From positions 3,008,001 through 3,072,000 of the forward strand of contig OZ219747.1 in assembly GCA_964291265.2 (NCBI GenBank): a stretch of 64,000 nt of DNA, given 5' to 3'. The position numbers and the translations under genes are program-made. The DNA comes from Alphaproteobacteria bacterium. Lineage in GTDB: Bacteria; Pseudomonadota; Alphaproteobacteria; SP197. Positions within the stretch are counted from its first letter, which is position 1; each line of letters begins with the position of its first letter. The notes beneath the pieces were generated by a model, which searched no databases, was not told the DNA's origin, and saw only the letters and a list, made by a program, of their open reading frames with translations. This document shows positions 1-64,000 of this stretch, piece after piece.

Positions 1-1
1 C

Positions 2-1408
2 GCGGAGCATGCCGACGCGATTGTCTCGAGGGGCCGGAAGTGCGCCATCATGCCCGGTCTCGTCAACGCTCATCACCACTCTTCCGCTGCCAGTCACGTG
101 CAGCACGGCGCGCCTGACATGCTGCTGGAGAGCTGGCTCAAGGCGTTGGCGGTCATGCGCCCGTCGCCGACGCGCCTCGACATCCTTCTCTCGGCGACGC
201 GCCAGCTGCAGGGTGGTGTGACCACGGTCGTTGATCTCGCCTCATTGTCAGGGTCCGCCGAGACCGTCATCAGCAAGTGCGGCGAGGCGCTTCGGGCCTA
301 CGACACGGTGGGCATGCGCTGTGCCTTCGGTCCCGGAATCGGTGATCAGAACTTCCTGGGTGTCGGTCCCGGTGACTGCGACGAGCGCTTTCTCGCGAGC
401 CTGCCTTGCGACCTCGGCGAACGGCTGCGTTCGGAATACATGCCAGGGGCCGACCTGATGACGGCGGCAGACTACATAGGCGTCATGGAGGATCTGATCG
501 GCGCCTGGGATGCCCACGACCGTATTGACGTCTGGTTCGGACCACCCGGCCCGCCATGGGTGAGCGACCCGTTCCTTGAACTCATCGGCGACGCGGCATC
601 AAGAATGGACATCAACATTCAGACTCATCTCTCCGAATCATACTATGAAAATCTTCAGGGTCCGATGTTTCATGGCGCACCGATGCTGGTCCATCTCGAC
701 CGACTTGGCCTGACCGGACCACGGCTGTCGCTGGCCCATGGTGTGTGGATGACCGAAGAGGAGATTGCCATCATGGCCGAGACCGGAACGGCGGTCTCGC
801 ACAACCCTTCGAGCAATCTCAGGCTGCGGGCCGGCATCGCCCCGCTGAACGCCTTTCTCGAAGCCGGTGTCGTCACGGCTCTGGGCATGGATTCGACCAC
901 CATCAATGATGACGAGGACATGTTCGCCGAAATGCGTCTCGCCCTGCGCCTTGCCCGTTCGCCCACATACCACGAGGCCGCGCCTTCGCCCGCAGACCTC
1001 CTCGGTTGCGCCACCGGAGGCGGGGCGACGCTGATGCGCAAGGACGATCAGATCGGACGCCTTGCTCCGGGCTTTGCCGCTGACCTTCTTGTGATCGACA
1101 TGGATGCGGCCACGACGCCCTGGGTGGCGCCTGAAATCTCGCCACGGGAACTGGCGCTCATGAGAGTGCGGGGCACGGATGTGCGTGATGTGATGGTTGC
1201 CGGAGAGTGGGTGCTCAAGGACCGACTGCCAACCCGTTTCGATCTCGCCGACGCGATACACGAACTCCACGAGGTCATGGCGGCAACACCGTTTCCCACG
1301 GCATCCCATGCCCTTGCGCTGGAAACCTTGCCGCATGTCGAGGCCTGGTATGGATCGTGGGACCATCCTCCACGCCAGCCCTATACGGCGATGAACAGCC
1401 GCACATGA
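2..1408 (+). CDS. Amidohydrolase family protein (AtzA/TrzA/deaminase-like), 5'-partial
   Basis: Frame is open from the window start. Motifs PGLVNAHHH, HLSES, LAHGVW, HNPSSNLRL and GMDS. Confidence 0.85.
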   Translation, partial: AEHADAIVSRGRKCAIMPGLVNAHHHSSAASHVQHGAPDMLLESWLKALAVMRPSPTRLDILLSATRQLQGGVTTVVDLASLSGSAETVISKCGEALRAYDTVGMRCAFGPGIGDQNFLGVGPGDCDERFLASLPCDLGERLRSEYMPGADLMTAADYIGVMEDLIGAWDAHDRIDVWFGPPGPPWVSDPFLELIGDAASRMDINIQTHLSESYYENLQGPMFHGAPMLVHLDRLGLTGPRLSLAHGVWMTEEEIAIMAETGTAVSHNPSSNLRLRAGIAPLNAFLEAGVVTALGMDSTTINDDEDMFAEMRLALRLARSPTYHEAAPSPADLLGCATGGGATLMRKDDQIGRLAPGFAADLLVIDMDAATTPWVAPEISPRELALMRVRGTDVRDVMVAGEWVLKDRLPTRFDLADAIHELHEVMAATPFPTASHALALETLPHVEAWYGSWDHPPRQPYTAMNSRT

Positions 1409-1415
1409 TGCATCA

Positions 1416-2615
1416 TCAACCAAGGCGGCCCTCGAGCGCGTCGAGGAAAAGCCGGCGGAATGTGTCATCGGTGAGGGGCCTGGGGTTGGTGGCGGCGGTA
1501 GGGTCCGAGAGCCCCTGACGCACAACCTCGCCGACATCGCGGTCGTCGACCCCGATCTCGCCCAGCGTATGTTCGATGCCGATGGTCCGGCGCATGTCGA
1601 GGACCCAGTCCATCACGGCATCGACTCCACTGTCCCCGAGGCCAAGCCAGCGCGACAGGTTCCGGTATCGTGCGTCCACGGCCCCCCTGTTGAAGGCAAT
1701 GACGTAGGGCATGACGATGGCGTTGGTCCGGCCGTGATGGGTATCGAAGAGAGCGCCGACAGGATGTGAAAGGGAGTGAATGGCGCCGAGTCCCTTCTGG
1801 AAGGCGGTGGCTCCCATGGTGGCAGCCACCAGCATGTTTCCCCGGGCTTCGAGGTTGGCGCCGTCATCGACCGCGACAGGCAACCACTCCTTGATCAGAC
1901 GCATGCCCTCGAGGGCGACCCCATCGGCCATGGGATGGTAGCCGGGCGCGCTGAAGGCCTCGAGGCAGTGGGCCAGCGCGTCCATGCCGGTCCACGCGGT
2001 GATCGAGTGTGGCAACCCGACACTGAGCCGGGGGTCCTCGATGACGATGCTCGGCAGCATTCGGGGATGGAACAGGATCTTCTTGATGCGTTCGGCCTCG
2101 TCGATGATGACGGATGCACGCCCCACCTCGGATCCCGTTCCGGCGGTGGTGGGAATGGCGATGACCGGCAAGATGGCGTCATGGTTGGCGCGTGTCCAGT
2201 TGTCGCCCCTGTCTTCGAACGTGAACATGTCAAGCGTCTGTCCGGCCATGAAGGCGATGGTCTTGCCGGCATCCATGGCGCTGCCTCCGCCAAGGGCGAT
2301 GACGCCGTCATGGTCTCCCGAACGCAGTTGCCCCATTCCCCTGATGATATCGGATCCGGACGGGTTGGGACTGATACCGCAGAAGAGATTCGCCTGGAGT
2401 CCTGTCGCGCGGATATCGCCAAGGGCCCGGTTGACCATGTCGAGGCCGGCAAGTCCCGGATCCGTCACGAGGAGGGGCCGCGCCATTCCCAGTACGCGGC
2501 AGGCGTCAGCGAGTTCCGCGATTCGCCCGGGGCCGAAACGGATTTCCGTGGGCCAGGTCCAGGTGACGTTTTCGGGCACGGTCATGGCATTGTCGATCCG
2601 GTTGCTGGACGACAT
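1416..2615 (-). CDS. Iron-containing alcohol dehydrogenase
   Basis: Motifs GGGSAMDAGK, PTTAGTGSEV, GMDALAHCLE and HSLSH...HHG. Confidence 0.92.
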   Translation of the reverse strand: MSSSNRIDNAMTVPENVTWTWPTEIRFGPGRIAELADACRVLGMARPLLVTDPGLAGLDMVNRALGDIRATGLQANLFCGISPNPSGSDIIRGMGQLRSGDHDGVIALGGGSAMDAGKTIAFMAGQTLDMFTFEDRGDNWTRANHDAILPVIAIPTTAGTGSEVGRASVIIDEAERIKKILFHPRMLPSIVIEDPRLSVGLPHSITAWTGMDALAHCLEAFSAPGYHPMADGVALEGMRLIKEWLPVAVDDGANLEARGNMLVAATMGATAFQKGLGAIHSLSHPVGALFDTHHGRTNAIVMPYVIAFNRGAVDARYRNLSRWLGLGDSGVDAVMDWVLDMRRTIGIEHTLGEIGVDDRDVGEVVRQGLSDPTAATNPRPLTDDTFRRLFLDALEGRLG

Positions 2616-2680
2616 GGTTTGCCTTGCCATGGCGGGGGATGCAAGATGGACTCACTGATCATTGCGTCCACGGTCCTGGA

Positions 2681-3577
2681 GTGGAACCGCTTCCCGTCAT
2701 CTTCGATTGTGATCCCGGCAAGGACGACGCCCTGGCGCTCTTCGTCGCCCTGGCCCTGCCGCAGGTCATCGATGTTCTCGGCATCACCACCGTCGCCGGA
2801 AACGTGCCGGTCGAACACACCAGCCGCAACGCGCGACGCATTGTGGAAGCCGCAGGACGCCACGACATTCCGGTCTACCCTGGTTGTGCCCGGCCCCTCC
2901 TGCGGCAGGCCGTGACGGCGGTCGATGTCCACGGCGCCGACGGACTGGGGGGATCGGGGCTCCCCGACGCGCAGTATCCAGTCGAGGATTTTCATGCCGT
3001 GGAGGCTCTTGCGGGTTTTCTGGAGGAAGCCTCGACACCCCTCACGATCGCGGCGATCGGTCCCCTGACCAACATTGCCCTGCTGATGTCCCTGAGGCCG
3101 GATCTGGTGCCGGCGATCGGACAACTCGTGGTCATGGGAGGCGCCCGCAAAGGCGGCAATGTCACGAGGAACGCTGAGTTCAACGCCTTTGCCGATCCCC
3201 ATGCCGCCCGGATCGTGCTCGCGGGTCAGGTGCCGGCGACCATCGTTCCCCTGGATGTGACCCGCCGAATCCTGCCGCCTCAGGACTGGTTCGACGACAT
3301 GGAAGGCTGCGGGGAACCGGGCAGGGCCGTTGCTGCCATGTGGCGGGAATCACCGGTGGCGCTTCACGATGTCGCGGTGACGGGGTTTCTGGCCTGGCCT
3401 GAACTCTATTCGCTCGAGGCATGCTCGGTGGACGTGGTCTGGAACGACACCGACAACCTCGGGCGCACTGTGTTCAGCAGGGAAGATGGACCACTCAGCG
3501 TCGTGAGGCGTGTCGATCAGCGGCTCCTTGCCAACAGGGTGGCAGAGGCGATGGGGACCTGCGCCACAACACCGTGA
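2681..3577 (+). CDS. Nucleoside hydrolase (IUNH family)
   Basis: Motifs DCDPGKDDA, VAGN, HGADGLG, GPLTNIA, AEFNAFADP and LHD. GTG start is inferred. Confidence 0.9.
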   Translation: MEPLPVIFDCDPGKDDALALFVALALPQVIDVLGITTVAGNVPVEHTSRNARRIVEAAGRHDIPVYPGCARPLLRQAVTAVDVHGADGLGGSGLPDAQYPVEDFHAVEALAGFLEEASTPLTIAAIGPLTNIALLMSLRPDLVPAIGQLVVMGGARKGGNVTRNAEFNAFADPHAARIVLAGQVPATIVPLDVTRRILPPQDWFDDMEGCGEPGRAVAAMWRESPVALHDVAVTGFLAWPELYSLEACSVDVVWNDTDNLGRTVFSREDGPLSVVRRVDQRLLANRVAEAMGTCATTP

Positions 3578-3583
3578 GGTGCC

Positions 3584-4558
3584 TCAAGCGACCCTGTCGG
3601 GTGGCTCTTCGCCGGCAAAGAAGGCATCAAGATTGTCGAGCGCGCGAAAACCCATCGCATCCCGGGTCGGCATGGTGGCGCTGCCGAGATGCGGCAGGAG
3701 AAAGACATTGTCGAGGTCGCGGTAGCCCTGGTGGATATCCGGTTCCCCATCGAACACGTCGAGGCCTGCGGAAAAGAGCTTGCCGCGGGAGAGAGCGGCA
3801 ATCAGGGCGTCGTCGTCAACGACATTGCCGCGTGCCGTATTGACGACAATGGCGCCATCGGGCAGCCGCCGCAGGCTCTCCTCGTTGATGATGCGCAGGG
3901 TCTCTGGTGTTGATGGACAGTGGATCGACAGGATGTCACTGACGGACAGCAGGCTCTCGAGACTGTCGTGAAAGCGGGCACCCGCTTCCAGTTCGTCCGT
4001 CAGCCGCGAGCGGTTGTGGTAGTGCACCTCCATGCCGAATCCGACCACTCGTCTGGCCAGCGCCTGTCCGATGCGGCCCATGCCGAGAATGCCCAGCCTG
4101 GCGCCGGTCACGTGGACGCCCCGCATGGCAGTTGGCGCCCAGGCGCCCCATGTCTTCTCGTAGATCATCCTCTGGCCTTCGTGTGCACGTCGTGCGGCGC
4201 CGAGAATCAGAAGCACGGCGATGTCGGCGGTGGCATCGGTGAGAACGTCCGGTGTATTGGTGACGATGATTCCGCGCTCGGCCGCAGCGTCGATGTCGAT
4301 GTGTTCATGACCGACGGAGAACGAGGCGATGACCTTGACGCTGTCAGCGAGACGGTGGATGACATCCGACGTGATCCTGTCCGTAGGACAGGGAACGAGG
4401 GCGTCGACCTCGCGACATCCCTCGACCACCTCGTCAGCCGTCGGCAGCTGATCGTCGGCGTTGAGAATGGGCTGATAGTCGCGCCTCAGGCGATCCTCGA
4501 CCGCAGAAGGGAGTCGCCTAGTGACAAAGACCGAGGGGCGGGTGTCTGTGCTTGACAT
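3584..4558 (-). CDS. D-2-hydroxyacid (glyoxylate/glycerate) dehydrogenase
   Basis: GMGRIG Rossmann motif, plus NTARG, GLDVFDGEP and PHLGSAT. Confidence 0.92.
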   Translation of the reverse strand: MSSTDTRPSVFVTRRLPSAVEDRLRRDYQPILNADDQLPTADEVVEGCREVDALVPCPTDRITSDVIHRLADSVKVIASFSVGHEHIDIDAAAERGIIVTNTPDVLTDATADIAVLLILGAARRAHEGQRMIYEKTWGAWAPTAMRGVHVTGARLGILGMGRIGQALARRVVGFGMEVHYHNRSRLTDELEAGARFHDSLESLLSVSDILSIHCPSTPETLRIINEESLRRLPDGAIVVNTARGNVVDDDALIAALSRGKLFSAGLDVFDGEPDIHQGYRDLDNVFLLPHLGSATMPTRDAMGFRALDNLDAFFAGEEPPDRVA

Positions 4559-4607
4559 GGTTGTTGCTGGCTTTCAAATACGTTGGAGGCCGAAAGACAC
4601 GTCCATA

Positions 4608-5375
4608 ATGAAATCCCGGGCCAATCGCAAAACATTCGTCATCCTGCTGTTGCTGGTCTCGGCAACGGGTGGAGCACATGCGCTTGACATGCTGTCCCAT
4701 CGGGCCTCCTACCATGCCAGCGTGCGATTTCTGCAGGGTGACCCGACGACCAGTACAGGGGAGGGATTCGTCGAGTGGAGAACCGAGGATCACTGCGAAA
4801 CGTGGCTGTTCACCGAAGTGTCCCTGATCCGAATCGGCAGCGGAGACCAGGCTCCCGAATTTGCCAACAATCAAGTGAGCTTCGAAGCCAAGGATGGGAC
4901 TTGGTACCGCTACCAGAACGAATTCGATGGTCCGGGCGGAACAGAACTCTCATCCGGCGAGGCTGTGGTGAACGAAGCGGGCGAGCCGGGACGAATCGTG
5001 GTCGAGGAACCCGAAGCGCTTACCGGAGACCTGCCCGCAGGCGCCGTGTTTCCGATGCGCTTCACCATCGATATTCTCAAGCGCGCCGTAACGGGCGAGA
5101 GGTTCATGAACCATGTCGTCTTTGATGGAATGGACGGAACCGCGGCGAGCGAGTACACGACCTTTGTCCAGTCGGTCGAGGAAAGCGATGGACATGCGAT
5201 CTGGACCATGAAGGTCTCGACCTTCAAGGATCCGGAAGAAGTCGGGCCGAACATGGAGATGACAGCCAGCATTCGGGATGATGGCGTGATCGATGCCATC
5301 CGCTACGAAGACGAGACGACGGTCACGACCCTGACGCTCCACGAACTGGCCGAACTCCCCCCTGCTGACTGTTGA
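4608..5375 (+). CDS. Secreted EipB/DUF1849-like protein
   Basis: Signal peptide (..GAHA|LD), then SHRASY, SFEAKDG, LPAGAVFP and VFDG motifs. Confidence 0.7.
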   Translation: MKSRANRKTFVILLLLVSATGGAHALDMLSHRASYHASVRFLQGDPTTSTGEGFVEWRTEDHCETWLFTEVSLIRIGSGDQAPEFANNQVSFEAKDGTWYRYQNEFDGPGGTELSSGEAVVNEAGEPGRIVVEEPEALTGDLPAGAVFPMRFTIDILKRAVTGERFMNHVVFDGMDGTAASEYTTFVQSVEESDGHAIWTMKVSTFKDPEEVGPNMEMTASIRDDGVIDAIRYEDETTVTTLTLHELAELPPADC

Positions 5376-5619
5376 TCGCCGGGCGGACGCTCCCTGAACC
5401 GGCGGCGGAGATGGAAAGCCGCTCGAGCCAGTCGTCGTCGCAGGACGTTACCCTGTCACGACAAGATGATGGTCGAAGTCGAAGGAACTTCCAAGAAATC
5501 GGGAGCAGCGACGTTCCCAGGCACCGCCCCGGTGGTCGTCTTCCAGGCACCGCAGCGGTTCGCTTGACATCCCCGTTCTTTCAGAATGACGAGATCAACG
5601 GCGGACCGCCGCCAGCTTA

Positions 5620-6154
5620 GCACAGGGCGTGCCGTCGACGCAGTCATGGGGAATGGGCATTGCGATCCTCATCGAACGGGCCGAGTGTCTCCTCGAAGTT
5701 GTCCATGACAGGCATGTGCTGACTGTCCGGGCTTGCCAGGGACGGCAGGTAACCCGGCAACCAGAAGTCCAGCCATCAGGAGATTGACGTCGAGGACGAC
5801 GATCCTGTCACGCGTCACCCGTCGCATCTCCTGCAGCCCCTGCGAACGTCATCCCAGTGGTGAACGGCGAGGACTGCCATCGACGGATCGAAAGCCCGGT
5901 CTCCGAACGGCAGGGCTTCCGCGCGAGCCTGAACGATGATCGCTGCGTCCACTGGCCCTTGTCGGACCATGGCTGCTGACGGCTCCACGGCAGTCGCCGG
6001 GAGATCCGCCGGTTCGCAAGAGCCGGTGACTGCACCCACCTTCAAGATCGTGAATGCTTCGGCAAGATGGACATGGATCGATGCGGCAATTCTCGGGTCC
6101 GGCCGGCGCAGGGCGGCGATAGCCGGCTCCGATCGTGTGGCAGGGCGCGGTCAC
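5620..6154 (-). pseudogene. Class I SAM-dependent methyltransferase, multiply frameshifted
   Basis: Fragments lie in different frames: TIGAGY, RRPDPRIAA, VGAVTGS..AVEPSAAM, AEALPFGDRAFD and VHHWDD. Confidence 0.7.
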
Positions 6155-6198
6155 GGAGGAGCCCGCCCCGCCTCACCAATCAGTCATGAACGTCGGCG

Positions 6199-6520
6199 GT
6201 GGATACTGAACATCAACAGACTGTCTATCGGCTTCATTCCGGATCCTCGGGAGAAGGCACGCAGGCTGGTTGCTCTCGCGGGCGCCTGCCCTTTCGTCTG
6301 GAACGCCATGTTCGACCGGCAGGATCGGCTTGTTGCAGAGGCGAGACCGGCGGACGCCGTCTCGCGTCGGTCGCATGGCAACCTCACATGCGTGGCCTGC
6401 GGCCATGCGAGCCGCGGCATCAGGTGTCGGGAACCGGTGCATCTGCGCGGGAAGGAGCGTTGCCGTCGGGCACTGCGATGATCCGTGAAACGGATCGCAG
6501 AGTGGTGGCATGAGTCTTTC
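6199..6520 (+). mobile_element. Internally deleted IS200/IS605 TnpB remnant
   Basis: N-terminal 'RRLVALAGACPFVWNAM' is joined almost directly to the Zn-finger 'LTCVACGHA'. Hairpin GATCCGTGAAACGGATC at 6480-6496. Confidence 0.55.
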
Positions 6521-6557
6521 GGTCAACCGTACAGGCCGCCTTGCAGGAGATGACGAT

Positions 6558-7214
6558 TCACGAAGGTGTCATGCCAAGGCATGCCTCGATGTAGGAACTG
6601 ATGCCGGGCCAGTCACAGGCGTGGTGATGGCAGTTCGCTGCGGGTCCAAGGAGGCCGGCCAACCGCCGGTTGGCCACATAGTGGATGCGTATGACGTCCC
6701 CGGTGAGGTCGGCGACATCCTGGTGGTGTGCGGGAATGTCGTCGACGAAGAAAACAGGCTCGCGTGTCAGTGAGGCAAGCTGTGCGACGGCCGGTGCCTT
6801 GGAGCCGCGGTTGGTGATGACAGGGTAGGGCATGCCCTGACTCCTGAGAGCATGCGCCCTTGCTTCGCGGAACTCCGACCAGATATTGCTGAGAACAACG
6901 ATCTGCAGGTGGCGGCCCAGGTGCTGCAGGGACTCCGCTGCCCCGTCAACGGCAACAATGGTTCGTGTGTGGCTCTCGAAAAAGGAATAGATGAGTGATC
7001 TGACGGTGGCCGCATCCACAGCCTTGCCCGTATGATCGTCGATGATGTTGCCGTTGAGCCGGAAGGAGGCCCACGAGAAACTCAGACCGCGGCCGTGCAG
7101 AAAACCCTCGAAGCCTTCCATGAAGGCAAAGAGCACCTCGTCGGCGTCACTGATGAGAAGAGGGCGACCGGGATCGATGCCGAGATCGTTCAGTCCATGC
7201 TGCATCCGCGTCAA
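6558..7214 (-). CDS. HAD-superfamily-like conserved protein
   Basis: DADEVL motif I, LSN, K, and FFVDD motif. Confidence 0.7.
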   Translation of the reverse strand: MTRMQHGLNDLGIDPGRPLLISDADEVLFAFMEGFEGFLHGRGLSFSWASFRLNGNIIDDHTGKAVDAATVRSLIYSFFESHTRTIVAVDGAAESLQHLGRHLQIVVLSNIWSEFREARAHALRSQGMPYPVITNRGSKAPAVAQLASLTREPVFFVDDIPAHHQDVADLTGDVIRIHYVANRRLAGLLGPAANCHHHACDWPGISSYIEACLGMTPS

Positions 7215-7229
7215 GAAGCAGTACCGGGC

Positions 7230-7397
7230 CTACTTCAGCCTGGCTTCCTTGAACACCACATGCTTGCGTGCCACGGGGTCGTACTTGCGGAATGAGAGTT
7301 TCTCCGTCTGCGTGCGCGGGTTCTTCTTGGTCACATAGTAGTAGCCTGTGTCCGCTGTGCTCTCGAGCTTGACAAGAATGGTCGTCGGCTTGGCCAT
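7230..7397 (-). CDS. rpmG: 50S ribosomal protein L33
   Basis: Manual translation [55 protein letters not shown]. It is below the ORF-track length cut-off. Confidence 0.97.
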
Positions 7398-7425
7398 GGT
7401 TCACCCGCTCCGGCAAGTCGACGGG

Positions 7426-7455
7426 ACACTAGAGAAAATCCGGCCGACATGTCAA
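7426..7455 (-). promoter_or_regulatory. Putative sigma70 promoter of rpmG
   Basis: TTGACA-N18-TAGTGT on the minus strand, about 30 bp upstream of the ATG. Confidence 0.5.
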
Positions 7456-7645
7456 GGTTCCGAATGTCCCGTCAGCGTGAGCCGCTGAGCGATGGCAACA
7501 ACGGCAGAACGTGCTTGGTCAGCCACCGCAAGACAGGCGGTGGTCACATGTTCCCGTCACGGGGAAGCGGTTCAACCCGTTGGCCTTGTCCCTGCATGAT
7601 GTCCATCGGCGGGGGCACGGCGGCGGTCGACCGGAAGTGGACTGA

Positions 7646-8833
7646 ATGATGAACTCACCACAAGGCAGGGCCGCGGCGTCTTCCTTTCTGTCCCATGGTT
7701 TCCGGTCATTCTTCGTTGCCGCGGCGCTGTGGGCACTTGTCTCCATGGCACTCTGGCTCGTGACGCTCACTGGAGAACTCGAGTTGCCAAGTGCCTTCGA
7801 CCCGGTGTCCTGGCATGCCCACGAGGCCCTGTTCGGCTATCTCGGCGCGGTGCTCGCGGGTTTCCTGCTCACCGCCGTGCCGAACTGGACGAGCCGGCCT
7901 GCGTTGACCGGGCGGCCTCTGGCTGGCCTGCTCGCACTCTGGATTCTCGGACGAATTGCTGTCGCGGTGTCGGAATGGCTGACACCCCTGGCGGTGGCGC
8001 TGATCGATCTTTCGTGCCCCGTCGTCCTCGTTGGCTACGTACTGAGAGAGGTCCTTGCCGGCAGAAACTGGCGCAATCTCGTGGTGATCGCCATGATCGG
8101 CGTCTTCATCGCGGGCAATGCCCTGTTCCATCGGGACGCTGCCGGGGATGCGTACGCGGCGGCGGGATACGGACTGCGCACCGGCCTTGCCGCCGGCATC
8201 ATGATGATCTCCTTGATCGGCGGGCGCATCGTGCCCGCGTTCACGCGGAACTGGCTTTCGGCCCGCGGCAGCGAGGTTCTTCCGGCGCCCGCGGGCCGTC
8301 TCGACGGGCTGGCCCTTGCTCTCACCCTGGTTGTCCTGGCCATGTGGGTCATGCTTCCCGATGCACCGGAGACGGGGTATCTGCTTCTGGCCTCGGGCCT
8401 TGCGCAGGCTGTGCGGCTCCTGCGGTGGCGTGGCCTCCATACCGGGCGCGAACCCCTGCTCTGGATCCTCCACGTGGGATATGCGTTCGTGCCGCTCGGC
8501 ATGCTGGGCGTCGGCGCCACCATTCTGTGGCCCGATGCCTTGCCGCCGGCTTCGGCACAGCATCTGTGGATGGCGGGTGCGATCGGCGTCATGACTCTTG
8601 CCGTCATGACCCGCGCAACGCTCGGGCACAGCGGCGGGGAACTGACGGCGGATCCGGGGACGGTCGCAGTCCATCTTCTGATTGTGGTTTCGGTGCTTGT
8701 GAGGTTCGCCGGCGGCCTGCTGCCGGAGCATGCAATGATCCTGTGGACGCTTGCAGGCCTCCTGTGGTGCAGTTCCTTTGCCGGGTTCGTGTTGCTCCAC
8801 TGGAAGCGGTTGATGGGTGCGGCACGGGAGTGA
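7646..8833 (+). CDS. nnrS: NnrS family membrane protein
   Basis: Motifs GFRSFF, WHAHEALFGY, GFLLTAVPNWT, GGRIVPAFTRNW, LHVGY and MTRATLGHSG. Confidence 0.92.
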   Translation: MMNSPQGRAAASSFLSHGFRSFFVAAALWALVSMALWLVTLTGELELPSAFDPVSWHAHEALFGYLGAVLAGFLLTAVPNWTSRPALTGRPLAGLLALWILGRIAVAVSEWLTPLAVALIDLSCPVVLVGYVLREVLAGRNWRNLVVIAMIGVFIAGNALFHRDAAGDAYAAAGYGLRTGLAAGIMMISLIGGRIVPAFTRNWLSARGSEVLPAPAGRLDGLALALTLVVLAMWVMLPDAPETGYLLLASGLAQAVRLLRWRGLHTGREPLLWILHVGYAFVPLGMLGVGATILWPDALPPASAQHLWMAGAIGVMTLAVMTRATLGHSGGELTADPGTVAVHLLIVVSVLVRFAGGLLPEHAMILWTLAGLLWCSSFAGFVLLHWKRLMGAARE

Positions 8834-8889
8834 GCGGTGGCGGCGCTGCCGCCGCACAGTGGGCCCGGCGCCGGTCACTGTCCGACAGA

Positions 8890-9030
8890 CCACAACCCCG
8901 GCCACTTGCTGTTCAATGGCCCTACAGGCTATTGGGGCATCACCCGCTGCAACACCAGGGTGGCCTTGACTGCCGCGATGCGCAAGCCGCTGGCCGGAAC
9001 GGATGTTCCGCTTCCGCGACCGTGGCAGGT
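8890..9030 (+). pseudogene. Possible decayed IS110 transposase C-terminal fragment
   Basis: 'HLLF...TRCN..RVALTAAMRK' resembles the '[14 protein letters not shown]...[10 protein letters not shown]' segment of the intact IS110 in this window. Confidence 0.3.
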
Positions 9031-9111
9031 ACGGACCGCCGGATGTCCGCACTGTCGCAATGCTGTTGCGTTTGTGGTCGGCTCCCGGACAGGCAGTTGT
9101 GTGCGCGCTCT

Positions 9112-9674
9112 TCAGGGCCAGAGATCGGTCAGGCTGAAGGTGACCGCGTCGAAGGGCCGGATGTTGACCGGCTCGTCGTCCTTTGCGCTTCCGATCAGAA
9201 GCCATTGACCGTTGTTGAGCTCGAACACCTCCAGAGCCCGGTCGGCCGGGTCCACGAGCCAGAGCCAGGAAACGCCTTCGCGGGCGTAGACCGGCCGTTT
9301 CTCATAGAGATCCAGCCTGCGGGTTCCGGGGGAGAGCACTTCGCCAGATCCCAGTCCGGAGCGAAGGTCACGTAGGCGCTGTCCGGAAAGTCCGACATGC
9401 GTTCCCGGCGCCATCCGGCGAGGTTGGGCACGAGGATGTCGTCGGCGAGATGAAGTTCCGGCTCGTCGATGATCCACCAGCCGCCCGGACCGCCGGAGTC
9501 GTAGTCGAAAGGACCTCCGATCTTTGCGCCGAGCGATGAGCTGGCACGTGCGTGGGGCATGGCGGGCCGGGGTTGCGTGTGCAGCGTGCCGTCGATCACT
9601 TCGGCGACCATGTGGCCCGGAGCGTTCAGCACGTCCCGGTCATCGGCGCGGTGTTCCTTTTTCACTGCCTGCAT
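9112..9674 (-). pseudogene. Uma2 family (PD-(D/E)XK) endonuclease, frameshifted near 9345
   Basis: AEVIDGTL..PRP..H, EPELHL, VPNLAGWRRER and APDW are in one frame. EVLSPGT..D..EK..YAREGV.WLWLVDP is in another. Confidence 0.85.
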
Positions 9675-9694
9675 GAGGGGTTGGCTCCTTTCCG

Positions 9695-9820
9695 GAAAGC
9701 GTTCGGTCATGGGGTGACGATGACTGACATGACAGTGACATCTGCGCATTGTCCCGGTTTTCGCTTGGCATTCTCTCAGACGCCATCATCCCCTTCATGA
9801 GCGCGTGACCGAACGCCTAT
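9695..9820. mobile_element. MITE with IS66-type ends, copy 1
   Basis: Ends GAAAGCGTTCGGTC ... GACCGAACGCCTAT. The interior is similar to copies 2 and 3. Confidence 0.65.
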
Positions 9821-10992
9821 TCGTGCCTGGGCCTGGCGGCCAGCACATCATCAAGGCTCGTGGCCACCAGCACCGCCTCCGCCCAGGCCTCCAGTTCGGC
9901 GGCCGACGCGCCGCGCACCCGCTCGCGGACCGCATCCGGCACATCACCGAAGCGCAAGGACAGTTGACGAAGAAGAAGTTCCGCGAGGGCCTCGCTCCGG
10001 CCTCGTTCGATTCCCTTCTCGATTCCCTTCTCGATTCCCTTCTCGATTCCCTTCTCGATTCCCTCAGCTCTTCCCCTCTCAAGTCCCCTCTGGAGTCCCC
10101 TTTCGATACCCTCGGTTCTTCCCCTTTCGATTCCCTCGGCTCTTCCCCTTTCGATTCCCTCGGCTCTTCCTTTTTCGACCCAGGCTTGTGCGATCGTGCC
10201 CATCAGCACCTCCCAATGGTCCGGCTTCGTCCAGCGCAAAGACGCCTCCAGAAGAGGCAGCGTCAGACCCTTGTACTCGGTCATGTAGCGCACAATATGG
10301 CGCTCGAACGCGCTCCCTGCAAGCAGCCCGTCCATGATCACGTCGAGAAGATCGGGCGGCACCTCCTCGGCAAAGGCAAACCTGAGCGCCAGAAGAGCGG
10401 ACCGCACCTCGGGCGAGGTCGACGGCCGGTCCGGCGCCATCTCCCCGAGGTCGTGCACCACATAGGCGAACTCCCTGACGAACGACTCCAGCCCCTCGGG
10501 CGCGTCGATCATGTCCGGCACCGAGCGCGCCACCGTCCAGCGATCCCGGCCATGGTAGAAGACCAGCGGGATGATCACCGGCAGTTTTCTCCTGTCGCCC
10601 TCGATCTCGCTCCGCCCGATCTCGCTCCGCCCGATCTCGCTCCGCCAGATGTTGACCATGTATCCCAGGAGCTGGAGCGGCGTCGCGGCGTCGACGTAGC
10701 TCTTGTGTTCGAGCAGCACGTAGAGGCGCGCATCTTTGCCGTCCTTCAATCTCACCCGGAACAGCGCATCGCATTGGGTGGTACGGGCGGCCTCGTCGAC
10801 GAAACTGCCCTTGACCGCTTCCAGCGGCGCCTCGAGGTCGAGGAGGGCAGCCACCTTCGGCGGCAGGTAGTCGGTGAGCAGCGAAGCGGCGCGGGACGGC
10901 TCGGAGACCAGATCCCGGAACAGCGCATCGTGCCGGTTCGCCGGAAGTCTCCCGCGCAAGACCCCCGGCGTCTCAACGGGCATCGCGCTCAC
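9817..10992 (-). CDS. Rpn family recombination-promoting nuclease / putative transposase with DUF4351-like tail
   Basis: HDALFR, SFVDE, CDALF, LLEHKS and PLVFYHG motifs. (E/K)G(I/R)E repeat tail ending in ..RFGDVP...LEAW. Confidence 0.9.
   Translation of the reverse strand: MSAMPVETPGVLRGRLPANRHDALFRDLVSEPSRAASLLTDYLPPKVAALLDLEAPLEAVKGSFVDEAARTTQCDALFRVRLKDGKDARLYVLLEHKSYVDAATPLQLLGYMVNIWRSEIGRSEIGRSEIEGDRRKLPVIIPLVFYHGRDRWTVARSVPDMIDAPEGLESFVREFAYVVHDLGEMAPDRPSTSPEVRSALLALRFAFAEEVPPDLLDVIMDGLLAGSAFERHIVRYMTEYKGLTLPLLEASLRWTKPDHWEVLMGTIAQAWVEKGRAEGIERGRAEGIERGRTEGIERGLQRGLERGRAEGIEKGIEKGIEKGIEKGIERGRSEALAELLLRQLSLRFGDVPDAVRERVRGASAAELEAWAEAVLVATSLDDVLAARPRHE
10006..10180. repeat. 12-bp (CTCGATTCCCTT ~x5) and 24-bp tandem repeats in the Rpn tail
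   Basis: Directly visible; they encode the GIEK and GRAEGIER repeats. Confidence 0.9.
10602..10646. repeat. 15-bp tandem repeat x3 (CGATCTCGCTCCGCC) inside Rpn
   Basis: Directly visible; encodes the RSEIG repeat. Confidence 0.9.
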
Positions 10993-11343
10993 GGGCTGGA
11001 AGATGGCTGGTGTTCGTCATGGCGGCACCCTACGCCGAACAGCACCAAGGCAGCAATCGCGGCGCCTGACCCGGGGCCTGCCAGGCGTCAAGACCTCGAT
11101 GACGAAGGCTTCGATGTATTGGTTCGGGATCGGGAGGCCCACGCGCCGGGCGCTGTCGGCGGGATCCGTGGAGGTCAAGGACCGTGATCTCGTCGCCGTG
11201 GACGATGCGGCTTGGCGACGTGATCGGGCTCATGAGCGTGCAAGACGCTCATGACGCGGCACGCGGCGATGACGTCGAAGACCAGGCACCCCTCATCTCG
11301 CTGGTCTGTCGAAGCCGGTCGGTGTGCCGGCCTTCAGGGTCTA

Positions 11344-12303
11344 AGAGTTTGTTCCTAAAGTCGCGGGTAGCCCCAAGCCATGGTATTCCATCAGGTACAC
11401 AACCCACAGATGGAGGGTATCATGGCTTGGAATGGGGCCACCCAGGCGAAGTATGGGCGTAGCGACGACGACCGGCAAAACGATCTGAGCGACGAGGAGT
11501 GGGCACTCATCGAGCCTCTGATTCCGGCGCAGGGTCGGATGGGCCGTCCCCGCACGACGGACCCCCGCCGGGTGTTCGATGCGATCCAGTCCATGCTGGC
11601 ATCGGGATGCCAGTGGCGCCTGATTCCGTCTGATGATCCACCGTTTTCCACGGTTCAGAACTATTTCTATGCCTGGTTACGCAGCGGTGTTCTCGAGCGC
11701 ATGCTGGATGCGTTGCGGGATCATGCGCGTCGTCTGGCGGGTCGCCGTGTTGAACCCACGGCTGCGGTGATCGACACGCAGAGTGTGAAGACGACGGAGT
11801 GTGGCGGTCCTTCTGGCTGTTGATGCGGGCAAGAAGATCAAGGGCCGCAAGCGTCATCTGACGGTGGACACCGAGGGTTCACCGATTGTCCTCAGCATTC
11901 ATCCGGCCGACATCCAGGATCGGGACGCGGCTGTGGATGTGCTTGTGACCCTTCTGGGCAAGGCCCCGGAGGTCTCGCGGGTGTTTGCCGACGGCGGTTA
12001 CGGGGGGCCCAGGCTGCGTGCTGCCCTGGCCCGCAGGGGTTTGCCGGATATGATCGAGGTTGTCGAAAAGCCCAAGGGTATCAGGGAGTTCACCATTCTC
12101 CCCCGTCGCTGGGTTGTGGAGAGGAGCTTTGCCTGGATGGGCCGATGCCGTCGATTGGCCAAGGACTTCGAGCGGCACCGAGGCGAGCTCCTTGGCTTGG
12201 GCGAGGCTGGCGGCGTGCCGGTTTCTCATGCGGCGGGTGGCGCGAGAGTTAAGTGCGTGAATCAAATAACATAACAATATCAATAACTTATGATTCAAAC
12301 TCT
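11344..12303 (+). mobile_element. IS5 family element; transposase ~11422-12260 with two frameshifts
   Basis: TIRs AGAGTTTG / CAAACTCT, flanked by TA on both sides (CTAG target). Motifs DLSDEEW, GCQWR, IDTQSVK, GKKIKGRKRH, ADGGY and RWVVERSFAW. Confidence 0.9.
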
Positions 12304-12697
12304 TAGGCCGAAGTTCCGGACGATTTCAGCGGTGTAAGCATTCCAAGTGGTTGTTCTTACTGTTAGAATGGCACAGCGACAACATGTGAATGTTCCCATG
12401 TAGTGGCAAAACACTCTGTTGACACAGGCGACTGTTGTCCCCATGTACACAGACATCGTTCCCAACCGCATGAGCCCCCCCAACAATCTCTCCTCCTGGC
12501 TCTTGGAGAAGGTCGTAACCCTGCGGCCCTTCCAGGTCACCACGTGGCCCACGACGCTTCAGAAAAAGACCCTGAACAACCTCGGCGTGTGCCTCTAGCG
12601 TTACCAGTAGCGACACACCCGATTCTCTCAAACGTCAATACATTCATGACGATACGTCTGATCGGTGATGGAACTTCGGCTTAAGGACTCTTCAATC

Positions 12698-12824
12698 GCA
12701 GGTGCTCGATCAAGGGGGCCATGATGAGGGTGCCGGTGGCAACCACCCACCGTCCCGAGTCTCGCCCGCACCCGCACTCGCTCAGTTCCGTGATGCCTCG
12801 ATCACTGCGTGACCGAACGCTTAA
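12698..12824. mobile_element. MITE with IS66-type ends, copy 2
   Basis: Ends ...TCACTGCGTGACCGAACGCTTAA. The interior aligns with 23939-24055. Confidence 0.7.
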
Positions 12825-13160
12825 CCCTTTCCGAAAGCGAGACTACATGCCGGTGGGGCCGGTGTCTTCCGTTGCCTTTCGGCCGGACAGTCATCTGATG
12901 ACAAGGCCAGTGCAATCCGAGCCGCAGCGCCCGTTCGGCGTCGGTCATGCGGTCCTCCCCGTCATCCTCGCCGAGACGATGTGGATCCATGCGCAGGCTT
13001 GTCACGGACAATGACAGGCCGGCCGCTTGCTTCGGTGGATGAGCCGGTCGTCGTTGACGATCATCGTGCCGAAGACCGAATCTGGCGCCGAACATCCATG
13101 GCGGCGCCGCAGCGCCACCAGAATCACATGATCAGCCTCACGAGCGGGGTACGGGCAGGG

Positions 13161-14393
13161 TTAGCGGCGAATGAACTGGCGGGCGGCGGCGAAGCAGCCG
13201 TAGGCGATGACGGCGACGATGAGAGATCCGACGAAACCGTGGGGCCCGAACTCATCCATTGACATGCCGACCATCAGCGGTCCGACCATGCCGCCGATCC
13301 CGAAGAGAAGCGAGAAGACGGCGTTCGCGGCGACGAGATCGACGGAGCGGAAGCGCTGTCCGAGCAGCGTGAGGCCGACGGTGAAGACGGCGCCCATGGC
13401 GCCGCCCCAGACGACGATGACCGACCACAGGAGGAGGCCCGGTCTGGTCCACCAGGGCTCGGCGCCGCCATGGAGGAGCCAGGGCAGAGGCCCCAGGCAG
13501 GCTGCGATGACGAAGACGCAGGCGACCAGAAGCCAGCCCCGGTGCACGCGATCCGCCAGCCATCCGACAGGATACTGGAAGAAGATGGCGCCGACCGATC
13601 CCACCCAGATGACACCGTATCCCGTCTGGCGGAACTCCTCTCCGAGGACATCCATGGTGTAGAGGTGAGCGAAGGACTGCAACCCTCCCTCGAGAATGCC
13701 GAACATGGCCGACGACATCAAGACGGTCGGCGCTACCAGGAAGACGATCAAGAGACGGCCGATTCCGGAGTGAGCACGATCCTCGGCCGGAAAGGTGACC
13801 GTGATCCTGCGGGTCGGCAGGAGCAGCATGGAGGTGATGAGAACCGACGACAGTCCGATCAGGAATGGCCAGGCGGTTTCCGGATCAAGATTGGCGCCGA
13901 CCAGGGGTCCGACGGCCCAGCCGGCCATGCCGACGGTGGTGTAGATGCCGAGCCACCGCCCGCGAACGCGATCATCGAGGATCTGGTTGATCCAGGTGTC
14001 GCCTGCGGTGAACAGCAGTGCATTGCCGATACCGAGCAGGAATCGGAGCGCACACCAGGCCGTGTAGTCGCGCCACAGCGGCAAACCGGCGAGCGCGATG
14101 GCGACAAGAAACAGGCCGACGCCGAGCGATCCCAGGACTCCCAGCAGCGGAATCAGGCGGGTGGCGACAAGGGACACGATGACGATGCCAGCGAACTGCA
14201 GCGCGGCACTGACGCTGATCTCGGTTTCGCTGTACCCCCTGTTGCTCAGGGATTCGGCGAGAATGGGCCACACCAGGGAACTCGTCATGCTGACGACCGA
14301 CAGCGCCGCGATCAGCAGGATCAGGCACCGTCGTCTGTCGCCAGGCGACAGGCGTATCTCAGACGTGGTCGATCCGCTGTCTGTCACGGACAT
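13161..14393 (-). CDS. MFS transporter (YcaD/YbfB-like)
   Basis: About 12 hydrophobic segments; motifs LRFLLGIG and QYPVGWLADR. Confidence 0.88.
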   Translation of the reverse strand: MSVTDSGSTTSEIRLSPGDRRRCLILLIAALSVVSMTSSLVWPILAESLSNRGYSETEISVSAALQFAGIVIVSLVATRLIPLLGVLGSLGVGLFLVAIALAGLPLWRDYTAWCALRFLLGIGNALLFTAGDTWINQILDDRVRGRWLGIYTTVGMAGWAVGPLVGANLDPETAWPFLIGLSSVLITSMLLLPTRRITVTFPAEDRAHSGIGRLLIVFLVAPTVLMSSAMFGILEGGLQSFAHLYTMDVLGEEFRQTGYGVIWVGSVGAIFFQYPVGWLADRVHRGWLLVACVFVIAACLGPLPWLLHGGAEPWWTRPGLLLWSVIVVWGGAMGAVFTVGLTLLGQRFRSVDLVAANAVFSLLFGIGGMVGPLMVGMSMDEFGPHGFVGSLIVAVIAYGCFAAARQFIRR

Positions 14394-15060
14394 AGTGCAC
14401 GAAGGGAATGGTGGAAGGCTGCTGTCGTCGCGCCCGATCCTGCCAGCGCTGCCGCGCCGTCGTCAGGGCGATTTCCGTGACGTCGATGATCGGCAGGCAA
14501 AAGGCCTCATCGACAGGCAGCCAATGAAGATCCTCGAGTTCTCCGTCAACGAGCAGGTTTCCCCTGCAACCCGTGCCGTCGGCGAGAAAGAAGCGCGTGT
14601 TGAAACGCCGCGGTGACAGGGTGGGCGTGAGGGCCCGCATGATGTAGTCGAGAGCGGCCACATCCGGCACCATGCCCGCTTCCCGGCAGGCGCTCCAGAA
14701 GGGCGTCGAAGGCAGAGGACTGAACACATCCCCGGATGCCTCCTTCCCCAGAAGATATCCTGTTTCCTCGTGGGTCTCGCGAATGGCAGCCAACGCAAGG
14801 GCCAACGGGGAGATGTTGGGGGTATCGCGTCTGATGGCCAGTTCAGTGTCTGCCGACAGGTGATAGCGGTCGCCTGGAATACACCTGTCGGCAGTATCGA
14901 CACGGCCGCCGGGAAACACGTAGATGTCGGGAAGGAACCGCGCCCGCTTGCGACGCCGTCCCATCAGCACCTCGACCGTATCACCGGCCTCGCGCAGCAG
15001 GACGACGCTGGCCGCATCGCGCGGCCTGGCGGGGCGGGCGGGCGACGAACCCCGGTCCAT
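14359..15060 (-). CDS. NUDIX hydrolase
   Basis: Motifs PRDAAS, VFPGGRVD, AIRETHEETG and RRFNTRFF. Confidence 0.9.
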   Translation of the reverse strand: MDRGSSPARPARPRDAASVVLLREAGDTVEVLMGRRRKRARFLPDIYVFPGGRVDTADRCIPGDRYHLSADTELAIRRDTPNISPLALALAAIRETHEETGYLLGKEASGDVFSPLPSTPFWSACREAGMVPDVAALDYIMRALTPTLSPRRFNTRFFLADGTGCRGNLLVDGELEDLHWLPVDEAFCLPIIDVTEIALTTARQRWQDRARRQQPSTIPFVHYVRDRQRIDHV

Positions 15061-15085
15061 CGAAGACAGATCAGGCAGGGGCGTG

Positions 15086-15352
15086 TCAGGCGAGAAGGTT
15101 GCGGCCGGCCTCGGTCAGCCGGCAGACCAGCCAGTCAGGCTTGACGGGATTGCTGATCCAGGGCTCGGCCCACCCCTGGCGGATGCAGCTTCGTATGGTG
15201 CGGGGATCGACCTCGCGGCCGACCTCGTCGAACAACGGCAACTTGCCGCCGGGCTGGTCGAGTCCCTGCATCAGCCAGCGCTTCTGGACGATCGTCGGAC
15301 GCCCATGACCACCACGATCATCATGGCGAATCTCTCTGGCCAGTGCCATGGC
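15086..15352 (-). CDS. Conserved small hypothetical protein
   Basis: WLMQGLDQPGGKLPLFD...GWAEPW..NP.KPDWLVCRLT, located in the operon between rnr and NUDIX. Start uncertain. Confidence 0.65.
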   Translation of the reverse strand, partial: AMALAREIRHDDRGGHGRPTIVQKRWLMQGLDQPGGKLPLFDEVGREVDPRTIRSCIRQGWAEPWISNPVKPDWLVCRLTEAGRNLLA

Positions 15353-15471
15353 ATCCTCCCGTCCGGCACATGACATGATGCAACGCCAGGAGCGACTCGT
15401 CAATCAATCATCTATAACATGACATACCGTATGTAATGATTTCATCATGCACGATATAGTTTGTCATTCTA

Positions 15472-17385
15472 TCAAGATGGGACGAGCGCGTAGACCAGGG
15501 ATCCGTTGGTTGTGTCGCATTCTGCAAGTCTTACATGAACACTCTGACCGAGAGTGTAGCGCGCTCCCCTGCCGTTCAGTGTCTGACGTGATTCCTGATA
15601 GCGGAAAGGACCACCCGGCAGGAAGCGGGCGGGCACCAGCCCTTCGGCGTTGATGGGGCCGGCCCTGACGATGATGCCGAATCGGCCGAGTCCCGATATG
15701 CAACCCTGCATGACGGCATGATCACGGCTCGCAAGCCACCGGGCGACGTAGTGATCGCCTGCATGCCGTTCGGCGCTGACGGCCCTGCGTTCCATGGAGC
15801 CGAGGTGACGGCCCACGCGGTCGAGGTCATCGGGGAGTGTTTCGCCAAGGAGTGCGCGGTGGATCAGGAGGTCTGCATAGCGCCTGATCGGCGACGTGAA
15901 GTGGCAGTACTGGTCGAGTGCGAGGCCGAAGTGGCCGATGTTGCGGGGGCTGTACGTTGCCAGGGCCTGACAACGCAGCACGATGTCCTCGACTGTCTGG
16001 CGTTCATCGGTACTGGCGGCATGTTCGAGAACACGGGCAAGGTCGCCGGGTGAGGGACGGCGGGCCTGAAGGGAAACATGGCCGCGCATCGACAGGAATG
16101 TGCGCAGGGTTTCCAGTTTCTCGTCGCCGGGCCGGTCATGAACCCGGAAGAGGCACTTGCCCCGGGAAGCGAGTTCCCGTGCCGCCGCGACATTGGCGGC
16201 GATCATCAGTTCCTCGATCAGGCGATGGCTGTCCAGGCGGTGTCCGAGAACGATGTCGCTGACATGACCCTGATCGTCGCAACTGATCTTTCGTTCTCTC
16301 CGCTCGATCTCGAAGGCGCCGCGCTGCCGCCGTGCGTCGAGCAGAACCTGAAACGCACCGTAGAGATGGCCGATGAGCCGCTGGGGCAAGCCGGAAGTCG
16401 CGGTCGACGGACGCCCGTTGCGGTGCTCCTCGACCTCGGCGTAGACAAGGCGCGCCCGCGAACGCATCACGGCCCGTTCGAAGCGCCAGCGCCGCAGTCT
16501 TCCCTTGTCCGTGATCCAGAGATGAGCGGCTACGCAGGGGCGCGACGCCCCGGGTTTGAGGGAACACCGGTCATTGGAAAGCGCCTCCGGCAGCATGGGC
16601 ACCACCCGATCGGGAAAGTAGACGGAGTTTCCCCTCAGGAAGGCTTCCCGGTCGAGGGCGCCGTCTGGTCGGACATGGTGCGCGACATCGGCGATGGCGA
16701 CGATGACGTACCAGCCGTCACCGTCCGGCTCCGCAAAGACGGCATCGTCGTGATCCCGGGCATCGTCATCGTCGATGGTGACGAACGGAATGGCGCCAAG
16801 ATCGCTGCGGCCTGCTGCGTCGTCGGCAACCACCTCAGCCTCGACCTCGGCGAGGGCATCGGCCGGAAACTCGAGAGGGATGTCGTGGGCAGAGATGGCG
16901 GCAAGGCTGACGGCGCGGGTATCTCTCCAGCTGCCGAGTGTCCCGGTGATACGGACACGGGGCGGGCCGGGCCGGCCTTCGTCGATGGTCTCCGCCAGAA
17001 CCAGGTCACCATGGCTTGCGGAGTCGACATCGCAAGCTGCCACCGGCCAGGTACGACTTCCGCGCCGGCTGGTGCTGGCGATGAATCGTTTGCGGCCGAT
17101 ACGCTGATAGACCCCGGCCACTCTGGCCGGAGTCGGGGGAAGGACGCGGCGTATTCTTCCATGACGTCGACCGTCGGCCATGCTGTGCCGGACCGAGACC
17201 AGGACAAGATCTCCGGGTCCTGCCGCCGGGGTCCGCCCGCCGCCGGAGGAGTCGAGAACGATGAGTGGCGGTTGACCGCGGCCGGTCCACCGGAGGGGAC
17301 GCGCCACCGGATGGCCGTCGTCGTCGAGGCCAGTGACCTCGACGACGACGTCACGTCGATCATGGTCCCTGGAACGGCGGCCCAT
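15472..17385 (-). CDS. rnr: Ribonuclease R / RNB family exoribonuclease
   Basis: TIDDDDARDHDDA, IADVAH, EELMIAAN and HFTSPIRRYADL motifs; C-terminal S1 domain. Confidence 0.92.
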   Translation of the reverse strand: MGRRSRDHDRRDVVVEVTGLDDDGHPVARPLRWTGRGQPPLIVLDSSGGGRTPAAGPGDLVLVSVRHSMADGRRHGRIRRVLPPTPARVAGVYQRIGRKRFIASTSRRGSRTWPVAACDVDSASHGDLVLAETIDEGRPGPPRVRITGTLGSWRDTRAVSLAAISAHDIPLEFPADALAEVEAEVVADDAAGRSDLGAIPFVTIDDDDARDHDDAVFAEPDGDGWYVIVAIADVAHHVRPDGALDREAFLRGNSVYFPDRVVPMLPEALSNDRCSLKPGASRPCVAAHLWITDKGRLRRWRFERAVMRSRARLVYAEVEEHRNGRPSTATSGLPQRLIGHLYGAFQVLLDARRQRGAFEIERRERKISCDDQGHVSDIVLGHRLDSHRLIEELMIAANVAAARELASRGKCLFRVHDRPGDEKLETLRTFLSMRGHVSLQARRPSPGDLARVLEHAASTDERQTVEDIVLRCQALATYSPRNIGHFGLALDQYCHFTSPIRRYADLLIHRALLGETLPDDLDRVGRHLGSMERRAVSAERHAGDHYVARWLASRDHAVMQGCISGLGRFGIIVRAGPINAEGLVPARFLPGGPFRYQESRQTLNGRGARYTLGQSVHVRLAECDTTNGSLVYALVPS

Positions 17386-17387
17386 GC

Positions 17388-19949
17388 TCAGGCGTCGCGA
17401 CCGGATTTCCTGGCCTTTCGTGGAGCCTTTCGCCGATTCTTCGGCGAGGCCTTCCTGCGTGCGAGAAGATCGAGCGCCATCTCGAGAGTGACATCGTCGG
17501 GATCGGTTCCCGAGGGAAGCGAGGCATTGGTCCCGTCGTGCCTGACATAGGGGCCGTAGCGTCCCTTCATCACCTCGACAGGCGCCTGATCGTCCGGATG
17601 TTCGCCGAGAGTCATCAGGGCCTGGCCCCGCTTCCGGGTGCCATCGCTTTCGGCGATCAGGGTGACGGCCCTGTTGAGGCCTATCGTGAGCACGTCATCC
17701 TCGCGGAGGCTGATGTAGCGTCGACCGTGTTTGAGGTAGGGACCGTATCGGCTGATACCTGCCATGATGACGGATTTCGTTTCGGGGTGTTCGCCGACCT
17801 CCCTGGGAAGCGCGAGAAGCGCCAGGGCTGTCTCGAGCGTCATCGCCGATGGGGTGATGGAGGCGGGAACAGAAACCGTCGACGAAGCGGATCCGGACTC
17901 GCCCTTGCGGACGTAAGGACCGAACTTGCCATGGAGCAGGGTCACGGGAAGGCCCGTCTCCGGTTCCTCGCCGAGGAGGCGCGGTTCGCTGTCCTCCGGC
18001 GCGGCATTGCCGTCTCTGTCGAAGGGATTCTTGGTGTAGCGGCACTCCGGATAGGCTGAACAGCCGATGAAGGCGCCGAACTTGCCCAGTTTCAGACTGA
18101 GCGTGCCCTCCTTGCAGGACGGACAGAGGCGTGGGTTGCCGTCGCCCTGGTCAGGATAGATGTCATGCTCGAGAACCCGTTCGATACTCTCGACGATGTT
18201 CCGCAGTTCGAGGTTCCGCGTGTCGTGTGTCACTCGTTCAAAGGCGTCCCAGAAATCCCGCAGCACGGCCTTCCAGTTCGCGTTTCCGCTGGAGATCCGG
18301 TCGAGATCCTGCTCCATGTCTGCGGTGAAGGTGTACTGCACGTAGGTTCCGAAGAACGTCTCGAGGAAGGCGACGAGCAGGCGTCCGCGGTCGGCAGGAC
18401 GGAACTGCCTGCGTTCCAGGCTGACATACTCCTTGTCCTTGAGAACTCCGATGATGGGTGCGTAGGTCGAAGGCCTGCCGATGCCGAGTTCCTCGAGGCG
18501 CTTGACGAGGGTGGCTTCGGTGAGGCGCGGCGGCGGTTCCGTGAAGTGCTGTTGCGGTCTGACCTCGCCGACTTCGAGTCGGTCGCCCTTGGCAAGATCC
18601 GGCAATCTCCTGTCGCCTGCGTCGCCGTCCTTCCCGTCGGTCGATTCCCGGTACAGTCTGTTGAAGCCGTCGAAGACCATGACCGAACCGCTGGCACGCA
18701 GCCCGACTTCGCGGCCGGAATGTCCATCGGCCGGCGACCTGATATCGACAGTGGTCTGGTCGAAACGGACCTGGGCCATCTGGCTGGCGAGGGCTCGTTT
18801 CCAGATGAGCGCGTAGAGCCGTGCTTCCCTGTCCTCGAGATACCGCGCCACCGCCTCGGGCGTGCGGCTGAAATCGGTCGGCCTGATGGCCTCGTGCGCC
18901 TCCTGGGCGTTGCGGGCCCGGGTCGTGAAGGTCCTTTGTCTCTTCGGCAGGTAGGCGTCGCCGAATGTGTCGGCAATGAGACGCCGCGCGTCATGGATCG
19001 CCGCCTGGGACATGACGATGCTGTCCGTGCGCATGTAGCTGATGAGGCCGGTGGTCTCGCCGCCGATGTCGCGGCCTTCATAGAGGCGCTGGGCGTGGCG
19101 CATGGTGTCCTGAACACTGAAACCGAACCTGCGCGAGGCGTCCTGCTGCAAGGTTGAGGTGGTGAATGGCGGCGGAGGATTGCGCTTCGCTTCCTTGCGC
19201 TCCACGGCGTCGACGGCGAACACGCCGCCACGCACGCTGGAAGCAGCTTCCGTGGCCACGGTCTCGTCGGCCAGGGAGAACTTCTCGAGCCGGTCCCCAT
19301 CGAGACTGTGAAGCCGTGCGGTCAGCGACGCACCGCCCGCGGTTCCAAGATCGGCATCGACGGACCAGTACTCCCGGGGCGTGAAGCGCTCGATTTCTGC
19401 CTCGCGTTCGCAGATCAGGCGAAGGGCCACCGACTGCACGCGTCCGGCCGACTTGCAGTCGCAACCGGGCAGCTTGCGCCAGAGAACCGGCGACAGGGTG
19501 AACCCGATGAGATAATCGAGCGCCCGCCGGGCCAGCTGCGCCTCGACGAGATGCATGTCGATATCGCGGGGTTCCGCCATGGCGCCGCGCACGGCCTCCG
19601 AGGTGACCTCGTTGAAGACCACGCGCTTTACGGGACGATCCGCCGCGGCGCCGTTGTCCTTGAGCCAGTTCAGCACGTGCCAGGCGATGGCCTCGCCTTC
19701 CCGGTCGGGATCCGTGGCGAGAACCAGGGAATCGGCCTTCTCCAGCGCCGTGGAAATGGTTTCGAGCGCCTCAAGAGACCTGGAGTTGGTCTCGAAGGTC
19801 ATCTCGAAGTCACGCTCGGGCTGGACCGAACCGTTCCGCGAAGGCAGATCGCTGACGTGTCCGTAACTTGCCAGCACGGTGTAGTCTGGACCCAGATACC
19901 TGCCGATGGTCTTTGCCTTGGCAGGAGATTCAACGACAACGACCTGCAT
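17388..19949 (-). CDS. topA: DNA topoisomerase I
   Basis: VESPAKAKTI, ATDPDREGE, SAGRVQS, SYMRTD, QEAHEAIRPT and GIGRPSTY motifs; Zn ribbon and C-terminal repeats. Confidence 0.97.
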   Translation of the reverse strand: MQVVVVESPAKAKTIGRYLGPDYTVLASYGHVSDLPSRNGSVQPERDFEMTFETNSRSLEALETISTALEKADSLVLATDPDREGEAIAWHVLNWLKDNGAAADRPVKRVVFNEVTSEAVRGAMAEPRDIDMHLVEAQLARRALDYLIGFTLSPVLWRKLPGCDCKSAGRVQSVALRLICEREAEIERFTPREYWSVDADLGTAGGASLTARLHSLDGDRLEKFSLADETVATEAASSVRGGVFAVDAVERKEAKRNPPPPFTTSTLQQDASRRFGFSVQDTMRHAQRLYEGRDIGGETTGLISYMRTDSIVMSQAAIHDARRLIADTFGDAYLPKRQRTFTTRARNAQEAHEAIRPTDFSRTPEAVARYLEDREARLYALIWKRALASQMAQVRFDQTTVDIRSPADGHSGREVGLRASGSVMVFDGFNRLYRESTDGKDGDAGDRRLPDLAKGDRLEVGEVRPQQHFTEPPPRLTEATLVKRLEELGIGRPSTYAPIIGVLKDKEYVSLERRQFRPADRGRLLVAFLETFFGTYVQYTFTADMEQDLDRISSGNANWKAVLRDFWDAFERVTHDTRNLELRNIVESIERVLEHDIYPDQGDGNPRLCPSCKEGTLSLKLGKFGAFIGCSAYPECRYTKNPFDRDGNAAPEDSEPRLLGEEPETGLPVTLLHGKFGPYVRKGESGSASSTVSVPASITPSAMTLETALALLALPREVGEHPETKSVIMAGISRYGPYLKHGRRYISLREDDVLTIGLNRAVTLIAESDGTRKRGQALMTLGEHPDDQAPVEVMKGRYGPYVRHDGTNASLPSGTDPDDVTLEMALDLLARRKASPKNRRKAPRKARKSGRDA

Positions 19950-20093
19950 GGAGATTCCCACGATCCATCCGGCACGTGCTAATTGGCACCGGTCGCGCGG
20001 TCCGTCAAGGAGGCTGCCGCTCTCCGGGGAGGTGCGGGACTGCTCATCCGGGGGCTCGCCGGCACCGCGTTCCGGACTGCTCCCCGAGGCGGG

Positions 20094-20720
20094 TTAGCGG
20101 CCGATCCGCGGTTCCTTTCCGGTCACGAGACGGCGGATGTTGGCATGGTGACGGACGACGACGAGGAAGGCGACAAGGATCATCACGCTGGCGTACTGCC
20201 CGTCGTTCGTCACCATCCAGACGGCGACCGGTGAAGCGATGATGCTCGCCATCCCGGCAACGGACGAGATCCGGGTCAGGCCCGCCGCGGCCAGCCACAC
20301 CACCAGGATGGCCAGCCCCGAATGCCAGGACAGAGCCAGGGTGACGCCCAGCGCCGTCGCCACCCCCTTGCCGCCACGGAACACCAGCCACGGGTTGAAC
20401 ACGTGTCCCACCACGACGAAGAGCGCGGCAATGACGGCCATGTCGGGACCTCCCGTGTCATGGCCGACCAAGACGGCCAGCACTCCCTTGGCGTAGTCGA
20501 GAACCAGTGTCACCGCAGCCGGAAATCGACCCGCTGTCCGCAGAACATTGGTGGCGCCGATATTGCCCGAACCGGTCCTGAGGAGGTCATGGCGTCCGGC
20601 GAGCAGTGTCGCGAACAGCCCTATGGGCAGTGAACCGAGGAGCCATGCGGCCATGGCGCCCGCCAGGAAGGGCCACAGGTAGGGCAGGGCATCGAGCGTG
20701 AGCATGCGTTCGTCGAACAA
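20094..20720 (-). CDS. plsY: Glycerol-3-phosphate acyltransferase
   Basis: Motifs GSGNIGATNVLR, GGKGVAT and RHHANIRRL. Confidence 0.95.
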   Translation of the reverse strand: MFDERMLTLDALPYLWPFLAGAMAAWLLGSLPIGLFATLLAGRHDLLRTGSGNIGATNVLRTAGRFPAAVTLVLDYAKGVLAVLVGHDTGGPDMAVIAALFVVVGHVFNPWLVFRGGKGVATALGVTLALSWHSGLAILVVWLAAAGLTRISSVAGMASIIASPVAVWMVTNDGQYASVMILVAFLVVVRHHANIRRLVTGKEPRIGR

Positions 20721-20744
20721 GGAAGTCTCCCGATCACCGGGGCA

Positions 20745-22142
20745 TCATCCTGCGCCCGGCAACATGCCCGGTCCAGCCCTGCGCTCCGAAGCGTCTTGTC
20801 CCGGGGGCGTGGAGGCCAGCTCCATCACCGTGCGGCCACTGACCACGGTGCGGACCACGCGGCCGGTCACCGTGCGGCCCTCGAAAGGGGAGTTCTTGGA
20901 CTTGCTCTGGAACGCCTGGTTGTCGATCCGCCAGACCATCGAGGGATCGACCAGGACGATGTCCGCCGGACTGCCGATGTCAAGCCGGCCGGCCTTGAGA
21001 CCGAGCAGGTCGGCAGGTCGGCAGGTCACGAGGGCCAGCGCATCCACAAGGCCGAGTCGTCCCGAGGACACGATTTCGAGAACCAGGGGAAGAAGTGTCT
21101 CGAGGCCGACGACGCCGAAGGCCGCCTGGGCGAAAGGTTGTCTCTTGCTGTCCTGGTCGCGTGGCTCGTGGGCCGATACGACGGCATCGATCACCCCCCC
21201 GGCCAGGGCCGCCACCAGGGCCTGGCGGTCTTCCTCGCTGCGCAATGGAGGGCGGACCTTGGTGAAGGTGAGGTAGTCGCCCACGGCACTTTCGTTCAGC
21301 ACCAGATAGTGGGGGGCAGTGTCCGCGCTGACCGGCAATCCCCGAGACTTCGCCTGGCGCACGAGGTCGGCGCTCTCGGCGGTCGTGATACTGCTGAGAT
21401 GCAGGCGTCCTCCGGTCATTTCGACGAGGCGGATGTCGCGGGCGATCATGATGGTTTCGGCTTCCGGCGCCATGCCTTCCAGGCCCAGGCGCGTCGCCGT
21501 TTCGCCGCTGTTCATGACGCCGTCTCCGGTGAGATCGAGATCCTCCGGGTGGTGCATGATCAGGGCGTCGAAGACCGTGCCATAGGCAAGGGCGCGGCGC
21601 ATGACGTTGGCGTTCATGATCGGGCGGGGCCCGTCGGAGAAGGCGAGGGCCCCGGCTTCGCCGAGCAGCCCGAGTTCGGTGAGCTGCGTGCCCTTGCGGC
21701 CCTGCGTGACGGCGGCGACGGGATGGACTTTCACGAGGGAGGTCTCCCGTGCCCGCCGTTCGACGAAGTGAACGAGAGAGACATCGTCGATGGTCGGCCT
21801 GGTGGTCGGCATGCAGGCGACCGACGTGACGCCGCCCACGGCAGCCGAGCGGCTTGCCGTGTGGATTGTCTCCTGGTGTTCGAAACCGGGTTCTCTCAAG
21901 TGCGCCCGGAGATCGACGAGGCCGGGCGCCGCGATCAGTCCGCGAGCGTCGATCACGGTGGTCCCCGGGGGAATGGTCTCGCATGTCACGAGAGGGCCAA
22001 GATCGACGATGGTCTCGCCGTCGGTGAGAATTCCGCCGGTCTCGTCACGCCGGCTTGCCGGATCGATCAGGCGCAGGTTCAGGTAGGCCGTGCGTTCCGC
22101 CTTGCGCTTCTTGATCGAGATATCGGCAAGGCGCGGCGTCAC
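20745..22142 (-). CDS. pyrC: Dihydroorotase (pyrC/pyrC'-type)
   Basis: [14 protein letters not shown] and KVRPPLRS motifs; overlaps the pyrB stop. The first metal-binding His is replaced (RAH), so it may be the inactive PyrC' type. Confidence 0.9.
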
Positions 22143-23104
22143 TGGTTGTGTTCCGGGTGGTCGAGATTGCCGGTGAGGAGCTCGAGACAGGCCTGGCGTA
22201 TGGCGACGCCCATCTCGACCTGATCGAGGATGACGCTGCGATTGATGTCGTCGGCCACCTCGCTGTCGATCTCGACGCCCCGGTTCATCGGGCCCGGATG
22301 CATGATCAGGGCATCGGGTCTGGCGTGGGCGATCTTCTCGTAGGTCAGCCCGTAGAACTGGAAGTACTCGCGTTGGGAAGGCACGAAGCTTCCCTGCATC
22401 CGCTCCGTCTGCAGGCGCAACATCATGACGATGCCGGCGTCCTTCAGGCCCTCGGTCATGTCGTGATGAACCTCGACACCGTAACGGTCGACCCCCGGCG
22501 GCAGCAGTGTCGGAGGGGCGACGAGACGCACCCTGGCGCCCATGGTGTTGAGGAGGAGGATGTTGGAGCGGGCCACCCGGCTGTGGGCAATGTCGCCGCA
22601 GATGGCGACTGTCAGGCCGCTCAGGCGTCCGAGGCGGCGGCGGATGGTGAGCGCGTCCAGCAGGGCCTGGGTCGGATGTTCATGGCTGCCGTCGCCGGCA
22701 TTGATCACGGCGGCCCTGACGGAGCGGGCCAGGAGCTTGACCGCACCGCTGTCGGGATGCCGCACGATGAGCAGGTCGGGATGCATCGCGTTGAGGGTTG
22801 CCGCCGTGTCGACCAGGGTTTCGCCCTTCTTGATGGCACTGGTCGAGGGAGCCATGTTGATGACATCGGCGCCGAGGCGCTTGCCGGCGAGTTCGAACGA
22901 GGTCCGGGTCCGCGTCGAGTTCTCGAAGAACATGTTGATCTGGGTGCGGCCGCGCAGCAGGTCGCGCTTCTTCTCGGCGCGCCGGTTGAGCGCCACGTAG
23001 GTGTCGGCCAGGTCAAGAAGAAGGTTGATGTCGTCCCGGGACAGGTCCTCGATGCCAAGCAGGTGGCGATGAGGAAAACTCGAGGGCGTGACATCGTACG
23101 GCAT
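22139..23104 (-). CDS. pyrB: Aspartate carbamoyltransferase catalytic subunit
   Basis: Motifs [23 protein letters not shown] and HPGPMNRG. Confidence 0.97.
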
Positions 23105-23427
23105 GATCAAGGAAGCATACCTACACCACCACACTCCGTCCGTCATCCACAGGTTCTGTCATGTTCGCCCGCCAGTCATGATGCCCTCCGCAATCGGCAG
23201 GTCGGCAGGGCGAGGATGCGTTCGCCGAAGGGAAGCGCCGCTTCTCCGTCGAGGAGTGGGCCGAAGATGAGGGCGGTCACGTTCAAGCGCACCGGCATCA
23301 ATGCCGGGCGGGGGGCGCGGCAAGGCGGGAATCGGTCAGACGAAGATCTGGCACCTGGGCAGTTGCGGGAAAGTACTTGCTCTTTTCTCGTCGGGAAAAC
23401 TTGGTATTCATGGTCACTGGAATATGC

Positions 23428-23934
23428 ATGGTAGAAGGGTTGAACGTGGAACAAGGGATTCGTGTTGCAGATGAAGTCTGGATCGTGGCGGCATCACTGC
23501 ACCGCGATCATCCGAACCGTTCGGACTTCACTATCGGCGAAATCATGGCACGGGCCGAGTCCGAGAACGTGACGGGGAGACAGCCGCTGCGTCCGGGGGG
23601 CAGAGTGCACGCCTGTCTTCACTGCGTTGCCAACAGGCCTCCCAATCCAGGCCGGTATCGCATGCTCGTCGAAACGAAGCATGGGCGGCGGCGGCTGTTC
23701 CGGCCGGGCGACCCGTGCCACCCGCTTCGAACTGCGGGAAAGGACATGCCCAGGCGCCATGAGATCCCGAGCCGTTTTCACGACCTCATCGATTGGTACG
23801 TCGCGGAGTACGCAGGAGGAGCGTCGGACGATCCCGAAGATCCCGTCCTGTTGCTGCGAGGGCTCGGCGCGGAGATCTGGGCGGACGAGGACGCGGATGA
23901 GTATGTCCGCCGCCAGCGGTCCAGCTGGCCATGA
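23428..23934 (+). CDS. Putative antitoxin with an uncharacterised N-terminal domain
   Basis: Directly upstream of the PIN gene. The C-terminal LRGLGAEIWADEDADEYVRRQRSSW resembles VapB-type neutralising tails. Confidence 0.6.
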   Translation: MVEGLNVEQGIRVADEVWIVAASLHRDHPNRSDFTIGEIMARAESENVTGRQPLRPGGRVHACLHCVANRPPNPGRYRMLVETKHGRRRLFRPGDPCHPLRTAGKDMPRRHEIPSRFHDLIDWYVAEYAGGASDDPEDPVLLLRGLGAEIWADEDADEYVRRQRSSWP

Positions 23935-23938
23935 GCAG

Positions 23939-24055
23939 GTCAGCGTTCGGTCCAGGGGTGATGATGATGACGGTGGCGACTCCGCACGGTCCCGGGTTTC
24001 GCCCGCATTCGATCAGTTCCACGATGCTCCTGTCACTGCGTGACCGAACGCTCAA
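23939..24055. mobile_element. MITE with IS66-type ends, copy 3, with 8-bp TSD ATGAGCAG
   Basis: GTCAGCGTTCGGTC ... GACCGAACGCTCAA, with ATGAGCAG at 23931-23938 and 24056-24063. Confidence 0.85.
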
Positions 24056-24478
24056 ATGAGCAGGATATTCCGGGACACCAACCTGTTCGTGTATCTCCTT
24101 GAGGACAAGGGCGAACTGACCGAGAGAGTGTTGCTTTTGCGTGAGCGAATGGTCGAACGCGACGACGAACTGCTGACTTCGGCACTGACCCTCGGCGAAC
24201 TCCTCATCAAGCCCATGGAGGCGGACAACGACTTTCTCGTACGCCGCTATGAGCAAGCGATCGCGGCCGCCGCTGCCGTGATACCGTTTGACCGGACGGC
24301 GGCCCCCGTGTTCGCAGCCATTCGCCGAGATCGGACGATCCGGCCTCCGGATGCGATCCAGCTTGCATGCGCCTCGGTGGCGGGCGTCGACCTGTTCATC
24401 ACGAACGACAGACGTCTCAGCCGGAGAGTGGTCCCCGGCATCCAGTTCATTCAATCGCTCGAAGTTGTGGCCCTTTGA
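24056..24478 (+). CDS. vapC: PIN-domain (VapC-like) toxin
   Basis: Motifs DTNLFVY, TLGELL, PDAIQLA and FITNDRRL. Confidence 0.85.
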   Translation: MSRIFRDTNLFVYLLEDKGELTERVLLLRERMVERDDELLTSALTLGELLIKPMEADNDFLVRRYEQAIAAAAAVIPFDRTAAPVFAAIRRDRTIRPPDAIQLACASVAGVDLFITNDRRLSRRVVPGIQFIQSLEVVAL

Positions 24479-24584
24479 CCTCGGGAAGGCCCGCGATGAG
24501 CAAGGACTCTCACGTTCCAGATTGAAGCGTTCGCGATACGAACGCGGATTCGATCGTGGCGCGACGAGGTGATCCAGGCGCTCA

Positions 24585-24697
24585 CCCGGGCGCCGGGTGA
24601 GCGCAGCCTCTCCGGTGTGCGCACCCGGGCCATGGTCATGAAGGCCAGCATGATGAGGATGACCGAGAGACCGTAGAACCCCGCAGGCAACACGCAA
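24585..24697 (-). pseudogene. Second fragment of the putative transposase at 29794-31899
   Basis: Near-identical to 31076-31188 (LPAGFYGLS.ILIMLAFMTMARVRTPERLR). Confidence 0.75.
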
Positions 24698-24852
24698 GCA
24701 AGGAAGACGACACCTTTGGTGGAGGCGAACAGCACCATGGCCACCCGGGCGCTGCGTGACGGATCGATGAGGAAGAAGACGGAGTCGGCGCTGACCGCGG
24801 TCCACAGCCAGGCCTTCTGCGAGCGCCCCGAGGCCTTGAGGGACTGGATGCG
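24698..24852 (-). pseudogene. IS66 transposase, segment downstream of the intron insertion (truncated)
   Basis: RIQSLKASGRSQKAWLWTAVSADSVFFLIDPSRS joins in frame to ...HGDETSW at 28738. Confidence 0.8.
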
Positions 24853-24987
24853 GTGTGCCAGCATCCATGTTTCCCGGCAAGGTTTTTTGCGGGTGTCCGT
24901 GGTGATGTTTTCTGTGGTTGTCCACAGCGGTCTGGGGTTCCGCCTTGTCGATGTTCTTGTCCTGCGAGCGAGGCGACATGCAGCTTG

Positions 24988-25258
24988 TGGTCCCGGCGGC
25001 ATGGGCGGGTTGTTGTCCATTGATCATGGTAACGTTACCGGCGAGTGCGGTCGCTTTGCCGCCGGCGTTCCCGGACATGGTAACGTTACCGTGTTTGATG
25101 AAGTTCCAGGTGTCATGCGTCCCGGCGGCATGAGCGAGTTGCCGTCCATTGATCACGGTAACGTTACCGATGAGCGCGGCCACCTTGCCGCCCAGCGTCC
25201 CCGGGCATGGTAACGTTACCGTGATCAAGGGGGTTCCAGGTGTCATGTGTCCCGTCCG
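24988..25258. repeat. Imperfect ~129-bp tandem duplication containing four GGTAACGTTACC palindromes
   Basis: Palindromes start at 25028, 25079, 25157 and 25209 (spacing 51/78/52). TTCCAGGTGTCATG occurs twice. Confidence 0.85.
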
Positions 25259-25533
25259 TAGCCGCGCGGCGGTTCGATCTCCTCGAGAGCCTCGATGTCG
25301 GCCTCGACGATGATCTGCAGACGTTCTCCGTAAGCCGTGTCGCGCAGGGAGTCGGGAAGACTGTCGAGACAGTCTCGATAATGCTCCTGCAATGCACCGA
25401 GCTCGGCCACCGCATCGCGCCAGCGTTGCGCACGGGAACGACGGTCGCAGGGCTTTCGGTGGTGGACGGCAGGGATGCCGGCCTTGCGGCGTTCCCGATA
25501 ACGGCGCTGCTTCTCGGCAGGGGTGAGGGCCAT
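25243..25533 (-). CDS. 96-aa hypothetical passenger protein of IS110
   Basis: AAGGAG RBS, with the ATG about 30 bp after the transposase stop. Basic N-terminus MALTPAEKQRRYRERRK and an acidic, probably helical C-terminus. Confidence 0.75.
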   Translation of the reverse strand: MALTPAEKQRRYRERRKAGIPAVHHRKPCDRRSRAQRWRDAVAELGALQEHYRDCLDSLPDSLRDTAYGERLQIIVEADIEALEEIEPPRGYGRDT

Positions 25534-25562
25534 GAGGGTGTCTCCTTCGCTCACTCGCAAGG

Positions 25563-26715
<1,153 letters not shown>

Positions 26716-27177
26716 CTCTGCAACCATAGACCGGGCCCTCTCCCACAGTCGGGGTTGTCCACATTTTCCCGCCGCCAACCGCTGTGGATGATTGCATCAT
26801 CACGGGGACAAAACCTGGTCATATAAGGCGAACTGGCGGAAGGTAGGGGGTGAAAGTCCCCTGAAACGAAGGAGTAACCAAACCACGTTTCTCCGCGAGC
26901 CGTGCGTCGGTTCCCGCGAGGGGGCAGGCGAAGCGTCGGTAGCGGTACGGATGGGCAGGGCTAATGAGCACCGAAAAGTCCGTTGTTCGGGGTGCCGAGG
27001 CTTTCGCATCGGTCGAAGGCAACATCGCAGGCATCGATTTGGTGAGATGTCGGCGAGCCCCGCGGTGTCGGAGAACCCATGCACGTCCGCACGCCTTCTG
27101 TTGGGACCCTGGGAGGTCTTCGAACTATCCCGCCTGTCGTGGCGGGACCGTGTAGGGAAAGGAGAAAGCCGAAGCCT

Positions 27178-28665
27178 ATGAGGAACGGTTTGAAGAAGTC
27201 GGATGGGGCCGTAAGACCGGTGAAGGCGGCGAACAAGGGAGCGTCAGCTTCTGCGGAGTCGCTGGAGGAAAGGGCCTCAACCAAGGGGAATCCGGGACGC
27301 CAAAGCACGCACCGAACGCAGTGTCGGGCAAGTGTGCCACAGGCGGCGGACCGGATACGGGAAGCTGCAGAGAGGAACCCGAAGGAGCGTCTCACTGCAC
27401 TCTTCCATCACATTACGCCGGACGCGCTCCGGGCGGCCTACTTCGGTTTGAAGAAGGAAGCCTCGGCAGGTGTCGACGGCGTGACGTGGGCGGCGTATGG
27501 CGAGGGTCTGGACGAGCGCTTGCTTGATCTGCACTCGCGCCTGCATCGTGGGGGAGCGTACCGGGCGCCGCCGGTTCGGCGGGTTGAGATACCCAAGCCG
27601 GACGGCGGGACACGACCGCTCGGGATTGCCGCACTGGAGGACAAGATCGTCCAGAAGGCGGTTGTGGATGTGATCCTGACACCGATTTATGAGGTGGAGT
27701 TCCTTGGCTTCAGCTACGGGTTCCGACCGGGCCGAGGGGCGCATGACGCTCTCGACGCCCTGGCGTTCGGGATCGAGCGGCGCAAGGTCAACTGGATAGT
27801 CGACGCGGACATTCAGGGGTACTTCGACACAATCCCGAGGGATTGGTTGATCAAGTTCCTGGAGCATCGCATTGGCGACAGGCGGGTGATCCGTCTGATC
27901 CGCAAGTGGCTGAACGCTGGCGTCATGACCGACGGATCATGGAGCGACACCGGTGCGGGCACGCCTCAGGGCGCCATTGTCAGCCCCTGCCTGGCGAACG
28001 TGTTTCTGCACTACGTGCTCGATCTGTGGTTTCACAAGGCATGGCGTCCGAAGGTTCCGAACGGTAAAGCGATCATTGTCCGCTACGCGGACGATATTGT
28101 GGTCGGGTTCCAGCATAAGCGGGATGCGGAGACATACCTTCGCGACGTTCGGGAGAGGCTGGACCGCTTTGGTCTCACCCTTCACCCGGACAAGACCCGT
28201 CTCGTTGAGTTTGGACGGTTTGCCAAGGCGAACCGGCGATCTCGCGGGGCGGGCAGGCCGGAGACGTTCGACTTCCTGGGCTTCACGCACTTCTGCACGG
28301 AGACCCGGAGAGGACGCTTCAGGCTTGGTCGCAAGCCGGTCGCAAAACGGGTCGCAAGGACCCTGGCGCGCATCGAGGAGGTGCTTCGCAATCGACGGCA
28401 TCACGACATATGGGAGGTCGGCATGTGGCTTGGGCGAGTTGTCAATGGCTGGTCCAACTACTTCGCCGTTCCGGGGTCGACCCGATGGCTGCGCACGTTC
28501 CGCCAAAGGCTGCAACGCCTATGGCTGCGAGCGATCCGCCGCCGCTCCCAGCGCCACTGCTTTGACTGGAAGCGATTGGAGCGCATGACCGAGCTTCTTT
28601 GGCCGCGCGTCTCCATCCGCCACCCATGGCCGGACCAGCGGTTTACCGTCAAGCACCCGAGGTAG
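27178..28665 (+). CDS. ltrA: Group II intron reverse transcriptase/maturase (no obvious endonuclease domain)
   Basis: AGVDG, IPKPDGGTRPLGI, SYGFRPGR, DADIQGYFD, GTPQG, YADD and FDFLGF motifs; X domain. Confidence 0.95.
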   Translation: MRNGLKKSDGAVRPVKAANKGASASAESLEERASTKGNPGRQSTHRTQCRASVPQAADRIREAAERNPKERLTALFHHITPDALRAAYFGLKKEASAGVDGVTWAAYGEGLDERLLDLHSRLHRGGAYRAPPVRRVEIPKPDGGTRPLGIAALEDKIVQKAVVDVILTPIYEVEFLGFSYGFRPGRGAHDALDALAFGIERRKVNWIVDADIQGYFDTIPRDWLIKFLEHRIGDRRVIRLIRKWLNAGVMTDGSWSDTGAGTPQGAIVSPCLANVFLHYVLDLWFHKAWRPKVPNGKAIIVRYADDIVVGFQHKRDAETYLRDVRERLDRFGLTLHPDKTRLVEFGRFAKANRRSRGAGRPETFDFLGFTHFCTETRRGRFRLGRKPVAKRVARTLARIEEVLRNRRHHDIWEVGMWLGRVVNGWSNYFAVPGSTRWLRTFRQRLQRLWLRAIRRRSQRHCFDWKRLERMTELLWPRVSIRHPWPDQRFTVKHPR

Positions 28666-28737
28666 GAGCCGGATGGATTAACGTCCATGTCCGGATCTGT
28701 GCGGGGGGTGCGCAGCAATGCGCATCCCTACCGCGAC

Positions 28738-29793
28738 CCAGCTGGTCTCGTCGCCGTGGCGCACCGTCAGCCGGTTCTGATGATCGAGGATGGCCTGCGC
28801 GAGAGGCGCGAACATCGGCGTCATCTTCTTCATGCCGCCAGCGATCGTTCCCGGCGCCATCGGCAGTCCCTGGTCTTCCAGCCATCGCGAGACCCGGCGC
28901 AGGGGACGCAAGCAGGCGAAGCGCTCATAGAGCACGCATGCCCAGACACTGTTGCCGTAGGGGGTATTCGCAAACAGGCGCAAAGGTGGCGGCGCGATGA
29001 TCTCCGCAGGCGCCGACGAACACTGACAACCACGGCGCCAACGCCCACGCTCAATCCGCCGGACATGAGCCTTGACATGGACCTCCATGATCGAGGTCTC
29101 GTGGCTGCCGTTGGCCACATAGGGCTCGCCGCAACACGGGCACGTGCGCTGCGATGCCGGTGGATCATGGCGCTCGTGCTTCTCCTCGAGCTTCGGACGC
29201 GGGGTGCGCCCATGGCCGCTCTTGCCAGGTTGCTGACCCCGCTTGTTCCCGGTGCCTGCCTTCTTCTTCCGCTTCTCGCTCTTCGACCCGAAGCGCGCCT
29301 TCGCGTGCTTTTCACGCGTCTCGCGCAGCTTCGACAACTCGTTCTCCTGTTCAGCGTTCTTGAGCTTCAGAGCGTCCCTTTCCCGCTCCAGCGCCTCCGC
29401 CAGGGCCTGTACCCGCTTCACCTCCCGGCGAGCCTTCTTGAGCTGATCACGAGTGCGGTCGAGATGAAACTTGAATGTGCCCGCACGGGCACGGGCAGCA
29501 ATCTCCGCACAGCGCAGGTCACGCATACGCGCTTCCGCCGCATCCGCACGAACCCGCTCCGCCTCGTAGAGCGCCTGCCAGTCAGGCGCCTCGCATGACA
29601 AGGCCGCTGACGCCCGACACAAGGCCGTCACCACCTCCCGTCAGCTGCTGTGTCGCTCCGCGCGTCTCGGCAAAAGTCTTCATGGCCTCGACCATAATCG
29701 AGACCAAACGAGTTTACCAGCACTTTCTCAGACAATAGTCAGCAAGCCCCAAATCAACCAAAATCAGCCATCACCGCACGGCCGAACGCTTAC
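28738..29793 (-). mobile_element. IS66 family element: left end and 5' part of the transposase
   Basis: Terminus GTAAGCGTTCGG at 29793 (minus). Coiled coil, FGSKSEK, RGQQPGKSGHGR, CPCCG finger and HGDETSW. Confidence 0.85.
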
Positions 29794-31899
29794 GTTGGCC
29801 AGGCCGAGGATGTTGACCCTGAGGATGCCGCTTTCGTGGTCCGGCTCGATGCTGGCATCGGCGGTCATCAGGGCGGCGATGAGGGTGCGGACTGTGTTGG
29901 GTCGCGCCTTTCCCCGGATCACGGGGGCATCATGCGGGTTTCGGCGCGATAGCAGATCATGCGGACGAGATCGATGAGGAGGCGTTGCGTTCGTGGCAGG
30001 GTGTCGGGCTTGTCGCTGTCGGCAAGTTCGCCGACACGGACATGGCTGGCCAGGGTTGAGCGGCGCTCCTTGAGTTCGGCGAGGTCCTCCTCGATGGCGC
30101 CGACCTCGGCAGCGAGAGCGTCTGTTGTCTTGCCCTTGGCGGTGGCCCTGGCGACCCGCACATGCAGCTGAGCGAGGCGCGCCTGGTTCTTCTGGATGGT
30201 CTTGTCCACGGTCCTCATGTGCGGATTGACCACGAGGGTGTCGTCATCGAGCGTCTCGAAGCCATGCTCCGGCAGAGCGTCAAGGTTCCAGGCGTCACGC
30301 ATGTACTTGAAGAAGTTCTCCTGAACCCAGCGCGAGAACATGGCCTGAGGCGACCTCTTCCATGGCCATCTGCGGGATGGGTGGTGATGAGCGGCACCTG
30401 GCGGCCATTGTCCAGGAGGCGGCGGATCTGGCGGACCTTGTGGCCCTTGGCCAGAGTGACCTTCTTCTCGGCCAGTCGGACCTTTGTCGAGGTGATCCCC
30501 GCCGGCCCATGAAGTGGCACCGTGCATTCCGTGAAGTCCTCGACTGGCCAGTCCTTGCCCTTGAAGTTCTTGTGCCAGGTGATGACCGCGATGCCGCGGC
30601 GCGCCAGACGGTGGAACAGGTCCGGGCTCCAGCCCTCGCGGTCGAAGACCAGGGTGACCGCCGGCTGGCCGCCGCGAAGAAGGTCGCCGGCATCCCCGGT
30701 GACGACCCCCAGGGTCTCCAGCTCAGGCACCACGTCATGCTCCAGGGCCCGCACCATCTTGCTGTCGAGATCCTTGTGGAGACATACCAGAGGGGCGCCC
30801 GAAAGAGCGTTGATCCAATAGCTTGCCGTGGCCGGAAGGCAGAGCTTCTGGCGCTTGACGAAGTGCTTCGGCACCTTGCCCTTGCCGTGGTAGACCTTGA
30901 CATGGCCGTCCACCGCCAGCGTCATCCAGTCCTGCGAGCCGTCCTCGAGCCATGACCGCCCGAGGACCCGTTGCCATGCTTCCACCGTCTCGGGAGAAGC
31001 GGCAAGGGCTGCCACCTTCCTCCTTGAGGGTCTTGACCTCCGGGCATCGGTCGAGACCCAGCAGAAGACCCCATTCCCCGGGCGCCTGGTAGCGCAGCCT
31101 CTCCGGCGTGCGCACCCGGGCCATGGTCATGAAGGCCAGCATGATGAGGATGGTCGAAAGACCATAGAACCCCGCAGGCAGACGCAAGACGCGGTGCGCC
31201 GTCTCGAGGAGACCCTCCCGCAGCAGCATCGGCAGGGCCCGCAAGGACCCCGCCTCTCTCGACCGCAAGGGCCTTCGTGTCGAAGCGGGGAGAGGCTTCC
31301 TCCATCATCCCCGTGGAAGCCAGGAGGCGCCCCTCGACATCGTGGCAGGCCCGTGCAATCGCCGGACGCCGGGCCTCCTTCGAGCGTTGCGAGCGTTCGC
31401 TCGCCATGGCGTCCTCGGCCACCGGCTCCTTGATCGGAGCCTTGATGATGCCCGACCGCAGGTTCTCGTTGAAGGTGCTGTGCGACACGCCCAGTGCACG
31501 GGCACAGGCGCGTCCGCTGGTGCCCGAGGCCAGCATCGTCTCGGCGCGCCGCGCCATCGCCGGGGAGATCACCGTGCGTCTGCGCGGCCGCTGCGGTGCA
31601 CCGAAAGCCGTCTCGCCCTTGGTCTCCAGGAGCTTCGCCGCACGGTAGACGGTGGGCCGCGAGACATCGAAGGCCCTGGCCAGGTCGACACAGCGCACGC
31701 CGGCGACCGTGAAGAACCTGGCGATGCGCAGGGCCTGGGCACGGGTGTCATGGGCGGCATGGCAGTCGAAGGGCTCGAGATTGGAGAAGTACCACGCCTG
31801 ATCACCGATGACGGCCCATGAGAAGGACGAGGCGATGGGTGTGGCATGGGCTCCCTGGAGCGGTAGGGAGGGTGTCATGGCGAGCCAAAAGTGGAACAT
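29794..31899 (-). pseudogene. Large putative DDE transposase (HTH + VDGHVKVYHG / FDREGW / RWVQENFFKY), frameshifted and cut by IS66
   Basis: Motifs are spread over several frames (30922-31899, 30735-31268, 30215-31015, 29919-30527). It ends abruptly at the IS66 terminus. Confidence 0.75.
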
Positions 31900-32041
31900 G
31901 CGACATTGGACGCATTATCGCCACATGTCAAGCGGAATCCGCGCTGAAACAGCCAGAAACACAAGGAAACAGTGGAGTTTCCTGAGCAGTGTGATATGCC
32001 CCATCAGAAGAGCAGGTCAGGATGTCCGACTTTGGCGTGAC

Positions 32042-34582
32042 CTGCCCATTAGTCACAAACCCTGTCATTACAAGTGCACTTTTGCCACACATTGAGGGTG
32101 CCGTGAGGTAAGCGAAAGGTGTGGGTCGAGGCGCCCTTGCCTCAGCCCTCAGCCCGAGATCCAGCGCTTCACCTCGCTCTGGTGGCCGACCTGCCGGGCC
32201 CGCTCGACGATGTCGGCGCCGAGCGCGAGGTGGCTGTATCCTTCCCAGACCACGTGGGCACCGGGCGGTGCGTCGTGCCGGCGCTGGAGGTACCCGCCCA
32301 TGCGGGCCAGGAGGGTGATGGCGGCGCCGAGGTTGTCGGGCGCCTCCAGGCGGCGCTGCCGGGCAAAGTCCGCGATCACCGCCAGCTCGGCTTCGGAGAA
32401 CAGCACCCCGGGCTCGAGCCCCGGCGTCTCGCGCCCGAGCAGGGCCAGGACCGACAGTCTCCAGGCGATGACGGCGCGCAGGGCGACGGCCCGTTCGACG
32501 CGTTCCCGCGTGCGATGGGCTCCCGTCTCCACGTCGCAGCCGGACTTGAGGATGCGGAAGAACTCCTCGATGCGCCAGCGCCGCTCGTAGAAGCCGACCA
32601 CTTCCCGGGCCTGGCAGGCATCGCTCACCGGCAGCGAGGTCAGGAGCAGCCATTCCAGCGGCTTCGCTCCGTCCTCGGGATCGGCGGTTTCCTGGACATG
32701 GACCAGCGACAGGCGGATCGCCCGTGCGCCCGGTTCGGCGCGTCCTTCGGGAACCGGTATCTCGAGGCTCTTCCAGCGCAGGGCGCAGGGAGCGGTGCGC
32801 GCGGCCCGTCCGATGAAGGCCGACTGCGACCCCGTCGCCCGCCGTACCGACAACCGCGGCACCGATACCGTCCAGGCCTCCCGGACCGGCTGTCGGCGCA
32901 TGCGTTCGAACAGCTTCAATCGTCCCTTGCCGAGACTGCGGTCATGACGGGCCCGCACGAGGATGTGGATCCGCCCTTCCAGGCGCCGCCAGGCCTCCAG
33001 GACCTCGAAGGCATCGCCTTCGCGATCCATGACGGCCACGGCCCGAACCTCGTGCAATCCGTCGATCAGGGCCCCGCTGTCTTCCAGTCCCCGGACCCAG
33101 CGCTGGGTCTTGGTGTCACGGTCGTCGTCGGCGGCGCCCTCGAGCGGCGGCGCATCGAACTCGATCCGTGGCACGCCCAACGGGATGCCGTCCGCCGCCA
33201 CGGCGAGGGTCGTGTGCAGATGCAGACCGAGAGTGCCCTTGGATCCCCGGTTGCGGGAGATCACGCCGAGACCCTCGCAGGCCTGGTGCGTCGCCAGGTT
33301 GATGTCGGAGCCGTCCTGGATCAGCAGCACCGTGTCCTGTCCCTGGATCCGCTGACGGGTCCGCTTGCGATGCGGAGCGAGGATCGCCTGTGCCGAGACG
33401 GCGGCGCTGTCGGGGTGCTCAATCAGACGATCATAACCGGTCACCATCGCTGCATCTCCCCGGGCTGCGGTCACGAAGGTTTTCGAAGGCGTCTGCGCCA
33501 GCAGAGCAGCCGATTGTACAAGACGCCGACTCAGCCGGACATCGCCGAAGTCGGCTCCGGCCAGTTCCTGCTCCGCCCACCGGGTGCTGTCCAGACCCGC
33601 CCACGGCGTCAACGGCTCCACCCGGACCCCCAGCTGCCAACGCCAGTCGGTGCTGAGCGGGCGCAGCCAGACCTGCTTGACCGCCACCGGCCGGCGATGA
33701 CGGTCGCGACCGGCCGTCTGCCCGACCCGGATCCATCCACTCGCCCGGCAGCTGGCGCCGTCGTGCTCGGGACCGACATACGTTTCGATGAGTACCGGAC
33801 GCAGACCGTAGAGGGCCTCGTAGTCCCCAACCACCCGGCGCAGGCACAGGCCGAGCGCCCGCGAGGCGAGGTTGCGGCAGCGCCCAAGAGCCGGCCGGAT
33901 CAGGAAGCGCGCCAGGCCGACGATGCGGTGCCGCCCCGCCTCACACTGCGCCGGGGTCCAGCCGATCCAGCGATCCCGCGCCGCCTGCACACGGGTCGGC
34001 GCCGCACACAGGAAGCCGCCGAGAACCCCCTCGCCCGAGGTCAGGACGTAGCGGATCTGCGATCCCGCCGCCCACGTGCGCTTGCCGGCGCGGTCGGTCA
34101 CCGGCGACACCGCAAGGTCGGGGATCTGCCCCGCCTGGTCCGGGACCTCCGGCAACGGCGGCGCCGGCCGCGTCCGGGGATCCGTGCGCGGCGCCCGGTG
34201 CGCCGGCCCCGGACGCGCCGGCGGCAGCCGGATGCGCCCGGCCCGGTCCAGGGCTTCAAGCGCCGACAGGCAGCTCTGCAGGCGCAGATGTCCGCGCCCG
34301 TCGCGCAGCGCAAAGGCGGCACAGGTGGCGCGGGTTGCGGCCCAGCGGCTCGACGAGCCATCCAGGATCGGCTGCAGCCGAGCCAGGGCCTCGGGTTGGT
34401 CCAATGTTGACCGGATCGGCAGGGGAGTGTAGTCCATGACGATGGGCAGCCTGACAGGGTGCGCTGGTCTTGTCAAGCATTCGGTCCGCACGATCGCCGG
34501 GCGTGCTTCTGGCAGGCGGCGGCAGTGGCGAAGACCCCCTCTCAGTTCACTTGTAATGACACCTTTTGTGACTAATGGGCAG
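32042..34582 (-). mobile_element. IS4 family element with ~39-bp TIRs and 8-bp TSD GGCGTGAC
   Basis: CTGCCCATTAGTCACAAA..TGTCATTACAAGTG is inverted at both ends. TSD at 32034-41 and 34583-90. Confidence 0.93.
32149..34437 (-). CDS. IS4/Tn5-like transposase fused to an N-terminal DUF4338 (DruA-like) domain
   Basis: N-part: ARDRWIGW..RFLIRP..NLASR..LIETYV..GW..VGQTAGR. C-part: WAEQEL..FGDVRL, IQDGS, MDREGD and YERRWRIEEFFRILKSGC. Confidence 0.88.
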   Translation of the reverse strand: MDYTPLPIRSTLDQPEALARLQPILDGSSSRWAATRATCAAFALRDGRGHLRLQSCLSALEALDRAGRIRLPPARPGPAHRAPRTDPRTRPAPPLPEVPDQAGQIPDLAVSPVTDRAGKRTWAAGSQIRYVLTSGEGVLGGFLCAAPTRVQAARDRWIGWTPAQCEAGRHRIVGLARFLIRPALGRCRNLASRALGLCLRRVVGDYEALYGLRPVLIETYVGPEHDGASCRASGWIRVGQTAGRDRHRRPVAVKQVWLRPLSTDWRWQLGVRVEPLTPWAGLDSTRWAEQELAGADFGDVRLSRRLVQSAALLAQTPSKTFVTAARGDAAMVTGYDRLIEHPDSAAVSAQAILAPHRKRTRQRIQGQDTVLLIQDGSDINLATHQACEGLGVISRNRGSKGTLGLHLHTTLAVAADGIPLGVPRIEFDAPPLEGAADDDRDTKTQRWVRGLEDSGALIDGLHEVRAVAVMDREGDAFEVLEAWRRLEGRIHILVRARHDRSLGKGRLKLFERMRRQPVREAWTVSVPRLSVRRATGSQSAFIGRAARTAPCALRWKSLEIPVPEGRAEPGARAIRLSLVHVQETADPEDGAKPLEWLLLTSLPVSDACQAREVVGFYERRWRIEEFFRILKSGCDVETGAHRTRERVERAVALRAVIAWRLSVLALLGRETPGLEPGVLFSEAELAVIADFARQRRLEAPDNLGAAITLLARMGGYLQRRHDAPPGAHVVWEGYSHLALGADIVERARQVGHQSEVKRWISG

Positions 34583-34780
34583 GGCGTGACTCCTCAGACC
34601 TGACGAGGTACCTGGGCAGTTACATCATGTTTACCACTTGATCGGTGCTGCAGCTTCGACTTACGGTGCGCGGAACGATGCTCGAGTCTCATTCCCTGCT
34701 GGAGCGAGTGCTTTTCTCGATGTCGCAGGATGCCGCATAAACAAGGCACGGGGCGATTTTCTGTGAGCCTCCGGCGCTGG

Positions 34781-37700
34781 ATGTCGGCCCACCCACTGGT
34801 CGGCGTCTTTCTGGTTGCGGTCACGGCAGCCGCCGTCCTCCTCATGACCCAGGTGGTGCAGGCGCAGTCCGCGCCGGGTGTGACAGTTTCTCCGACGCAG
34901 CTCCGCGTGACGGAGGGCAGCAGCGCAACCTACACGGTGGTGCTGGACGCGGCGCCGTCGCGACCTGTGACGGTGACGCCGTCGAGCGCCCGGAGGGTGG
35001 TGGCGACGGTCTCGGGAGCGCTGACCTTCACGGCCTCGGACTGGTCGAAACCGCAGACGGTGACGGTGCGGGGAACCCAGGACAGAGGCTCCTACGACAA
35101 CACGGTTACGGTGAGCCATGCGGTGTCGGGCGGCGGCAACTATGCGGGGGTAGGGGCGGCTTCCGTGGCGGTGACGGTGGAGGACGACGACCCGCTGTGG
35201 GACACCAGCGCCGGCAGTCTCCCCACGGTGAACGTCTGGGTGGACAACGACGGCCGGGTGTCGGGCGCGTCGTCTGCGACGGGCGACAATGTCGTTGCCC
35301 GGGTTTCGGGGACCAACCGGGTCGCGGTCACCATCCTCAACGAATCCTCCCGTGTGCTCATCAGTGTGAGAACGGTGAGTGACCGCAAGGTTCACACCGT
35401 GGAACTCGGCTCGGCCGTCATCAACGGCCTGATCCAGACCAGCCGCGGCTCGCGGCGCTACGGCGCCTGGATCGACGTCCGTGCCGCCACGCCGAGACTG
35501 ACCTCGGACCCGGACAGGACGGTGAAGATTCTCTGGGGCACGACCACGACCCGACAGTGTTTCCGTCTCCTCCTGGCCCGGGCCGGCACGGTCTACCTAG
35601 ACCGGCAGCGGAACACAGGCATAGGGGGCGATGTCAACACAATACTTGACCGCAGGACTGGCGTCGAAGTGCTGAGCGAGATTCCCGGCGTTCCGACGGG
35701 ACGCGGCATCTTCAGCATATACGTTACTTCGGGCAGAGCGGGTTACGTCTATCAGCAGAGCAACGCCAACGACGGTCCCCTGAGTCCCTGCGTTACCATC
35801 GGGCCGGGCGCGCACACCGTGACCTGGCGTTGGAAGGGCCCGTCGGGTCAGGCCGCGCTGGCCACGACTTCCACGACCGTCACGGTCGAACATGTGCTCG
35901 GCCCGCCGCAGGGTCTCACGGCCTCGCCCGGCATCGAATCGGCGGTGCTGAACTGGACGCGGCCGCCGAGACCGCTCGCGGACAGCCCTCTGCGGACCGG
36001 CTTCGGGTATCAGTATCGGCAGAAGTCGGGTTCCGGTGAGTACGGCCCCTGGACCGCCGTTCCGGGTTCGGGTCTTGCCACCGTCAGCCACAGGGTGACG
36101 GGGCTCGCGCCTGGCGTCGTGCACACCTTCGAGGTCCGGGCGGTGAACGCCGCCGGCGCCGGCCCGGCCTCGGCCGAGGTGAGCGCGACCCCGACAACGC
36201 TTCGCGGCGTGACGGTGGGCACGGGTTCACTGACGGTGCGGGAGGGCGGCAGCGGGGCCTACACGGTGGTTCTGGATGCTGTTCCGTCGGGTCCTGTGAC
36301 GGTGACGCCGTCGAGCGGTGATCGGTCGGTGGCGATGGTGTCGGGCCCGCTGACCTTCACGGCTGCGGACTGGAGCAAGCCGCAGACGGTGACGGTGACG
36401 GGGGTTCGCGACGAGGACACGGCCGACGAGGACGTCGTGGTGAGCCATGCGGTGTCGGGGGGCGGCTATGCGGGGGTTCGGGTGTCGTCCGTGACGGTGA
36501 GGGTGAGTGACACGACGCCGGTTCTGACATTGCCGACGGCGCCTGCGGCGGTGGTGGAGGGCCGGCCGATCGTGCTGACGGTGGCTTCGGACCGTCCCCT
36601 GACGGGCGGTCTGCGGGTGAACCTGACGCTGTCGGACCCGGAGACGAGCGGCTTTGCGGCCAACGACGTGGCGGGCGGTCTGACGCAGGCTGTGGAGGCG
36701 GATTTCGGGAGCGGCGGGAGGACGGCGACGGTGTCGATCCCGACGGTGGCGGACATCTCGGTGGAGGGGACGGAGAGCTATCTTGTGACCCTGAACGACG
36801 GTCCGGGCTATGCGCCGGGCGTGGCGGTCGCCGTCGCCGGCGAGCTGTCCGACGCGCCGCGGCGGCCGGAGAAGCCGACCTCGCTGAGGGCCACGGCGTC
36901 GGAAGACCGGGTGACGCTGACCTGGACCGCGCAGGCCGACCCCTCGATCCGGGGGTGGCAGTATCGGGAGCGCGTCAAGGGGTACAGCAGCTGGCTCCTT
37001 TTCCTTGGGTCGGGGGTCAAAGTGGCCCATGCGAGCGCCGGAGCCGGCGCGGCCGTCAGGGCCCGCACCATCGACATGACCCGGGAATACTCAAGCGACG
37101 GTAGCGTGAAGAATACGGTCAGGCGTGTCTACAACGGTTTTGTGCTGGAGTATCAGATCCGGTCCTGGAACGACGAGGGGGAGGGTCCCTGGTCGGACAT
37201 TGCGGAGGTCGTGACCGTCAACGCCGATTCCGGTGCCACGGTGATCGTCAGCCGGGACGCGATCGCTTTGCGCCCGGGCGACAGCGCCACATGGTCGGTG
37301 GCGATGAACAGCGTCCTCGCCGGAAAGGTCTCGCTCAGCGCCCGCGGCGCGGGCGGGGTGAGGGTGGAGCCGTCGGTGCTGACCTTCGCTGGCGGCAGCG
37401 GTCAGATCCCCCAGGAGGTGACGGTGACCGGCCTCGTCGAGGGCCGCGCCACGATCGTGCATGCATATACGGGGCTGGGGTCGACCGCCGTCAACGTAGC
37501 GAACGCGGCCGAGGTCGCGGTGACGGTGACCAGGAGCGGCGCGATCAGCCCGGTGCGCCCGGCCGGCTTCACCGCCACCGCCGGGGACAAGCGGGTCGTG
37601 CTCCGCTGGAGCGACCCGGGCGACGCGACGATCGCGAAGTGGCAACTGCGGCAGCGCCGGTCGGCAAGCAACATCGCATGGGCTCGCTTTCCATGGACCG

Positions 37701-40072
37701 ACATTCCCTCCTCCGACAAGGACACGGTGAGCCACACGGTGACGGGTCTGGACGGCGGCCGGTCCTACGACTTCCAGGTTCGCGCGGTGAACGCCGTGGG
37801 TCCGGGTCCGGCGTCGGCGACGCGGAGCGCGGTGCCGACGGGGGGCGCGAGCGTGACGGTGACGCCGATCCGCCTCACGGTGGACGAGGGCGGGACCGGT
37901 TCCTTCACGATCGTGCTGAACGAGGAGCCGACCGTCGCCAGGCTGCGGGTGGAAGCGAAGATAGACAGAACCTCTCCGCAGCACAGCTTTGCCGAGGACG
38001 GTCTCTTTTTCGAGGCCTCGACAGCAAGGGACAAATCGGACAGATACGAAACGATCTTTCTGACCTTCACCCCCGGCAACTGGAACATCCCGCAGAAGGT
38101 GACCCTGAGGGGGCTGCGGGACAGGGACGACAGGGACGACCCGATCACGGTCGTGATCGATCAAGGGCCCTCGGGGGGCCTTTGGCACAGATCGAATTAC
38201 CGGGGCATCGACATACCGAACGTGACGGTGACGATTCGTGACGCGTCGCCGGCGCTGCAGCTTCTGTCCGACCCGGCGCCGGTGACGGAGGGGACGCCGG
38301 TCCGCCTGACGGTGACGGCGGACCGGAAGCGGACCGGCACGCTGCCGGTGAACCTGACACTGTCCTCCCGGTCGTTCGGCGGCTTCGACGCTTCGGACAT
38401 CCCCGGCGCTCTGACGCAGACCTTCGAGGCGGACTTCGGCAGTACGCCGAGCCGGACGGGGACGGTGTCGATTCCGACCCTGGCGGATGCGGACACCGCG
38501 GAGGGGGCGGAGGCATACGCGATCAGGCTGAACCCGGTGGTCGGCGGCTACACGGTCGGGGACGACGTCACGGCCGAGGGGGTGCTGAACGACGGCGCGG
38601 CGGCGACCCGCCCGGCGCGTCCGACGGGTCTTGCGGCGACGGCGGGCGACGGGGCGGTGGCGCTCATGTGGGACGACCCGCAGGACGCGACGATCACCGG
38701 GTGGCAGGTGCGCCACAGCGCCATGGTCTCGGGCTGGCAGGGGGCGTCGTGGACCGATGTTCCCGATGCCGGTGCGGGCACCACGACACACAGGGTGACG
38801 GGCCTCGTCAACGACCGGGGCTACCGCTTCCAGGTGCGCGCGGTCAACCCGGCCGGCAGCAGCCTGCCGTCGGACGTTGTCGTTGCCACGCCCAACGCCG
38901 TGCCCTGCAGGATCGGGCTCGCGGGCCTTGACGGCGGGGCCATCGACGCCGGCAGGGCGACCGTTTCGTTCCAGGTCAAGGTGCCGGCGAACTGCGGGCG
39001 GATCACCGACGTGCGGCGCCAGGTCAAGACGACCGCCCAGGAGTGGAGCGACGTGCCGTGGACGCCGCTGGCCGTGCGTGCGGTGCGTGGCTGGCCGAAT
39101 GCCGGTGCGGCGCGCACCGGCAAGGAAACGGCGGAGCTGACCGTTGAGCGGGGACGCCTTGATGTCCGCGTGCGCGCCTTCAACCAGCAGGCCGCCGGGC
39201 CGGTGTCCGAGACCGCATGGGCCTGGTTCGGCGCGCCGGACGCGCCGACCGGGTTCACCGCCGCGCCGGGTGATGGACAGGTGACGCTGACCTGGAACGC
39301 CCAGCCCGACCAGGGCGTCACCGGCTGGCGCTACACCTATCGGCCGAGTGATTCGAGCGAGTGGACCACGGTCCCGGTCGCGGGCGCCGCCACCACTACC
39401 ACCACCGTCACCGGCCTCACAAACGGCACGCAATACCTCTTCCATGTCCGCGCCGTGGGACACGAGCCGGGCGCGGAGTCTGCGGAGACCAGGGCGACGC
39501 CGGCGGCGCCCGGCGCGGTCTCGGTGCCGAAGACGTTCACCGTGGGCGAGGGTGGTGGGACTGCGACGGTGCGGATCACGTCGGCAGCGGCCTTCGGCCA
39601 AAGCGTGACCTTCAATGTCCGCTATGGCGATATATCGGCGACCGGCGCCAGGGACCCGGCGGGCGGTGACTACGACAACGACGCGGCGACATCGGTGACC
39701 TTCGGTCCCGCCGAGACGGTGAAGGACATCGTCGTCCCGATTGCCGAGGACGATCTGGACGAGGACGACGAGACCTTCACGGTGACCGTCGTCGCGATGG
39801 CGGCGCTGCCGGGCGGCCTCGTTCTGGGCAACGCGACGACGACGGTGACGATCACCGACAACGACGCATCGCCGGTGCTCGACGCCATCGGGAACGTGAC
39901 GGTCAATGCCGGCCAGACAGTGGACGTCACCGCCTTGGCAACGGACGCGGACGGCGACGCGGTGACCTGGACCTGGACGCGCAAGTCCGGCGAGACGCCG
40001 GCGCTGCCCGAGGGCACGAGGCTCGACCGGGCGCGCCTCACCTTTACCCCCCCCCCCCCACGGGAGCTCTGA
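34781..40072 (+). CDS. Giant adhesin, N-terminal part (signal peptide, Calx-beta-like and FN3 domains); stops after the C13 tract
   Basis: Hydrophobic signal ..VVQA|Q. FN3 motifs (W...Y.FQVRAVN) and YTVVL..LTFT..W..PQTVTV repeats. Confidence 0.85.
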   Translation: MSAHPLVGVFLVAVTAAAVLLMTQVVQAQSAPGVTVSPTQLRVTEGSSATYTVVLDAAPSRPVTVTPSSARRVVATVSGALTFTASDWSKPQTVTVRGTQDRGSYDNTVTVSHAVSGGGNYAGVGAASVAVTVEDDDPLWDTSAGSLPTVNVWVDNDGRVSGASSATGDNVVARVSGTNRVAVTILNESSRVLISVRTVSDRKVHTVELGSAVINGLIQTSRGSRRYGAWIDVRAATPRLTSDPDRTVKILWGTTTTRQCFRLLLARAGTVYLDRQRNTGIGGDVNTILDRRTGVEVLSEIPGVPTGRGIFSIYVTSGRAGYVYQQSNANDGPLSPCVTIGPGAHTVTWRWKGPSGQAALATTSTTVTVEHVLGPPQGLTASPGIESAVLNWTRPPRPLADSPLRTGFGYQYRQKSGSGEYGPWTAVPGSGLATVSHRVTGLAPGVVHTFEVRAVNAAGAGPASAEVSATPTTLRGVTVGTGSLTVREGGSGAYTVVLDAVPSGPVTVTPSSGDRSVAMVSGPLTFTAADWSKPQTVTVTGVRDEDTADEDVVVSHAVSGGGYAGVRVSSVTVRVSDTTPVLTLPTAPAAVVEGRPIVLTVASDRPLTGGLRVNLTLSDPETSGFAANDVAGGLTQAVEADFGSGGRTATVSIPTVADISVEGTESYLVTLNDGPGYAPGVAVAVAGELSDAPRRPEKPTSLRATASEDRVTLTWTAQADPSIRGWQYRERVKGYSSWLLFLGSGVKVAHASAGAGAAVRARTIDMTREYSSDGSVKNTVRRVYNGFVLEYQIRSWNDEGEGPWSDIAEVVTVNADSGATVIVSRDAIALRPGDSATWSVAMNSVLAGKVSLSARGAGGVRVEPSVLTFAGGSGQIPQEVTVTGLVEGRATIVHAYTGLGSTAVNVANAAEVAVTVTRSGAISPVRPAGFTATAGDKRVVLRWSDPGDATIAKWQLRQRRSASNIAWARFPWTDIPSSDKDTVSHTVTGLDGGRSYDFQVRAVNAVGPGPASATRSAVPTGGASVTVTPIRLTVDEGGTGSFTIVLNEEPTVARLRVEAKIDRTSPQHSFAEDGLFFEASTARDKSDRYETIFLTFTPGNWNIPQKVTLRGLRDRDDRDDPITVVIDQGPSGGLWHRSNYRGIDIPNVTVTIRDASPALQLLSDPAPVTEGTPVRLTVTADRKRTGTLPVNLTLSSRSFGGFDASDIPGALTQTFEADFGSTPSRTGTVSIPTLADADTAEGAEAYAIRLNPVVGGYTVGDDVTAEGVLNDGAAATRPARPTGLAATAGDGAVALMWDDPQDATITGWQVRHSAMVSGWQGASWTDVPDAGAGTTTHRVTGLVNDRGYRFQVRAVNPAGSSLPSDVVVATPNAVPCRIGLAGLDGGAIDAGRATVSFQVKVPANCGRITDVRRQVKTTAQEWSDVPWTPLAVRAVRGWPNAGAARTGKETAELTVERGRLDVRVRAFNQQAAGPVSETAWAWFGAPDAPTGFTAAPGDGQVTLTWNAQPDQGVTGWRYTYRPSDSSEWTTVPVAGAATTTTTVTGLTNGTQYLFHVRAVGHEPGAESAETRATPAAPGAVSVPKTFTVGEGGGTATVRITSAAAFGQSVTFNVRYGDISATGARDPAGGDYDNDAATSVTFGPAETVKDIVVPIAEDDLDEDDETFTVTVVAMAALPGGLVLGNATTTVTITDNDASPVLDAIGNVTVNAGQTVDVTALATDADGDAVTWTWTRKSGETPALPEGTRLDRARLTFTPPPPREL
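36203..39463 (+). repeat. 3.26-kb intragenic duplication, copy 1 (copy 2 at 43059-46319)
   Basis: Near-identical sequence at offset 6856. Confidence 0.92.
40047..40059 (+). repeat. Poly-C13 tract at the adhesin frameshift
   Basis: C12 would read FTPPPHGSSDTYTMTVTASDG and fuse the two ORFs. Confidence 0.9.
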
Positions 40073-40082
40073 CACCTACACG

Positions 40083-43000
40083 ATGACGGTGACCGCCTCG
40101 GACGGTAACGGCAATGCCGATACCGCCACCGTGGTCATTACCGTCGTGCGCGGCACCCCGGGGGTCACCGTGACACCGACATCGCTCCGGGTGTTCGAGG
40201 GGACCAGCGAGACGTACACGGTGGTGCTGGACGCGCCGCCTTCGGGGCCGGTGACGATCACGCTGGGCGGCGCCTCGGGGGATGTGACGGTGAACCCCGG
40301 AGGGCTGAGCTTCACGCCATCGAACTGGAGCGCGCCGCAGACGGTGCGGGTGTCAGCGGCGCCGGACCGGGACAGCAACACCGACCCGGACGTCATCCTG
40401 ACGCACCGGGCGTCGGGCGGGGGCTACGATTCGGTGAGCGTCGATCAGGTCACGGTGTCGGTGATCGAGACCAATGTCGAGATCGCGAAGCCGGTGTTGA
40501 CCGCGGTGCCGGGAGACCAACGGGTCACTCTGGTCTGGGACGCTCATGTGCTCAGCGGATGGATCTACCAGTACAGAGAGGCCGGCAGTGGGGATCAGGG
40601 CTGGAAGCCGCCCAATTGGCGGGGCGATGTCCCCGGCGGCGGCGACGTCACCTCGCATGTTGTCACGGGACTGCGGAACGGCGTGGAGTACGAGTTCCGG
40701 ATCCGAGGCCATCGTTTGTGGATCCCCGGGCCCATTTCGAACATCGCGACGGCGACGCCCTCGCCCGGGTTGACGTTGTCGAGGCATGCGCTGAGGGTGG
40801 TGGAAGGCGGCAGCGCCACCTACAAGGTGGCGCTGGACAGGATGCCGCCGGAAAACGTGAAGGTCGTGGTGGGCGTCTCTGGCGACGTGACGGCGGCTCC
40901 GGACCGGCTGACCTTCACGCCCTCGAACTGGAGCGCGCCGCAGACGGTGAAGGTGTCAGCCGGGGAGGACGGCGACACGGCGGACGACATCGTGACGCTG
41001 AGGCACACGGCGACCGGCGGCGGCTTCGACGGAACGCGGTCCCTGGGCGGCGTAGAGGTGACGGTCCGCGATACCACGCCGGGCGACCGGCGGCCAGAGC
41101 TGACGCTGCCAGGCGACCCCCTGGTGGTGACGGAGGGAGAACCGATCATCGTGAAGGTGCTGTCCGATCGGCACCTGACCGGCAAGGTCAGTGTGAGCCT
41201 GACCTTGGCGCCGATGTCTTCAAGCGGCTTCGATGCGGCGGACATCGCAGGCGGGCTGACGCAGGCGCGGGAGGCGGACTTCGGAAGCGTGCCGGGCCTG
41301 ACAGGCACGGTGTCGATCGCCACCCTGCCTGACTCGGTGGTGGAGAGCATCGAGGACTACTCCATCCGACTGAACGACGGCGCCGGCTACAGGGTGGGCA
41401 GCGACCGGAAGGCTCCCGGCTCGCTGAAGGACAACACGGGAATCGTGTCGATGCCGTCGGCGCTGACGGTGACCGAAGGGACGGACAGCGCGAGGTTCAC
41501 GGTGACGGCGTCGCGGCCCTTCGGCAGGACGATTGCCTTCCATGTTTCCTACGACCGCGGCACGGCGACGGGAGCGGCGGACCCGGCGGACGGGGACTAC
41601 GACAACGACGCCGTGACACGGGTGGTCTTCGGTCCGGCCGAGACGAGGAAGGACATTGTCATCCCGCTGTCCGACGACGGGGATGTCGAGACCGATGAGA
41701 CCATCGTGGTGGTCATCTCGCCGGTCGGGGCGTTTGTCCCCACCGGTTTCGTGCTGGGCAACCGCAAGACGACAGTGACGATCGCCGATGACGACACCGG
41801 CAGCGTGACGGTGACGCCGACACGGCTGCGGGTGCCCGAGGGCGGCAGCAACACCTACACGGTGGTGCTGGACGCGAAACCGTGGGGCAACGTCACGGTG
41901 ACGCCGTCAAGCACCGACAGAGCCGTGGCGATGGTGTCGGGCCCGCTGACCTTCACGGCTTCGGACTGGAGCGACCCGCAGACGGTGACGGTACGGGGGG
42001 TGCACGACACGGACCCCGACGCCAGCGACGCGAGCGTCACGGTGAGTCATGCGATGTCGGGGGGCGGCTATACGGGGGTTCGGGCGGAGTCCGTGGCGGT
42101 GACGGTGACGGACGACGACGCGGCGGCGGACGTTGACAGCCGCCCCTCGGTGGAGGTGGAGCTGAACAATTCGGGTGCGGTGATCGGTGCCCGGGCGAGG
42201 ACACCGCACACCGTCTCCGTCACTCTGGATACAGTAGTCCGTGCCACCATCCTGAACAGTTCTCGCGAGGTGAACCTGTTCATCCGTACCCCGCGCGACA
42301 CCGTGGGACCTTTTTCACGAGAACTGGGAACACACACGATTGAAGGCGAGCTTGCTGGTATCCCCGGCTACATCTCGCGACCGGGAGCGAAATTCAGATT
42401 TGTGTTTCAGGTAGATATTGCCCCGCCGACCCTGGTCGCGGCGGTGGACAGAACGGTGTCGGTTCCCTGGGGCCAGACCGTCAGGCAGTGCTTTGACCTG
42501 CTTGCGGTGAAGCACGGCGGCACAACCTACCTGGAGAGGCGGGCGGGCCGGCCGGCGGTGAGCGCTCATGCCTCGCTTTTGGACCGCAAAACCGGCATCG
42601 TGATGTCGACCTCCGTTCCCGGGATAGCGGAGGGCAGAGGCCTCGCCGACCTCAGCCCCTGCGTCGATCTCGGGCCGGGCGTGCACAGGGTCACTTGGGT
42701 CTGGAGAGGTCCCCACGGCGAGACGATAGACAGGCGACAATCCACGTACGTCACCGTGGTCGCCATCCCCGCCGCACCGCGAAACCTGAGCGCCTCGCCC
42801 GGCCCCGAACACGTAAGTCTGGCCTGGTCGACACCGCCGGCGGCTGCTCCTGGCGCTCGTTTCAGCTACCAGTATCGGCAGAAGCCGGGTTCCGGTGAGT
42901 ACGGCCCCTGGACCGCCGTTCCGGGTTCGGGTCCTGCGACCGTCGGCCACAGGGTGACGGGGCTCGCGCCTGGCGTCGTGCACACCTTCCAGGTCCGGGC

Positions 43001-46000
43001 GGTGGATGCAAACGGCGCTGGTGTTGCGTCCTCCGAAGCGAGCGCGATGTTGGCGACCCGCGGCGTGACGGTGGGCACGGGTTCACTGACGGTGCGGGAG
43101 GGCGGCAGCGGGGCCTACACGGTGGTTCTGGATGCTGTTCCGTCGGGTCCTGTGACGGTGACGCCGTCGAGCGGTGATCGGTCGGTGGCGATGGTGTCGG
43201 GTCCGCTGACCTTCACGGCTGCGGACTGGAGCAAGCCGCAGACGGTGACGGTGACGGGGGTTCGCGACGAGGACACGGCCGACGAGGACGTCGTGGTGAG
43301 CCATGCGGTGTCGGGGGGCGGCTATGCGGGGGTTCGGGTGTCGTCCGTGACGGTGACGGTGACGGACACGACGCCGGTTCTGACATTGCCGACGGCGCCT
43401 GCGGCGGTGGTGGAGGGCCGGCCGATCGTGCTGACGGTGGCTTCGGACCGTCCCCTGACGGGCGGTCTGCGGGTGAACCTGACGCTGTCGGACCCGGAGA
43501 CGAGCGGCTTTGCGGCCAACGACGTGGCGGGCGGTCTGACGCAGGCTGTGGAGGCGGATTTCGGGAGCGGCGGGAGGACGGCGACGGTGTCGATCCCGAC
43601 GGTGGCGGACATCTCGGTGGAGGGGACGGAGAGCTATCTTGTGACCCTGAACGACGGTCCGGGCTATGCGCCGGGCGTGGCGGTCGTCGTCGCGGGCGAG
43701 CTGTCCGACGCGCCGCGGCGGCCGGAGAAGCCGACCTCGCTGAGGGCCACGGCGTCGGAAGACCGGGTGACGCTGACCTGGACCGCGCAGGCCGACCCCT
43801 CGATCCGGGGGTGGCAGTATCGGGAGCGCGTCAAGGGGTACAGCAGCTGGCTCCTTTTCCTTGGGTCGGGGGTCAAAGTGGCCCATGCGAGCGCCGGAGC
43901 CGGCGCGGCCGTCAGGGCCCGCACCATCGACATGACCCGGGAATACTCAAGCGACGGTAGCGTGAAGAATACGGTCAGGCGTGTCTACAACGGTTTTGTG
44001 CTGGAGTATCAGATCCGGTCCTGGAACGACGAGGGGGAGGGTCCCTGGTCGGACATTGCGGAGGTCGTGACCGTCAACGCCGATTCCGGTGCCACGGTGA
44101 TCGTCAGCCGGGACGCGATCGCTTTGCGCCCGGGCGACAGCGCCACATGGTCGGTGGCGATGAACAGCGTCCTCGCCGGAAAGGTCTCGCTCAGCGCCCG
44201 CGGCGCGGGCGGGGTGAGGGTGGAGCCGTCGGTGCTGACCTTCGCTGGCGGCAGCGGTCAGATCCCCCAGGAGGTGACGGTGACCGGCCTCGTCGAGGGC
44301 CGCGCCACGATCGTGCATGCATATACGGGGCTGGGGTCGACCGCCGTCAACGTAGCGAACGCGGCCGAGGTCGCGGTGACGGTGACCAGGAGCGGCGCGA
44401 TCAGCCCGGTGCGCCCGGCCGGCTTCACCGCCACCGCCGGGGACAAGCGGGTCGTGCTCCGCTGGAGCGACCCGGGCGACGCGACGATCGCGACGTGGCA
44501 ACTGCGGCAGCGCCGGTCGGCAAGCAACACCGCATGGGCTCGCTTTCCATGGACCGACATTCCCTCCTCCGACAAGGACACGGTGAGCCACACGGTGACG
44601 GGTCTGGACGGCGGCCGGTCCTACGACTTCCAGGTTCGCGCGGTGAACGCCGTGGGTCCGGGTCCGGCGTCGGCGACGCGGAGCGCGGTGCCGACGGGGG
44701 GCGCGAGCGTGACGGTGACGCCGATCCGCCTCACGGTGGACGAGGGCGGGACCGGTTCCTTCACGATCGTGCTGAACGAGGAGCCGACCGTCGCCAGGCT
44801 GCGGGTGGAAGCGAAGATAGACAGAACCTCTCCGCAGCACAGCTTTGCCGAGGACGGTCTCTTTTTCGAGGCCTCGACAGCAAGGGACAAATCGGACAGA
44901 TACGAAACGATCTTTCTGACCTTCACCCCCGGCAACTGGAACATCCCGCAGAAGGTGACCCTGAGGGGGCTGCGGGACAGGGACGACAGGGACGACCCGA
45001 TCACGGTCGTGATCGATCAAGGGCCCTCGGGGGGCCTTTGGCACAGATCGAATTACCGGGGCATCGACATACCGAACGTGACGGTGACGATTCGTGACGC
45101 GTCGCCGGCGCTGCAGCTTCTGTCCGACCCGGCGCCGGTGACGGAGGGGACGCCGGTCCGCCTGACGGTGACGGCGGACCGGAAGCGGACCGGCACGCTG
45201 CCGGTGAACCTGACACTGTCCTCCCGGTCGTTCGGCGGCTTCGACGCTTCGGACATCCCCGGCGCTCTGACGCAGACCTTCGAGGCGGACTTCGGCAGTA
45301 CGCCGAGCCGGACGGGGACGGTGTCGATTCCGACCCTGGCGGATGCGGACACCGCGGAGGGGGCGGAGGCATACGCGATCAGGCTGAACCCGGTGGTCGG
45401 CGGCTACACGGTCGGGGACGACGTCACGGCCGAGGGGGTGCTGAACGACGGCGCGGCGGCGACCCGCCCGGCGCGTCCGACGGGTCTTGCGGCGACGGCG
45501 GGCGACGGGGCGGTGGCGCTCATGTGGGACGACCCGCAGGACGCGACGATCACCGGGTGGCAGGTGCGCCACAGCGCCATGGTCTCGGGCTGGCAGGGGG
45601 CGTCGTGGACCGATGTTCCCGATGCCGGTGCGGGCACCACGACACACAGGGTGACGGGCCTCGTCAACGACCGGGGCTACCGCTTCCAGGTGCGCGCGGT
45701 CAACCCGGCCGGCAGCAGCCTGCCGTCGGACGTTGTCGTTGCCACGCCCAACGCCGTGCCCTGCAGGATCGGGCTCGCGGGCCTTGACGGCGGGGCCATC
45801 GACGCCGGCAGGGCGACCGTTTCGTTCCAGGTCAAGGTGCCGGCGAACTGCGGGCGGATCACCGACGTGCGGCGCCAGGTCAAGACGACCGCCCAGGAGT
45901 GGAGCGACGTGCCGTGGACGCCGCTGGCCGTGCGTGCGGTGCGTGGCTGGCCGAATGCCGGTGCGGCGCGCACCGGCAAGGAAACGGCGGAGCTGACCGT

Positions 46001-49000
46001 TGAGCGGGGACGCCTTGATGTCCGCGTGCGCGCCTTCAACCAGCAGGCCGCCGGGCCGGTGTCCGAGACCGCATGGGCCTGGTTCGGCGCGCCGGACGCG
46101 CCGACCGGGTTCACCGCCGCGCCGGGTGATGGACAGGTGACGCTGACCTGGAACGCCCAGCCCGACCAGGGCGTCACCGGCTGGCGCTACACCTATCGGC
46201 CGAGTGATTCGAGCGAGTGGACCACGGTCCCGGTCGCGGGCGCCGCCACCACTACCACCACCGTCACCGGCCTCACAAACGGCACGCAATACCTCTTCCA
46301 TGTCCGCGCCGTGGGACACAATTGGAGCGACTGGTCCGCCGTGGCTGCCGTGACACCAGTGAACGCGCCGCCCTGCAGGATCGGGATCGCGGAACCCAGG
46401 GGTAGCGCCATTTCCGCCGGGGCCGAGGCCTCCCTGTCCTTCCGGGTCAAGGTCCCGGCCAACTGCGGGCGGATCACCGATATCCAGCGTCAGATCAAGA
46501 CTGTCGCCGAGGACTGGGACGATGTCTCCTGGACTCCGCTCTCCACACCGGGCGCGCGCAGTTGGCCGAACGCCAATACGCCGGCCACCGGCAAGGAAAC
46601 CGCAACGCTGGCCAATGCACAGCGCGGACGCCATGACGTCCGCGTGCGTGCCTTCAACGAGGAGGCTGGCGGCCAGGTGTCCGAGACCGCCTGGGCCTGG
46701 ATCGGGGCTCCGGATGCGCCATCCGGGTTCGCCGCCGCGCCGGGCGACGGGCGGATGACGCTGACCTGGGACGCGCAGCCCGATCAGGCCATCAGCGTCT
46801 GGCGCTACCGCTACCGGAGCGGTTCGGGCCCTTGGGTGGAGTCGGTCCTTGCGGGTTCCGTCCCTAGCTCGTTCACGATCACGGGCTTGATCAACGGCAC
46901 GGAGTATGTCTTCCAGCTCCGTGCCGAGGGCCAAGGGCCCGGCGCGTGGTCTGCGGAGGTCAAGGCGACGCCAGCGGCGCCCCGGTCGGTCTGGGTGCCG
47001 AGGACGCTGACCGTGGCCGAGGACGCCGGTGCAGTGACGGTGACGGTCACGGCGAGCGAGGCCTTCGGGCAGGGCGTCGCTTTCAACGTTACCTACGGCG
47101 GCACGGCGACCGGGGCCGCGGCCCCGGCCGAGGGCGACTACGACAACGACGCCGTCACCGAAGTTACGTTCTCTGCCACCGAGACGGAGAAGGCCATTGT
47201 CATCCCGATCACGAACGACGACGACGTGGAAGGTAACGAAACCTTCACGGTAAGCGTAACCCCGGCAGGTGGTCTGCCCGACGGCTGGACGCTGGGCAAC
47301 ACGACGACGACGGTGACCATCGCCGACGACGACAGGGCGGCGCTCGCCATCGCTGACGTGACGGCGGCCGAGGGGGCAACGTTCGCCTTCACGGTGACCG
47401 CGTCTCCGGTGCTGTCGGAGCCCGTGGGGTTCAAGTACAAGGTCACGGCGGCGAGCGGCGACACGGCGGCCGCGGGCGAGGACTTCACCGCGGTCACAAC
47501 GGCGACGGCGGCGACGATCGCAGGGGGTGAGGCAACGGCGACCATCACGGTTGCCGTGACGGATGACAGTCTCGACGAAGACGACGAGACCTTCACGGTG
47601 ACGCTGTCGGAACCGTCAGCCGGGGTGAGGATTGGCGACGCGACCGCTCGGGGCACCATCACCGACAACGACGAGCCCCCGGCGCTGGCCATCGCCGCGC
47701 CGCCGGCGGCGGTGACGGAAGGCGACAGCGGCTCCACCGACATGGCCTTCACGGTGACCCTGGACGCGGCCAGCGGGCGAACGGTGACGGTGAACCATGC
47801 GGTCGCCGGGACGGCGACGGCGACGGCGGGGACGGACTTCACCGGCGGCGCCGGCACCCTGAGCTTCGCCCCCGGCGAGACGACGAAGTCGATCACGCTG
47901 TCGGTGACCGGCGACGAGACGGACGAGGCCGACGAGACCGTGGTGCTGACCCTGTCGAACGCGCAGAACGCGACCATCGCCACGCCGACGGCGAGCGCCA
48001 CGATCACCGACGACGACGCCTCGCCGGTGCTGGCGGCGCTGACCGCCCTGACGGTGAAGGTGGGCGAGGAGGCCTCGCTGACGGCGCGCGCCAGCGACGC
48101 CGACAACGACCCCATCACCTATGCCTGGAGGCGGACCTCCGGACCGACCCTGCCCTCCGGGGCCACGCTCGATGCGGCCACGCTCCGCTTCACCCCGACC
48201 GCGCCCGGCGCCTACGCGATGACGGTGACCGCCTCGGACGGCAAGGGCAACGCCGACAGCGCGAGCGTGACCATCACGGTCAACCCGGCGACGGCGGTCT
48301 CCGTGCCGCGGACGCTCGGCGTCGCCGAGAACGCGGGCACGGCCGATATCGCGATCACCACGCCCGCGGCCTTCGGCCAGAGCGTCGCCTTCGCCGTCAC
48401 CTATGGCGGCGCGGCGACCGGGGCCAACGACCCGGCCGAGGGCGACTACGACAACGACGCCGTCACCGAGGTCACCTTCAACGCGACGGACAAGACGAAG
48501 ACCATCAGCGTGCCGATCACCGACGATGTGCTCGACGAGAACAACGAGACCTTCACGGTGACCATCGCCCTGGCCGAGGGCCAGAGCCTGCCTCGAGGTT
48601 TCGTGCTGGGCAACACGACGACGACGGTGACCATCACCGACGACGACACCCTGGCCACCACCTGGACGCTGAGCCTCGATCCGGCGACCCTGGCCGAGGC
48701 GAGCGCCACGACTCAAGTCACGCTGACGGCGACGCGCGCCGGCACGGCGACCGCGCTGGCGGCGACCGAGATCGCCGTCAGCGTGGCCGGCGGCACGGCG
48801 ACCGCGGGCGAGGACTTCACCGCGGTCACCGGGTTCACCCTCACGGTGGCCCCCGGCGCCACGACGGGCACGGCGGACTTCAACCTCGCGGTCACCGACG
48901 ACGCCCGCGACGAGGCCGACGAGACGCTGACCGTCACCGGCGTCCTCGCCGGCAACACCATCACACCGGCCAGGCTCACCATCACCGACAACGACGAGCC

Positions 49001-52000
49001 CCCGGCGCTGGCCATCGCCGCGCCGCCGGCGGCGGTGACGGAAGGCGACAGCGGCTCCACCGACATGGCCTTCACGGTGACCCTGGACGCGGCCAGCGGG
49101 CGAACGGTGACGGTGAACCATGCGGTCGCCGGGACGGCGACGGCGACGGCGGGGACGGACTTCACCGGCGGCGCCGGCACCCTGAGCTTCGCCCCCGGCG
49201 AGACGACGAAGTCGATCACGCTGTCGGTGACCGGCGACGAGACGGACGAGGCCGACGAGACCGTGGTGCTGACCCTGTCGAACGCGCAGAACGCGACCAT
49301 CGCCACGCCGACGGCGAGCGCCACGATCACCGACGACGACGCCTCGCCGGTGCTGGCGGCGCTGACCGCCCTGACGGTGAAGGTGGGCGAGGAGGCCTCG
49401 CTGACGGCGCGCGCCAGCGACGCCGACAACGACCCCATCACCTATGCCTGGAGGCGGACCTCCGGACCGACCCTGCCCTCCGGGGCCACGCTCGATGCGG
49501 CCACGCTCCGCTTCACCCCGACCGCGCCCGGCGCCTACGCGATGACGGTGACCGCCTCGGACGGCAAGGGCAACGCCGACAGCGCGAGCGTGACCATCAC
49601 GGTCAACCCGGCGACGGCGGTCTCCGTGCCGCGGACGCTCGGCGTCGCCGAGAACGCGGGCACGGCCGATATCGCGATCACCACGCCCGCGGCCTTCGGC
49701 CAGAGCGTCGCCTTCGCCGTCACCTATGGCGGCGCGGCGACCGGGGCCAACGACCCGGCCGAGGGCGACTACGACAACGACGCCGTCACCGAGGTCACCT
49801 TCAACGCGACGGACAAGACGAAGACCATCAGCGTGCCGATCACCGACGATGTGCTCGACGAGAACAACGAGACCTTCACGGTGACCATCGCCCTGGCCGA
49901 GGGCCAGAGCCTGCCTCGAGGTTTCGTGCTGGGCAACACGACGACGACGGTGACCATCACCGACGACGACACCCTGGCCACCACCTGGACGCTGAGCCTC
50001 GATCCGGCGACCCTGGCCGAGGCGAGCGCCACGACTCAAGTCACGCTGACGGCGACGCGCGCCGGCACGGCGACCGCGCTGGCGGCGACCGAGATCGCCG
50101 TCAGCGTGGCCGGCGGCACGGCGACCGCGGGCGAGGACTTCACCGCGGTCACCGGGTTCACCCTCACGGTGGCCCCCGGCGCCACGACGGGCACGGCGGA
50201 CTTCAACCTCGCGGTCACCGACGACGCCCGCGACGAGGCCGACGAGACGCTGACCGTCACCGGCGTCCTCGCCGGCAACACCATCACACCGGCCAGGCTC
50301 ACCATCACCGACAACGACGAGCCCCCGGCGCTGGCCATCGCCGCGCCGCCGGCGGCGGTGACGGAAGGCGACAGCGGCTCCACCGACATGGCCTTCACGG
50401 TGACCCTGGACGCGGCCAGCGGGCGAACGGTGACGGTGAACCATGCGGTCGCCGGGACGGCGACGGCGACGGCGGGGACGGACTTCACCGGCGGCGCCGG
50501 CACCCTGAGCTTCGCCCCCGGCGAGACGACGAAGTCGATCACGCTGTCGGTGACCGGCGACGAGACGGACGAGGCCGACGAGACCGTGGTGCTGACCCTG
50601 TCGAACGCGCAGAACGCGACCATCGCCACGCCGACGGCGAGCGCCACGATCACCGACGACGACGCCTCGCCGGTGCTGGCGGCGCTGACCGCCCTGACGG
50701 TGAAGGTGGGCGAGGAGGCCTCGCTGACGGCGCGCGCCAGCGACGCCGACAACGACCCCATCACCTATGCCTGGAGGCGGACCTCCGGACCGACCCTGCC
50801 CTCCGGGGCCACGCTCGATGCGGCCACGCTCCGCTTCACCCCGACCGCGCCCGGCGCCTACGCGATGACGGTGACCGCCTCGGACGGCAAGGGCAACGCC
50901 GACAGCGCGAGCGTGACCATCACGGTCAACCCGGCGACGGCGGTCTCCGTGCCGCGGACGCTCGGCGTCGCCGAGAACGCGGGCACGGCCGATATCGCGA
51001 TCACCACGCCCGCGGCCTTCGGCCAGAGCGTCGCCTTCGCCGTCACCTATGGCGGCGCGGCGACCGGGGCCAACGACCCGGCCGAGGGCGACTACGACAA
51101 CGACGCCGTCACCGAGGTCACCTTCAACGCGACGGACAAGACGAAGACCATCAGCGTGCCGATCACCGACGATGTGCTCGACGAGAACAACGAGACCTTC
51201 ACGGTGACCATCGCCCTGGCCGAGGGCCAGAGCCTGCCTCGAGGTTTCGTGCTGGGCAACACGACGACGACGGTGACCATCACCGACGACGACACCCTGG
51301 CCACCACCTGGACGCTGAGCCTCGATCCGGCGACCCTGGCCGAGGCGAGCGCCACGACTCAAGTCACGCTGACGGCGACGCGCGCCGGCACGGCGACCGC
51401 GCTGGCGGCGACCGAGATCGCCGTCAGCGTGGCCGGCGGCACGGCGACCGCGGGCGAGGACTTCACCGCGGTCACCGGGTTCACCCTCACGGTGGCCCCC
51501 GGCGCCACGACGGGCACGGCGGACTTCAACCTCGCGGTCACCGACGACGCCCGCGACGAGGCCGACGAGACGCTGACCGTCACCGGCGTCCTCGCCGGCA
51601 ACACCATCACACCGGCCAGGCTCACCATCACCGACAACGACGAGCCCCCGGCGCTGGCCATCGCCGCGCCGCCGGCGGCGGTGACGGAAGGCGACAGCGG
51701 CTCCACCGACATGGCCTTCACGGTGACCCTGGACGCGGCCAGCGGGCGAACGGTGACGGTGAACCATGCGGTCGCCGGGACGGCGACGGCGACGGCGGGG
51801 ACGGACTTCACCGGCGGCGCCGGCACCCTGAGCTTCGCCCCCGGCGAGACGACGAAGTCGATCACGCTGTCGGTGACCGGCGACGAGACGGACGAGGCCG
51901 ACGAGACCGTGGTGCTGACCCTGTCGAACGCGCAGAACGCGACCATCGCCACGCCGACGGCGAGCGCCACGATCACCGACGACGACGCCTCGCCGGTGCT

Positions 52001-55000
52001 GGCGGCGCTGACCGCCCTGACGGTGAAGGTGGGCGAGGAGGCCTCGCTGACGGCGCGCGCCAGCGACGCCGACAACGACCCCATCACCTATGCCTGGAGG
52101 CGGACCTCCGGACCGACCCTGCCCTCCGGGGCCACGCTCGATGCGGCCACGCTCCGCTTCACCCCGACCGCGCCCGGCGCCTACGCGATGACGGTGACCG
52201 CCTCGGACGGCAAGGGCAACGCCGACAGCGCGAGCGTGACCATCACGGTCAACCCGGCGACGGCGGTCTCCGTGCCGCGGACGCTCGGCGTCGCCGAGAA
52301 CGCGGGCACGGCCGATATCGCGATCACCACGCCCGCGGCCTTCGGCCAGAGCGTCGCCTTCGCCGTCACCTATGGCGGCGCGGCGACCGGGGCCAACGAC
52401 CCGGCCGAGGGCGACTACGACAACGACGCCGTCACCGAGGTCACCTTCAACGCGACGGACAAGACGAAGACCATCAGCGTGCCGATCACCGACGATGTGC
52501 TCGACGAGAACAACGAGACCTTCACGGTGACCATCGCCCTGGCCGAGGGCCAGAGCCTGCCTCGAGGTTTCGTGCTGGGCAACACGACGACGACGGTGAC
52601 CATCACCGACGACGACACCCTGGCCACCACCTGGACGCTGAGCCTCGATCCGGCGACCCTGGCCGAGGCGAGCGCCACGACTCAAGTCACGCTGACGGCG
52701 ACGCGCGCCGGCACGGCGACCGCGCTGGCGGCGACCGAGATCGCCGTCAGCGTGGCCGGCGGCACGGCGACCGCGGGCGAGGACTTCACCGCGGTCACCG
52801 GGTTCACCCTCACGGTGGCCCCCGGCGCCACGACGGGCACGGCGGACTTCAACCTCGCGGTCACCGACGACGCCCGCGACGAGGCCGACGAGACGCTGAC
52901 CGTCACCGGCGTCCTCGCCGGCAACACCATCACACCGGCCAGGCTCACCATCACCGACAACGACGAGCCCCCGGCGCTGGCCATCGCCGCGCCGCCGGCG
53001 GCGGTGACGGAAGGCGACAGCGGCTCCACCGACATGGCCTTCACGGTGACCCTGGACGCGGCCAGCGGGCGAACGGTGACGGTGAACCATGCGGTCGCCG
53101 GGACGGCGACGGCGACGGCGGGGACGGACTTCACCGGCGGCGCCGGCACCCTGAGCTTCGCCCCCGGCGAGACGACGAAGTCGATCACGCTGTCGGTGAC
53201 CGGCGACGAGACGGACGAGGCCGACGAGACCGTGGTGCTGACCCTGTCGAACGCGCAGAACGCGACCATCGCCACGCCGACGGCGAGCGCCACGATCACC
53301 GACGACGACGCCTCGCCGGTGCTGGCGGCGCTGACCGCCCTGACGCTGAAGGTGGGCGAGGAGGCCTCGCTGACGGCGCGCGCCAGCGACGCCGACAACG
53401 ACCCCATCACCTATGCCTGGAGGCGGACCTCCGGACCGACCCTGCCCTCCGGGGCCACGCTCGATGCGGCCACGCTCCGCTTCACCCCGACCGCGCCCGG
53501 CGCCTACGCGATGACGGTGACCGCCTCGGACGGCAAGGGCAACGCCGACAGCGCGAGCGTGACCATCACGGTCAACCCGGCGACGGCGGTCTCCGTGCCG
53601 CGGACGCTCGGCGTCGCCGAGAACGCGGGCACGGCCGATATCGCGATCACCACGCCCGCGGCCTTCGGCCAGAGCGTCGCCTTCGCCGTCACCTATGGCG
53701 GCGCGGCGACCGGGGCCAACGACCCGGCCGAGGGCGACTACGACAACGACGCCGTCACCGAGGTCACCTTCAACGCGACGGACAAGACGAAGACCATCAG
53801 CGTGCCGATCACCGACGATGTGCTCGACGAGAACAACGAGACCTTCACGGTGACCATCGCCCTGGCCGAGGGCCAGAGCCTGCCTCGAGGTTTCGTGCTG
53901 GGCAACACGACGACGACGGTGACCATCACCGACGACGACACCCTGGCCACCACCTGGACGCTGAGCCTCGATCCGGCGACCCTGGCCGAGGCGAGCGCCA
54001 CGACTCAAGTCACGCTGACGGCGACGCGCGCCGGCACGGCGACCGCGCTGGCGGCGACCGAGATCGCCGTCAGCGTGGCCGGCGGCACGGCGACCGCGGG
54101 CGAGGACTTCACCGCGGTCACCGGGTTCACCCTCACGGTGGCCCCCGGCGCCACGACGGGCACGGCGGACTTCAACCTCGCGGTCACCGACGACGCCCGC
54201 GACGAGGCCGACGAGACGCTGACCGTCACCGGCGTCCTCGCCGGCAACACCATCACACCGGCCAGGCTCACCATCACCGACAACGACGAGCCCCCGGCGC
54301 TGGCCATCGCCGCGCCGCCGGCGGCGGTGACGGAAGGCGACAGCGGCTCCACCGACATGGCCTTCACGGTGACCCTGGACGCGGCCAGCGGGCGCCCGGT
54401 GACGGTGAACCATGCGGTCGCCGGGACGGCGACGGCGACGCCGGGGACGGACTTCACCGGCGGCGCCGGCACCCTGAGCTTCGCCCCCGGCGAGACGACG
54501 AAGTCGATCACGCTGTCGGTGACCGGCGACGAGACGGACGAGGCCGACGAGACCGTGGTGCTGACCCTGTCGAACGCGCAGAACGCGACCATCGCCACGC
54601 CGACGGCGAGCGCCACGATCACCGACGACGACGCCTCGCCGGTGCTGGCGGCGCTGACCGCCCTGACGCTGAAGGTGGGCGAGGAGGCCTCGCTGACGGC
54701 GCGCGCCAGCGACGCCGACAACGACCCCATCACCTATGCCTGGAGGCGGACCTCCGGACCGACCCTGCCCTCCGGGGCCACGCTCGATGCGGCCACGCTC
54801 CGCTTCACCCCGACCGCGCCCGGCGCCTACGCGATGACGGTGACCGCCTCGGACGGCAAGGGCAACGCCGACAGCGCGAGCGTGACCATCACGGTCAACC
54901 CGGCGACGGCGGTCTCCGTGCCGCGGACGCTCGGCGTCGCCGAGAACGCGGGCACGGCCGATATCGCGATCACCACGCCCGCGGCCTTCGGCCAGAGCGT

Positions 55001-58000
55001 CGCCTTCGCCGTCACCTATGGCGGCGCGGCGACCGGGGCCAACGACCCGGCCGAGGGCGACTACGACAACGACGCCGTCACCGAGGTCACCTTCAACGCG
55101 ACGGACAAGACGAAGACCATCAGCGTGCCGATCACCGACGATGTGCTCGACGAGAACAACGAGACCTTCACGGTGACCATCGCCCTGGCCGAGGGCCAGA
55201 GCCTGCCTCGAGGTTTCGTGCTGGGCAACACGACGACGACGGTGACCATCACCGACGACGACACCCTGGCCACCACCTGGACGCTGAGCCTCGATCCGGC
55301 GACCCTGGCCGAGGCGAGCGCCACGACTCAAGTCACGCTGACGGCGACGCGCGCCGGCACGGCGACCGCGCTGGCGGCGACCGAGATCGCCGTCAGCGTG
55401 GCCGGCGGCACGGCGACCGCGGGCGAGGACTTCACCGCGGTCACCGGGTTCACCCTCACGGTGGCCCCCGGCGCCACGACGGGCACGGCGGACTTCAACC
55501 TCGCGGTCACCGACGACGCCCGCGACGAGGCCGACGAGACGCTGACCGTCACCGGCGTCCTCGCCGGCAACACCATCACACCGGCCAGGCTCACCATCAC
55601 CGACAACGACGAGCCCCCGGAGACGCCGGATCAGCCATCGGGCCTTGTGGCGACGCCGGGCGACGGCCGCGTGACACTGGTGTGGAGTGATCCGCAGGAC
55701 GCCAGCATCGTGAAGTGGCAGTTGCGCTACGGCAAGGTGGGCGAGTCGCTGAAGCGCTGGGCGGACATCGAGGGTTCCAGCGCCACGACCACGAGCCACA
55801 CGGTGACGGGTCTGGAGAACGGTTCGGCTTACCGCTTCCGGATCCGGACAGTGAAGCGTGGGAGCAAGGGCCTGCGTTCGGAAGACGTGACGGCGACGCC
55901 GTCGGCGGAGACGCCGGATCAGCCATCGGGCCTTGTGGCGACGCCGGGCGACGGCCGCGTGACACTGGTGTGGAGTGATCCGCAGGACGCCAGCATCGTG
56001 AAGTGGCAGTTGCGCTACGGCAAGGTGGGCCGGTCGCTGAAGCGCTGGGCGGACATCGAGGGTTCCAGCGCCACGACCACGAGCCACACGGTGACGGGTC
56101 TGGAGAACGGTTCGGCTTACCGCTTCCGGATCCGGACAGTGAAGCGTGGGAGCAAGGGCCTGCGTTCGGAAGACGTGACGGCGACGCCGTCGGCGGCGAC
56201 GCCGGATCAGCAATCGGGCCTTGTGGCGACGCCGGGCGACGGCCGGGTGACACTCTCGACGGCAGCGTTGACGGTGGAGGAAGGCGGCAGCGCCACCTAC
56301 ACGGTGGTGCTGAACGCGGAACCGTCAGGGAATGTCACGGTGACGGTGGGAGGCGCCTCGGGGGACGTGAGGGTGGAGCCTGCGAACCTCACCTTTACCG
56401 TGGCCGACTGGAGTGTGCCGCAGACGGTGACGGTATCGGCGGCGGAGGACGACGATGCGGTGGCGGACGCCGCCGTGACACTGACCCATGGCGCCTCGGG
56501 CGGCGGTTATGACGGTGTGGAGATCGCCTCGATCACGGTGACGGTGACGGAGAACGACGAGGCCGGTGTGACGGTTTCGGAGAGTGTGTTGACGGTGGAG
56601 GAAGGCGGCAGCGCCACCTACACGGTGGTGCTGGAAACGAAGCCGACGGGGGATGTCACGGTGACGGTGGGAGACGCCTCGGGGGACGTGAGGGTGGCGC
56701 CTTCGAGCCTCACCTTTACCGTGGCCGACTGGAGTGCGCCGCAGACGGTGACGGTATCGGCGGCGGAGGACGATGATGCGGTGGCGGATGCCGCCGTGAC
56801 GCTGACCCATGGCGCCTCGGGCGGTGGTTATGGCGGTGTGGAGATCGCCTCGATCACGGTGACGGTGACGGAGAATGACGAAGCCGGCGTGACGGTCTCG
56901 GAGAGTGCGTTGACGGTGGAGGAAGGCAGCAGCGCCACCTACACGGTGGTGCTGGAGACGGAGCCGGCGGGGGATGTCACGGTGATGCCGTCGAGTGCTG
57001 ACCTGTCGGCGGTGGCGGTGTCGGGACCGCTCATTTTCACGGCGTCGGACTGGAAGGTGCCGCAGACCGTGACGGTGACGGGGATGCTGGACGACGACAC
57101 GGACGATGTGGTGGCGGTTGTGAGCCACGCGGTGTCGGGGGGCGACTATGACGGTGTGACGGCGGATCCGGTGAGGGTGACGGTGACGGACATGACGCTC
57201 GCCTGGCAGGTTGAGCGTGCGAACCGGGTGAACGCTTCGGTGCTGCCGCAGGTGGCCGCTGCGGTGGTGTCGCAGACACTGTCGGCAGTGACGGAGCGTA
57301 TCGATGTGGCGGCGGCGGGAGATGAGGGATCCGGCTCGATGCAGTTCGGCGCCCTGCCGTCAGCGCCGGACGAGCCCGCGCGGGATTTCCTGCCGCGCCC
57401 GGAGCAATCCGGTCCCGGTCCGACCTTGGCCGAGGCGCTGGACGGGGCGTCCTTCATGCTTCCGCTGGGTGCGACCGAAGACGAAGCGATACCGCCGCGA
57501 GCGGTGATGTGGGGCCGGGGCGGGCGGGTGTCGCTGTCGGGATCGGAGCAGGGGGTGTCGTGGGACGGCGGCCTGTGGTCGGCGCAGCTGGGGGCGGATG
57601 TGCGCCTGCGGCGGAACCTGCTGGCCGGGATGGCGGTTTCCTGGTCGGAAGGCAAGGTGGACACCGGGACAGCCGACGGCGGTGGTGGCGAGGTGGATGG
57701 CACGCACGAGACGACGGTTACGTCGATCAACCCCTATCTGGCATGGCTGTCGCCGGACGGTTCGAACCTTTGGGCGAGTGTCGGCTACGGCTTGGGCGAG
57801 GTGCGGATTGCCGAAGGGGATGCGCCGGCGCGCAGGGCGGATCTGACCCAGTGGAGCGCCGCGGCAGGTGGCCGGGGAGTTCTGGTGGGGGATGCGGAGT
57901 TGATCGCCGGGGGCGTGACGCGCCTTGCAACAAAGGGTGAAGGGGCAGCGTCATGGCTGCGCACGGGAGTGGACCACGGACTGGCGGAGTTGACGGCAAA

Positions 58001-58619
58001 GACGACGCGGCTGCGGCTGCTTCTGGAAGGGTCCCATGAGCACGGGACGGCGAGTGGCGCGACGCTGACGCCGGCGCTGGAGGTGGGGGTGCGCCACGAC
58101 GGCGGCGACCTGGGTCGGGGCTTCGGGATGGAGGCGGGGGCGGGCCTGACCTGGCGCGACTCGGCGGCGGGTCTGACGGCGGAGTTGCGCTCTCGCATCC
58201 TGGCGGCGCACGAGCGCGACCGAGACGAGTGGGGGGTGAGCGCGCTGGTGCGTTTCGACCCCGAAACCGACGGGCGCGGAACCTTTGTGACCTTCAGCCC
58301 CTCGCACGGGTGGACGGAGAGCAACATCGGCCAGTTGTTCGACTATAGTCTGCCCACGGCCGCGGCCGACGCGGCGGTGGGCGACATGGATGGCCGTCTG
58401 GAGGCGGAAGTGGGCCATGGCTTCGGTCTGCCGGGTCCGGGGCCGCTGGCGGTGTTGACGCCGTATTCCGGGCTGAGCCTTGCGGAGTCGGGCGAGCAGA
58501 CAGTGCGGCTGGGCACACGCTACCGCCTGGGTGTGCTCGATCTGGATGGCGAGTTCATGCACCGGCCGGGAGTGGCGGGCGAGCAGCGCATGATGCTGCG
58601 CGGCACACTGAGCTGGTGA
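40083..58619 (+). CDS. Giant adhesin, C-terminal part: FN3, Calx-beta and PKD-like repeats plus an autotransporter-like beta-barrel
   Basis: 6178 aa with DD.LDE.DETFTV Calx motifs. C-terminus has WDGGLWS, SINPY, WASVGYG, TPALEVGVRHDGGD and LTPY, and ends in W. Confidence 0.9.
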   Translation: MTVTASDGNGNADTATVVITVVRGTPGVTVTPTSLRVFEGTSETYTVVLDAPPSGPVTITLGGASGDVTVNPGGLSFTPSNWSAPQTVRVSAAPDRDSNTDPDVILTHRASGGGYDSVSVDQVTVSVIETNVEIAKPVLTAVPGDQRVTLVWDAHVLSGWIYQYREAGSGDQGWKPPNWRGDVPGGGDVTSHVVTGLRNGVEYEFRIRGHRLWIPGPISNIATATPSPGLTLSRHALRVVEGGSATYKVALDRMPPENVKVVVGVSGDVTAAPDRLTFTPSNWSAPQTVKVSAGEDGDTADDIVTLRHTATGGGFDGTRSLGGVEVTVRDTTPGDRRPELTLPGDPLVVTEGEPIIVKVLSDRHLTGKVSVSLTLAPMSSSGFDAADIAGGLTQAREADFGSVPGLTGTVSIATLPDSVVESIEDYSIRLNDGAGYRVGSDRKAPGSLKDNTGIVSMPSALTVTEGTDSARFTVTASRPFGRTIAFHVSYDRGTATGAADPADGDYDNDAVTRVVFGPAETRKDIVIPLSDDGDVETDETIVVVISPVGAFVPTGFVLGNRKTTVTIADDDTGSVTVTPTRLRVPEGGSNTYTVVLDAKPWGNVTVTPSSTDRAVAMVSGPLTFTASDWSDPQTVTVRGVHDTDPDASDASVTVSHAMSGGGYTGVRAESVAVTVTDDDAAADVDSRPSVEVELNNSGAVIGARARTPHTVSVTLDTVVRATILNSSREVNLFIRTPRDTVGPFSRELGTHTIEGELAGIPGYISRPGAKFRFVFQVDIAPPTLVAAVDRTVSVPWGQTVRQCFDLLAVKHGGTTYLERRAGRPAVSAHASLLDRKTGIVMSTSVPGIAEGRGLADLSPCVDLGPGVHRVTWVWRGPHGETIDRRQSTYVTVVAIPAAPRNLSASPGPEHVSLAWSTPPAAAPGARFSYQYRQKPGSGEYGPWTAVPGSGPATVGHRVTGLAPGVVHTFQVRAVDANGAGVASSEASAMLATRGVTVGTGSLTVREGGSGAYTVVLDAVPSGPVTVTPSSGDRSVAMVSGPLTFTAADWSKPQTVTVTGVRDEDTADEDVVVSHAVSGGGYAGVRVSSVTVTVTDTTPVLTLPTAPAAVVEGRPIVLTVASDRPLTGGLRVNLTLSDPETSGFAANDVAGGLTQAVEADFGSGGRTATVSIPTVADISVEGTESYLVTLNDGPGYAPGVAVVVAGELSDAPRRPEKPTSLRATASEDRVTLTWTAQADPSIRGWQYRERVKGYSSWLLFLGSGVKVAHASAGAGAAVRARTIDMTREYSSDGSVKNTVRRVYNGFVLEYQIRSWNDEGEGPWSDIAEVVTVNADSGATVIVSRDAIALRPGDSATWSVAMNSVLAGKVSLSARGAGGVRVEPSVLTFAGGSGQIPQEVTVTGLVEGRATIVHAYTGLGSTAVNVANAAEVAVTVTRSGAISPVRPAGFTATAGDKRVVLRWSDPGDATIATWQLRQRRSASNTAWARFPWTDIPSSDKDTVSHTVTGLDGGRSYDFQVRAVNAVGPGPASATRSAVPTGGASVTVTPIRLTVDEGGTGSFTIVLNEEPTVARLRVEAKIDRTSPQHSFAEDGLFFEASTARDKSDRYETIFLTFTPGNWNIPQKVTLRGLRDRDDRDDPITVVIDQGPSGGLWHRSNYRGIDIPNVTVTIRDASPALQLLSDPAPVTEGTPVRLTVTADRKRTGTLPVNLTLSSRSFGGFDASDIPGALTQTFEADFGSTPSRTGTVSIPTLADADTAEGAEAYAIRLNPVVGGYTVGDDVTAEGVLNDGAAATRPARPTGLAATAGDGAVALMWDDPQDATITGWQVRHSAMVSGWQGASWTDVPDAGAGTTTHRVTGLVNDRGYRFQVRAVNPAGSSLPSDVVVATPNAVPCRIGLAGLDGGAIDAGRATVSFQVKVPANCGRITDVRRQVKTTAQEWSDVPWTPLAVRAVRGWPNAGAARTGKETAELTVERGRLDVRVRAFNQQAAGPVSETAWAWFGAPDAPTGFTAAPGDGQVTLTWNAQPDQGVTGWRYTYRPSDSSEWTTVPVAGAATTTTTVTGLTNGTQYLFHVRAVGHNWSDWSAVAAVTPVNAPPCRIGIAEPRGSAISAGAEASLSFRVKVPANCGRITDIQRQIKTVAEDWDDVSWTPLSTPGARSWPNANTPATGKETATLANAQRGRHDVRVRAFNEEAGGQVSETAWAWIGAPDAPSGFAAAPGDGRMTLTWDAQPDQAISVWRYRYRSGSGPWVESVLAGSVPSSFTITGLINGTEYVFQLRAEGQGPGAWSAEVKATPAAPRSVWVPRTLTVAEDAGAVTVTVTASEAFGQGVAFNVTYGGTATGAAAPAEGDYDNDAVTEVTFSATETEKAIVIPITNDDDVEGNETFTVSVTPAGGLPDGWTLGNTTTTVTIADDDRAALAIADVTAAEGATFAFTVTASPVLSEPVGFKYKVTAASGDTAAAGEDFTAVTTATAATIAGGEATATITVAVTDDSLDEDDETFTVTLSEPSAGVRIGDATARGTITDNDEPPALAIAAPPAAVTEGDSGSTDMAFTVTLDAASGRTVTVNHAVAGTATATAGTDFTGGAGTLSFAPGETTKSITLSVTGDETDEADETVVLTLSNAQNATIATPTASATITDDDASPVLAALTALTVKVGEEASLTARASDADNDPITYAWRRTSGPTLPSGATLDAATLRFTPTAPGAYAMTVTASDGKGNADSASVTITVNPATAVSVPRTLGVAENAGTADIAITTPAAFGQSVAFAVTYGGAATGANDPAEGDYDNDAVTEVTFNATDKTKTISVPITDDVLDENNETFTVTIALAEGQSLPRGFVLGNTTTTVTITDDDTLATTWTLSLDPATLAEASATTQVTLTATRAGTATALAATEIAVSVAGGTATAGEDFTAVTGFTLTVAPGATTGTADFNLAVTDDARDEADETLTVTGVLAGNTITPARLTITDNDEPPALAIAAPPAAVTEGDSGSTDMAFTVTLDAASGRTVTVNHAVAGTATATAGTDFTGGAGTLSFAPGETTKSITLSVTGDETDEADETVVLTLSNAQNATIATPTASATITDDDASPVLAALTALTVKVGEEASLTARASDADNDPITYAWRRTSGPTLPSGATLDAATLRFTPTAPGAYAMTVTASDGKGNADSASVTITVNPATAVSVPRTLGVAENAGTADIAITTPAAFGQSVAFAVTYGGAATGANDPAEGDYDNDAVTEVTFNATDKTKTISVPITDDVLDENNETFTVTIALAEGQSLPRGFVLGNTTTTVTITDDDTLATTWTLSLDPATLAEASATTQVTLTATRAGTATALAATEIAVSVAGGTATAGEDFTAVTGFTLTVAPGATTGTADFNLAVTDDARDEADETLTVTGVLAGNTITPARLTITDNDEPPALAIAAPPAAVTEGDSGSTDMAFTVTLDAASGRTVTVNHAVAGTATATAGTDFTGGAGTLSFAPGETTKSITLSVTGDETDEADETVVLTLSNAQNATIATPTASATITDDDASPVLAALTALTVKVGEEASLTARASDADNDPITYAWRRTSGPTLPSGATLDAATLRFTPTAPGAYAMTVTASDGKGNADSASVTITVNPATAVSVPRTLGVAENAGTADIAITTPAAFGQSVAFAVTYGGAATGANDPAEGDYDNDAVTEVTFNATDKTKTISVPITDDVLDENNETFTVTIALAEGQSLPRGFVLGNTTTTVTITDDDTLATTWTLSLDPATLAEASATTQVTLTATRAGTATALAATEIAVSVAGGTATAGEDFTAVTGFTLTVAPGATTGTADFNLAVTDDARDEADETLTVTGVLAGNTITPARLTITDNDEPPALAIAAPPAAVTEGDSGSTDMAFTVTLDAASGRTVTVNHAVAGTATATAGTDFTGGAGTLSFAPGETTKSITLSVTGDETDEADETVVLTLSNAQNATIATPTASATITDDDASPVLAALTALTVKVGEEASLTARASDADNDPITYAWRRTSGPTLPSGATLDAATLRFTPTAPGAYAMTVTASDGKGNADSASVTITVNPATAVSVPRTLGVAENAGTADIAITTPAAFGQSVAFAVTYGGAATGANDPAEGDYDNDAVTEVTFNATDKTKTISVPITDDVLDENNETFTVTIALAEGQSLPRGFVLGNTTTTVTITDDDTLATTWTLSLDPATLAEASATTQVTLTATRAGTATALAATEIAVSVAGGTATAGEDFTAVTGFTLTVAPGATTGTADFNLAVTDDARDEADETLTVTGVLAGNTITPARLTITDNDEPPALAIAAPPAAVTEGDSGSTDMAFTVTLDAASGRTVTVNHAVAGTATATAGTDFTGGAGTLSFAPGETTKSITLSVTGDETDEADETVVLTLSNAQNATIATPTASATITDDDASPVLAALTALTLKVGEEASLTARASDADNDPITYAWRRTSGPTLPSGATLDAATLRFTPTAPGAYAMTVTASDGKGNADSASVTITVNPATAVSVPRTLGVAENAGTADIAITTPAAFGQSVAFAVTYGGAATGANDPAEGDYDNDAVTEVTFNATDKTKTISVPITDDVLDENNETFTVTIALAEGQSLPRGFVLGNTTTTVTITDDDTLATTWTLSLDPATLAEASATTQVTLTATRAGTATALAATEIAVSVAGGTATAGEDFTAVTGFTLTVAPGATTGTADFNLAVTDDARDEADETLTVTGVLAGNTITPARLTITDNDEPPALAIAAPPAAVTEGDSGSTDMAFTVTLDAASGRPVTVNHAVAGTATATPGTDFTGGAGTLSFAPGETTKSITLSVTGDETDEADETVVLTLSNAQNATIATPTASATITDDDASPVLAALTALTLKVGEEASLTARASDADNDPITYAWRRTSGPTLPSGATLDAATLRFTPTAPGAYAMTVTASDGKGNADSASVTITVNPATAVSVPRTLGVAENAGTADIAITTPAAFGQSVAFAVTYGGAATGANDPAEGDYDNDAVTEVTFNATDKTKTISVPITDDVLDENNETFTVTIALAEGQSLPRGFVLGNTTTTVTITDDDTLATTWTLSLDPATLAEASATTQVTLTATRAGTATALAATEIAVSVAGGTATAGEDFTAVTGFTLTVAPGATTGTADFNLAVTDDARDEADETLTVTGVLAGNTITPARLTITDNDEPPETPDQPSGLVATPGDGRVTLVWSDPQDASIVKWQLRYGKVGESLKRWADIEGSSATTTSHTVTGLENGSAYRFRIRTVKRGSKGLRSEDVTATPSAETPDQPSGLVATPGDGRVTLVWSDPQDASIVKWQLRYGKVGRSLKRWADIEGSSATTTSHTVTGLENGSAYRFRIRTVKRGSKGLRSEDVTATPSAATPDQQSGLVATPGDGRVTLSTAALTVEEGGSATYTVVLNAEPSGNVTVTVGGASGDVRVEPANLTFTVADWSVPQTVTVSAAEDDDAVADAAVTLTHGASGGGYDGVEIASITVTVTENDEAGVTVSESVLTVEEGGSATYTVVLETKPTGDVTVTVGDASGDVRVAPSSLTFTVADWSAPQTVTVSAAEDDDAVADAAVTLTHGASGGGYGGVEIASITVTVTENDEAGVTVSESALTVEEGSSATYTVVLETEPAGDVTVMPSSADLSAVAVSGPLIFTASDWKVPQTVTVTGMLDDDTDDVVAVVSHAVSGGDYDGVTADPVRVTVTDMTLAWQVERANRVNASVLPQVAAAVVSQTLSAVTERIDVAAAGDEGSGSMQFGALPSAPDEPARDFLPRPEQSGPGPTLAEALDGASFMLPLGATEDEAIPPRAVMWGRGGRVSLSGSEQGVSWDGGLWSAQLGADVRLRRNLLAGMAVSWSEGKVDTGTADGGGGEVDGTHETTVTSINPYLAWLSPDGSNLWASVGYGLGEVRIAEGDAPARRADLTQWSAAAGGRGVLVGDAELIAGGVTRLATKGEGAASWLRTGVDHGLAELTAKTTRLRLLLEGSHEHGTASGATLTPALEVGVRHDGGDLGRGFGMEAGAGLTWRDSAAGLTAELRSRILAAHERDRDEWGVSALVRFDPETDGRGTFVTFSPSHGWTESNIGQLFDYSLPTAAADAAVGDMDGRLEAEVGHGFGLPGPGPLAVLTPYSGLSLAESGEQTVRLGTRYRLGVLDLDGEFMHRPGVAGEQRMMLRGTLSW
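43059..46319 (+). repeat. 3.26-kb intragenic duplication, copy 2
   Basis: Matches 36203-39463 with a few substitutions. Confidence 0.92.
47655..55620 (+). repeat. Six tandem 1323-bp (441-aa) units
   Basis: ACCATCACCGACAACGACGAGCCCCCG recurs every 1323 bp from 47655 to 55593. Confidence 0.95.
55620..56250 (+). repeat. 288-bp FN3 tandem repeat (x2 plus a partial copy)
   Basis: TPDQPSGLVATPGDGRVTL starts at about 55620, 55908 and 56196. Confidence 0.9.
56267..57010 (+). repeat. 321-bp Calx-like tandem repeat (x2 plus a partial copy)
   Basis: LTVEEG(G/S)SATYTVVL starts at about 56267, 56588 and 56909. Confidence 0.85.
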
Positions 58620-59143
58620 AGGTGTCTTGCGACTGTTGCCGGGAGGGTTCCGGTTCCGAGGTGTTGCGGCATCTTTGAAGCCTTGCCTGTCCTCCGAGTC
58701 CCGTTGTCCGGGCCCTGGCGATGCCAGGATGTGAGGTTGGCATCGAGAGAGCGATGCGATAGCGCAGAGAGCCTTGCCGACAACCCGCATCGCAGCACCC
58801 GGACGATCTGGTGTGTGAGGGAGCGAACTCTTGCGCATGGCCAGGCAAACTCCGCCCAGAAGCACCACTCTGATCTGGAAACATCGAAGCCGATGTTGAT
58901 GGCTGCATAGAACGGCGGGATTTCGGCGATTTGCCGCGCTTTGTCAGGGTCGTGTTTCTTCCCTGTTGTCAGGTCCTATTGTCACGTCCTGTTGTCGTGG
59001 TTTGAGTGTTCGGTTGATTGTCTCATCGAGCGCCGCCGTCTTTATCCTAATTGTCGTTTTGGTCCGGTTCGGTTTCCGGCGGCCTTTGCTGGAGCCATCG
59101 ACGGCAGGGAAGAGGTGGCGGCATCGGCCCATTGAAAGGGAAG

Positions 59144-59710
59144 TCAGGCGGCCCGGTCGAGTGCGCCGAGGGCATCCCGCAGGATGACGGAGGCGGCCAC
59201 GGCATCGATCCAGTGCTGGCCTTGACGCTTCCGGCCTTCGTTTTCGGCGATGATCCCTGCGGCCTCGAAGGTGCTGAGCCGCTCGTCCCACATGAGAACC
59301 GGCAGTCCGAGACCGGCCTGGAGATTGATCCCCGTCTGCCAGGCGGAGCGGGCCCGTGGTCCCTCGCTGCCATCCATGTTGACGGGGTGTCCGAGAACGA
59401 TGCCGGTGGCGCCTCTCGTGTCGACGACGCCCTGCAGATGCGTCAGGACCTCCTTCCAGCGCCGGCGCACGAGAACCCCGACCGGCGAGGCGATCATCCT
59501 GCATGCATCGCTGGCCGCGATGCCGATGCGCTTCGCGCCGGGATCGATTCCCAGAAGCGCGCCCTCCGGAGAAAACGCGAGGAAGGCTGCGACGTCCCGC
59601 TGCGGCTTGTCCGGGAGGTGCGACGCTGATAGCCTTGGCGGCGATGGGTGATGGTCAGTCACGGTTCCATCCCCGACACTGGACGCCCATATGCCATCCG
59701 GCCAGAGCAT
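59144..59710 (-). CDS. ruvX: Holliday junction resolvase-like protein RuvX/YqgF
   Basis: Motifs LGIDPGAKRIGIAASD, WDERLST and IDAVAASVIL. The true start is probably downstream of 59710. Confidence 0.93.
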   Translation of the reverse strand: MLWPDGIWASSVGDGTVTDHHPSPPRLSASHLPDKPQRDVAAFLAFSPEGALLGIDPGAKRIGIAASDACRMIASPVGVLVRRRWKEVLTHLQGVVDTRGATGIVLGHPVNMDGSEGPRARSAWQTGINLQAGLGLPVLMWDERLSTFEAAGIIAENEGRKRQGQHWIDAVAASVILRDALGALDRAA

Positions 59711-59718
59711 ACCGGCAG

Positions 59719-60006
59719 ATGAAGTTTGACAAGAACACCGTCGCGCGGGTTGCTCGACTGGCGCGCATCGCGACTGGCGACACCGAATGCCGGCAGCTTG
59801 CCGACGAGATCTCGTCCATCATCGCATGGATCGACACGCTGGGCGAGGTCGATACCGACGATGTCGAGCCCATGACCGGCGTTGGTGCCATGACGCTGAA
59901 GTGGCGCTGCGACGAGGTCACGGACGGCGGCATCGCCGATGACATCACGGCCAACGCCCCGGCTTCGGTCGACGGGTGCTTTGTCGTGCCGAAGACCGTC
60001 GAATGA
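59719..60006 (+). CDS. gatC: Asp/Glu-tRNA amidotransferase subunit C
   Basis: [30 protein letters not shown]. Confidence 0.95.
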
Positions 60007-61475
60007 CCGCGCTGACGGACCTGACGATCGCCGGCGCCCGTGATCTCCTTGCGGCAGGCGAGATCTCGGCGGTGGATCTTGCCCGTGCCCATCTCGCGGC
60101 CATGGAGCGCCACCGGGGTCTCAATGCCTTCATCACGGAAACGCCCGATCGGGCCCTGGAGCTTGCCGAAGCCTCGGACCGTCGCCGCCGGGCCGGTGAG
60201 GCCGGCCTTCTCGAGGGCATCCCGGTCGCGATCAAGGACCTGTTCTGCACGAAGGACATCCCGACGACCGCCGGATCGCGCATTCTCGCTGGTTTCACGC
60301 CCTTCTACGAATCGACGGTGAGCGCAGCCATGCTGCGCGAAGGCGCGGTCGTGCTGGGCAAGACGAACCTCGACGAGTTCGCGATGGGGTCTTCCAACCT
60401 CACGAGCTGGTACGGCCCGGCGATCAATCCCTGGCGGGCGACAGGGGACGGCAAGGCGCGGGTTCCCGGCGGCTCGTCGGGCGGGTCCGCATCAGCGGTC
60501 GCGGCGCGCATGGCGATGGCGGCGACGGGCACGGATACCGGCGGCTCCATCCGTCAGCCGGCTGCCTTCACCGGCACCGTGGGACTCAAGCCGACCTACG
60601 GGCGGTGTTCGCGGCTCGGCATCATCGCCTTCGCCTCCTCCCTCGATCAGGCCGGTCCGCTGACCCGGACCGTACGCGATGCCGCGATCATGCTGGGCGC
60701 CATGGCGGGCCACGATCCCCTGGATTCGACCTCCGTGGACGTGCCTCTCGCCGATCTCGAGGACACTCTCGAGGCCGGCGTCCAAGGCATGACGATCGGC
60801 ATTCCCGATGAGTATCGTGTCGAGGGCATGCCGGCGGTGATCGATGACCTGTGGCAACGGGGTATCGCCTGGCTCGAGAGCGCAGGCGCACGTGTGCGCG
60901 AGGTCTCGCTGCCGCACACGCGGTACGCCTTGCCGGCCTACTACATCATTGCTCCGGCCGAGGCCTCTTCGAACCTCGCCCGCTATGATGGCGTCAGGTT
61001 CGGTCTGAGATGCGAGGGCGACGATCTCGTCTCGATGTACGAGAAAACGCGGGCCAGGGGATTCGGGGACGAGGTGAAGCGACGCATCCTCATCGGCACC
61101 TACGTCCTGTCCGAGGGCTACTTCGATGCCTACTATCTCAAGGCGCAGAAGGTGCGCACGCGCATCGCCGACGATTTTCGCGAAGCCTGGACCTCGGTTG
61201 ACGCACTGTTGACACCGACCACGCCGTCGGCTGCGTTTGCCGCCGACAGTCCTCCTCGCGATCCCGTTTCCATGTATCTCAACGATGTCTTCACGGTTCC
61301 GGCGAGCCTTGCCGGCCTCCCCGGCATTTCCGTGCCGGCGGGTCTTGACGGAAACGGATTGCCCCTTGGACTGCAGGTCATCGCCCGTCCGTTCGACGAG
61401 GCGCGCCTCATGCGGGTGGCAAGGACCATCGAAGGGGCCGCCGGGTTCGACACGGCGCCATCGGGTCTGACGTGA
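60003..61475 (+). CDS. gatA: Asp/Glu-tRNA amidotransferase subunit A
   Basis: Motifs [32 protein letters not shown] and SSNLARYDG. Confidence 0.97.
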
Positions 61476-62944
61476 TGGCGGAGCTGATCGTAAGGGAGAG
61501 CGGGCCGTTTTCCTACGTCATCGGACTCGAGGTCCACGCGCAGATCGTCTCCTCGTCGAAGCTCTTTTCGGGAGCCTCCACCGCATTCGGCGCCGCTGCC
61601 AATACCCAGGTCTCGGCCGTCGATGCGGGCATGCCGGGCATGCTTCCCGTCATCAACATGGCCTGCATAGAACAGGCCGTGCGCACCGGGCTTGCCCTGG
61701 ACGGCGCCATCAACCGGCGATCCGTGTTCGAACGGAAGAACTACTTCTATCCGGACCTGCCGCAAGGCTATCAGATCTCGCAGTACCAGCAGCCGATCGT
61801 CACGGGCGGGTATGTCGTCATCGAACTCGATGACGGCGCCACACGGTCCATCGGCATCGAGCGCCTGCATGTGGAACAGGATGCCGGCAAGAGTCTGCAC
61901 GACAGGGATCCCGACCACTCGCTGGTCGATCTCAACCGTTCGGGCATCGGACTGATGGAGATCGTCTCCCTTCCCGAACTGGCGTCGCCCGACGAGGCCG
62001 TGCGCTATGTCAGAGCCCTGAGAAGCATCCTGCGCTATGCCGGAACGTGTGACGGCAACATGCAGGAGGGATCACTGCGCGTCGACGCCAACGTGTCGAT
62101 GAGACGCCCGGGAGAAGCGCTCGGCACGCGTTGCGAGATCAAGAACCTCAATTCCCTGAAATTCCTGCAGCGGGCCATCGAGTACGAGGGTCATCGTCAG
62201 GCGACGATCCTGGACGAGGGGGGAACGGTCCGTCAGGAGACCAGGCTCTTCGACGTGGAAGCGGGCGAGACCCGCAGCATGCGCAGCAAGGAGGATGCCG
62301 AGGACTATCGCTACTTCCCCGATCCGGATCTGCTGCCGCTCGACCTCGACGAGGCATGGATAGCCAGGATCGCGGATACGATGCCGGAGTTGCCCGATGC
62401 CCGCAAGCAGCGGTTCATGCGCGATTACGGCCTGTCATCCTATGATGCCGGCGTTCTCGTGGCGGAATGCGGCAACGCGGACTTCTTCGAGGACGTCGCC
62501 CGGGGGCGCGGCAGCAAGCTGGCAGCGAACTGGGTCATGACGGAGCTCTTCGGGCGTCTCAATCACGAGGGCATCGGTGTCGCGGACAGTCCGGTCGGAG
62601 CCGATGCTCTGGGCGGCCTCATCGATCTCATCGTCGATGACACCATCTCCGGGCGCATGGCCAAGGATGTCTTCGCGGAGATGTTTGCCACCGGCAGGGA
62701 CGCCGCCACGATCGTCGAGGAACGGGGGCTGAAGCAGGTCACGGACCTGGACAGCATCGTGGCTCTTGTGGACGGCGTTCTGGCGTCCCATCCTGATCAT
62801 GTGGCCGAGTACCGTGCCGGAAAGACGAAACTTCTCGGATTCTTCATGGGCGAGGTCATGAAGGCTTCACGCGGCCGCGCCAATCCCCGGGCCGTCAACC
62901 GGACGCTGCGCCTCAGACTGGGCGACGAAAGAGCAACCCGATGA
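61475..62944 (+). CDS. gatB: Asp/Glu-tRNA amidotransferase subunit B
   Basis: Motifs [24 protein letters not shown] and [10 protein letters not shown]. Confidence 0.97.
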
Positions 62945-63558
62945 TCGACCTCTACACGGCGGCGACTCCCAACGGCCGCAAGGCCTCCATCATGCTGGAG
63001 GAGGTGGGCCTCGCCTACACCGTCCACCACGTCGACATCGGTGCCGGCGAGCAGTTCGAACCGGCCTTTCTCGGGATCAGTCCCAACAACAAGATTCCGG
63101 CGATCGTCGACAGCGAGGGACCGGGGGGCGAACCGGTCAGTGTCTTCGAATCGGGAGCGATTCTCATCTATCTCGCCGAGAAGACAGGCTGCCTCATGCC
63201 CTCCGATGCACGGCAACGTCTCGATGTGCTGCAGTGGCTGATGTTCCAGATGGGCGGTGTCGGACCGATGTTCGGCCAGGCCAATCACTTCATCAAGTTC
63301 GCCAGCGAGGATGTGCCCTACGGGAAGACCCGCTACCGCAACGAGGTGATGCGTCTCCTTGGAGTCATGGAACGGCGCCTGGCAGAGGTGCCCTGTCTTG
63401 CCGGGGACTACTCCATCGCCGACGTGGCGACCTGGCCATGGGTCATGCGTGCGGAGTGGTACGACACCGACTGGGGCCGGTTTCCGCACGTCCGTCGCTG
63501 GTACGACGCCATTGCCGAGCGTGACGCCGTCAGGCGGGGCGTTGCGGTGCCGTCATGA
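62941..63558 (+). CDS. Glutathione S-transferase (YfcG-like)
   Basis: Motifs [22 protein letters not shown] and YSIAD. Confidence 0.92.
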
Positions 63559-64000
63559 GTCTCGTTGCGCGCCCGGCGGTGAGACGGGTCCGCAGCGCTC
63601 TCGAAGCGCTGGGCAGCAGCGCCCGGGTGATCGAACTGGCGGCGACGGCGCGCACGGCCGGGGACGCGGCGGATGCCCTGGGCTGCCAGCAGGGCTCCAT
63701 CGTCAAATCACTCGTGTTCCGGGTCGCCGAAGTTCCGGTTCTGGCTCTCGTCGCCGGTGACCGCCGGGCGCACGAGACGAGGATTGCCGCGTCACTCGGT
63801 CTCGAGGGACCTGTGACGCGGGCCGACGCCGACTTCGTCAGGCAGACGACAGGATGTTCCATTGGCGGTGTCCCACCCGTGGGGCACCGGGTTCCCCTGC
63901 CTACGGTGATGGACGCCAGCCTGTGGCGTTTTCCCCTTGTCCATGCCGCTGCCGGCCACCCCACTGCGTCTTTGGCGAGACGCCCGACAACCTCGCCTCG
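63555..64000 (+). CDS. YbaK/EbsC (aminoacyl-tRNA deacylase) family protein, 3'-partial
   Basis: Manual translation gives ARTAGDAADALGC..IVKSLVF..ADADFVR.TTG.SIGGVPP.GH..AAAGHP. Apparent 1-bp loss in the C run at ~63960. Confidence 0.88.
   Translation, partial: MSLVARPAVRRVRSALEALGSSARVIELAATARTAGDAADALGCQQGSIVKSLVFRVAEVPVLALVAGDRRAHETRIAASLGLEGPVTRADADFVRQTTGCSIGGVPPVGHRVPLPTVMDASLWRFPLVHAAAGHPTASLARRPTTSP

Follow-up and report, generated by a model that had tools for sequence, protein, structure and literature searches.

A small gene with its own predicted binding site in an IS110-group element and behind unrelated transposases

The locus

Insertion sequences are usually assumed to carry movement functions alone. 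The window analysed here, a stretch of 64,000 nucleotides from an alphaproteobacterial genome (contig OZ219747.1, positions 3,008,001 to 3,072,000), contains an IS110-group element in which a second gene and a set of palindromes lie between the recombinase gene and the right end. The features are as follows, in window coordinates.

24853..24861, + strand: target flank, bases 1 to 9 of a group II intron; its last two bases (24860-24861, CT on the element strand) are the first core, and empty intron copies run on at 26828
24862..26825, - strand: complete IS110-group element, 1,964 bp, defined by four identical copies and empty sites
24862..25242, - strand: non-coding right end, 381 bp, with donor half-site at the tip, -35-like hexamer, DnaA-box-like 9-mer and palindromes
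24875-24880: -35-like TTGCCG in the right end, putative promoter part
about 24990-25254: tandem duplication, period 129-130 bp, 84-85% identical
25028..25039: palindrome 4, GGTAACGTTACC, closest to the right end, predicted operator
25079..25090: palindrome 3, GGTAACGTTACC, predicted operator, 51 bp from palindrome 4
25157..25168: palindrome 2, GGTAACGTTACC, predicted operator
25209..25220: palindrome 1, GGTAACGTTACC, predicted operator, right behind the small-gene stop and 52 bp from palindrome 2
25243..25533, - strand: passenger gene for a 96-aa protein of a family without a name, co-oriented with the recombinase
25542..25547, - strand: ribosome-binding site AAGGAG of the small gene, 8 nt ahead of its ATG, kept in relatives
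25563..26510, - strand: IS110 DEDD recombinase, 315 aa, with DEDD_Tnp_IS110 and Transposase_20 domains (Pfam scores PF01548 E 4e-24, PF02371 E 2e-17)
26511..26825, - strand: left end, 315 bp, with predicted bridge RNA and two DnaA-box-like 9-mers
about 26511-26590: donor-binding loop of the predicted bridge RNA
about 26595-26640: target-binding loop of the predicted bridge RNA (guide 26600-26634)
26826..28737, + strand: second core (26826-26827) and remainder of the interrupted group II intron (Rfam RF02005, E 5e-50)
27079-28665: reverse transcriptase gene of the interrupted intron (RVT_1 Pfam match)

Extent and surroundings of the element

The right end at 24862, 701 bp past the recombinase stop, was confirmed without reliance on the guide. 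In 29 empty intron 5′ ends of the same genome both flanks meet exactly at the 2-bp CT core, and the empty alleles of a second type of target likewise close precisely at CT. The genome contains four copies of the element, identical over all 1,964 bp, three in introns (two of these having a larger flanking composite in common) and one in a different multicopy element. The empty sites at two targets and the four identical copies establish the element as 24862-26825 and the small gene and palindrome array as co-mobile with it. In the window it was inserted after base nine of the intron; the empty sites of the two different targets indicate that it inserts at a 2-nt core and leaves no longer duplication of the target. 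One sequencing run (X1) gave a contig joint and a loose end consistent with the intron/element boundary. In the contigs of three sequencing runs the empty intron joint was present and the circle junction absent, which is uninformative either way on circles.

A preliminary description of this DNA had placed the right end about 700 bp past the transposase stop and had noted, within that stretch, a co-oriented 96-aa ORF with a strong ribosome-binding site and a duplication of about 129 bp with four perfect palindromes. Each of these was borne out.

The element is one layer in a nest of mobile DNA (24451-31899), in which IS110 lies in a group II intron, itself in an IS66-like fragment, adjoining pieces of a Transposase_29 gene. 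A multicopy element with the start of a DNA-methyltransferase-like gene (label by eye) is found at G000:C2:1751127 and 12 similar places, two on C1; it carries a 55-bp remnant of the IS110 left end, and one of its alleles houses the fourth full IS110 copy. Nearby (23377-24478), a PIN-domain gene (24056-24478) is preceded by a 185-aa ORF with no Pfam match; the two may be a toxin-antitoxin pair interrupted near 23940-24050 by a short repeated sequence.

Bridge RNA, guides and circle junction

Apart from its right end, the element is of ordinary IS621-type design. Like the IS621/IS110 bridge-RNA elements it has a DEDD recombinase, a CT core and a bridge RNA, here predicted, in the left end. As in IS621, the target and donor loops fit the flanks and the ends. 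A circle junction, if formed, may also assemble a promoter. The predicted bridge RNA corresponds to a left-end fold with z -6.1 and two guide loops. The donor loop pairs with the element's ends and is constant among relatives; the target loop differs from one relative to the next, each fitting its own flanks. In the window element the guide fits a multicopy group II intron at its 5′ end; of the 32 places in the genome that match an 11-nt target pattern, 27 are intron starts. Three of the four element copies sit at intron 5′ ends. Intron targeting is lineage-specific, close relatives carrying other guides. A literature search on IS110 elements with group II introns and bridge RNA, most subscription papers being outside its scope, returned nothing relevant. 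Membership of the window element in IS1111 was considered and rejected, as its guides lie in the left end, whereas IS1111 elements have sub-terminal inverted repeats and a guide RNA in the right end.

A -35-like and a -10-like hexamer would stand 17 nt apart across the predicted circle junction. In the IS110 family the junction promoter is presumed to drive both the recombinase and the non-coding RNA (PMC11187229). A promoter scan called no sigma-70 site within the element. Three 9-mers resembling the DnaA-box consensus lie at -65, +36 and +64 around the junction (about 24920-24930 and 26755-26790). They are kept in 4/4 relatives printed, and 0/300 random 200-bp windows hold three. DnaA would presumably be their ligand; the two left-end 9-mers may be mere RNA stem arms.

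Durrant et al. (2024; PMC11208160) describe the left end of IS110-group elements as long and the right end as short, exceptions being the 26 of over 350 elements that have two long non-coding regions (PMC11187229). A short right end with the recombinase as sole gene is typical of IS621-like elements; the window element has 381 bp of non-coding right end and the 96-aa gene. It differs from IS621 in the 701 bp that separate the recombinase stop from the right end and in the conserved gene and palindromes found there. Canonical IS110 elements measure 1.0-1.6 kb, and larger, cargo-bearing IS110 loci are known (Hu et al., 2026; 10.64898/2026.08.14.744561). Like these, the window element has an extra gene inside the ends of an enlarged element. 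Unlike their cargo, which is described as adaptive (resistance, defence) and plasmid-like, it has one small, clade-inherited gene that is common to other IS families. The terms “regulator”, “palindrom” and “hypothetical” are absent from the main text of Hu et al. (2026).

The palindromes

Chance would give 0.73 occurrences of GGTAACGTTACC per window even with 2 mismatches allowed. All 23 exact occurrences in the 4.8-Mb genome fall in the four element copies or in two decayed remnants. Each unit of the duplication has two inverted arms of 22-23 nt, about 40 nt apart, with a palindrome ending each arm. Close IS110 relatives carry either a lone repeat unit, in which about 52 bp separate the two sites, or just one site; wherever sites are paired in the close relatives aligned they are 51-52 bp apart, about five helical turns. 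A four-site array as a family trait was rejected on these grounds; it is a recent doubling of a two-site unit and not a requirement.

The right end folds beyond shuffled sequences (z -4.7) through the inverted arms, a property that would suit palindromes serving a host factor or RNA hairpins, such as a terminator or processing site, with no connection to the small protein. This explanation is highly improbable. The terminator scan called no U-tract terminator at the arms, many relatives have a single site with non-complementary halves (for example, C in one and T in the other), and the site tracks the gene across phyla and is rare elsewhere.

The small protein

The small gene begins 30 bp past the recombinase stop, and no gene lies between it and the right end in the window element. 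Modelling of the protein alone, which the preliminary description had proposed, gave a basic helix and a helical domain without a fold match. In the AlphaFold2 model (mean pLDDT 87.9, pTM 0.58) a basic helix (residues 5-17) is followed by an extended linker and a helical domain (34-85); the basic helix is free, the 16-residue linker behind it is non-helical, and there is no beta strand. The conserved tail is PPRGYGRD. Most of the invariant residues are located beyond the basic helix, among them R37, W38, L45, P60 and the P-x-G-x-G-R-D tail, a distribution that hints at a second function.

A Foldseek search of the model against PDB and BFVD gave no match at E 0.001. Pfam, NCBIfam, PADLOC and PDB sequences yielded no convincing family, PHROGs only weak matches to families of unknown function, and the ESM Atlas only clusters named “hypothetical protein”. 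Comparisons with the window sequences put dN/dS at 0.10-0.24 for the small gene, over 9 pairs, and at 0.32-0.37 for the recombinase, over 3; the small gene is under purifying selection inside IS110 copies.

Distribution among mobile elements

Relatives of the 96-aa protein number 1,415 at 90% clustering and 2,274 clusters at 50%, of which 933 match at E 1e-10; none of the members examined has a functional name. The family is patchy: among 400 further genomes from the class of the source genome, 3 have a homologue. The source genome has 37 further full-length homologues (76-79% identity), mostly in one IS21-family element of 5,326 bp that is present in 30 near-full copies (one at G000:C2, about 1167150-1172480). 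Its genes are, in order, a Cys-rich first ORF, istA, istB, an ORF that looks primase-like when judged by eye, the homologue of the small gene and a partial duplicate, and the homologue's site is widened by 2 bp. This element, with its altered site, far outnumbers IS110 in copies.

Two sets of loci were examined, both made up of best-scoring matches and not a census. Among the 68 of 80 metagenome loci that have an upstream ORF to test, the upstream co-oriented neighbour is IstB in 41, an IS110-family recombinase in 16, IS3-type in 2, IS66 in 1 and HNH in 1, with no label in 7. The 79 genome loci, labelled by ourselves and with redundancy kept, comprise IS110 family (21), IS21 (18), plasmid-like DNA (9), IS66 (5), IS481-like (5), IS3 (4) and large serine recombinases (2), with no label in 15. 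In 60/68 metagenome loci the small gene has the same position and orientation behind these unrelated transposases. Terminal inverted repeats flank it on both sides in 14 of 17 IS21 loci tested, where it is the last gene before the terminal repeat; in L029, L030 and L046 the repeat comes at most about 70 bp past its stop. In the IS21 ends inspected, nothing toxin-like is encoded behind it, and in the window element and these three loci no toxin gene of the type II toxin-antitoxin kind adjoins it.

The IS110-family partner recombinases form about five groups with mutual identity of 45% or less. On a gene tree of 94 rows the IS110 label changes 11 times (6 forced by supported branches) and the IS21 label 12 times (8 forced), in a tree that has few columns and is unrooted. 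Since the tree is unrooted, a plasmid origin of the module is not established. The family is not specific to IS110, which is a minority partner, and the object of interest is a cross-family module rather than the long right end as such. The earlier suggestion of an accessory module particular to bridge systems is not supported: the same unit is commoner behind IS21 and occurs with IS3, IS66, serine recombinases and plasmid-like DNA. Of the two co-occurrences that it proposed to check, the one with the palindrome is strong, homologues being strongly enriched beside it, but IS110 is a minority partner.

With one soil-type homologue as query, tblastn gave no match in the PLSDB plasmids; tblastn against the INPHARED phages also gave none. 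One genome (G275, L181-L204) has 12 or more divergent homologues; in several the C-terminus is extended and an exact site is missing. Long ORFs around homologues there and among the 50%-cluster matches looked like open upstream frames or read-through rather than true fusions.

In an IS1111-type lineage (by eye) the order is recombinase, site, small gene, a long conserved non-coding region and a sub-terminal repeat. The non-coding region downstream of the small gene, some 330 bp in these loci (L049, L062, L069, L077, L079, L124, L126, L136, L141, L142, L150, L159, L173), is a candidate guide RNA behind the site.

Inheritance within IS110

Five genomes chosen for having the small gene supplied 20 close recombinase loci (62-83% identity), 8 of which were the seeds. 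The gene or a remnant is present in 11 of the 12 non-seed loci, the twelfth being a recombinase fragment without its 3′ end. More distant IS110s (38-47% identity) were taken from six other genomes, 15 loci in all, one of which was dropped because its downstream DNA was too short; gene and site are absent in the 14/14 informative loci. The preliminary description had asked whether close relatives would lack the block. They keep it, but distant IS110s are without it. A separate later insertion of gene and palindromes was rejected, as the ends are identical in the four copies and the block is common to relatives. It is likely that an IS110 ancestor captured a gene-plus-palindrome module.

The near-constant presence of the gene in close IS110s, together with the 51-52 bp spacing of paired sites in all close relatives aligned, would suit a factor for directionality or excision that is specific to IS110, or a protein with an architectural role that bends the right end for the recombinase. 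Such a role is very unlikely, though a little less so than the host-factor reading of the palindromes. Partners of the protein are unrelated to one another: IS110-family in 16 of the 68 metagenome loci against 41 for IS21, with the repeated changes of the IS110 label on the tree. Distant IS110s do without gene and site, the sites lie at least 166 bp from the crossover, and the directionality of IS621 is explained by recombinase-RNA geometry alone (PMC13626964).

Broken or truncated copies of the small gene do occur (L214, L218, L222, and remnants in the source genome), and capture of cargo by IS110 is common (10.64898/2026.08.14.744561), as would be expected of a neutral hitch-hiker, a plasmid repressor gene and operator picked up by chance and useless to the element. 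The dN/dS values in IS110 copies, the constant position and orientation behind unrelated transposases, and the conservation of the sites alongside the gene make this as improbable as the host-factor reading.

Linkage of gene and site

Reading of the flanks gave the family pattern GTnACGTnAC. In the 64 dereplicated loci that served to define the motif an exact match lies near the gene in 50, against about 1% expected, where near means within 170 bp ahead of the basic region or 130 bp past the stop. In metagenome loci fetched later (77 of the 80, three having been dropped because the basic region was not parsed) 69 have an exact match, upstream in all, again with about 1% expected. The end of the site lies 10-22 nt ahead of the start codon in 67/77 rows. 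The linkage spans records from Pseudomonadota, Acidobacteriota and Spirochaetota, and this spread over three phyla favours a self-encoded binder. In the window's clade, sites are mostly downstream only.

Two loci (L032/L033) form a tandem plasmid-like unit of 4.9 kb. Each unit has four exact sites, and two of these immediately precede genes: one lies between the -35- and -10-like hexamers of the small gene and the other ahead of the ribosome-binding site of another gene. The unit is a candidate regulon of the small protein. Other plasmid-like loci have a site on both sides of the gene. A scan of 216 kb of DNA ahead of the gene gave 37 near-matches and 2 exact sites, not above background, and no second operator near transposase promoters.

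The small plasmid autorepressors CopG, KorA and ArdK combine a small protein with a palindromic operator at its own promoter. The present family resembles them in this, and in having several sites on small plasmid-like DNA. It is unlike them in that the model contains no beta strand and matches neither a helix-turn-helix nor a ribbon-helix-helix fold, and there is no family match.

The commonest site is GTTACGTAAC, and a common form of the basic region is N-A-E-R-Q-A-R-Y-R. Lysine goes with G..C site ends in 17/17 rows and arginine with C..G in 66/68 (9 of the 94 rows lack an exact site). At the variable base, N accompanies T/T in 21/26, D a G half in 14/14 and G a C half in 19/20. The covariation amounts to 1-2 independent pairs on supported branches, too few for a sign test to reach significance, and the impression that site variants track two residues of the basic helix is suggestive.

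The signature NxxAQxxFR of the eukaryotic bZIP protein Pap1 binds TTACGTAA (PMC7261193). A likeness to Pap1/Yap may be read in the common form N-x-x-R-Q-x-x-Y-R, which falls in the same register, in the GTTACGTAAC site, and in the variable base, which changes with whatever residue occupies the Asn position. Unlike Pap1/Yap, the family has no leucine zipper after the basic helix, and in the window protein the Asn is replaced by Pro. N stands there in 29/73 R-type rows, the rest having D, G or others. Pfam bZIP models matched none of 36 family members at E up to 10. The resemblance is one of register only and does not establish homology, and the protein is not classed as a bZIP.

No paper on the small-protein family or the palindrome was found in a literature search that excluded ISfinder and had most subscription papers outside its scope; searches on bacterial bZIP proteins in plasmids or mobile elements, on IS21 third-ORF repressors and on IS accessory regulators gave nothing relevant. 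Cargo in IS110 is already in print, and the small-gene family and its site were not found in the literature so covered.

Proposed role of the module

The 96-aa protein likely binds GTnACGTnAC as a repressor. The preliminary description had offered several roles for a palindrome-binding protein. A DNA-binding role is the best reading and a repressor is favoured among those roles; an excision or directionality factor is unlikely. The reading we prefer, tentatively and at a little under an even chance, is that of an IS621-type IS110 with a captured repressor and predicted operator that would damp transcription of the element.

The basic N-terminal helix would read each half-site, with two subunits on a palindrome. 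In most relatives the single site just ahead of the start codon would give autorepression, and in plasmid-like DNA the site occurs at several putative promoters, possibly reflecting the ancestral job. In the window clade the small gene would be translated from the recombinase transcript, with the sites behind the gene. On an excised circle the junction promoter would also make the small protein. Bound 166-358 bp upstream of the junction, the protein would form a roadblock or loop and limit further expression of bridge RNA and recombinase. This negative feedback could be extended if resident copies acted on new circles.

The captured-repressor reading is supported by co-mobility, purifying selection, the gene-site linkage, the place of the site just ahead of the start codon in most rows, the promoter-like setting of sites in the 4.9-kb plasmid-like unit, the suggestive covariation of site and basic-helix residues, the free basic helix in the model, and the position of site and gene in the IS1111-type lineage between the recombinase and the conserved non-coding region of the right end. 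Against it are the absence of a second site near transposase promoters, and the IS21 arrangement, in which the site would control the small gene alone. The nearest site also stands at a distance of about 150 bp from the -35-like hexamer, beyond the reach of simple promoter occlusion; the promoter scan called no sigma-70 site in the element, the IS21 homologue's site is widened by 2 bp, and most of the invariant residues lie outside the basic helix.

Several of these points would be accommodated if the palindrome set only the dose of the protein by autoregulation and the conserved C-terminal domain acted in trans on a target of the host or of a mobile element, for example as a helper or protector of circular transposition intermediates, or in interference against plasmids sharing the repressor. 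We regard this, the main rival reading, as rather unlikely. The invariant residues and tail outside the basic helix, transposase promoters without a second site, and the last place of the gene before the IS21 terminal repeat argue for it, and movement through circular intermediates is common to the main partners, IS21, IS3 and IS110/IS1111 (10.1101/2023.06.07.543989). However, the target is hypothetical, no toxin-like gene follows inside the IS21 ends inspected, and PADLOC, Pfam, NCBIfam and PHROGs offer no convincing family. The C-terminal domain may be just a dimerisation domain, and the paired sites behind the gene in the window clade are left unexplained.

The captured-repressor reading can be widened to a family of bacterial basic-helix binders, new to the literature, that would read an ACGT-core palindrome in the eukaryotic bZIP register through a residue-to-base code, be repeatedly recruited as a control unit by circle-forming elements, and gate guide-RNA transcription in IS1111-type elements, a protein-level control of bridge recombination of which the literature searches gave no example. 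This wider proposal is improbable, more so than action in trans.

Significance

The small gene with its own predicted site recurs in elements of the IS110, IS1111, IS21, IS3, IS66 and serine-recombinase kinds, which suggests a control layer that they have in common. The understanding of bridge recombination itself would be unchanged by the module. Bridge recombinases are current editing tools, and the module is a natural candidate for a tuner of guide-RNA and recombinase levels. The family would also be a compact case of variation in a protein-DNA code, and it may be a bacterial counterpart of the basic region of bZIP proteins.
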